Source: Rhodobacterales bacterium (lineage in GTDB: Bacteria; Pseudomonadota; Alphaproteobacteria; Rhodobacterales; Rhodobacteraceae). Taken from it: a stretch of DNA of 31,371 nt. The notes beneath the pieces were generated by a model. It was not told where the DNA came from. It searched no databases and saw only the letters and a program-made list of their open reading frames with translations. The stretch spans positions 1-31,371 of the forward strand of contig JAAFIJ010000002.1 in the NCBI GenBank assembly GCA_013298675.1. The letters run 5' to 3'. The translations under genes and the position numbers were made by a program. Positions 1-31,371 of the stretch are shown here, in pieces (the stretch's first letter is position 1; each line of letters starts with the position of its first letter).

Positions 1-340
1 CGGTAAAGAACGACTCGTCCTTAGCCGCGCCAACATGATAGACGCGCCGACCCACCGCACCCGCATACATTGCAAACTGCGCCGCCTCACCCGAGGTCAC
101 AATATCATCCCAGGCATCATCGGGAACCCCCATGCCCGCCAATTGCGCCGCGATCGCAGCCTTTGGGCGCGGCGCGTTTGTCAGCAAGATCACAGTGCCC
201 CCTTGCGCGCGGTAGGCGCGAAGTGCCGCGACCGCTGCTGGAAACGGCGTTTTGCCGTTGTGCAGGCACCCCCACAGATCACACAAAACCGCATCGTAGC
301 GGTTGGCGATAACCGAAAGGCTGGCGATGATCTGGGTCAT
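1..340 (-). CDS. HAD-superfamily hydrolase, TIGR01459-like (runs off window start)
   Basis: Manual translation from ATG at 340: MTQIIASLSVIANRYDAVLCDLWGCLHNGKTPFPAAVAALRAYRAQGGTVILLTNAPRP...IVTSGEAA. Shows HAD IIA motif I (DxWG) and motif II (LTN). Absent from the ORF track because it is truncated. Confidence 0.85.
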   Translation of the reverse strand, partial: MTQIIASLSVIANRYDAVLCDLWGCLHNGKTPFPAAVAALRAYRAQGGTVILLTNAPRPKAAIAAQLAGMGVPDDAWDDIVTSGEAAQFAMYAGAVGRRVYHVGAAKDESFFT

Positions 341-453
341 TTTGCGTATCCTTGGGACAGGGGCGGCGTTGGTCTCTGTCTAACGAAACCTGTCCCAAAG
401 CAAAAGGGCCAGAGTTGCCCCTGACCCCTTTCGTCCATCTCTCACAGCGAACC

Positions 454-1374
454 TTACATCTTTAGCATCGGGATAATCTGCTTTTTGCGGCTCATGATGC
501 CCGGCAGGACGACCGTGTCGCCACTGACCTTGCAGCCAAATGATGCCTCGGCAATCTGTTTGACCAGATCATTCGGCACCAAGAGCGTCGCCTCTTCATT
601 CAAGATGTCGATGACGAACAGCAACACCTGCTCTGCCCCGTCTTGTGTCGCCACGGCGGGCATGCTGGCCATCAGCGATGCCTTACGGTCCAAAACGACA
701 TTCGGCGAAGTGGTTTCAAGCACTGAAATCCGCAGTTCTTTACCAAGAACCGTGTATTCCTTGGAGTCCATCCGCAACAGTTCCGCGTCGCTAAAGGTCG
801 AGACATCTGACTTGGCCGCGAACATTTGCGCTGCAAGCTCTGGGATCGACACACCCAGATCGGCAGCCAGCTTTTCGGCAACCGCCCGGTCATGCGGCGT
901 GGTGGTTGGGCTGCGAAACTCTAGCGTATCAGACAAGATACAAGTCAGCATCGCACCTTTGATCGCACGCGGCGCGCGGGCCAGATCGTCGCCGATGATG
1001 TCATGCATCACGGTCGCGGTGCAGGCCAAGGGGCGAATGACAACATTAATAGGCGTTTTGGACTTTAGCCCGCCCACCAGCATATGGTGATCGATGATCG
1101 CCATGATTTGCGCATCATTGATCGAGGGCGGCAATTCGGCCGGGTTGTTGGTATCCACAATCACCACGCGGTCATCGGCTGTGACATCGCTGATAATCTG
1201 GGGCTTTGGCAGATCCCAGTGGCGCAACATAAACGCAGCTTCGGTATTGGGTTCGCCCAAAAGTACTGCCTTGGCCGGGGTGCCACGCACTTCGGTCAAA
1301 TACCAGGCCCAAATCAGTGGCGAGCCGGTCGAATCGGTATCAGGGGATTTGTGGCCAAAAACCAAAGTGGTCAT
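454..1374 (-). CDS. ppaC: Mn-dependent (family II) inorganic pyrophosphatase
   Basis: GHKSPDTDS, DHH, ILSDT and C-terminal SRKKQI motifs. Start taken at MTTLVFGH (1374). Confidence 0.95.
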   Translation of the reverse strand: MTTLVFGHKSPDTDSTGSPLIWAWYLTEVRGTPAKAVLLGEPNTEAAFMLRHWDLPKPQIISDVTADDRVVIVDTNNPAELPPSINDAQIMAIIDHHMLVGGLKSKTPINVVIRPLACTATVMHDIIGDDLARAPRAIKGAMLTCILSDTLEFRSPTTTPHDRAVAEKLAADLGVSIPELAAQMFAAKSDVSTFSDAELLRMDSKEYTVLGKELRISVLETTSPNVVLDRKASLMASMPAVATQDGAEQVLLFVIDILNEEATLLVPNDLVKQIAEASFGCKVSGDTVVLPGIMSRKKQIIPMLKM

Positions 1375-1566
1375 GCGTGATACTCTCAATGCGTCGATGT
1401 TCAGCGGTTCTTAAACGACTGGCCGTGAAATGTCACGCCACCGGGACATCGATCCAATGGCATTGCTGCAGCGCGGCAACACGCAGCGCAAAAGCCAAAC
1501 CTTGCCACCGCATCGACACGCGGTTCTGCCCTTTCCTTTTCCGCATTGCCACGTCACTTTGGGGGC

Positions 1567-2022
1567 ATGAGTGAAAATATGCGCCCCCGATTTTGGGAAA
1601 CCATCCCGCTTAAGAAATTGAACGCCTCGGAATGGGAGGCGTTGTGTGACGGCTGCGGCAAATGTTGTCTGAACAAGATAGAATATGAAGACACTGGCGA
1701 GGTGGAATACACCCGCGTTGCGTGCAGACTGCTGGACGGTGAGACCTGCCGTTGCAGCAAATACGAAATTCGCCATCAGTTCGTACCAGATTGTGTGCGC
1801 CTGACACCCAAAACCTTGCCCAAGGTCGCCTATTGGATGCCCAACACTTGCGCCTATAAGCTGCTCTATCAAGGCAAACCCATTCCCGATTGGCACCCCC
1901 TGAACACCGGCGATCCTCAAAGCACCCACAGTTCCGGCAACTCGGTGCGCGGGTTGACCATTCCAGAATTCAGCGTCGAAGAAGATGACTGGGAAGATTA
2001 CCTTTTTGCGGAGAAGCCTTGA
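1567..2022 (+). CDS. YcgN family cysteine-cluster protein (UPF0260)
   Basis: FWE..PL..L...EWEALCDGCGKCCLNK, ACRLLD, CV.LTP, WMPNTCAY pattern. Confidence 0.9.
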   Translation: MSENMRPRFWETIPLKKLNASEWEALCDGCGKCCLNKIEYEDTGEVEYTRVACRLLDGETCRCSKYEIRHQFVPDCVRLTPKTLPKVAYWMPNTCAYKLLYQGKPIPDWHPLNTGDPQSTHSSGNSVRGLTIPEFSVEEDDWEDYLFAEKP

Positions 2023-3053
2023 TGTTTTTTGCCTCAGACAATGGGTCCGGCGTTGCACCCGCGATATTGGCGGCGATGACCCGTGCGAATGACGGATACG
2101 CCCGCGGTTACGGCGCCGATGACGCCATGGTCCGGGTCCGCGACGAGATCAGACGCTTGTTTGAAGCACCCGATGCCGCCGTCTATCTTGTGGCAACAGG
2201 CACAGCCGCCAATGCCTTGGCCATCGCAACCTACTGCCCACCTTGGGGGGCCGTCTTTTGCCACACCACGGCGCATATCGCCGAAGACGAATGCGGGGCG
2301 CCTGAATTTTTCAGCGGTGGCGCAAAGCTGATCTTGGTCGACGGGCCGCACGGAAAGATCGACCCCGAGGCCATGGCGTTAGCTTTGGAAAAAACCGGAT
2401 CTGGCGGGGTTCACGGGGTTCAGCGCGGCATGCTGTCAATCACCACCGTCACCGAAACGGGCACGGTCTATACACCTGCCGAAATCACTGCGCTGACGAC
2501 GCTCGCACGGGCCCAAAACTTGCCTTGCCATCTGGACGGCGCGCGCTTTGCCAATGCGTTGGTCGTCTGTGGTGCCACGCCGGCCGAAATGACGTGGAAA
2601 GCGGGCATCGACGTTGTGTCCTTTGGCGGCACCAAAAATGGCTGCATGGGGGTTGAGGCGGTGATCATCTTTGATCCCGCCAAAGCGTGGGAGTTTGAAC
2701 TGCGGCGCAAGCGTGCCGGGCATCTGTTTTCCAAACACCGCTATCTGTCGGCGCAAATGGAGGGGTATCTGGCCGATGGACTGTGGTTGCAGTTGGCGCG
2801 CAACGCCAATCTGATGGGCGCGCGGCTTGCCACTGGCTTGGCGCAGATCGACCATGTCAGTCTTGTCCACCCTGTCCACGCCAATATGCTGTTCCCAGAA
2901 TGGGCGATTGGCACCCACGCGCGCGCCGAAGCGGCAGGAGCGGTTTATTATCCCTTCCCAGCACCCAAGGGGCGAGAACGCGCGCGTCTGGTTGCATCCT
3001 GGTCGACCACAGAGGCAGATGTTGACGCGCTATTGGCCGTTTTGCGCGGCTAA
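2022..3053 (+). CDS. Low-specificity L-threonine aldolase (beta-eliminating lyase family, PLP)
   Basis: FASDN N-terminus, GTAANAL, HLDGARFANA, SFGGTKNG (PLP lysine). ATG overlaps the upstream TGA. Confidence 0.9.
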   Translation: MFFASDNGSGVAPAILAAMTRANDGYARGYGADDAMVRVRDEIRRLFEAPDAAVYLVATGTAANALAIATYCPPWGAVFCHTTAHIAEDECGAPEFFSGGAKLILVDGPHGKIDPEAMALALEKTGSGGVHGVQRGMLSITTVTETGTVYTPAEITALTTLARAQNLPCHLDGARFANALVVCGATPAEMTWKAGIDVVSFGGTKNGCMGVEAVIIFDPAKAWEFELRRKRAGHLFSKHRYLSAQMEGYLADGLWLQLARNANLMGARLATGLAQIDHVSLVHPVHANMLFPEWAIGTHARAEAAGAVYYPFPAPKGRERARLVASWSTTEADVDALLAVLRG

Positions 3054-3841
3054 CTTGCGTCCAGCTGGGCTTGGACCGCTTGGGCCACGTCTTGTGCATG
3101 GGTAATTGGCGCCATGTGAGCACTGCCTGCAACGGACAGGCGCGTCGCGTATCGTAAACGGCCAGTAAGGTTGGCCATCACCGCATCAATAATCGGCGGG
3201 CTGTTTGCACCTTCAACCAACAACACCGGCACTGTCAGCGCCTCTAGGGCGCCCGCGCGCAAAATCTGCGCCGCATCGTCCAGCAACACCGGATTTTGCG
3301 CCACGATAAGGTGAATGCGGTCGATGATATAGTCACGGGTGCGCGCGGGCAGGCTATCCAGCGTCTCTCCCGTGCCCCAAAATCCATGAAACACCCGCGC
3401 TGCTTCTACCCGGTGACCCGCCTGAACAAGAGCCGAAAACTGCAGATGCTGGGCGCGGAAGTCATCATAGGTTTTGGTGCCCCTTGCTGCAGCAAAAAGC
3501 ACGGGTTCAAACAGCGTCAGGCTGCGCACAAGTTGCGGATGCTCGGCCGCGATCCGCAGGGACACGACACCGCCAAAGGAATGTCCAAAGAGATCAACCG
3601 GGGCTCCGCCGCCAATGAATTGCAATCGGCTAAGCGCCTCATCCGTCGCTTGGCCAATCAAGTCGCTGACCCCGTCCCAATCATATGCCTTGCCGTGACC
3701 TATTTGGTCTGGTGCGGTCACTGTGATGCCGGTCAGATGTTGCGTTAACCCCCTCCAAACGCCGCCGTGGGCGAGGCTGCAGTGAAGTGCCAGAACTGGA
3801 CGAGTACCGCCACAGACCCATCCATGCGGTGGCGCCTGCAT
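3050..3841 (-). CDS. Alpha/beta fold hydrolase
   Basis: LHCSLAHGG oxyanion region, GHSFGG nucleophile elbow, C-terminal HMAP His. Confidence 0.85.
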   Translation of the reverse strand: MQAPPHGWVCGGTRPVLALHCSLAHGGVWRGLTQHLTGITVTAPDQIGHGKAYDWDGVSDLIGQATDEALSRLQFIGGGAPVDLFGHSFGGVVSLRIAAEHPQLVRSLTLFEPVLFAAARGTKTYDDFRAQHLQFSALVQAGHRVEAARVFHGFWGTGETLDSLPARTRDYIIDRIHLIVAQNPVLLDDAAQILRAGALEALTVPVLLVEGANSPPIIDAVMANLTGRLRYATRLSVAGSAHMAPITHAQDVAQAVQAQLDAS

Positions 3842-4449
3842 CAAAGAGACCCTGACAAGTGAAGGTCCAGATCCGCCAGACGGTCCTGACCCCAGAATTT
3901 TTGCGCGCCCACAATATAGAACGGCACGCCAAATACCCCAGCGGCGGCGGCTTGTTCCAAGTTTGAACCATAGGTTTCGGCGGCAGTTAACATTCCCTTG
4001 TCGGCAGTTGCCGCATCAAACCCATGTGCCACAAGAACCGCGCGCACCTCATCATCCTCGGCGATATTGCGGTTTTCGGCCCAAACCGCACGCCCAAAGC
4101 CGTGCACCAGCCCTGCCAAATCGCCGGCAGCACCCTTGGCAACCGCATTTTGCGCTGCAATCACGGCATAAGACGCAGGCGCTGGGTTTGCGGGCCAATA
4201 GGTTGGCCGCGTGTGAAGCGGCAGCCCTAACTTGGACGCTTGGCGTGACAAGTCTTGGGCATACCAGTCCTTGCGCGCATCGGACGCGTCCGTCATCGCG
4301 GTGGACCCCATACGAGCCGCAAGATTTCCGAAATGGACCGGAATATAGCGCACGGATGCATTGTGCCGTTTCGCGATCTCGTCCAACCGCTTGCCCGCAA
4401 GATAGACATAGGGCGAAAGCACCGTGAAATAATAGTCGATATGCGGCAT
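3841..4449 (-). CDS. 2-hydroxychromene-2-carboxylate isomerase / GST-kappa-DsbA family
   Basis: IDYYFTVLSPYVYL N-terminus, GVFGVPFY, FWGQDRL C-terminus. Confidence 0.9.
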   Translation of the reverse strand: MPHIDYYFTVLSPYVYLAGKRLDEIAKRHNASVRYIPVHFGNLAARMGSTAMTDASDARKDWYAQDLSRQASKLGLPLHTRPTYWPANPAPASYAVIAAQNAVAKGAAGDLAGLVHGFGRAVWAENRNIAEDDEVRAVLVAHGFDAATADKGMLTAAETYGSNLEQAAAAGVFGVPFYIVGAQKFWGQDRLADLDLHLSGSL

Positions 4450-4590
4450 TTCCAATTCCTTAGGCAGGGTTCACGGTTTGCAAGACCCTAACCCGGTGAT
4501 AAGCGGTGTCAACGTCACGAATCCGTCACGAGTCCCCCCACGAACCCGTCGGTGCTGCTGCCCTCGGAAGTTGCCAAAGGATCAAAACAG

Positions 4591-5610
4591 ATGGCTGCCA
4601 TCACTGAACCAAAGCTCATTTCGGGCAATGCCAACATGCCACTGGCCAAAGCGATCGCGCGACGCATGTCTATGCACCGTGGCATGTCGGTCAATCTGGT
4701 TGATGCACGGATTGAACGGTTCAACGATCAAGAGATTTTCGTCGAGGTCTATGAGAACGTGCGCGGCGAGGATATGTATATCATCCAGCCCACATCGAAC
4801 CCTGCAAATGACAACCTGATGGAATTGTTGATCATGTCGGATGCGCTGCGCCGCTCTTCCGCTGATCGCATCACCGCGGTAATTCCTTATTTTGGTTACG
4901 CCCGCCAAGACCGCCGCGCCAAGGCCCGCACGCCGATCACCGCGAAACTGGTGGCCAATATGATCGCCGAAGCTGGCATCGACCGCGTCCTGACGCTTGA
5001 TCTGCACGCAGCCCAAATTCAGGGATTTTTCGACATTCCGGTGGACAACCTTTACGCCAGCCCGGTTTTCGCTTTGGACATCGAGCACCATTTCAAAGGC
5101 GCTATGGACGATATCATGGTCGTGTCGCCCGACGTTGGCGGTGTGGCCCGCGCGCGTGAACTGGCCAAGCGCATCAACGCGCCGCTATCGATCGTCGATA
5201 AACGCCGTGAAAAGGCAGGCGAGATCGCAGAGATGACAGTCATCGGCAATGTCGCGGGCAAGAAATGTATCATCGTGGACGACATCTGTGATACCGCAGG
5301 CACGCTGTGCAAGGCCGCCGAAGTGTTGATCGAAAACGGCGCAACTGAGGTGCATTCCTATATCACCCACGGTGTTTTGTCGGGTCCAGCTGTCGAACGC
5401 GTCACCAATTCGGTGATGAAATCGCTGGTCATCACCGACTCTATTGAACCATCGGAAGCGGTAAAATCCTGCCCGAACATCCGCATCGTTCCCACTGCCC
5501 CGATCTTTGCCCAAGCCATTTTGAACATCTGGGGCGGCATGTCGGTGTCGTCCTTGTTTGAAACAGAGACTTTGGTACCGATTTATGAAGGCATGTATCA
5601 GCGCGAGTGA
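4591..5610 (+). CDS. prs: Ribose-phosphate pyrophosphokinase
   Basis: [53 protein letters not shown]. Confidence 0.97.
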
Positions 5611-5701
5611 TCAGGAGCCCAAAACGGAGCCCTTTAACACCGCCAAGCATTGCCACTGGCAGGAGCGAACATGAACTTGCCGTCGTGGCGTCTGGCCTGT
5701 C

Positions 5702-6052
5702 TTAGCTGACATCCCAGTTGTCATCGCTGTTTGCGGCCCCGATCGCCATCCAATCAGCGCGCACCCGTGCGACACGGGTGTCGCCCCAAGTGCGAAACAC
5801 CAGTTGAAATCCCGACACAGTGATCCCTTCAGCGGAAAGGTCGACCCGCGCGTTGTGCTTATTGTCGGTGTCCCACATGCTCATTGAAACCATCACTGAC
5901 GGTACAGCGCTAAATGCTTCTTTGAACTTGATCACATGACGGCTTTCACGCTCGCCTTGTGATGTCCACATCGCCCCGCCATCCGCAAAATCAGAAAACA
6001 GGACACGCGTGCCCTGTTCAATTCCGACTGCCGATGCGTCAATTTTTTTCAT
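5702..6052 (-). CDS. H-type lectin domain protein
   Basis: F...P.V.VS.S.WD......R.DL.A..IT..GF.L.F.TWGDT.V......WMAIG pattern typical of the H_lectin domain. Confidence 0.8.
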   Translation of the reverse strand: MKKIDASAVGIEQGTRVLFSDFADGGAMWTSQGERESRHVIKFKEAFSAVPSVMVSMSMWDTDNKHNARVDLSAEGITVSGFQLVFRTWGDTRVARVRADWMAIGAANSDDNWDVS

Positions 6053-6116
6053 GCAAAACATTCCTTAGCGGGAATTGATCTCACAAAAAACAGGCAAAAA
6101 TGCGACCCAAATAGAA

Positions 6117-6138
6117 AAGGCCCCGTTTCCGGGGCCTT
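6117..6138 (-). terminator. Rho-independent terminator of atpHAGDC
   Basis: On the minus strand, GGCCCCG-GAAA-CGGGGCC followed by TTTT, about 20 nt after the atpC stop. Confidence 0.85.
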
Positions 6139-6157
6139 AGATGGGATCGCCATACGA

Positions 6158-6550
6158 TCAGAACCCTGCGGCTGTCCGCATTGCAAGCAAATCAGCCACT
6201 GCTTTGTCGGCACTGTCCTTGTCCGAATTCACAGCTGCGGCTGCACTGGCATCCGCAATCAATGCATCCATCGACGACTGCGTAATCTCTTCTTGCGGAA
6301 CAGCGCGTTCTGCCAAAACAGACACACCCGCCGCCGTGATTTCGGCAAAACCACCGGTCACGACATAGGATTTCGTACCTTCAGCCGAGATGATCCTCAG
6401 CACACCCGGGCGCAACGTCGTGATGGTGGGCGCATGGCCCTCCATCACTGTCAGGTCGCCATCAGCGCCTGGAATCTGCACCTCGGAGGCCGAGAGCGAG
6501 GCTAGCCTGCGCTCTGGGCTTACGAGGTCGAATTGCAGAGATCCTGCCAT
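6158..6550 (-). CDS. atpC: F1 ATP synthase epsilon subunit
   Basis: [38 protein letters not shown]. Confidence 0.97.
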
Positions 6551-6559
6551 GATGCCCCC

Positions 6560-8886
<2,327 letters not shown>

Positions 8887-8909
8887 GCGTTATCTCCCCT
8901 GCCCCGCCG

Positions 8910-10448
8910 TTAGGCGAAGTCTTTCACAAACGCTGCGATTTCGGCCTTGATGGCTTTCTCCAGATCGCCCGAAACCTTACGGTCGTTCTTGGTGATGTCT
9001 TCCAACAAAGCGTTGCCGGTGGTGCGCAGGTGCTTCAACAGACCTTCTTCGAAACGGCCCACGTCCTTAACCGCAACCTTGTCCAACGCGCCCGACGTAC
9101 CTGCATAAATCACGCAGACGATTTCGGCATTCGTTAGCGGCGCATACTGTGGCTGCTTCATCAATTCAGTCAGACGCGCGCCACGGTTCAGCAGCGCTTG
9201 GGTTGACGCGTCAAGGTCGGAACCAAACTGCGCAAAGGCCGCCATTTCGCGGTACTGAGCAAGTTCAAGTTTAACCTTACCAGCAACCGACTTCATTGCG
9301 TTGGTTTGTGCAGACGAACCCACACGCGAAACCGACAGACCGGTGTTCACAGCAGGGCGGATGCCCTGGTAGAACAATTCGGTTTCAAGGAAGATCTGAC
9401 CGTCGGTGATCGAGATCACGTTGGTCGGAATAAACGCCGAAACGTCACCGCCTTGGGTTTCAATGATCGGCAGAGCGGTCAACGAACCCGAACCGAAATC
9501 GGCGTTCAACTTGGAAGAACGCTCTAGCAAACGGCTGTGGAGATAGAAAACGTCGCCAGGATAGGCTTCGCGGCCTGGTGGGCGGCGCAAAAGCAACGAC
9601 ATCTGGCGGTATGCAACAGCCTGCTTGGACAAGTCATCATAGATGATCAGGGCGTGGCGGCCGTTGTCGCGGAAGAATTCTGCCATCGAGGTCGCGGCAT
9701 AAGGTGCGAGGAACTGAAGCGGTGCTGGGTCGGATGCGGTTGCAGCCACAACGATCGTGTACTTGATCGCGCCCGACTCTTCCAACTTCTTCACCAACTG
9801 CGCCACGGTCGAACGTTTTTGACCGATCGCCACATAGATGCAGTACAGTTTCTTGCCTTCATCGTCGCCAGCGGCTTCGTTGTAGGATTTTTGGTTCAGA
9901 ATGGTGTCCAAAGCCACGGCAGTTTTGCCGGTCTGGCGGTCACCGATGATCAATTCGCGCTGGCCACGGCCAACAGGGATCATCGCGTCAACGGCCTTTA
10001 GGCCCGTCGCCATCGGCTCATGCACCGATTTACGCGGAATGATGCCCGGCGCTTTGACGTCTGCCTGGCGACGCTCGGTCGACACAATCGGGCCTTTGCC
10101 GTCGATTGGGTTGCCAAGACCGTCAACAACGCGGCCCAGCAGGCCGTTGCCAACTGGAACGTCAACGATGGATTTGGTGCGCTTAACAACGTCACCTTCT
10201 TTGATGTCCTGGTCCGAACCAAAGATAACGATACCGACGTTATCTACTTCAAGGTTCAAAGCCATCCCGCGGATACCGCCGGGGAATTCCACCATTTCAC
10301 CAGCTTGGACATTGTCCAACCCGTGAACGCGGGCGATGCCGTCACCGACGGACAGCACGCGACCAACTTCGGCGACTTGTGCGTCCTTACCAAAGTTCTT
10401 GATCTGATCCTTAAGGATCGCAGAGATCTCAGCAGCCTGAATTCCCAT
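8910..10448 (-). CDS. atpA: F1 ATP synthase alpha subunit
   Basis: [40 protein letters not shown]. Confidence 0.99.
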
Positions 10449-11008
10449 CACCCAACCTCTTTCATTGCATTCTGGAGAGCTGCGAGCTTGGACTTGACCG
10501 AAGTGTCGATCATGACCGAGCCGAGCTTTACGATAAGACCGCCGATAAGGGATTCATCAACGGAGGTGTTCAATTTCACGTCTTTGCCAACGCTGGCTTT
10601 CAGCGTGGCGGCAAGTTTCTTGGACTGCGCAGCAGACAAGGCAGAAGCGGCAACGACATCAGCCGTCATCTCGCCCTTTTCGTCGGCGATCCGCATTTTC
10701 AGGTTGGCCACAAGTTGCGGCACAACAAACAACCGCCGCTTTGACGCCATCAAGGCCAAAGTGTTGGCGCTTAGCGCTGAAAGACCCATCTTGGCCGCAA
10801 TCGCCGCAATCGCCGCCGCTTGTTCGTCGCGACCAACAATCGGCGACGCGATCATTTCCGACAACTCTGGGGACGCTTTCAGGGCTGCCTCAATCGCGTT
10901 GGCGTCGGCTTCAAGCGAAGCCACGGCATTTTCGTCTTTGGCTAATTCAAACATGGCCTGCGCGTAACGCGAGGCTATGCCTAGAGAGATCGAAGCTGGC
11001 TCGGACAC
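10448..11008 (-). CDS. atpH: F1 ATP synthase delta subunit
   Basis: [43 protein letters not shown] start at 11008 follows a GGAAGGG RBS; the upstream ORF extension in the track is not credible. Confidence 0.96.
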
Positions 11009-11105
11009 GTCATCCCTTCCGCTGTCTAAGACCCCACGAACGCCTCGGTTGGAAACATCCCAACTGGGGCGCAAGCAAGGTGCATGCGTCTGTCGATTTT
11101 GGGCG

Positions 11106-11134
11106 TCTCTAGCAGAGCGTTCGCAACCCCGCAA
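11106..11134 (-). promoter_or_regulatory. Putative sigma70 promoter of atpHAGDC
   Basis: Minus strand TTGCGG-N17-TAGAGA (with TGC before -10), about 100 nt upstream of atpH. Matches the loose alphaproteobacterial housekeeping consensus. Confidence 0.45.
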
Positions 11135-11383
11135 CAGGGTTGGGCCGGATATTTTGGTCCAGCCTCGCGCTTTTGTCTTGATGGTCGAATTCAAGCGCCC
11201 CGGAGTGTGAAAAACCGTGGCAGATCGCAAAGATCAGCAGCAATGCCGCCACAGTCCTTCGCGCGAGTCTGCATGAAACAGGCGCAACGGCTTGTCCGGC
11301 ACAGATAGAGCCCACGCCGCATTGTTTCTGATTCTACTGCTAATACGTTCGCGAGAGTTTTTGCGCAGTCTTTTTGCCAAGCC

Positions 11384-12142
11384 TTAAGGCCCGTGTTTGG
11401 CAGTTGGGCTTGGCACCGGCTGTCCCATGCCTTCCAAAACGCGCATTGGCCGCTTGACGACCGCGCCAAGCCCCCCTCGGGTCGGCGCATAGACCTGCTT
11501 TGACACCTCGATCATCAAAACCCCACCCGACAACCAAGGGAGCCTGCGTCCTGCTTGTTCCCAAAAGTTTGAGGTGCGCAGCCAGAATGGCGCTTGGCTT
11601 GGTGGGACATGCAGCACCGTGACGTTTCGTTCCGGCGTAAAACCAAACGATCGCAGCTGCGTCTCAAGTTGACGCGCCGAATAGGGACGGCCAAAGCCAA
11701 AGGGCGTCGCGTCGCTACGCGACCACAGGCCAACCCGGTTTGGCACCACAAACAGTGCTTTGCCGCCGGGGCCCAACACGCGGTGGGCCTCTTCCAAAAC
11801 CGCTCCAGGATTCTCGGATGTTTCCAAACCATGCATCACCGCCAAGCGGTCAACCATCCCCGTCGGCAGCGGCCAGCTGGTTTCCTCACACAAAACCGAA
11901 ACGTTATCCATGCCGGCGGGCCAAGGCATCACCCCTTGCGGTCCCGGCATCAGCCCCACAACCCGCCGCGAAGTTTCCAGATAAGGACGCAACAAAGGCA
12001 CCGCAAAACCAAACCCTGCGACAGTATGCCCCACCATCGGCGCCCACATTTCCAACATGCGGTCGCGGATCGCGCGCTGCGCCACCCGGCCCAATTGGGT
12101 GCGGTAATAGAAATTCCGAAGATCCTGCACATCAAGATGCAT
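11384..12142 (-). CDS. Class I SAM-dependent methyltransferase-like protein (YafS-like, divergent from gloB)
   Basis: [58 protein letters not shown]. Confidence 0.88.
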
Positions 12143-12206
12143 TGTGGTCCCAGCGTTTGGCGGTCTAGTCTAAAGGTGCACAATAGCGAAGCTGGGGGCA
12201 AAGACC

Positions 12207-12974
12207 ATGGCGCTTGAACTCGTGACGATCCCTTGCCTTGCGGATAACTATGCTTATTTGATCCATGACCCGGTCAGCGGCCGAACCGCCGTCGTCGATG
12301 TGCCAGAGACAGCACCGATCTTGCGCGAACTGACGTTTCGCGAGTGGACGTTAAGCGATATATTTTTGACCCATCATCATGATGATCACATCCTTGGTGT
12401 AGCCGAACTGCGCCGCATAACCGGAGCACGTGTCTGGGGCGCGGGAGCCGACCGGCACCGGCTGCCCCGGTTGGATGAGGTTCTGGGGGCGGGCGACGAA
12501 ATAAACTTTGGCACCGATACTGGCATCGTCATAGATGTGCCCGGCCACACCTTGGGCCATATCGCCTTTTACTTTGCAAAAGCCGGGCTTGCCTTTACCG
12601 GTGACAGCCTGATGGCAGGCGGCTGCGGTCGTTTGTTTGAAGGTGGACCAGATCAGATGTGGGCCACCCTGACAAAATTGGCTGCATTGCCGCCGGAAAC
12701 GCTTATATGTTCAGGCCATGAATACACCGCCTCAAACCTGCGTTTTGCCGCGAGTATAGAGCCCGAGAACCCCGCGATCATGGCGCGGATCATGCGCGTG
12801 GCAAAAGCCCGCGCCGAGGGCCGCGCCACAGTGCCGTCCCGCCTGATGGGTGAATTGCAAACAAATCCGTTTTTGCGCGCAGGCGAACCTGCTGTCAAAG
12901 CCGCTGTCGGTCTGGACGATGCCGCCGACGCCGTGGTTTTTGCCGAATTGCGGGCCCGCAAAGACAGGTTCTAG
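12207..12974 (+). CDS. gloB: Hydroxyacylglutathione hydrolase (glyoxalase II)
   Basis: DNYAYL, THHHDDHILG, PGHTLGHI, FTGDSLMAGGCGRLFEG, CSGHEYT, TNPFLR. Confidence 0.96.
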   Translation: MALELVTIPCLADNYAYLIHDPVSGRTAVVDVPETAPILRELTFREWTLSDIFLTHHHDDHILGVAELRRITGARVWGAGADRHRLPRLDEVLGAGDEINFGTDTGIVIDVPGHTLGHIAFYFAKAGLAFTGDSLMAGGCGRLFEGGPDQMWATLTKLAALPPETLICSGHEYTASNLRFAASIEPENPAIMARIMRVAKARAEGRATVPSRLMGELQTNPFLRAGEPAVKAAVGLDDAADAVVFAELRARKDRF

Positions 12975-13154
12975 GTCCCCACGCCAGCGACTTGCCTCAC
13001 AATCAATCACTTTTGTCGTGAACGACCCACTGATTTCGATCAAGTTTCGTTTTAGGCCTTGAAACCGCCAGAATAAAACCGATCCTTAACTCTATGAGGC
13101 CATGGTCGTAACGGGTCACTCACCCGTCCGACCCGCAGGACAGGAGCACAAAAC

Positions 13155-15473
13155 GTGCCATCTTTTTCGACGACACTTGAACAAGCCATTCATTCAGCCT
13201 TGGCAATGGCCAATGCCCGTAAGCATGAACTTGCAACGCTAGAGCATTTACTGTTGGCCCTGACCGAAGAGCCCGAGGCTGCACGCGTCATGAAGGCCTG
13301 CATGGTCGACATCGATGCACTGCGCAAAACTTTGGTCGATTTCATCGACGACGATCTGTCGACCCTTGTGACGGACGTCGAAGGGTCAGAGGCAGTTCCA
13401 ACCGCGGCTTTCCAGCGCGTGATCCAGCGTGCCGCGATCCATGTGCAATCTTCGGGTCGCAATGAGGTGACGGGGGCCAACGTTCTGGTCGCGATCTTTG
13501 CTGAACGCGAATCCAACGCCGCTTATTTCCTGCAAGAACAGGATATGACCCGCTACGACGCGGTCAATTTTATCGCCCACGGCGTGGCGAAAGACCCGTC
13601 TTTTGGTGAAACTCGCCCTGTTACGGGTGCCGAAGAACACCATGAGACGCCAAAAGCCGAAGCTGGAGAGGTCAAAGAATCGGCGCTGTCAAAATATTGC
13701 GTTGATCTGAACGTCAAGGCAAAGATGGGCGATGTCGACCCGCTGATCGGCCGCGAAGCAGAGGTGGAACGCTGCATTCAAGTGCTATGCCGCCGCCGCA
13801 AAAACAACCCGCTGTTGGTGGGTGATCCGGGCGTAGGCAAAACGGCAATTGCCGAAGGCTTGGCGTGGAAAATCATCAACAAGCAAACACCAGAGATTTT
13901 GGCCCATGCTACGATCTATAGCCTTGATATGGGCGCACTTTTGGCTGGAACCCGCTATCGCGGCGACTTTGAAGAACGCCTGAAAGCCGTGATGAAAGAG
14001 ATGGAGGATCATCCAGATGCCATCCTCTTTATTGACGAGATTCATACGGTTATTGGTGCTGGCGCCACGTCTGGCGGTGCGATGGATGCGTCAAACCTGC
14101 TGAAACCAGCCCTTCAGGGCGGCAAACTGCGCTGCATGGGATCGACCACTTACAAAGAGTTCCGTCAGCACTTTGAAAAGGACCGCGCCCTTGCGCGCCG
14201 TTTCCAAAAGATTGACGTGAACGAACCCTCGGTTCCAGATGCGATCAAGATCCTGATGGGTCTGAAACCGCATTTTGAGGAACACCACGACCTGCGTTAC
14301 ACGAATGAAGCGATCAAAACCGCCGTCGAACTTGCCGCGCGCTATATCCACGACCGCAAGCTTCCCGACTCTGCGATTGACGTGATCGATGAGGCGGGGG
14401 CCGCCCAGCACCTGCTGTCTGACAGCAAACGTCGCAAGACCCTTGGCATCAAAGAGATAGAGGCCGTGGTCGCCAAAATCGCCCGCATCCCGGCAAAGTC
14501 TGTGTCCAAGGATGATGCCGAAACCCTGCGCGATCTGGAAAAGAACCTTAAACGGGTGGTGTTTGGCCAAGACAAGGCCGTCGATGCCCTTTGTTCGGCA
14601 ATCAAACTGGCCCGCGCGGGTCTGCGCGAACCGGAAAAACCTATTGGCAACTATCTGTTTGCCGGACCAACGGGTGTTGGCAAGACCGAGGTGGCAAAAC
14701 AACTCGCTTCGGCCTTGGGTGTCGAATTGCTGCGGTTTGACATGTCGGAGTACATGGAAAAGCACGCGGTTTCACGTTTGATCGGCGCTCCTCCCGGATA
14801 TGTCGGGTTTGATCAGGGTGGCATGTTGACCGACGGCATCGACCAGCACCCGCACTGTGTGCTGTTGCTCGATGAGATGGAAAAAGCGCACCCGGATGTT
14901 TACAACATCCTGTTGCAGGTGATGGACCATGGCAAATTGACCGATCACAACGGTCGCACCGTCGATTTCCGCAATGTAATCCTGATCATGACGTCAAACG
15001 CGGGTGCTTCCGAAATGGCCAAAGAAGCGATCGGTTTCGGCCGCGATCGGCGCACGGGTGAAGACACAGCCGCGATTGAGCGGACATTCACGCCCGAATT
15101 CCGCAACCGTCTGGATGCGGTCATCGCCTTTGCACCGCTTGGCAAGGAAGTGATTTTCCAAGTCGTCACGAAATTCGTGCTGCAACTTGAGGCGCAACTT
15201 TTGGACCGGAATGTCCATATTGACCTCACGCCAGAGGCCGCTGCGTGGTTGGGCGAAAAGGGGTATGACGACAAGATGGGCGCGCGACCATTGGGCCGCG
15301 TGATCCAAGAGCACATCAAGAAACCGCTGGCCGAAGAACTTCTGTTCGGAAAGTTGACAAAGGGCGGCACAGTGCACGTGGGCGTCAAGGGCGCAGACCT
15401 GCATCTGACCTTTGAAGAGCCGCAAAAGGCGCGCATCTCGGGCGTTAAACCGCCCCTGCTTACCGCAGAGTAA
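13155..15473 (+). CDS. clpA: ATP-dependent Clp protease ATP-binding subunit ClpA
   Basis: N-domain (TLEHLLLAL), two AAA+ modules ([16 protein letters not shown]), IGF loop (AIGFG), [11 protein letters not shown] start after AGGAG. Confidence 0.97.
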
Positions 15474-15489
15474 TCTTGGCTACTGCAGC

Positions 15490-15519
15490 AAAAGGCCCCC
15501 GGATTTCCGGGGGCCTTTT
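15490..15519. terminator. Bidirectional Rho-independent terminator between convergent clpA and iolG
   Basis: AAAAGGCCCCCGG-ATTT-CCGGGGGCCTTTT, with a T-tract on both strands. Confidence 0.9.
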
Positions 15520-15620
15520 CACAAGCGCAAGAGCCTGAAATCACCAGAACCAGGCAAGGAATGCTGCGCAGCAATTTGGGGAAATGCTGCGCAGCATTAC
15601 AATAAAATCAATCGGTTACG

Positions 15621-16622
15621 TTAAATCATTTCGCTCATCTTGACGACACGACCCTCTTTCACAGACAAGACCGCTGCATCCGCCAAAGCAAGGGCAATCA
15701 ACCCGTCCTCGCCCGATGGCTCTGCCTTGCCTTTGCCACCCAAAGCCGCAATAAATTGCGCAATCTCTGCGGCGTAAGCCTCGGTATAGCGGGTCATGAA
15801 AAAGTCGTGCAGGGGCGGACGGGTATAGCCCGCACCAGTTGCGACCTCAATCGATACGGGGCGCTGATTTTCGGCACTGACCGCACCTTTGGACCCGTGC
15901 ACTTCGATCCGCTGATCGTAGCCGTAGGTGGCACGGCGCGAATTTGAAATCATCGCTTGCTTACCTGATTTGGTTTTCAACAAGACTTGAACGGAATCGA
16001 AATCGCCCGCAGCACCGATGGCTGGATCGACCAGAACCGCCGCGGTTGCAACCACTTCGGAAATCTCCTCGCCCAGCAAAAAGCGGGCCATGTCAAAGTC
16101 ATGGATGGTCATATCACGGAATATGCCGCCCGAACGCTTGATGTAATCCACCGGAGGCGCACCTGGATCGCGGCTTGTGATCACAGCCATTTCGACGTCA
16201 CCAATCGTGCCCTTGTCAATTTCGGCGCGAACGGCGCGGAAATGCGGGTCAAAGCGGCGGTTAAATCCGACCATCAGCGTGCCCTTGTGCTTGCGCACCA
16301 CTTCAAGACAGCTTTTCACCCGCGCAAGCGACAGATCAATCGGCTTTTCGCAGAAAACAGCGATGCCCGCCTTGACGAACTTTTCGATCAAATCGGCATG
16401 CGTGTCGGTGGGGGTGCAAATGACCACCGCATCGATATCCTTGGCCGCAAGAATGGCCTCAATGCTGCGCACTTCGCAGCCATAAAGATCAGCGATCGAT
16501 TTTGCCGCCGCAGGCATCGCATCGGCCACAGCAACCAGCGTTGCGTTGCTGTCGGCTGACACGGCCTTGGCATGCACCTTACCAATACGGCCAGCGCCCA
16601 AAAGTCCGAACCTTACAGTCAT
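15621..16622 (-). CDS. iolG: Inositol 2-dehydrogenase (Gfo/Idh/MocA family)
   Basis: GAGRIG Rossmann motif, FCEKPID, VGFNRRFDP, SRDPGAPP..YI..SGGIFRDMTIHDFDMARF, SRRATYGYDQRIEVHG. Confidence 0.93.
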   Translation of the reverse strand: MTVRFGLLGAGRIGKVHAKAVSADSNATLVAVADAMPAAAKSIADLYGCEVRSIEAILAAKDIDAVVICTPTDTHADLIEKFVKAGIAVFCEKPIDLSLARVKSCLEVVRKHKGTLMVGFNRRFDPHFRAVRAEIDKGTIGDVEMAVITSRDPGAPPVDYIKRSGGIFRDMTIHDFDMARFLLGEEISEVVATAAVLVDPAIGAAGDFDSVQVLLKTKSGKQAMISNSRRATYGYDQRIEVHGSKGAVSAENQRPVSIEVATGAGYTRPPLHDFFMTRYTEAYAAEIAQFIAALGGKGKAEPSGEDGLIALALADAAVLSVKEGRVVKMSEMI

Positions 16623-16723
16623 ATCCGTCTCCTTCTTGGGAACATCCCAAAATCAATTTAGCTTTTCTGTCTGATTGCCTTGGCTCACAATCCAAAGTGG
16701 TCCAAAGCGCGATCGGGAAGATT

Positions 16724-17488
16724 TCAGGCAGCCGCACCTTCGCTGCCCTTGACCCCGGTAATATAGGACACAATGTCATTGCCATCAGTTTCATCGCGGC
16801 GCAAGCTTGCCACGATGCGACCGCGACGGAAAACCACGATGCGGTCAACCAAATCAAAGACTTGGCGCAAGTTATGGCTAACCAGGATCAACGGTACACC
16901 ACGCTCTTTCAAGCCACGGATGATGTTTTCCACCTGTGCGGTTTCCTGCACGCCTAGTGCTGCAGTCGGCTCATCCATGATGACCAGCTTTGACGCAAAA
17001 GCCGCGGTGCGCGCGATAGACACGCATTGGCGCTGACCGCCCGACATATTGCGGATCGGGTTGTCGACGTTGGGAATTTTCACCGCCGTGGTCTTCAGCG
17101 CCTCTAGGGTACGCTCACGCATGGTTTTGCGATCAAGAATAGAAAACGGTCCAAGGCGCAATTTGTACAACTCTCGCCCCAAGAACAGGTTCGAGGGAAC
17201 ATCCAGATCGTCTGCCAAGGCAAGCGTTTGGAACACGGTTTCAATGCCCGCCTCACGTGCCTGCAACGGGCCTGCAAAGCTGACGTCTTGGCCGTCAAAG
17301 AAAACCTTTCCGGCAGTACGTTGCTCGACGGCAGTGATCTGGCGCACAAAGGTCGATTTGCCAGCACCGTTGTCGCCCACGACCGCAACGTGTTCACCCG
17401 CGCGCAAAGTAAAGTTGGCATCGTCCAACGCATGCACACCGCCGTAATGCTTGGTCAGACCGCGCGTCTCAAGAATGATATCGCTCAT
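16724..17488 (-). CDS. Sugar (CUT2) ABC transporter ATP-binding protein, single domain
   Basis: GDNGAGKST Walker A, MSGGQRQ signature, IMDEPTAALG, VSHN. Confidence 0.95.
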   Translation of the reverse strand: MSDIILETRGLTKHYGGVHALDDANFTLRAGEHVAVVGDNGAGKSTFVRQITAVEQRTAGKVFFDGQDVSFAGPLQAREAGIETVFQTLALADDLDVPSNLFLGRELYKLRLGPFSILDRKTMRERTLEALKTTAVKIPNVDNPIRNMSGGQRQCVSIARTAAFASKLVIMDEPTAALGVQETAQVENIIRGLKERGVPLILVSHNLRQVFDLVDRIVVFRRGRIVASLRRDETDGNDIVSYITGVKGSEGAAA

Positions 17489-17491
17489 CGC

Positions 17492-18562
17492 TCAGCTCCT
17501 CGCCCGGCCTTTTTGCCGCCATTGGTCCAGCACAACTGCACTGATGATGATCACGCCTTTGACCATTTCTTGATAATACGCGTCCAGTTTCAAGAACGTG
17601 AACCCAGAGATGATCACGCCGAAAATTAACGCACCAATCACTGTGCCGACGATAGACCCGCGCCCGCCCTGCAAGGATATGCCGCCGATGACTGCCATCG
17701 CGATGGCGTCAAGTTCGTACATCACCCCCATATTCGCTTGCGCCGTTTGGCCTTTGGAGGACACGACGATGGCCGCGATAGAGGCAAGCATCCCGGCAAT
17801 GACATAGACCAGCACCTTGTGGCGATCGACATTGATCCCCGACATCCGGGTGGCTTGTTCATTAGAACCAATGGCATAGCTGTGCTTGCCGTATCGGGTA
17901 TAGGTCATGATGAGATGAAACAGCACCGCCAAAGCGATGAACACAATCACCGGGCGCATCCCGGTGCCGATGGCATTATAGCTTTCGGTTGGAAAGGAAA
18001 TCGGGTTACCAGTCGACCACCAGCGCGCAAAACCCCGCGCCGAAACCATCATACCTAACGTGGCGATGAACGGCGGGATTTTGGTATACGCGATCAGCGC
18101 GCCATTGATCAAACCTGCCAGCATACCCACGCAAAGCCCGATCAAGATTGGCAGCAGAACCGGCAAATCCATTGCCCATTCGCCAAAAATCGCTTTGGGA
18201 TTGGGGTTGCCGTTGACCAACGCTGTTTGCGCAAAACTCATGGCGACCATGGCTGTCGCGCCAACAATGGACCCTGACGACAGGTCTATGCCACCGGTAA
18301 TGATCACTTGGGTTACGCCCAAGGCGATGATGCCAACTGTGGCCACTTGCAAAATAATGATTGAAAGGCGCTGCGTGTTGAACAGACCTTCAGTGCCTTC
18401 ACGGGTGTTAAACAAAAAGCTTTCGCCAATGATCAGGCGGCCCAGCAGTTCAAACACCACAACGATGATGACAAAAGCGATGAATACGTTGAACTCTTGA
18501 GGTCGCGCCTTTTTCGTGGGGTCATATTTCAACCCCCCAAGGCCATGTGTCGGCTCTGTCAC
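17492..18562 (-). CDS. Sugar (RbsC-type) ABC transporter permease
   Basis: IITGGIDLSSGS, IPPFIATLGMM, YAIGSNEQATRMSGI, YELDAIAMAVIGG.SL.GGRGS. Confidence 0.95.
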   Translation of the reverse strand: MTEPTHGLGGLKYDPTKKARPQEFNVFIAFVIIVVVFELLGRLIIGESFLFNTREGTEGLFNTQRLSIIILQVATVGIIALGVTQVIITGGIDLSSGSIVGATAMVAMSFAQTALVNGNPNPKAIFGEWAMDLPVLLPILIGLCVGMLAGLINGALIAYTKIPPFIATLGMMVSARGFARWWSTGNPISFPTESYNAIGTGMRPVIVFIALAVLFHLIMTYTRYGKHSYAIGSNEQATRMSGINVDRHKVLVYVIAGMLASIAAIVVSSKGQTAQANMGVMYELDAIAMAVIGGISLQGGRGSIVGTVIGALIFGVIISGFTFLKLDAYYQEMVKGVIIISAVVLDQWRQKGRARS

Positions 18563-18631
18563 GTCGCTCTCCCCCGATGTGAACTCGTGTCTTAGTTTGG
18601 CTGCATTTTCCGGCGCAAGCCAGAAGAAATA

Positions 18632-18657
18632 GGGGGCAGCGTTTGCACACTGCCCCC
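18632..18657 (-). terminator. Hairpin/terminator after the substrate-binding gene (intra-operon)
   Basis: Minus strand GGGGGCAG-N10-CTGCCCCC followed by TATTTCTT, a typical arrangement for raising SBP mRNA above permease mRNA. Confidence 0.65.
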
Positions 18658-18675
18658 ACCCAAACAGGTTAAGGA

Positions 18676-19617
18676 TCAGTTCTTGTTGGCGTAGTCTGCA
18701 ACATTCGCAGGGGTCACCAATTGGAACGGAATGTAGACTTTCTGCTCAACTGCTTCGCCCTTCGACAGCTTGATCGCTGCGTCCAATGCGCCTGAGCCTT
18801 GACCAGCCGCGTCCTGGAACACGGTCACGTCCAGATCGCCTGCCTGCATGGCCGCAAGCGCGTCCTGAGTCGCGTCAACGCCGCCAACCACGACAGTCGC
18901 CATGTCGATGCCAGCAGCTTTCAGCGCCTGAATTGCGCCAATAGCCATTTCGTCGTTGTTTGCAATCACGCCATCAAATGCAGTACCTGTGGACAACCAG
19001 TTGGTCATCAGGGTTTGTGCCTGATCACGGCTCCAGTTGGCGGTCTGCTCGTCAATGATCGTCAACTCAACTGCGCATTTGCCAGCAGCCATCACGTCAT
19101 GGATGTCGGCGGTACGCTGAACGGCGGCTTGGTTGGAAAGTTCGCCCATCATGACATAGACCGATGCCTTGTCTTTGCCTGCCGCTTTCAACTGCGCGCA
19201 AACTTCGATGGTTTCCAACGTGCCCGAGTCTACTTCATTCGACGCCACAAACGCCTGATTGTCAGGCAAGCTGTCGACGTTGATCGGCTGACGGTTCACA
19301 TAAACCAGCGGGATGTTCGCTGCAGCGGCCGCGTCGGACATCGCTTGGGTTGCCGAGGTGTCAACCGCGTTGACAATGATTGCCGAAACGCCAGACGCGA
19401 TGAAGTTGTTGATCTGGTCCAACTGCTTGGCCACGTCATTTGCCGCGTCTTCGATCTGGATCTCGACACCCAATTCCGTTGCTTTGGCATCCAAGCCGTT
19501 ACGCAGAACGGTCAGGAAGTTATCGTCAAACGCCGCCATGGAAACGCCGATGCCGTCTGCCATCGCGCTGGAGCCCATAAGTGCTGCAAACCCAGCGATG
19601 ATCAAAGTTTTTTTCAT
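18676..19617 (-). CDS. Sugar ABC transporter periplasmic binding protein (RbsB-like; probable inositol/cyclitol binding)
   Basis: Signal peptide MKKTLIIAGFAALMGSSAMA, FDDNFLT, PLVYVNR, IANNDEMAIGA, GGVDAT, FQDAAGQG. Substrate inferred from context. Confidence 0.92.
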   Translation of the reverse strand: MKKTLIIAGFAALMGSSAMADGIGVSMAAFDDNFLTVLRNGLDAKATELGVEIQIEDAANDVAKQLDQINNFIASGVSAIIVNAVDTSATQAMSDAAAAANIPLVYVNRQPINVDSLPDNQAFVASNEVDSGTLETIEVCAQLKAAGKDKASVYVMMGELSNQAAVQRTADIHDVMAAGKCAVELTIIDEQTANWSRDQAQTLMTNWLSTGTAFDGVIANNDEMAIGAIQALKAAGIDMATVVVGGVDATQDALAAMQAGDLDVTVFQDAAGQGSGALDAAIKLSKGEAVEQKVYIPFQLVTPANVADYANKN

Positions 19618-19699
19618 ATCTAGTCCTCCACTAAAGGTGTCCGGCACACCGTTCTCTCCCACCGGACCGCCGGTTAAGGCGGTTATTCGCTTGCCGCCC

Positions 19700-20509
19700 T
19701 TAGGCGGCAACACCTTGCCGAATGAACTCCATAGAGGCACTCAGCGCAGATTTCGGATCGCGCAATGCATGAACACTGGGCGCAAATGGTTCATAGGAAA
19801 TCGGGCCCTGATACCCCGCGGCGCGCAAAGCGCGGATCTGGGCCACGTTGCCAAGCAGGTCGTTGCCATCAACCAAAACGCGGTGTGGATCGCGCATGTC
19901 GTTGACGTAAAGCGAGGCATCGACCACGCCCGATACATGGACAATTCCGGTCAGGTCCGGGTAGATCGGGCCACCCCCTGCCAAGGCGTGGTGGAAGGTG
20001 TCATGGACGATGAAGTAAGTTCCACGCCCGTCGACGGAATCGATCACCTCGGCAAGGATGTCTTTGTAACGCAAGGAACAAACCTCAAAGCCTAACGGCT
20101 CAACCATGGCTTTCAGACCATGCGCTTTTAGCATCGGCAGCAGTTCCGAAAGGGCCAGATGTGCCGCCGCACGACTGTCGGCACGGCTGGTGGCCACCCC
20201 ATCGTTGCGCGGGATCAAGCTGATCGCTTCGGCCCCCGCAGCAACCGCAATTTTCATCAACGCGTCAGCCTCGGCGCGTTTCACAGGCGACCAATCGTTG
20301 AACATTTTGACTTCAGCCAACGCCAGAAACCGCAAGCCACGTGCCTTTACGGCCGCGCCAACCGTGACAGGGTCCGCGCCACTAAAAAGTGTTCCGGGCA
20401 GGTCATTTCGAAATTCAACACCAACACATCCTAGGTCTTTGGAGAGGTCCAAGAACGCCTCCCAACCCAAATTTGGGGCTGTCATGTGATTTAGGGCAAA
20501 AGGCAGCAT
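19700..20509 (-). CDS. TIM-barrel sugar-phosphate isomerase/epimerase family protein (inosose isomerase IolI/IolH-like)
   Basis: VEFRNDL, MVEPLGF, HDTFHH, VHVSG, HRVLV, ISYEPF metal-binding pattern of the AP_endonuc_2 family. Confidence 0.85.
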   Translation of the reverse strand: MLPFALNHMTAPNLGWEAFLDLSKDLGCVGVEFRNDLPGTLFSGADPVTVGAAVKARGLRFLALAEVKMFNDWSPVKRAEADALMKIAVAAGAEAISLIPRNDGVATSRADSRAAAHLALSELLPMLKAHGLKAMVEPLGFEVCSLRYKDILAEVIDSVDGRGTYFIVHDTFHHALAGGGPIYPDLTGIVHVSGVVDASLYVNDMRDPHRVLVDGNDLLGNVAQIRALRAAGYQGPISYEPFAPSVHALRDPKSALSASMEFIRQGVAA

Positions 20510-20550
20510 TCAGGGCAATCCTCAACGACTCGGGCCATTATTACCCGCTT

Positions 20551-20566
20551 TGGTATTTTTATTCCA
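20551..20566. promoter_or_regulatory. Putative IolR-type operator upstream of the TIM-ABC-iolG operon
   Basis: Minus strand TGGAATAAAAATACCA, a one-mismatch GGAA-N6-TTCC, about 40 nt upstream of the operon start. Further GGAAT half sites at 20574-20578 and 20590-20594. Confidence 0.5.
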
Positions 20567-20611
20567 TTTTTAAATTCCGGCAATCAGAAATTCCAACCTG
20601 CTGCATTTGTC

Positions 20612-20629
20612 TGACGATTTTTGACGATA
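20612..20629. promoter_or_regulatory. TGACGAT direct repeat (10-bp period), putative operator of the local LacI regulator
   Basis: TGACGATTTT-TGACGAT. The same motif recurs at 21746-21763. Confidence 0.5.
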
Positions 20630-20679
20630 TTTCTTGCTGCCTTTTTTCACAGTGCTACAATTAGACACTGAGACCATCG

Positions 20680-21705
20680 TCAAATTGATTCCGCCAAGTG
20701 CAAATCAGGCGCAAGAAAATGCTGGATACCGCCACGCGTGGCACCGCCAATTGCGGTGCTTGCCATCGTGTTAAGCAGCGCGCGGCACAGCTTTTCAAGC
20801 GGTGTGTCGATAACCATTGTCACCAGACCTTCGGCCAACCCTGCGCGTGATTCAGGGGTGAACGCCGAAACGACCATGGCCAGATTGCCCTTTGGCCGCG
20901 CCTCACGCAGGGCAGAGATCGCGCCTTCCATTCCACCGCCAGAAACGTAAATGCCGCGCAGGTCTGCATGGCGGGACAACAGGTTTAGCGTGGCCTCATA
21001 GGTCAATTGCCGGGTCTCTAGGTTAACCAGTGTGTCCAAAACTGACAGATGTGGCGCGCATTCGCGCAAGTATCCGCGAAAACCCGTCTCGCGCAGTTCG
21101 TGGCCGTGAAACCGGTGACCACCGATGAAAACCGCGACAACGCCCGGCTTTTTGATGGTTTGATGCATGACCCAGCCTGCGGTTCTACCAACTTTCAGAT
21201 TGTTCAGACCAAAATAACCCGCCCGAGCCCCTTGCGCGAAGTCTGTCAGCAAAGAGAATGTTGCCAACCCTTTGGCCGATAACTCTTCAACTGCTGCAGT
21301 AACTTCAGGATGGTTAACGGCTGTTGCGGCGAGGATATCACAGCGCCCTGCCATGGATCGTAAAGTCGCAGCCATCTCGCCTGGGGCTTGGCTGGGCGAA
21401 AACTCTAGTATCAGACGCCCACGCACACCCGGAACAAGGCTAACGGCGCGACGCAGTTCTTCTGCGAAAGCCTTATAGAAATCCTGACCTTGCTTGTGCA
21501 GCACAACGCCAAAGCGCAGATCACGAATGCCGTTGGGTTCCGGCGCAAGCCTGCGGGCTGCCGGATGCCCTATCCGTTCGGCGGCAGCCAGCACAAGTGC
21601 GCGGGTGTCGCCGCTTACCGCCTCACGACCGTTCAAGACACGGTCAACCGTTGCAATAGACACGCCTGCTTCGCGGGCAAGTTCAGCCATACCATGACGT
21701 TTCAT
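20680..21705 (-). CDS. LacI family transcriptional regulator
   Basis: N-terminal HTH MAELAREAGVSIATVDRVLNGR plus periplasmic-binding-protein-like effector domain. Confidence 0.93.
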   Translation of the reverse strand: MKRHGMAELAREAGVSIATVDRVLNGREAVSGDTRALVLAAAERIGHPAARRLAPEPNGIRDLRFGVVLHKQGQDFYKAFAEELRRAVSLVPGVRGRLILEFSPSQAPGEMAATLRSMAGRCDILAATAVNHPEVTAAVEELSAKGLATFSLLTDFAQGARAGYFGLNNLKVGRTAGWVMHQTIKKPGVVAVFIGGHRFHGHELRETGFRGYLRECAPHLSVLDTLVNLETRQLTYEATLNLLSRHADLRGIYVSGGGMEGAISALREARPKGNLAMVVSAFTPESRAGLAEGLVTMVIDTPLEKLCRALLNTMASTAIGGATRGGIQHFLAPDLHLAESI

Positions 21706-21745
21706 TGAATCTCCATGACGAAAACACATCATCCGAACGCCCAAC

Positions 21746-21763
21746 TTGACGAAGTTTGACGAT
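21746..21763. promoter_or_regulatory. TTGACGA direct repeat (10-bp period) in the lacI/mocD divergent region
   Basis: TTGACGAAGT-TTGACGAT, plus another ATGACGAA at 21715-21722. Confidence 0.5.
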
Positions 21764-21790
21764 AAACACCAGCGTCACACTTGGCACGCA

Positions 21791-21806
21791 TAGAATAATT
21801 CTTCTA
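21791..21806. promoter_or_regulatory. TAGAA-N6-TTCTA inverted repeat (IolR-like) inside the putative mocD promoter
   Basis: TAGAATAATTCTTCTA lies between TTGGCA (21781) and CTATCT (21804), a 17-nt spacing. Confidence 0.45.
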
Positions 21807-21835
21807 TCTTCGCAAAAAGCGGTTCGGAGGGCACA

Positions 21836-22918
21836 ATGACAACCAGAGACTATTCAATGCTGGGTGAAGACGGTCGGCGCGCTGTGGAAACGGGCCTTGC
21901 CGCCGCAGAATGGTATCACACAGAGGTTTCCCGAAAGGTGATGAAGGATCTGATGCAGCGCAACGATAAGGCTGCAATCGTCGACACGTTGATACTGTAC
22001 GGCGCAATGATTGCCCTCGCCGCGGCCGGTATCGCGCTGTGGCCCAGCCTGTGGAGCGCGCCGTTCTGGCTTGTTTACGGTGTGTTGTACGGGTCTGCCT
22101 CTGACAGCAGGTGGCACGAATGCCAACATGGCACCGCGTTTAAAACCCCGTGGATGAACGAAGTGGTCTACCAGATCGCCTGCTTTATGATCGTGCGCAA
22201 CCCAAACACTTGGCGGTGGAGCCATGCGCGGCATCACACCGACACCTATATCGTTGGCCGCGACCCAGAGATCGCCATCATGCGGCCCCCGGCGTTTGCC
22301 AAGGTCATCGCCAATTTCTTTGGTCTTGTGGATAGCTATAACGGTTGGGCGCGGATGCTCTTGAACGCAAGCGGACGGATCCATCCCGAAGAAGCCACGT
22401 TTGTGCCCCCGGCAGAATTTAAGAAGGTGATATTCGTCGCCCGCGTTTGGGTGGTGATCTATGCAGCCACTTTTGCGCTGGCCTATATGATCGGGTCGAT
22501 TCTGCCGTTGATGGTGATCGGATTGCCGCGTCTTTACGGTGCTTGGCATCACATCATGACAGGGTTGCTGCAGCACGGTGGGCTTGCCGACAATGTCACC
22601 GACCACCGTCTGAATGCCCGCACCGTATACATGAACCCTTTCTCGCGCTTTGTTTATTGGAACATGAACTACCATGTTGAGCATCACATGTTCCCGATGG
22701 TGCCCTATCACGCGTTGCCAAAGCTGCATGCGTTGATCAAGCATGACTTGCCCGCTCCTAATCCCAGCATCGCGCATGGGTTCCGCGAGATGTGGCCAGC
22801 GCTGAAACGCCAGTTGCACAATGAAGAGTACTACGTCCGGCGTGTTTTGCCTGCTTCGGCCAAACCATACCGCGAAGATTTCCACCAAACGGCATTAGGC
22901 CAAGTTGCAGGAGAATAG
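21836..22918 (+). CDS. mocD: MocD-like membrane di-iron oxygenase (fatty acid desaturase/hydroxylase family)
   Basis: Three His boxes WHECQHG, HARHH, YHVEHH plus LLQHGG, hydrophobic segments, and an adjacent MocE ferredoxin. Confidence 0.85.
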   Translation: MTTRDYSMLGEDGRRAVETGLAAAEWYHTEVSRKVMKDLMQRNDKAAIVDTLILYGAMIALAAAGIALWPSLWSAPFWLVYGVLYGSASDSRWHECQHGTAFKTPWMNEVVYQIACFMIVRNPNTWRWSHARHHTDTYIVGRDPEIAIMRPPAFAKVIANFFGLVDSYNGWARMLLNASGRIHPEEATFVPPAEFKKVIFVARVWVVIYAATFALAYMIGSILPLMVIGLPRLYGAWHHIMTGLLQHGGLADNVTDHRLNARTVYMNPFSRFVYWNMNYHVEHHMFPMVPYHALPKLHALIKHDLPAPNPSIAHGFREMWPALKRQLHNEEYYVRRVLPASAKPYREDFHQTALGQVAGE

Positions 22919-22921
22919 ATG

Positions 22922-23236
22922 ATGTCAAACTGGGTAGATGCCTGCTCCACCGAAGATATCGAGGCCGAGGACCTGATCCGTTTCGATCACGGCGGCGCCA
23001 CTTACGCGATTTATCATGCCCCGGACGGAGCGTTTTTCTGCACTGCAGGGCGATGCACCCACGAAGACATTCACCTCGCCGATGGGCTGGTGATGGGTCA
23101 CCTGATCGAATGCCCCAAGCATAACGGTCAGTTTGATTACCGCACGGGGGAAGCAAAGCGCGCACCCGTCTGCATCAATCTGAAAACCTATCCGGTAAAG
23201 GTCGAAGGCGACCGCGTTCTTATTCAGGTGGCATAA
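22922..23236 (+). CDS. mocE: MocE family Rieske [2Fe-2S] ferredoxin
   Basis: CTHEDIHLADGLVMGHLIECPKH (CxH...CxxH); about 104 aa. Confidence 0.9.
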   Translation: MSNWVDACSTEDIEAEDLIRFDHGGATYAIYHAPDGAFFCTAGRCTHEDIHLADGLVMGHLIECPKHNGQFDYRTGEAKRAPVCINLKTYPVKVEGDRVLIQVA

Positions 23237-24027
23237 TGGCACGTCCAACCGTTTTTGATCTGTTGGCCAATCGTGGTCGCCACCAATATGCCATGCTGCG
23301 GGTGGAAACATTGGCTGAGGCAGAGGCCGCCTGGCTTGCCGGAGTGGAGTTGTTTTCGGTGCCGGCCGCGATGATCATGGACCGACGCTTTCGCGAAGTC
23401 GCCCCCAATGCTTTTGCTTTCCCGGGCGACAATTTTTATGAAATCGGTGGCACAGATGATTTCCTGCGATGGGCCTTTCCGTTGTTCAAGAATGGTGCCG
23501 ACGGTGTTTATTGTTCTGGGTCATTGCAAACCGTCCGCGCGCTGTCCGATCACGGCATTCCGGTGTGCGGCCATGTTGGACTGATCCCATCCAAGGCCAC
23601 GTGGACTGGCGGGTTCAAGGCTGTGGGCAAAACGCTCGATTCCGCCAAACGCGTCTGGGATCAATGCCAAGCCTTGCAAGAGGCCGGAGCGTTTGCAGTT
23701 GAGATTGAGGTGGTGCCACATTCGATCACTGCGGCGATTGCGGAAAAGACCGATCTTTTCCTGATCTCTATGGGTGCGGGACCGGCAGGTCATGCGCAGT
23801 ATTTGTTCAGCGATGATGTTTTGGGCCAGAATACTGGCAAAGTGCCACGCCACGCTAAGGTTTACGCGAACTTTGCTGCAGAACATGCGCGCCTGCAGCA
23901 ACTGCGCATCGCTGCAATGTCGGCCTTTGCGCAGGACGTGCATTCGGGTCAGTATCCGGCACCCCAGTACCTTGTCGATAGCGAAGCAGAGGTCGTCGCG
24001 GCATTTCGCGACTGGTTAAACGGCTGA
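23236..24027 (+). CDS. Divergent 3-methyl-2-oxobutanoate hydroxymethyltransferase (PanB)-like protein
   Basis: GIPVCGHVGLIP, GGFKAVGK, AGAFAVEIEVVP, ISMGAG, DDVLG, AF..DV.SGQYP match PanB. The N-terminal GDS and KxEGG motifs are missing. TAATG coupling to mocE. Confidence 0.85.
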   Translation: MARPTVFDLLANRGRHQYAMLRVETLAEAEAAWLAGVELFSVPAAMIMDRRFREVAPNAFAFPGDNFYEIGGTDDFLRWAFPLFKNGADGVYCSGSLQTVRALSDHGIPVCGHVGLIPSKATWTGGFKAVGKTLDSAKRVWDQCQALQEAGAFAVEIEVVPHSITAAIAEKTDLFLISMGAGPAGHAQYLFSDDVLGQNTGKVPRHAKVYANFAAEHARLQQLRIAAMSAFAQDVHSGQYPAPQYLVDSEAEVVAAFRDWLNG

Positions 24028-24033
24028 CAAACG

Positions 24034-24284
24034 CGTTTAGCTAGCGGCGCCACTAACGTAAGTTATTCTGCCCCGGAAAGTGCGTTTTCCTATATCGCAG
24101 GGTGCAGCACGCTCGAAGCCTTTCATCCTGCCGACGGGCTGGTGATGGTCACCTGATCTAATGCCCCAAGCATACCCGCCGTTTCGACGATCGCACAGGT
24201 GAGGCAAAGCGCGCACCGGTCTCAAAGAACCCAACAGCCTTTCCCGCCAAGGCTGAAAGCGGACCGGTCATTCTTTGGCTATGA
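24034..24284 (+). pseudogene. Degenerate second copy of mocE (5'-truncated)
   Basis: Aligns by eye to 22979-23236 (e.g. gccgacgggctggtgatgg-tcacctgatctaatgccccaagcat vs gccgatgggctggtgatgggtcacctgatcgaatgccccaagcat). Has a 1-nt deletion, a GAA>TAA stop, and altered Rieske ligands. Confidence 0.85.
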
Positions 24285-24383
24285 CTTAGATCCAACGGCC
24301 AATATCCATAGAAAGCTAAACAGCCAAGCAAGGAACTCACCCTCATTGGCGCAATCTAGTTTGCGCGCGTTGCACCCCCTATT

Positions 24384-25280
24384 TTAACCTGCTGCCAAAT
24401 GCTTGGTTAGGAAAGCGGCAGTGGGAAGCAAAACCGCATCCGCATCAAAATCGCCACCGCCATGACCAGCACCGGGAACCAACGCAAAATCAACTTCGAC
24501 GCTGCTATCTTCTGCGGCCCATGCGTCTGCAAGACGTTCGCTTTGAGTAGGAGCAATCAACGGATCATCGGCGCCATGGCGGATCATCAACGGTGGCAGG
24601 TGAAGGCCGGGCAGGGTAGCCAACCGGCCAATTGGGCCAGCAGCATTCGCCTTTTCGCGATTTTCGCCGACTGGATAACCCAGCAACGCCGATTCTGGGC
24701 TGGTTGCCACGTCCGCAGCGCCCATTGCGGCGGTTTTCCCCAAGGCGGTCATATCGCTGTCCATGCTGCCAAATTCCATTGGGCCAAAGAAATCGATCAC
24801 GGCTTGTGGTGGCTGCCCAGCCGCGACCAATGACAGCGCAGCGCTGACTGCGAGGAACCCTCCAGCGGATTGGCCCCAAAGCGCCATACGAGACGGGTCG
24901 ATGCCGTAGTCGCCACCATTTTTCCTAAGGAACCCTACAGCGGCAAGGCAGTCGTCCAGCTGTGCAGGCCAGATGTCTGTGTCGGTCAGACGGTAGTTGA
25001 TCCGTACAATTGCCACACCGGCCACGAGGATCTGTTCACTGGCCGCCGACATCGTCTTGCTGCCCATCTTGAAGGCCCCACCGTGAATATCAACGACAAA
25101 GGGGTGCGGGCCGGGACCAGCGGGAAGGTAGACGTCGAGCTTGTGCCGCTCACCCGTTCCATAAGCGATGTCAGAATGATCAGGGCTACGCATGTTATAC
25201 CTTTGCCAAAGATTGTACCCGCCTGCTGTTGCGCCTGCCGCGATCAACGCCAGAGTTGCGCGCCTTGTCAAATTTGTCAT
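24384..25280 (-). CDS. Alpha/beta hydrolase (HSL/BD-FAE-like esterase) with twin-arginine-type N-terminus
   Basis: LTRRATLALIAAG; IHGGAF, GQSAGG, HGADD, GAGHG catalytic motifs. Confidence 0.88.
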   Translation of the reverse strand: MTNLTRRATLALIAAGATAGGYNLWQRYNMRSPDHSDIAYGTGERHKLDVYLPAGPGPHPFVVDIHGGAFKMGSKTMSAASEQILVAGVAIVRINYRLTDTDIWPAQLDDCLAAVGFLRKNGGDYGIDPSRMALWGQSAGGFLAVSAALSLVAAGQPPQAVIDFFGPMEFGSMDSDMTALGKTAAMGAADVATSPESALLGYPVGENREKANAAGPIGRLATLPGLHLPPLMIRHGADDPLIAPTQSERLADAWAAEDSSVEVDFALVPGAGHGGGDFDADAVLLPTAAFLTKHLAAG

Positions 25281-25367
25281 ATTAGCCAGTCCCAATTGCT
25301 CTCATCCATCCGATCGAACGCCAGTAGTCCAAAGTTCCGTCGCAAAATAACACAAATTTCTGAGGTA

Positions 25368-25598
25368 CAAATACTCTGTCAGTGCAGCGCCTGCTTGGGC
25401 CAGGCAGCAAAGGGCTGCGCCAAATGCCAAGGTATATGCAGACTTCGTGGCCGAACATGCGCGCCTGCAGGAACGCCGCATCGCAGCAATATCGGCCTTT
25501 GCGCAGGCGTGCATTCGGATCGGTATCCGGCACCCCAGTACCTCATCGATAGCGAAGCAGAGGTCGTCGCGGCATTTCGCGACTGGTTAAACGGTTAA
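25368..25598 (+). pseudogene. Degenerate copy of the 3' third of the PanB-like gene
   Basis: Aligns to 23797-24027 with indels (gcgcagg-cgtgcattc vs gcgcaggacgtgcattc). Ends with the same ...DSEAEVVAAFRDWLNG*. Confidence 0.9.
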
Positions 25599-26203
25599 CC
25601 CTGCGGTCTGGCGCCTGGACCAAGTTGCTTCACCATCGTGGTGGCCGCAGCAAAGCCAAACACAAAGCGCAACCACCCAAGGCGTTCGGTGTGCGTCACC
25701 TCAAAACCCAAAGCCTTATAAAGGGCCTTGGCGCGCCAATTGGTGTCGATCACATCCAACCGCACTGTGTGGTAGCCCCTTGCGGACGCCTCTATACAAG
25801 CGGCGGCGACAAGTGCCGTGCCAATCCCTTGGCTGCGTGCAGAGCGGGTGACGCAAATCCCGTCCAGCAAGAACCGCTCATTATCGACATCACGTGACAA
25901 AAGACCTAACAACGCCCCTCGCCAAAAACCGCCAAAGCGGCCATAGACTGCGCGCAAATCCGTGCTATCGCCAGCAGCAAAGCCGCCGAGCGGTGATTTG
26001 AACCCTAGAATGCCCAACAACTCTCCTTGCGGTGCGGACGCGGTGATGACGTGATCTGCACGCACGACCCGATCGAGAAATCGCAGTGCGCGTGCGTCTG
26101 GTCCCATAACCAGCCCCAGTTTTCCGCCAAACACTTCCCAATACAAACAGATTGCAGCGTCGCGGTGTTGTGGCGCCAAACCCATGGCAATTCTGACCGT
26201 CAT
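25595..26203 (-). CDS. GNAT family N-acetyltransferase
   Basis: LDGICVTRSARSQGIGTALV (motif A), LDVIDTNWRAKALYKALGF (motif B). ATGA overlap with the upstream gene supports a start at 26203. Confidence 0.9.
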   Translation of the reverse strand: MTVRIAMGLAPQHRDAAICLYWEVFGGKLGLVMGPDARALRFLDRVVRADHVITASAPQGELLGILGFKSPLGGFAAGDSTDLRAVYGRFGGFWRGALLGLLSRDVDNERFLLDGICVTRSARSQGIGTALVAAACIEASARGYHTVRLDVIDTNWRAKALYKALGFEVTHTERLGWLRFVFGFAAATTMVKQLGPGARPQG

Positions 26204-27069
26204 CCTCGACATCCCTGCAGCGCCGCTTCGTGCAACAGTTGTGCCTGATCAGCCCCCAAGATCCACCCTTCATCTGGCGCAAGATCACCCGGGACGACAA
26301 ATAACTGCCCCAACCTGTCCTGACGCGAAAGCCAAAGCAGCGCCTCTGACAGCAATTTGACTTGGGCTTGGTCCAACACCAACCCGGCTGACGCGGGCAA
26401 TTTACCCAACAAAGATGGGTAGACCTCGGCCAGCACAATCGGCGCAGGTTCGGTTGAAAACGGCCAGACGGCCACATCGTTGCGTTGGGTCAACCGATGG
26501 ATAAGCGGTAGTCCCATCAAACTTTGTGAACCGACCGCACCGGGATTATAGAGCATCCACGGTGATTTCGCGCCCGGCACACGGGCTTCAACCTGCCGCA
26601 TCTGCGCAAGACCAAGGTCTGCATAAGAGATGCCCGATTTTCGGTCAGGCAGACGGGGATCAGACCATCCGCGAGGATGACCCCAAAACGGCCCGGGGGC
26701 AAGAAACATCGCATTGATCTGCGCGGCCACCTCAAATCGGTTGTTCGCGTTGGCCTGACTGTCGCGAATATACCGCGACAACCATGCCCAAACCGCCTGT
26801 GCTGACCCTTGCCCGGTAAGGGTTGCGGCAAAACCTGATGGATACCCAAATGCAAAATCAAAACCGATCAGCAGCCTCTCTTGTGGCCTGCGCTCCGCGA
26901 TCAGGGTGTTCAAGTGCGCCTCAGCGGCATGGCGGGTGCGGTGATGGGTCTGTTCAGACGCCCCCCCCAAGGAAGCGACACCGACCCAGATTGAATTCGC
27001 CTTGTTCGTGGCGCTAGTGGGTGTTCCTGCTGCCGACCAATCGACGATGATCACCCGGTCAAACTGCAC
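26200..27069 (-). CDS. DUF429-like protein (predicted RNase H-like fold) in the mob operon
   Basis: IVDWSAA, LIGFDFAFGYP, RQVE, VGSQSLMG, LAEVYPS, EGWILG pattern. Confidence 0.7.
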   Translation of the reverse strand: MQFDRVIIVDWSAAGTPTSATNKANSIWVGVASLGGASEQTHHRTRHAAEAHLNTLIAERRPQERLLIGFDFAFGYPSGFAATLTGQGSAQAVWAWLSRYIRDSQANANNRFEVAAQINAMFLAPGPFWGHPRGWSDPRLPDRKSGISYADLGLAQMRQVEARVPGAKSPWMLYNPGAVGSQSLMGLPLIHRLTQRNDVAVWPFSTEPAPIVLAEVYPSLLGKLPASAGLVLDQAQVKLLSEALLWLSRQDRLGQLFVVPGDLAPDEGWILGADQAQLLHEAALQGCRG

Positions 27070-27562
27070 GTAAGTTCAACTCATTCAAGATAAAATCGGC
27101 AATGGCAGCCGTGTCATTCAGATCAAGGATTGGCACGCCAAGGGGCGCCACACCAGCTGCATCTGTCGCCACGGCGCGCACCAAGGGGTCGTGGGGCTGG
27201 ATCATTTCTTGCCCGGTTTCGCGCCGCCAGACTTCGATCTTTTGGTGTTTATCCCGCTTATACCCCTCGACCAGAATCAAATCGACAGGGGCCATTCGCG
27301 CCAATATCTGCGGCAACTCTGGTTCTGGTCCACGGTGTTCTCGCATCAGGGCAAATCGATGCGCCGAGGCCAAAACCACCTCTGATGCCCCCGCAACGCG
27401 GTGGCGATAGCTGTCTTTGCCAGGACGGTCGAGATCGACATCATGATGCACATGTTTGACGGTCGAAACACTGAAACCGCGTCCGGTGATCTGCGTGACC
27501 AATCGCTCCATCAGGCTGGTCTTGCCTGAATCTTTCCATCCAATGATGCCATAAATCTTCAT
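27059..27562 (-). CDS. mobB: Molybdopterin-guanine dinucleotide biosynthesis protein B
   Basis: GWKDSGKTSL P-loop, STVKHVHH, D.PGKDSYRHR.AGA, DLILVEGYK. Confidence 0.95.
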   Translation of the reverse strand: MKIYGIIGWKDSGKTSLMERLVTQITGRGFSVSTVKHVHHDVDLDRPGKDSYRHRVAGASEVVLASAHRFALMREHRGPEPELPQILARMAPVDLILVEGYKRDKHQKIEVWRRETGQEMIQPHDPLVRAVATDAAGVAPLGVPILDLNDTAAIADFILNELNLRAV

Positions 27563-28146
27563 CGCGCACCTCGGATCAAAGCTTCAGCGGCACAGAGGTC
27601 TTCGGGCGTGTTCAGATTGTCGAATGCGCCATCGTCTGGGAACGCCGCAGCAACAGCCCCAACTTGCGTCATAAAGTCCATCATCTTTGGCTTGACGCCT
27701 GATGCAAGGAATGCAGCCAAGGGGGCAAGCATACTGACAGGCCACAGCGCGAAGGTTGGCTGGGCTTTGCCCTTGGACTGGGCAAAAGCTATTTCGCCGT
27801 GGTCAGATGCAAGGCAAAGACGCGGCACCAGATCGGGCGGCAAGAAAGGGCCGTCCACGGCCACACTGACCACTGCATCGGCCCCGTGTTCCGCAGCCCA
27901 TGCGACCGCTGCCAATATTCCAGCCAATGGCCCGAGGGCTTCCTCATCTGGCAGCACCCTAAGACCAAACGCAGCAAAGCGCGTGGCATCGCCATTGGCC
28001 GAAATGGCCACGCGTTCCACTTGCGGTTCAAACCGGTCAAGCACATGCAAAATAAGGCTTCGGCCCGCAAGGGGAACAAACGCTTTGTCAACGCCGCCCA
28101 TGCGCCGTCCCTTGCCGCCTGCAAGCACAACCCCAAAAATTCGCAA
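27559..28146 (-). CDS. mobA: Molybdenum cofactor guanylyltransferase
   Basis: VLAGGKGRRMGGVDKA, GPLAGILA, VAVDGPFLP.DLV, FDNLNTPEDL. TTG start after GAGAGG. Confidence 0.95.
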   Translation of the reverse strand: MRIFGVVLAGGKGRRMGGVDKAFVPLAGRSLILHVLDRFEPQVERVAISANGDATRFAAFGLRVLPDEEALGPLAGILAAVAWAAEHGADAVVSVAVDGPFLPPDLVPRLCLASDHGEIAFAQSKGKAQPTFALWPVSMLAPLAAFLASGVKPKMMDFMTQVGAVAAAFPDDGAFDNLNTPEDLCAAEALIRGAR

Positions 28147-28250
28147 CGCGGGCCCTCTCTTTCACTGTACACTTGGTTTAAGCTGTCCAAACGATACGAA
28201 CAAGCCGCATGCGGCGCTGGTTTAAAGAGTGATGCGAAGAGGGGCAAAAG

Positions 28251-28571
28251 ATGGCGGACAGTTCAACAATCTTAGCAACGCTTGGCCTGATCGGCGGCGG
28301 AACCGTGTTGGCGCGGCCTGCGATCCTTGGGTCGATCGCCAGCCTGTTCATGCCCGTATGGCTGGTGTTGGCGATCCGCCATCTGGCCTTGCCCGCCGTC
28401 GTGGCCCCAACGGTTTTGCAACCTGTGATGACCGGCGGCGAGGTTGACCCCACACGGCTTGCAATGGCAGCAGGTGTTTTGCTGATCGGTTATCTGTGGC
28501 GCAAAATGGTATTTGCTTTTGTGACGGCGCTTGCGGTTTTGTACTTTGTCCCGCAGCTGTTTGCGACCTAA
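28251..28571 (+). CDS. AzlD domain membrane protein
   Basis: 106 aa, hydrophobic. G.GT...R...LG....MP.W, ALPAVVAP.VL.P..TGG..D..RL resembles the Rhodobacteraceae AzlD family. Confidence 0.65.
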   Translation: MADSSTILATLGLIGGGTVLARPAILGSIASLFMPVWLVLAIRHLALPAVVAPTVLQPVMTGGEVDPTRLAMAAGVLLIGYLWRKMVFAFVTALAVLYFVPQLFAT

Positions 28572-28574
28572 GGG

Positions 28575-29189
28575 TTATGGCGCGCCAGCGGCTTTGGCTT
28601 GGGTCAACAACACGCCGTGGTTCTTATCTGCGTCATCATCAGTAATCACGCGTGAGGTGACGCCCGGCAATTCACCAAAAGCATCAGACAGTTTGTTGGG
28701 GAACCACGTCAAACCAACACTTTCAAATCCGGGCACGCCAGCCAAAATTTTGGTAATCGAATTGGAACATTGCGCCTTGGGCACAGCGCCGTAGGCCTTT
28801 GCACGCTGCATCACCAGTTCGGCCACTTGCGGCGTGACAAGGATCTTTTGTTCGATCACGCGATAGGTTTCGCGCGCGTGATAGTCGATATAAAAATTGA
28901 CCATTTTATCGGTCATGCCAAAATGCACATCATTGCGCTCGGCAAGGCGGGGCAAGCCCCACGAACCGGCTGGGTCAAACATCACCCGTTCAGAGGCGTT
29001 GATCAACAGGCCCGAATGCGCGCCCGAATCGTTGCGATTGGCGACAACCGTGAAAAGCGTGATAGAGGTTGGTTCCTGTGACACGAAATGGGCCGCAGCA
29101 ACGGCCTCATCAGGGGCCCAAACCGGTTCCGCCGTGCTGCACGCGCCAAGCGCAAGAAGTGCAACCAGAGCCATAGATTTAAGGTTCAT
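28575..29189 (-). CDS. Conserved hypothetical lipoprotein
   Basis: Lipobox LLALGAC after MNLKSM; SGAHSGLLIN, RVMFDPAGSW conserved-looking core. Confidence 0.75.
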   Translation of the reverse strand: MNLKSMALVALLALGACSTAEPVWAPDEAVAAAHFVSQEPTSITLFTVVANRNDSGAHSGLLINASERVMFDPAGSWGLPRLAERNDVHFGMTDKMVNFYIDYHARETYRVIEQKILVTPQVAELVMQRAKAYGAVPKAQCSNSITKILAGVPGFESVGLTWFPNKLSDAFGELPGVTSRVITDDDADKNHGVLLTQAKAAGAP

Positions 29190-29230
29190 TTTAGGCTCCG
29201 GGTGAAAAAGTCAGGGGGGAAGCGATGTGA

Positions 29231-29380
29231 TCAGGCGCCGACAAGGGCCAGGAAAATCAGCACGAGGATGGAAATCACCGCGCCCCATGTGGCAACTTTG
29301 ATAAATCCAGCAAAGGTTTTTTCGTGGCCGCGCACGTCCATTGTTCCATGCACATGCTCATTGTCGTGATGTCCGGCCAT
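29231..29380 (-). CDS. aa3-type cytochrome c oxidase subunit IV (49 aa, below the ORF-track cutoff)
   Basis: Manual translation [49 protein letters not shown]. HGxMD...HEKTFAGF plus one TM helix is the COX4_pro_2 signature; AAGGA RBS. Confidence 0.92.
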
Positions 29381-29552
29381 TTTTGAATTCCTTGCGCTGT
29401 TGTTGCCTTGCCATTACCCCATTCCGCTTGCGCTGTCACGGGGGCGAAGTGTTTCGTTTCAGGTGCGATTTGCCGCAGTTTTTTGGGTTGGGTGCGGATG
29501 GGTTGCGAAACATTGGCCGAAACGGAGCCATCTGCGCGAATCAATGCAGTCG

Positions 29553-30032
29553 TCATGCAGAGCCGTCACCCGCCTCGCCACCCAACCAGCCCGCTTGCAA
29601 CCGAAACCCTATGCGACGCGCGGGTTCTTCAGAAACGGCCTTTGGCACGGCGCGAAGCAACACCGACAACTGCGTCAAGTGCTGGATAAGTTGGGTTTTC
29701 ATCCCCTGCTCATCGCGACCGTAAAAGGTCAAGAGATCGGGTTCATAGAACCCCAAACCTTCAATCCGAATGACACCAGCATCCGACGCCGCAAAGCCCA
29801 GAGCCACCTCTTCACCAGAATTCAGCTGGGTTTCAAAGTTGCGAATGTACTGCACGATCCGCTCATGCGCCCATTCTGCCGGCCCTTTTTGCAACGGAAC
29901 AGCTTCGGTCGGCGCTGGTGGCAAGGTCCCCAAAAGCGCCTCAGCATCGGTAGCCGCGCCCGGCAATGGCGGCATTGCTGCCGCCTTATGTGCAGCTGCG
30001 ATCAATTCAGCGATGGGTTCTGGCGTCGTCAT
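29553..30032 (-). CDS. DUF6173 family protein
   Basis: AEWAHERIVQYIRNFE..L....EV..GF, RIEGLGFYEPDLLTFYG, TQLIQHLTQLSVLLRA, RRIGF. Confidence 0.8.
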   Translation of the reverse strand: MTTPEPIAELIAAAHKAAAMPPLPGAATDAEALLGTLPPAPTEAVPLQKGPAEWAHERIVQYIRNFETQLNSGEEVALGFAASDAGVIRIEGLGFYEPDLLTFYGRDEQGMKTQLIQHLTQLSVLLRAVPKAVSEEPARRIGFRLQAGWLGGEAGDGSA

Positions 30033-30077
30033 GCAGTCTCCTTTCGGGCCGGTTCGATACCCTCGGTCCGGTCGCCT

Positions 30078-31103
30078 TCAGGCTTGCCAAATCCAAGCCC
30101 CTCTGGCGTCTAAAGAACGCGAAACCTGACCCCGCTTCAAGAGAAAGTTCAGATGCGCCACTGTCTCGACCAATCCAAGGCCCAGGTCACTGCCCGTCAG
30201 TTCACGTTTGAACAGCGGCACAAAACATTCTAGCGCTTTGCGCGGTTGCTCAAGATGTTGGCGCAGACGTGCCAAGGCGCTATGGTGATTTTCTGCCATC
30301 TGGATCAGGCGGTGCGGCAATCCCTGAAACGGCAACTTATGGCCCGGCAAGACCAAGTGCTGGTCATTGGCGAGGGGTTGAAACCGTGCCGTGCTGTCCA
30401 GCCATTCGCCCAAAGGATCTGCGGCAGGTTCGGTCGGGTAAACCCCTATATTCGCAGAAATCCCCGGCAACAGCTGGTCGCCACCAATCACCAGATTGCA
30501 CGATTGGCTCCACAAAGTTGCATGATCTGGCGCGTGCCCCTGCCCCAATTCAACCCGCCAATCACGCCCCCCAAGCCGGATCGTGTCGCCTTGACACAGG
30601 TTGGTGAACCCCAAGGGCAAAGGCGCCACGCAGTCGGAAAAGTTAAACGGACGCTCTGCGGATTTTTGCGCGAGCATCTCGTCTGACGCCCCGGCACGGC
30701 GATAAAACTGCAGCGCCTCATGCGGCGGTAAGGCTTGTTCATCCAACGTCAGCATTCGCGCATAAAGCCACGCCGTGCGCGGAATGATCAATTCTACGCC
30801 CTTGGCCTGAAACCATCCCGCCAGACCCACATGATCAGGATGATGATGCGTGACAATCAACCGTCGCACCGGTTTGCCACGCAAGGGCCCTGCAATAAGG
30901 GCATCCCAAATCGCCATACTGCGGCGGCTTTTCATGCCGGTGTCGACAAGCGTCCAGCCATCGGCATCCGCTAGCGCATAACAATTCACATGATCGAGAG
31001 CCATGGGCAGTGGCAGGCGAAACCACAAGACACCTTCGGCAATCGCAATCGCTTCGCCCTCGGCCGGGGCCGCGTCAAAGGGGTGATGGATGGCGTTTGT
31101 CAT
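30078..31103 (-). CDS. MBL-fold metallo-hydrolase
   Basis: LDHVNCY, VDTG, THHHPDHVG, GHAPDH, GDQLLP.IS, LPGH. Confidence 0.92.
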   Translation of the reverse strand: MTNAIHHPFDAAPAEGEAIAIAEGVLWFRLPLPMALDHVNCYALADADGWTLVDTGMKSRRSMAIWDALIAGPLRGKPVRRLIVTHHHPDHVGLAGWFQAKGVELIIPRTAWLYARMLTLDEQALPPHEALQFYRRAGASDEMLAQKSAERPFNFSDCVAPLPLGFTNLCQGDTIRLGGRDWRVELGQGHAPDHATLWSQSCNLVIGGDQLLPGISANIGVYPTEPAADPLGEWLDSTARFQPLANDQHLVLPGHKLPFQGLPHRLIQMAENHHSALARLRQHLEQPRKALECFVPLFKRELTGSDLGLGLVETVAHLNFLLKRGQVSRSLDARGAWIWQA

Positions 31104-31119
31104 GCGAAAACAGGGGTGG

Positions 31120-31371
31120 TCATGAGGTCACAAATTCCGCGCGCAAGGCGTCCATGCCTTTGGCACCTTCGTTGACCTGGGCCAAAAGGCCAAGATGAGC
31201 GGGCAACAAGCGTCGGATCATGAATTGCGCCAAGGGCAAGCGCGCAGGGTCAACCACCGCGCTGCGCAGATGAAACTGCGCGCCCAAGACCAAGGCAAAA
31301 GCGCGCAAGTAGGGCACGGCCACGGCAAATCGGTCCGCGACTGGCGTGGCAACCAAATGCTCGGTCGCTTT
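31120..31371 (-). CDS. Acyl-CoA dehydrogenase, C-terminal part (starts beyond window end)
   Basis: KATEHLVATPVADRFAVAVPYLRAFALVLGAQFHL...AQFMIRRLLP resembles the Acyl-CoA_dh_C tail; the frame is open to the window end. Confidence 0.7.
   Translation of the reverse strand, partial: KATEHLVATPVADRFAVAVPYLRAFALVLGAQFHLRSAVVDPARLPLAQFMIRRLLPAHLGLLAQVNEGAKGMDALRAEFVTS

Follow-up and report, generated by a model that had tools for sequence, protein, structure and literature searches.

In marine Bacteroidota, a P450 with its ferredoxin and reductase oxidatively demethylates 6-O-methyl-galactose, a reaction coupled to formaldehyde detoxification. The Bacillus-type iol pathway degrades myo- and D-chiro-inositol through IolG, IolI, IolE, IolD, IolB and IolC. 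S. meliloti L5-30 and R. leguminosarum have a moc locus for rhizopine (3-O-methyl-scyllo-inosamine) catabolism. Genes listed as taking part in this catabolism include mocDEF (PMC10107442), the demethylation by MocDEF being itself a genetic model only. Here we describe a locus from a freshwater bacterium of the Rhodobacterales that resembles each of these systems in part. The evidence supports a cyclitol uptake and oxidation unit and, joined to it through one LacI-type regulator, a MocDE-type oxygenase operon whose last gene is a non-canonical PanB-like one. We tentatively propose, with a probability of about 0.45, that the locus is under LacI repression and serves to import and break down inositol-type cyclitols, O-methylated ones among them; MocD would demethylate the substrate and the PanB-like protein would provide folate-linked capture of the one-carbon unit. 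An earlier note made from this DNA had reached the same cyclitol unit and LacI-wired MocDE operon, which stand; its favoured C-methyl retro-aldol route is not supported, and its statement on rhizopine genes is corrected below.

Gene content and layout of the locus

Profile searches with Pfam and NCBIfam models call nine genes at positions 15621-24027 of the window, by which we mean the whole 31,371-nucleotide stretch of DNA analysed. They confirm the previously described arrangement of two divergent units about a single LacI gene, with TIM barrel, ABC transporter and iolG on the minus strand and mocD-mocE-panB-like on the plus strand:

15621-16622, minus strand: iolG, inositol 2-dehydrogenase of the GFO/IDH/MocA family (TIGR04380, 417 bits against a cut-off of 355)
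16724-17488, minus strand: ABC transporter ATPase with a single ABC domain, sugar (CUT2) type (PF00005)
17492-18562, minus strand: ABC permease of the RbsC/MglC type (PF02653, BPD_transp_2, 157 bits; start codon tentative)
18632-18657, minus strand: GC-rich hairpin with an 11-bp stem, directly 3' of the binding-protein gene (terminator scan)
18676-19617, minus strand: periplasmic solute-binding protein with a signal peptide (PF13407, Peripla_BP_4, 170 bits)
19700-20509, minus strand: xylose-isomerase-like TIM barrel, IolI-related (PF01261, AP_endonuc_2)
20612-20628, plus strand: direct repeat TGACGA-N3-TTGACGAT, candidate operator 5' of the TIM/ABC/iolG operon (exact match)
20680-21705, minus strand: LacI-family regulator with LacI HTH and Peripla_BP_4 ligand domain (PF00356 and PF13407; start codon read from the sequence)
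21747-21763, plus strand: second copy of the direct repeat, in the lacI-mocD interval (exact match)
21836-22918, plus strand: mocD-like membrane di-iron oxygenase (PF00487, FA_desaturase family, 116 bits)
22919-23236, plus strand: mocE, Rieske [2Fe-2S] ferredoxin with a CTH...CPKH motif (TIGR02377, 165 bits against a cut-off of 136)
23236-24027, plus strand: PanB-like protein that retains the PanB fold but not the Mg/keto-acid half of the site (PF02548, profile positions 96-258 of 259 only)
24044-24275, plus strand: remnant of a second mocE copy, interrupted by a stop codon and a frameshift (78% identical to 22992-23171 at the nucleotide level)
25407-25594, plus strand: remnant of the 3' end of a further panB-like copy (87% identical to 23837-24023 at the nucleotide level)

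Support for the cyclitol reading comes from iolG, which exceeds its curated cut-off and is alone in doing so in a profile search of the whole genome, by the IolI-related TIM barrel, and by the presence elsewhere in the genome of iolB and iolD (contig C360) and iolC (contig C211), all over their cut-offs; iolE is weakly matched (182 bits against 290). The TIM-barrel family profile matches 2q02/4hgx at 1.6e-52 and B. subtilis IolI (1i60) at 2.8e-11, and the ABC ATPase aligns to the first half of RbsA, YtfR and XylG. The best solved relative of the binding protein is 4yo7 (1.6e-51), which we take to be a myo-inositol complex, with Caulobacter 4irx matching at 4e-28. The earlier note had stated that rhizopine mocABC genes are missing from the window. 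This is correct for the rhizopine-specific binding protein, whose model NF052284 gives the locus protein 39 bits against a cut-off of 420, and for a MocR-type regulator, both absent at the locus; it is incorrect at the level of families: iolG falls in the protein family of MocA and the binding protein in that of MocB, and the TIM barrel may fall in that of MocC. The iolG/ABC operon may simply be the general inositol operon, and the methylated substrate is a putative one. Fragments of most of the locus genes are present on freshwater metatranscriptome contigs, and in four metatranscriptome runs (freshwater or sediment) read depth over the binding-protein segment exceeds that of its neighbours by a factor of 10-50.

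The repeats noticed earlier upstream of both units are real, TGACGA-N3-TTGACGAT occurring without mismatch at 20612 and 21747 where about 0.01 matches are expected by chance. The mocD-side copy adjoins a promoter-like site (21781-21810) and is shared by about 20 close relatives, in which it lies approximately 100 nt before mocD. The copy on the TIM/ABC/iolG side recurs at the same position in loci L018 and L036, and inverted in L030. Among 80 related loci of Rhodobacterales and Hyphomicrobiales, approximately 70 share the layout, a synteny far above chance, and the recurrences include S. meliloti 1021 SMb20817-20820 with an adjoining panB-like gene, where the MocF reductase is present. Tabrizicola aquatica RCRI19 and Rhodobacter amnigenus HSP-20 are, like S. 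meliloti 1021, carriers available in culture. The earlier note had staked its proposal on mocDE-panB homologs keeping company with iol genes elsewhere; as the trio is found with iolG, an IolI-like TIM barrel and an ABC transporter, in two gene orders, the proposal survives on this point.

The oxygenase operon and its PanB-like protein

MocD carries the His boxes HECQH, HARHH and HVEHH together with two long hydrophobic stretches. Sampled rhizobial orthologs (L076, L078, L088 and L094) share 63-69% identity with it, and its S. meliloti ortholog SMb20818 is annotated mocD. The mocE ATG directly follows the mocD stop, and the mocE stop overlaps the panB-like start by 1 nt, as TAATG, bearing out the translational coupling that had been claimed for the panB-like gene. 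In rhizobial orthologs MocF sits between mocE and the panB-like gene; here no reductase gene lies in cis, and a MocF homolog (42% identical) is encoded on contig C301. By tblastn, the decayed mocE copy downstream is matched in two reading frames and contains an internal stop. An alpha/beta-hydrolase gene (24384-25295, minus strand) lies between this remnant and that of the panB-like gene.

The AlphaFold model of the PanB-like protein (pLDDT 94) has PanB structures as its best structural matches. Alignment with E. coli PanB by hhalign reveals the replacement of D45 and S46 by A, of D84 by G and of K112 by Y, the deletion of E114 and of approximately 20 residues after D45/S46, and the retention of equivalents of H136, E181 and D217. 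Within the PanB-like family E158, which corresponds to the PanB base E181, does not vary, and the same holds for two new residues, E156 and H206, that could form a new catalytic or metal site. Motif conservation suggests that the hydroxymethyl/folate-facing half of the PanB site is kept, and the protein is most likely a remodelled helper of a demethylating oxygenase rather than a pantothenate enzyme.

The PanB-like protein has co-diversified with MocD-type oxygenases in many contexts, yet it is dispensable. Its gene lies within 3 kb of about 30 of 60 MocD-like genes (150 genera), including neighbouring pairs just 28-36% identical to the locus proteins, and the trees of the two proteins are broadly congruent. 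At genome level, 29 genomes carry both, 15 MocD only, 6 the PanB-like protein only and 101 neither; a PanB-like copy is absent from 15 of the 44 MocD-bearing genomes. The contiguous orthologous mocDE loci L097, L099, L101 and L102 contain neither a PanB-like gene nor a replacement, and L099 carries the full ABC/TIM/iolG set. In three others (L129, L130 and L115) a divergent PanB-like paralog adjoins an orthologous MocD. In L028, L041 and L077 the gene immediately after panB-like codes for a GFO dehydrogenase, a hint that the PanB-like protein may act on an oxidised sugar or cyclitol and not on free one-carbon units. Some sugar loci have the panB-like gene with no oxygenase nearby, such as L084, composed of a GFO-TIM fusion, DUF4432 and the panB-like gene, and the similar L086 and L069. 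The distant module L103 already has a GcvT-type folate enzyme, so a second folate-dependent one-carbon catcher would be redundant there.

Proposed pathway and alternative explanations

Under the proposed reading, a cyclitol would be imported by the binding protein, permease and ATPase, and most likely a plant-made cyclitol such as pinitol first loses its methyl group and is then catabolised as inositol. D-pinitol is the example substrate that appears to fit best. MocD, as a membrane di-iron monooxygenase, would receive electrons from the Rieske ferredoxin MocE, with the reductase encoded elsewhere, and hydroxylate the O-methyl group; the resulting hemiacetal would break down to free inositol and a formaldehyde-level one-carbon unit. 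IolG would oxidise the inositol, the IolI-like TIM barrel would isomerise the inosose, and IolE, IolD, IolB and IolC encoded elsewhere would complete the pathway. The one-carbon unit would probably be captured by the PanB-like protein as 5,10-methylene-tetrahydrofolate, making it a helpful but non-essential partner of the oxygenase. The gene identities, the synteny, the loss of the PanB ligands, the co-diversification with MocD and the dispensability are observations, whereas the nature of the substrate, its demethylation and the part played by folate are inferred.

Alternatively, MocDE may be no demethylase at all and may hydroxylate or desaturate a carbocyclic or sugar substrate, for example a deoxy-inositol, at another position, with the PanB-like protein acting on the keto intermediate so formed as an enolising isomerase, epimerase or lyase that has no one-carbon link. 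The family to which MocD belongs spans many reaction types, including desaturation and hydroxylation, and neither a solved structure nor an assay is known for any MocD; MocD/PanB-like modules also adjoin several different transporters, and PanB-like genes adjoin dehydrogenases and TIM-barrel isomerases in sugar loci. We nevertheless consider this unlikely, given that the family's sole genetic information concerns a methylated inosamine (PMC10107442) and that the motifs retained from PanB are those unconnected with the keto acid. Moreover, the PanB-like protein is rarely found without MocD whereas MocD is often found without it, an asymmetry more easily explained by a PanB-like protein that serves the oxygenase reaction.

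The route favoured by the earlier note starts from a C-methyl inositol (laminitol or mytilitol), the C-methyl being hydroxylated by MocDE, the adjacent ketone formed by GFO/IolG and the hydroxymethyl group removed by the PanB-like protein through retro-aldol chemistry. This resembles the PanB reaction in reverse, E158 is invariant, and E156 with H206 could rebuild a metal site. However, every Mg-binding and carbonyl-polarising residue that PanB uses for enolate stabilisation is lost or deleted family-wide. On this route the PanB-like enzyme would be needed to take the MocD product any further, yet that enzyme is missing from orthologous mocDE loci and from about a third of MocD-bearing genomes, and the swapping in of a divergent paralog beside orthologous MocD argues against tight substrate specificity. 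C-methyl inositols are also rare relative to O-methyl inositols in the carriers' plant and soil/freshwater habitats. The route is retained as a quite improbable one because GFO dehydrogenases often adjoin PanB-like genes, whether directly 3' as described above, beside a second PanB-like paralog in L040, or with TIM-barrel genes in the oxygenase-free L084. The data fit better with an O-methyl substrate and a PanB-like protein whose one-carbon role is accessory.

That the gene is the host's own pantothenate PanB, placed in the operon by chance, is scarcely credible: it is the sole PF02548 match in an assembly 92% complete and bears the database name 3-methyl-2-oxobutanoate hydroxymethyltransferase, but it scores 97 and 116 bits where the two NCBIfam PanB models require 207.55 and 272, lacks D45, S46, D84, K112 and E114, occurs in a genome in which no panC was found at that completeness, is fixed 3' of mocE in dozens of genomes, and in relatives (e.g. 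G009 and G006) exists besides a full-length canonical PanB.

Comparison with known systems

With PanB (EC 2.1.2.11; PDB 1m3u, 1oy0 and 3vav) the PanB-like protein shares the TIM-barrel fold (Foldseek TM approximately 0.7, 25-27% identity) and the motifs GH(V/L)GL.P, GG(F/Y)(K/R)..G(K/R), E.VP (containing the E181 equivalent), G.G and D..G. It differs in the replaced or deleted ligands and missing loop, in its new invariant residues and sub-threshold scores, and in its setting in catabolic operons with oxygenases, never beside panC or panD here. Like the 6-O-methyl-galactose system, the locus would use a monooxygenase to take the O-methyl group off a carbohydrate that then enters ordinary catabolism, and the freed formaldehyde would likewise need a dedicated sink; that system, in contrast, employs a P450 in place of a His-box di-iron protein, has another formaldehyde sink and has no PanB-like protein. 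The Bacillus-type iol pathway shares the IolG equivalog, an IolI-related TIM barrel and iolB, iolC and iolD. Here, however, the genes are split over several contigs, iolE is weakly matched, uptake is by an ABC transporter rather than IolT, and a demethylase arm is added.

The rhizopine moc locus shares the membrane His-box di-iron protein and the MocE-family Rieske ferredoxin, and its MocF reductase is also present in Hyphomicrobiales orthologs of the present locus. Both tie the oxygenase to the iol pathway, to a periplasmic binding protein and to a dehydrogenase of the GFO/IDH/MocA family, and in both a regulator gene lies among divergent units with direct-repeat boxes in two promoters. Unlike the moc locus, the present locus has a LacI-type rather than a MocR-type regulator, a binding protein that fails the rhizopine model, no reductase in cis and an extra, translationally coupled PanB-like gene. 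Given these differences, its substrate is probably a non-aminated methyl-inositol.

Layout, expression and genomic setting

The locus consists of two outward-facing units with a single LacI-family gene between them, an arrangement described in the earlier note and borne out here by strands and gene order. The nine genes within the coordinates of that note are confirmed by Pfam and NCBIfam searches.

Features of the locus (window coordinates; the minus-strand unit is given in its order of transcription)
19700-20509, minus strand: AP_endonuc_2 TIM barrel, first in the unit
18676-19617, minus strand: Peripla_BP_4 binding protein with signal peptide, second
18632-18657: strong hairpin directly 3' of the binding-protein gene
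17492-18562, minus strand: permease, third
16724-17488, minus strand: single-domain ABC ATPase, fourth
15621-16622, minus strand: iolG, inositol 2-dehydrogenase (TIGR04380, 417 bits against a cut-off of 355), last
20680-21705, minus strand: LacI-family regulator, between the minus-strand unit and the plus-strand operon
21836-22918, plus strand: mocD, FA_desaturase family (PF00487, 116 bits)
22919-23236, plus strand: mocE, MocE-family Rieske 2Fe-2S ferredoxin (TIGR02377, 165.2 bits against a cut-off of 136.15)
23236-24027, plus strand: PanB-like gene, third gene of the mocD operon
24044-24275: mocE remnant with a stop codon and a frameshift
24384-25295, minus strand: alpha/beta-hydrolase gene between the two remnants
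25407-25594: remnant of the 3' part of a panB-like gene (87% nucleotide identity)

Three histidine boxes (HECQH, HARHH and HVEHH) are present in the mocD product, as are two long hydrophobic stretches. The mocE ATG directly abuts the mocD stop codon, and the PanB-like gene, described in that note as translationally coupled, shares a TAATG overlap of its start with the mocE stop. The repeats noted upstream of both units are also present: TGACGA-N3-TTGACGAT occurs as zero-mismatch copies at 20612 and 21747 against a chance expectation of 0.01 matches, and the copy 5' of mocD, which abuts a promoter-like site, is retained in about 20 close relatives. Just 3' of the intact operon lies a decayed second mocE-panB-like copy (24044-25594), which looks like the scar of an old duplication or rearrangement. 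The ABC ATPase has one ABC domain within 254 residues and aligns with the first half of two-domain sugar ATPases; rhizobial orthologous loci give two side-by-side ATPase matches, which suggests the two-domain form.

Four metatranscriptome runs from freshwater or sediment contain contigs at least 95% identical to the genes of the locus, lacI and mocE being the two without a match, with the binding-protein segment 10-50 times deeper than the other operon genes. This excess fits the strong hairpin just 3' of the binding-protein gene, and suggests that this segment of the message is stabilised or that the downstream part is attenuated.

The host assembly (2.69 Mb, 371 contigs, 92% complete), in which the window is contig C112, is closest to freshwater Rhodobacterales, among them Cypionkella, Gemmobacter, Tabrizicola and Rhodobacter. 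Across the genome, matches above cut-off were found for iolD (887 bits) and iolB (339 bits), both on contig C360, and for iolC (401 bits, contig C211), and the window iolG is the sole match above the iolG cut-off. The best iolE match is weak (182 bits against 290) in this fragmented assembly. A second iol-like cluster (genome G000, contig C179:8176-12893) contains two GFO genes along with iolB-, iolC- and iolE-like ones; none of them reaches its equivalog cut-off, and the cluster may serve another cyclitol. No gene for a ferredoxin reductase (MocF) lies within the window; a full-length homolog of the MocF type (42% identity) is encoded on contig C301 of the host.

The PanB-like protein and its active site

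Close homologs of the PanB-like protein number in the thousands, all labelled PanB, and span freshwater Rhodobacterales and rhizobia, among the latter the model S. meliloti 1021. The AlphaFold model (pLDDT 94) has PanB structures as all of its top 28 Foldseek matches (TM about 0.7, 25-27% identity), and the ESM Atlas matches are solely PanB-named clusters. Both curated cut-offs are missed (97 bits against 207.55 for TIGR00222, 116 against 272 for NF001452), and the Pfam PanB profile is matched at positions 96-258 only.

The active sites were compared by hhalign, using a 27-member family alignment against canonical PanB including the E. coli K-12 protein. In E. coli numbering, D45 and S46 are replaced by alanine, D84 by glycine and K112 by tyrosine, E114 is deleted, and some 20 residues following D45/S46 are gone. 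H136, E181 and D217 are retained as H113, E158 and D194, invariant in the 27 family members. E156 and H206 are newly invariant, and a GG(F/Y)(K/R)..G(K/R) loop is conserved. With reference to structure 1m3u, we take the lost residues to be the ligands of Mg and of the keto-acid carboxylate, and E181 to face the hydroxymethyl group. With these ligands gone and the remainder conserved, the PanB-like protein, judged from the alignment, has lost the enolate-stabilising half of the PanB site.

The possibility that this is the host's true pantothenate PanB was rejected: the ligands are lost, the scores fall below cut-off, relatives carry a canonical PanB alongside the PanB-like paralog, and no panC was found in the 92% complete host genome. 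A canonical panB was likewise not found there, a point in favour of the rejected reading. PanB-like genes are systematically mis-annotated as the pantothenate enzyme, which distorts predictions of vitamin-B5 auxotrophy. A Rosetta-stone search for fusion partners returned one canonical PanB fusion on a short contig and otherwise probable chimeras only. In that fusion (L137:1748-3376, protein P0127, 542 residues) a full canonical PanB domain is joined to a PanB-like one; it is a single record from a short metagenome contig and possibly an artefact of assembly or gene calling. The searchable literature yielded no paper linking a PanB paralog to demethylation and nothing on a PanB-like partner of MocD.

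Conservation of the locus and partnership with MocD

A conservation scan with one genome per species covered 80 loci encoding PanB-like relatives. In tblastn searches with the window proteins, nearly all sufficiently long contigs have the layout of a LacI gene opposed to mocD-mocE-panB-like, and most of these loci also encode the TIM barrel, binding protein, permease and ATPase, often with iolG. The PanB-like gene holds a fixed position 3' of mocE in related loci. In the Hyphomicrobiales loci a MocF of 408 residues (Pyr_redox_2/Reductase_C) is encoded between mocE and the PanB-like gene, and S. meliloti 1021 has SMb20817 (LacI), SMb20818 (mocD), SMb20819 (mocE) and SMb20820 (mocF) with an adjoining PanB-like gene. 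The 80-locus survey therefore shows linkage of mocDE-panB-like homologs with iol genes elsewhere, on which the earlier note had staked its reading. On these genomic comparisons, the locus is a widespread, mis-annotated variant of the moc/iol theme.

MocD-like genes and PanB-like genes were each mapped on their own across 150 genera of the family. For about 30 of 60 MocD-like genes (at least 40% identity), a PanB-like one lies no more than 3 kb away. Adjacency persists for pairs only 28-36% identical to the window proteins, in the orders mocD-panBL-mocE, mocD-panBL and panBL-mocD-mocE (panBL being the PanB-like gene), where the neighbours are other transporters, a GcvT-like protein, a TauD/GBBH-like dioxygenase or a sugar kinase. 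For 30 adjacent pairs, the MocD and PanB-like trees broadly agree. Both genes occur in 29 genomes, MocD only in 15, PanB-like only in 6 and neither in 101, counts that are non-independent as the genomes are related; PanB-like is rarely found without MocD, whereas MocD is frequently found without PanB-like. Four contiguous orthologous loci lack the PanB-like gene and have unrelated neighbours only (L097, L099, L101 and L102), L099 with the whole ABC/TIM/iolG set. In three further loci (L129, L130 and L115) MocD falls inside the window clade (support 100) and PanB-like in a separate lineage (support 97), a conflict between the trees that points to replacement of PanB-like by a paralog. The predicted complex of MocD with PanB-like scored 0.00, which is evidence neither for nor against binding.

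In locus L103 (8539-11942), mocD-like, PanB-like and mocE genes come in that order, and next to mocE a GcvT-type folate aminomethyltransferase is encoded. The host has a GcvT-like gene 74% identical to it at 156-1256 of contig C96, where the upstream side lies beyond the contig start. The distant MocD/PanB-like modules of L103 (G148:C37) and L106 (G090:C7) adjoin znuA/znuBC, which may reflect chance or zinc-linked regulation.

Candidate substrate, reaction and the rhizopine locus

The nearest solved relative of the binding protein is 4yo7 (1.6e-51), and Caulobacter 4irx is also matched; both are presumably myo-inositol complexes. The family profile of the TIM barrel, searched against PDB sequences, matches the uncharacterised 2q02/4hgx best (1.6e-52) and B. 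subtilis IolI far more weakly (1i60, 2.8e-11), and the protein has no NCBIfam match. STM4435 is, we assume, the protein named IolI2; searches of the literature on 4YO7, SMb20821 and STM4435 found nothing. Pinitol, ononitol, quebrachitol and other methylated inositols are major solutes of plants and algae. In the Bacillus pathway D-chiro-inositol enters the iol route via IolG and IolI. Given that D-pinitol is 3-O-methyl-D-chiro-inositol (PMC9788770), it would be the neatest candidate substrate. On methyl-inositol demethylation, the searchable literature offers no more than a fungal route of the P450 type and an enterobacterial case reported to be demethylation-free (PMC9788770).

Our preferred model is that MocD would O-demethylate a methyl-cyclitol, with the hemiacetal then collapsing by itself, and that the PanB-like protein would act as an accessory, handing the released one-carbon unit to tetrahydrofolate. 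This is preferred because MocD seems to work without PanB-like, PanB-like seems interchangeable between modules, and it is exactly the enolate site that is lost. Such a pattern would fit an accessory that deals with the oxidised methyl carbon, a feature shared by every MocD reaction. In its full form, the PanB-like proteins would be an undescribed PanB-derived class that lacks the enolate half-site and loads formaldehyde-level carbon released by MocD-type membrane O-demethylases directly onto tetrahydrofolate, a tentative proposal that we place at a probability of roughly 0.3.

An accessory role must contend with GFO dehydrogenases directly 3' of the PanB-like gene in several loci, with some PanB-like genes in sugar loci that have a GFO-TIM fusion and no oxygenase, and with one module that already has a GcvT-type enzyme. 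In a Mesorhizobium metagenome-assembled genome (L084:6613-10780) genes for a GFO/TIM-barrel fusion and a DUF4432 protein precede the PanB-like gene and MocD is absent from the flanking 10 kb, a context that does not fit a purely oxygenase-dependent role. As a GcvT-like folate enzyme adjoins the module in only one of the loci compared, L103, there is no general linkage with folate genes.

The adjoining GFO dehydrogenases, the sugar loci lacking an oxygenase and the module with a GcvT-type enzyme keep alive, at low probability, the route proposed in the earlier note, in which MocDE could hydroxylate a C-methyl inositol, IolG could form the ketone and the PanB-like protein could remove the hydroxymethyl group by retro-aldol chemistry. 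MocD without PanB-like, the interchange of PanB-like between modules and the lost enolate site all fit an essential, substrate-specific retro-aldolase less well. The note's overall interpretation is supported in part: the cyclitol locus with MocDE and its iol linkage stands, and the C-methyl retro-aldol step is weakened. Were O-demethylation with accessory one-carbon transfer to hold, the PanB-like protein would be a folate counterpart of formaldehyde-activating enzyme, joining the catabolism of methyl-ether sugars and cyclitols to the one-carbon pool. A folate-dependent formaldehyde catcher would represent a new enzyme function, and this very widespread module would supply a genetic handle on the bacterial methyl-inositol demethylation step.

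The rhizopine moc locus shares its protein families with the locus studied here, namely a GFO/IDH/MocA dehydrogenase, a binding protein and MocD/E(/F). The searchable literature treats mocDEF solely as a unit within the rhizopine locus (PMC10107442) and mentions SMb20817-20820 solely as co-expressed neighbours (PMC11387232). Only one binding protein passed the rhizopine model; it comes from Mesorhizobium kowhaii (G165), and mocDEF is absent from the 10 kb around its gene. MocF is encoded in cis in the rhizobial orthologs but not in the host locus. The regulator is of the LacI type here and of the MocR type in the rhizopine locus, and our binding protein fails the rhizopine model NF052284 (39 bits against a cut-off of 420); together these two differences suggest that the substrate is a methyl-cyclitol without an amino group.

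Follow-up and report, generated by a model that had tools for sequence, protein, structure and literature searches.

What does a protein resembling ketopantoate hydroxymethyltransferase (PanB) do in an operon that encodes an oxygenase? The question is raised by a 31,371-nucleotide stretch of DNA, here called the window, in which a PanB-like gene follows mocD and mocE beside genes for inositol uptake and catabolism. Thousands of database entries for such proteins, including those of S. meliloti 1021 pSymB and R. etli CFN42 p42e, are automatically named "3-methyl-2-oxobutanoate hydroxymethyltransferase". The name wrongly gives these genomes a second PanB and masks an uncharacterised methyl-cyclitol catabolic step. 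The family is widespread in the Alphaproteobacteria, S. meliloti 1021 and R. etli among them, and very probably consists of PanB-derived enzymes in which ketopantoate synthesis has been lost.

Organization of the operon

The PanB-like gene is situated at 23236..24027 on the + strand, exactly the reading frame that the initial annotation gave. It starts with ATG and encodes a protein of 263 residues that has the PanB fold but no longer the Mg/keto-acid site. Upstream are the genes for a MocD-like membrane di-iron hydroxylase of the FA_desaturase family (21836..22918, + strand, 360 residues; PF00487, 116 bits) and a MocE-family Rieske [2Fe-2S] ferredoxin (22919..23236, + strand, 105 residues; PF00355, and TIGR02377 with 165 bits against a cut-off of 136). 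The three His boxes of MocD, H94/E95/H98, H130/H133/H134 and H280/H283/H284, are invariant. The TAG stop codon of mocD is directly followed by the ATG of mocE, and the TAA stop of mocE shares 1 nt with the start codon of the PanB-like gene (TAATG). The PanB-like gene is translationally coupled to mocD and mocE. In freshwater metatranscriptome libraries, short contigs cover parts of mocD and of the PanB-like gene; none of them bridges an operon junction by at least 31 nt, and the uncovered stretches are uninformative.

A LacI-family regulator (20680..21744, - strand; PF00356, PF13407), kept in 74 of 80 related loci, is encoded divergently from mocD. The intergenic region between the two genes contains an operator-like 18-nt motif, TGACGAnnTTTGACGATA (21747..21764, + strand). 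A second copy (20612..20629, + strand) lies upstream of a divergent unit that comprises a TIM-barrel gene, transporter genes and iolG. Two copies are thus found in the window where none is expected, and at least 14 related loci have the motif at the corresponding position before mocD.

The divergent unit, all on the - strand, encodes a xylose-isomerase-like TIM-barrel protein of the MocC/IolE/IolI fold type (19700..20509; PF01261), syntenic in 67 of 80 loci, a sugar-type periplasmic binding protein (18676..19740), a sugar ABC permease (17492..18562; PF02653), a sugar ABC ATPase (16724..17488; PF00005) and the inositol 2-dehydrogenase IolG (15621..16622; TIGR04380, 417 bits against a cut-off of 355). 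The binding protein scores 39 bits with the rhizopine binding-protein profile, whose cut-off is 420. The mocD operon is co-regulated with this inositol-type ABC importer, the TIM-barrel enzyme and IolG through the LacI repressor and a putative shared operator.

Relationship to PanB

The AlphaFold2 model of the PanB-like protein has a pLDDT of 94.8, and PanB (EC 2.1.2.11; PDB 1m3u, 1oy0, 1o66, 3vav, 3ez4) is by far its closest structural match. Superposition on 1o66 gave a VIA Z of 24.8 and an rmsd of 2.8 Å for 200 residues, and Foldseek matched 3vav with an E of 3e-18. The PEP mutase / isocitrate lyase superfamily shares the common barrel architecture at a Z of 14-15 (2dua, 1o5q, 3fa3, 3b8i), well below PanB. 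The model confidently predicts the (beta/alpha)8 fold of PanB. A complex prediction for MocD and the PanB-like protein scored 0.00, which counts neither for nor against their association.

Homology to PanB extends over the full length in a profile-profile comparison (hhalign, probability 100, E 1.9e-41). The Pfam PF02548 (Pantoate_transf) match of 130.1 bits, against a gathering cut-off of 28.7, covers residues 77-242 and profile positions 96-258 only. The scores with the NCBIfam panB equivalog TIGR00222 (97.4 bits) and with NF001452 (116.4 bits) are below the respective cut-offs of 207.55 and 272. The PanB-like protein differs from PanB in having a 7-residue insertion and a C-terminal extension. 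No GcvT-type family is among its Pfam hits and no GcvT-type structure among the top structural matches listed.

Loss of the keto-acid site

The motifs quoted in the initial annotation were all located in the protein: FSVPAAM at residues 40-46, VYCSGS at 91-96, GHVG at 112-115, EIEVVP at 156-161, SMGAG at 178-182 and YP at 240-241. Its reading of the first two, as replacements of GDS and of VKIEGG on either side of a shortened segment, is borne out by the alignments, in which the equivalents of D45, D84 and E114 are not conserved. Residues were mapped onto E. coli PanB by a MAFFT alignment and hhalign. D45, S46, D84 and K112 correspond to A44, A45, G64 and Y92, whereas E114 corresponds to S94 at a point where the MAFFT alignment has a gap. 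The deletion amounts to about 20 residues (E. coli PanB 50-70) and follows beta-2.

These substitutions are not peculiar to the window. The canonical residue at the Mg2+ ligands D45, D84 and E114 is found in fractions of 0.07, 0.04 and 0.00 of the PanB-like family. Among the positions that contact the keto acid, S46 and K112, the latter is occupied by Tyr in 85% of family members and by Lys in no member. Residue D65 of the window's protein adjoins the D84 position, but the family as a whole does not conserve this Asp and typically has Gly-Leu there. The proposal that the site for Mg and 2-keto acids had been altered is therefore upheld, because all five residues are replaced and their positions are not kept family-wide.

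The other half of the protein has retained much more of PanB. Only 1 of 23 canonical PanB invariants persists in the N-terminal half, the location of all Mg and keto-acid ligands, as compared with 18 of 37 in the C-terminal half. The C-terminal half preserves its glycine motifs, and H136, E181, D217 and P227 are likewise unchanged. The general acid/base residues H136 and E181 are H113 and E158 in the PanB-like protein, both invariant in 32 family members. There are 13 invariant residues among family members that are 29-86% identical, including H113, E156, E158, D194 and H206, which cluster at the location of the PanB active site. H206, F191 and E156, the last paired with E158 in an E-x-E motif, have become fixed in this family, as has Y92 in most members. 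The window's protein has the whole family signature of Y92, E156/E158, P204-R205-H206 (PRHAK) and the 20-residue gap.

If the protein were a pseudoenzyme with a part in the stability, assembly or regulation of the MocD/MocE oxygenase, this would account for the disappearance of the textbook catalytic metal site, and also for the tight translational coupling and the near-universal synteny in two families. The 13 invariant residues, with their cluster at the active-site position, are, however, the pattern of a working site, and such a non-catalytic partner is improbable.

The complete remodelling of the Mg/keto-acid site and the new invariant residues would also be compatible with an enzyme that needs no folate and works on the cyclitol skeleton itself or on an oxidised form of it. 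Its reaction with an inosose or the hydroxylated intermediate might be of the isomerase, lyase or dehydratase type and would use the Glu and His retained in the barrel. The operon neighbours (IolG, a TIM barrel and GFO/IDH/MocA dehydrogenases) suit such a role, as does a natural fusion of the PanB-like module to a galactose-mutarotase-like sugar domain. The mutarotase/DUF4432-like fold of the extra domain (265-648) is indicated only by an Atlas model and a feature search; its single-sequence fold prediction has a pLDDT of 34, and it has no sequence match in the PDB. Two observations on the active site make this enzyme unlikely. The retained residues are those of the C-terminal half of PanB and not generic barrel residues, and the relatives that cleave or form C-C bonds, isocitrate lyase and PEP mutase, depend on the Mg site, which this family lacks.

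Phylogeny and coexistence with canonical panB

In a quick IQ-TREE search the PanB-like superclade has an SH-aLRT support of 99 and canonical PanB one of 97. The window's protein falls into a 28-row clade (support 92), every member of which is linked to MocD. The mocDE-linked clade that had been predicted thus exists, and the tree separates it from canonical PanB.

A canonical full-length panB (about 350 bits) coexists with the PanB-like gene in all five isolate genomes that carry the latter. In S. meliloti panB is SMc01881, while the mocDEF-linked PanB-like copy is on pSymB. A direct test is available for R. etli RHE_PE00443 (CFN42, plasmid p42e), a mocDEF-linked orthologue with 57% identity over the full length: the panB mutant remains auxotrophic, and overexpression of RHE_PE00443 does not complement it (PMC3082293). 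This protein has the same substituted motifs, and its gene lies in an operon of the same type, in which a LacI gene is divergent from FA-desaturase, MocE, FAD reductase and PanB-like genes. The difference is that the rhizobial operon has its own MocF-type reductase and the window's operon does not. Villasenor et al. 2011 presented RHE_PE00443 only as a non-functional PanB and proposed no function for it (PMC3082293). Literature searches returned no functional assignment for any characterised PanB-like paralogue.

The window's own genome is a draft in 371 contigs. Its sole PF02548 match is the PanB-like gene, which, together with the name PanB given to the family by all databases, would favour a genuine, divergent ketopantoate hydroxymethyltransferase feeding pantothenate synthesis. 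The initial annotation had found no panC or panD nearby, and this stands: neither PF02569 nor PF02261 is matched in the window or elsewhere in the draft. The gene lies in an oxygenase operon and not with panC. A folD match and a purU above its cut-off were likewise not found in the draft. Since panC, panD and folD all lack matches in this 371-contig assembly, absences in it cannot show auxotrophy. Against a genuine PanB are also the scores under the curated equivalog cut-off, the five replaced positions that the family has not kept, the canonical panB in five of five isolates and the failure of the R. etli orthologue to replace or complement panB. That reading is hardly credible. The replaced site, the separate clade, the coexisting panB and the non-complementing RHE_PE00443 (PMC3082293) all agree with the original view that the protein has a role outside pantothenate synthesis.

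Conservation of the cassette and its association with folate genes

Of 80 Rhodobacteraceae loci, 76 encode MocD and 77 MocE. MocD, MocE, MocF and the PanB-like gene occur together in about 77 of 80 Rhizobiaceae loci. Second paralogues show the MocDEF-PanB-like arrangement as well, and so do distant lineages with an identity of 35-40%. The PanB-like gene is a dedicated third gene of the mocD-mocE(-mocF) oxygenase operon. The association is looser in the other direction: in a class-wide sample only 2 of 19 strong hits to MocD-type genes adjoin a PanB-like gene, and PanB-like members also exist without MocD. Both facts count against the pseudoenzyme, and the frequent occurrence of MocD without a PanB-like neighbour fits an accessory role in C1 handling better than an obligate subunit. 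Among PanB-like genes of more distant relationship, about two thirds lack a MocD neighbour and have heterogeneous contexts (polyprenyl synthase, esterases, GST, TRAP transporter, PhyH dioxygenases, restriction enzyme, ValRS), among which no common theme was found.

Of 80 Rhizobiaceae loci, 23, which belong to several genera, have purU directly downstream of the PanB-like gene; folD occurs there in 3. On an A. tumefaciens plasmid the annotated order is FA desaturase, MocE, FAD oxidoreductase, "PanB", purU, folD. Adjacency to purU/folD is rare in the Rhodobacteraceae (1 of 80 loci); purU lies about 2 kb downstream in one Rhodobacteraceae MAG and in one locus of another family. The window has no folate genes near the PanB-like gene.

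Three possibilities had been offered initially: a non-carboxylate inosose as substrate, formaldehyde scavenging, or a non-catalytic role. Formaldehyde scavenging gains most and is the best supported of them, because purU and folD are directly downstream in many genomes, whereas the non-catalytic role is disfavoured by the 13 invariant residues. The inosose substrate stays a less likely alternative. The enzyme acting on the cyclitol skeleton agrees with the lack of a folate gene near most loci, but leaves the recurrent downstream purU/folD of several genera unexplained.

A protein handling the formaldehyde hemiacetal without folate, either as a lyase that speeds the release of inositol or by passing formaldehyde to another acceptor, has an operon logic equal to that of a tetrahydrofolate (THF)-dependent acceptor. 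It would accord with the absence of folate genes in cis from the window and most Rhodobacteraceae loci, and with the GST gene that adjoins one distant member. On the other hand, formaldehyde hemiacetals decompose spontaneously, glutathione-dependent formaldehyde genes do not recur beside the family in the neighbourhoods examined, the parent PanB uses methylene-THF as its cofactor and the neighbours that do recur are enzymes of folate metabolism. There is little to recommend folate-free handling over transfer to THF.

Proposed reaction

There is about an even chance that the PanB-like protein is the THF-dependent acceptor of the formaldehyde or hydroxymethyl unit produced by MocDE O-demethylation of a methyl-inositol. 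The importer would take up an O-methylated cyclitol, for instance a pinitol- or ononitol-like methyl-inositol. Electrons would pass from an FAD reductase through the Rieske ferredoxin MocE to MocD, which would hydroxylate the O-methyl group to the hemiacetal R-O-CH2OH. The PanB-like protein has preserved the half of the PanB active site that takes no part in keto-acid binding, presumably the folate half. It would move the hydroxymethyl or formaldehyde unit onto THF, yielding 5,10-methylene-THF and free inositol. Inositol would be consumed by IolG and the iol pathway. The C1 unit would be oxidised to formate by FolD and PurU where the operon encodes them, or enter C1 anabolism.

To our knowledge the folate site of PanB itself has not been defined structurally. 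Formaldehyde and THF condense spontaneously, so that it is not evident why an enzyme would be needed. The proposed step would be the hydroxymethyl transfer of PanB run towards folate, with an O-linked donor and without the need for a Mg-stabilised enolate. In PanB the enolate is stabilised by Mg, and methylene-THF is in equilibrium with THF and formaldehyde (PMC4814558).

The fuller description falls just short of an even chance. It is that of a stand-alone, Mg-independent formaldehyde/hydroxymethyl:tetrahydrofolate transferase on a PanB-derived TIM barrel, which as partner of membrane di-iron oxygenases of the MocD type would save the methyl carbon of methylated cyclitols or sugars as methylene-THF instead of toxic formaldehyde. 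If the hand-off to folate is true, it would account for the way in which oxygenase-type O-demethylation avoids formaldehyde toxicity, and would be a new entry of C1 units into folate metabolism in abundant freshwater and soil Alphaproteobacteria. Literature searches gave no functional assignment for a bacterial pinitol or methyl-inositol demethylase. In a study of beetle symbionts, Erwinia uses pinitol without demethylases.

Comparison with other demethylation systems

The ferredoxin-oxygenase system MocD/MocE/MocF of rhizopine catabolism (S. meliloti L5-30, R. leguminosarum) was reportedly described by Bahar et al. in 1998 and 2000. The 1998 work is said to contain the genetic model on which the O-demethylase role of MocDE(F) is based; that role appears to rest on genetics and not on biochemistry. 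We know of no PanB-like gene in the published description of mocCABRDEF. The window resembles the rhizopine system in having a MocD-type hydroxylase and a MocE-family ferredoxin beside inositol catabolic and uptake genes, but its binding protein is not the curated rhizopine one and its regulator is of the LacI and not the MocR type. Its substrate is therefore probably another methylated cyclitol. In 12 Rhizobiaceae genomes with a rhizopine binding protein above the NF052284 cut-off, the surroundings of its gene to a distance of about 10 kb contain no PanB-like gene and none for MocD, MocE or MocF. Rhizopine-like catabolism has been employed in synthetic plant-microbe signalling, and a folate hand-off, if true, would complete the long-standing MocDEF model of it.

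The proposed functional analogues are the GcvT-like THF-binding domains of sarcosine oxidase, dimethylglycine oxidase and TMAO demethylase, in which a formaldehyde equivalent is captured as 5,10-methylene-THF. The likeness is hypothetical: the PanB TIM barrel is unrelated in fold, is a separate polypeptide and has a membrane di-iron oxygenase as its partner. If it is real, the PanB-like family would be a new solution, with a new fold, for the task of these domains in other oxidative demethylases. Oxidative demethylases of the GcvT type often share an operon with purU/folD, and the sox-purU-folD cluster of R. etli p42e is an example.

Fold and active site of the PanB-like protein

The gene at 23236-24027 on the forward strand encodes a protein of 263 amino acids (P0001). 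The open reading frame was confirmed in the sequence, and every motif quoted for it in the initial annotation is found in its translation. The Pfam PanB family, PF02548, matches residues 77-242 only (130 bits), and with the curated NCBIfam panB equivalog the score is 97.4 bits, short of the 207.55 cut-off. All of the PDB sequence matches are PanB (E about 1e-20) and are limited to the C-terminal two thirds. An AlphaFold2 model made with the family alignment has a pLDDT of 94.8 and superposes best on PanB by a wide margin (VIA-align Z of 24.8 and rmsd of 2.8 Å over 200 residues to 1o66; Foldseek E of 3e-18 to 3vav), in agreement with the fold originally assigned. The next structural matches belong to the PEP-mutase/isocitrate-lyase superfamily, with Z about 15.

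Active-site residues were mapped by MAFFT alignment with E. coli PanB (from NC_000913) and by profile-profile comparison in hhalign of a 32-member PanB-like family alignment with seven canonical PanBs, which match over their full length (probability 100, E 1.9e-41). The E. coli residues D45, S46, D84, K112 and E114 are replaced in P0001 by A44, A45, G64, Y92 and S94, respectively, so that the suspected alteration of the Mg/2-keto-acid site extends to all five positions. H136 and E181 are retained as H113 and E158, and about 20 residues are deleted after the position of the former GDS motif. Judged from the aligned sequences, these losses are a property of the whole PanB-like family and not peculiar to P0001. 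In the N-terminal half, which holds all Mg/keto-acid ligands of PanB, only 1 of 23 columns invariant in canonical PanB persists in 80% or more of the family, compared with 18 of 37 in the C-terminal half; the Fisher p-value of 4e-4 is indicative only, because the columns are non-independent and five of the seven canonical sequences are close kin.

Among PanB-like sequences that are 29-86% identical to P0001, thirteen residues do not vary. Tyr occupies the K112 position in 85% of the family, V214 is replaced by Phe, and there are a 7-residue insertion and a C-terminal extension. In all members a Glu lies two residues ahead of the E181 position, forming an E-x-E motif, and F229 is replaced by His (PRHAK).

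Relationship to housekeeping PanB

A full-length canonical panB (340-357 bits) is present in each of five isolate genomes with an orthologue of the PanB-like gene (Tabrizicola, Paragemmobacter, Cypionkella, Rubellimicrobium and Rhodobacter kunshanensis), together with one to three divergent copies of 94-130 bits. In a quick maximum-likelihood tree canonical PanB (SH-aLRT 97) is split from a PanB-like superclade (99). The mocDE-linked clade that had been envisaged was recovered: P0001 falls among 28 rows with a support of 92, every member having a MocD neighbour.

In S. meliloti 1021 the canonical panB is the chromosomal SMc01881 (PMC12542648), and a PanB-like gene, 57.5% identical, lies on pSymB. 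Villasenor et al. (2011) examined RHE_PE00443, a p42e gene of R. etli CFN42 described as a "second PanB". They reported that just 5 of the 12 invariant active-site residues are conserved in it and that a metal-binding domain is not detected; an R. etli panB mutant is a pantothenate auxotroph although RHE_PE00443 is present, and constitutive expression of RHE_PE00443 failed to complement the mutant ("data not shown" there) (PMC3082293). The one PF02548 match on p42e is 57% identical to P0001 over its full length and has the same substitutions, and RHE_PE00443 lies in the same type of operon as the gene in the window. By analogy, this result is the closest available answer as to whether a P0001-type protein would complement panB.

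The PanB-like gene is the sole PF02548 gene of the window's draft genome (371 contigs, completeness estimate 92%), in which no panC or panD was found. Little weight is given to these absences, because folD also has no match there; purU has none above the cut-off. The score below the equivalog cut-off, the separate clade, the canonical panB alongside and the non-complementing RHE_PE00443 (PMC3082293) uphold the earlier view that this is not a pantothenate enzyme, and it is extremely improbable that the protein is a true PanB. That one orthologue, RHE_PE00443, is not a functional PanB was already published in 2011 (PMC3082293); no assigned function for the family was found in the searchable literature. 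The protein is classed here as a PanB-fold enzyme with an altered substrate site and a new pathway role.

Operon organization and regulation

Upstream on the same strand lie a MocD-like membrane di-iron hydroxylase of the FA_desaturase family, with three invariant His boxes, and a MocE-family Rieske ferredoxin (TIGR02377 above cut-off). The junctions in the mocD-mocE-PanB-like run are TAG immediately followed by ATG and then TAATG, indicating translational coupling. The opposite strand carries a LacI regulator, a xylose-isomerase-like TIM barrel, a sugar ABC importer and iolG (TIGR04380 above cut-off). The 18-nt motif TGACGAnnTTTGACGATA, of which 0 copies would be expected by chance, has one copy in each of the regulatory regions on either side of the LacI gene (20612-20629 and 21747-21764), and at least 14 related loci also have it upstream of mocD, at a distance of about 90 nt. 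This placement and recurrence support co-regulation, and the motif is probably a LacI operator shared by the oxygenase operon and the transporter/iolG unit. The convergent alpha/beta-hydrolase gene downstream of the PanB-like gene (BD-FAE/Abhydrolase_3 esterase; 24384-25295, reverse strand) is probably unrelated, since just 2 of 80 related loci have it at this position.

A reductase is encoded in cis in 1 of 80 Rhodobacteraceae mocD-mocE-PanB-like operons, unlike those of Rhizobiaceae. The window's genome has one stand-alone MocF-type candidate on another contig (G000:C301, L230:550-1758), with a Reductase_C domain and 264 bits to an Agrobacterium MocF-like protein. Short freshwater metatranscriptome contigs from three studies cover parts of mocD and the PanB-like gene at 95-99% identity or better; these are a weak hint of expression that cannot prove transcription, and none of the contigs matching either gene spans a junction by at least 31 nt.

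Distribution of the cassette

Of 80 freshwater Rhodobacteraceae loci, 76 have MocD and 77 have MocE, and in Cypionkella and Tabrizicola a second, more divergent PanB-like paralogue likewise lies downstream of MocD and MocE. The order MocD-MocE-MocF-PanB-like is nearly universal among 80 Rhizobiaceae loci. The cassette is found on S. meliloti pSymB, R. etli p42e and an A. tumefaciens plasmid, and extends to lineages 35-40% identical, 1.4-Mb genomes included. Twelve Rhizobiaceae loci above the rhizopine-SBP cut-off NF052284 (L217-L228) have no MocD, MocE or MocF within about 10 kb, showing that this family name alone does not mark a complete moc locus; their rhizopine-SBP genes sit in ABC/iolG-type loci.

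In a class-wide sample, PanB-like genes occur in 30 of 401 genomes, and MocD is adjacent in about 10 of the 33 loci examined, the remaining neighbours being heterogeneous. The reverse association is weak: with at most five MocD-type candidates scored per genome, a PanB-like gene lies within 5 kb of only 2 of 19 strong matches, and 5 of the 19 are in genomes without any PanB-like match. The PanB-like partner is therefore specific to the cassette and is not a subunit that every MocD-type oxygenase requires. A purely non-catalytic partnership is improbable, given that MocD-type genes exist without it and that its putative active-site residues are invariant.

Proposed role in C1 transfer

The A. 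tumefaciens plasmid operon is annotated as FA desaturase, MocE, FAD oxidoreductase, "PanB", purU and folD. Among 80 Rhizobiaceae loci, 23 (from Sinorhizobium/Ensifer, Shinella, Rhizobium and Pararhizobium) have purU directly 3' of the PanB-like gene in the same orientation, the two genes being closely spaced or overlapping, and in 3 of these folD also follows. In one Rhodobacteraceae MAG, MocF-FolD-PurU are encoded downstream of the PanB-like gene, and one member of a different family encodes purU on the downstream side at a distance of about 2 kb. Most loci, the window included, lack this linkage. A purU/folD pair in an operon is the usual companion of demethylation systems making methylene-THF, the p42e sarcosine oxidase cluster being one example. 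The oxygenase of the purU/folD-bearing cassettes cannot make methylene-THF by itself, and the PanB-like gene is the sole cassette gene descended from a methylene-THF enzyme.

MocDE(F) is reportedly a demethylase in the genetic model of Bahar et al. (1998). We consider it moderately likely that MocDE oxidizes a methyl-cyclitol and that the PanB-like enzyme then transfers the C1 unit to THF. MocD, MocE and a reductase would convert an imported methyl-cyclitol to a hemiacetal by hydroxylating its O-methyl group; the PanB-like enzyme would pass the hydroxymethyl/formaldehyde unit of this hemiacetal to THF, and the released inositol would go to IolG. With such an O-linked donor, in place of a beta-hydroxy keto acid that holds the unit by a C-C bond, the reaction would not depend on a Mg-stabilised enolate, which would fit the selective loss of the Mg/keto-acid part while E181, H136, D217 and the C-terminal half are retained. 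The newly fixed E156, H206 and Y92 are putative acid/base residues in line with this mechanism.

A point against this proposal is that formaldehyde condenses spontaneously with THF (PMC4814558). It is improbable that the PanB-like protein handles the hemiacetal without folate. Folate-independent action on the cyclitol skeleton itself is unlikely, although a natural fusion speaks for it: P0274 (L215:7001-8947; 648 amino acids) carries, C-terminal to its PanB-like module, a domain of about 385 residues that clusters with galactose-mutarotase/DUF4432-like proteins in the ESM Atlas. Its operon reads FA_desaturase-Rieske-fusion-GFO/IDH-GFO/IDH, with a divergent ferredoxin reductase and LacI.

Other members of the family

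One genome (G184) carries five PanB-like copies (L100, L101, L104, L106 and L107), with a MocD neighbour in two only, and another genome has a tandem pair (L122:6035-7740). Multiple copies per genome suggest that the family diversified beyond the MocDE cassette. Loci L127-L129 hold a third PanB-like lineage, which the quick tree places as the sister of canonical PanB; a PhyH-type Fe/2-oxoglutarate dioxygenase adjoins the gene in two of the three and may represent another oxygenase pairing. The 542-residue protein P0128 has two PF02548 stretches: the N-terminal one aligns with canonical PanB along almost the whole profile, and the C-terminal one is a PanB-like module matching residues 2-248 of P0001. 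Either a tandem fusion or read-through in gene calling may account for P0128.
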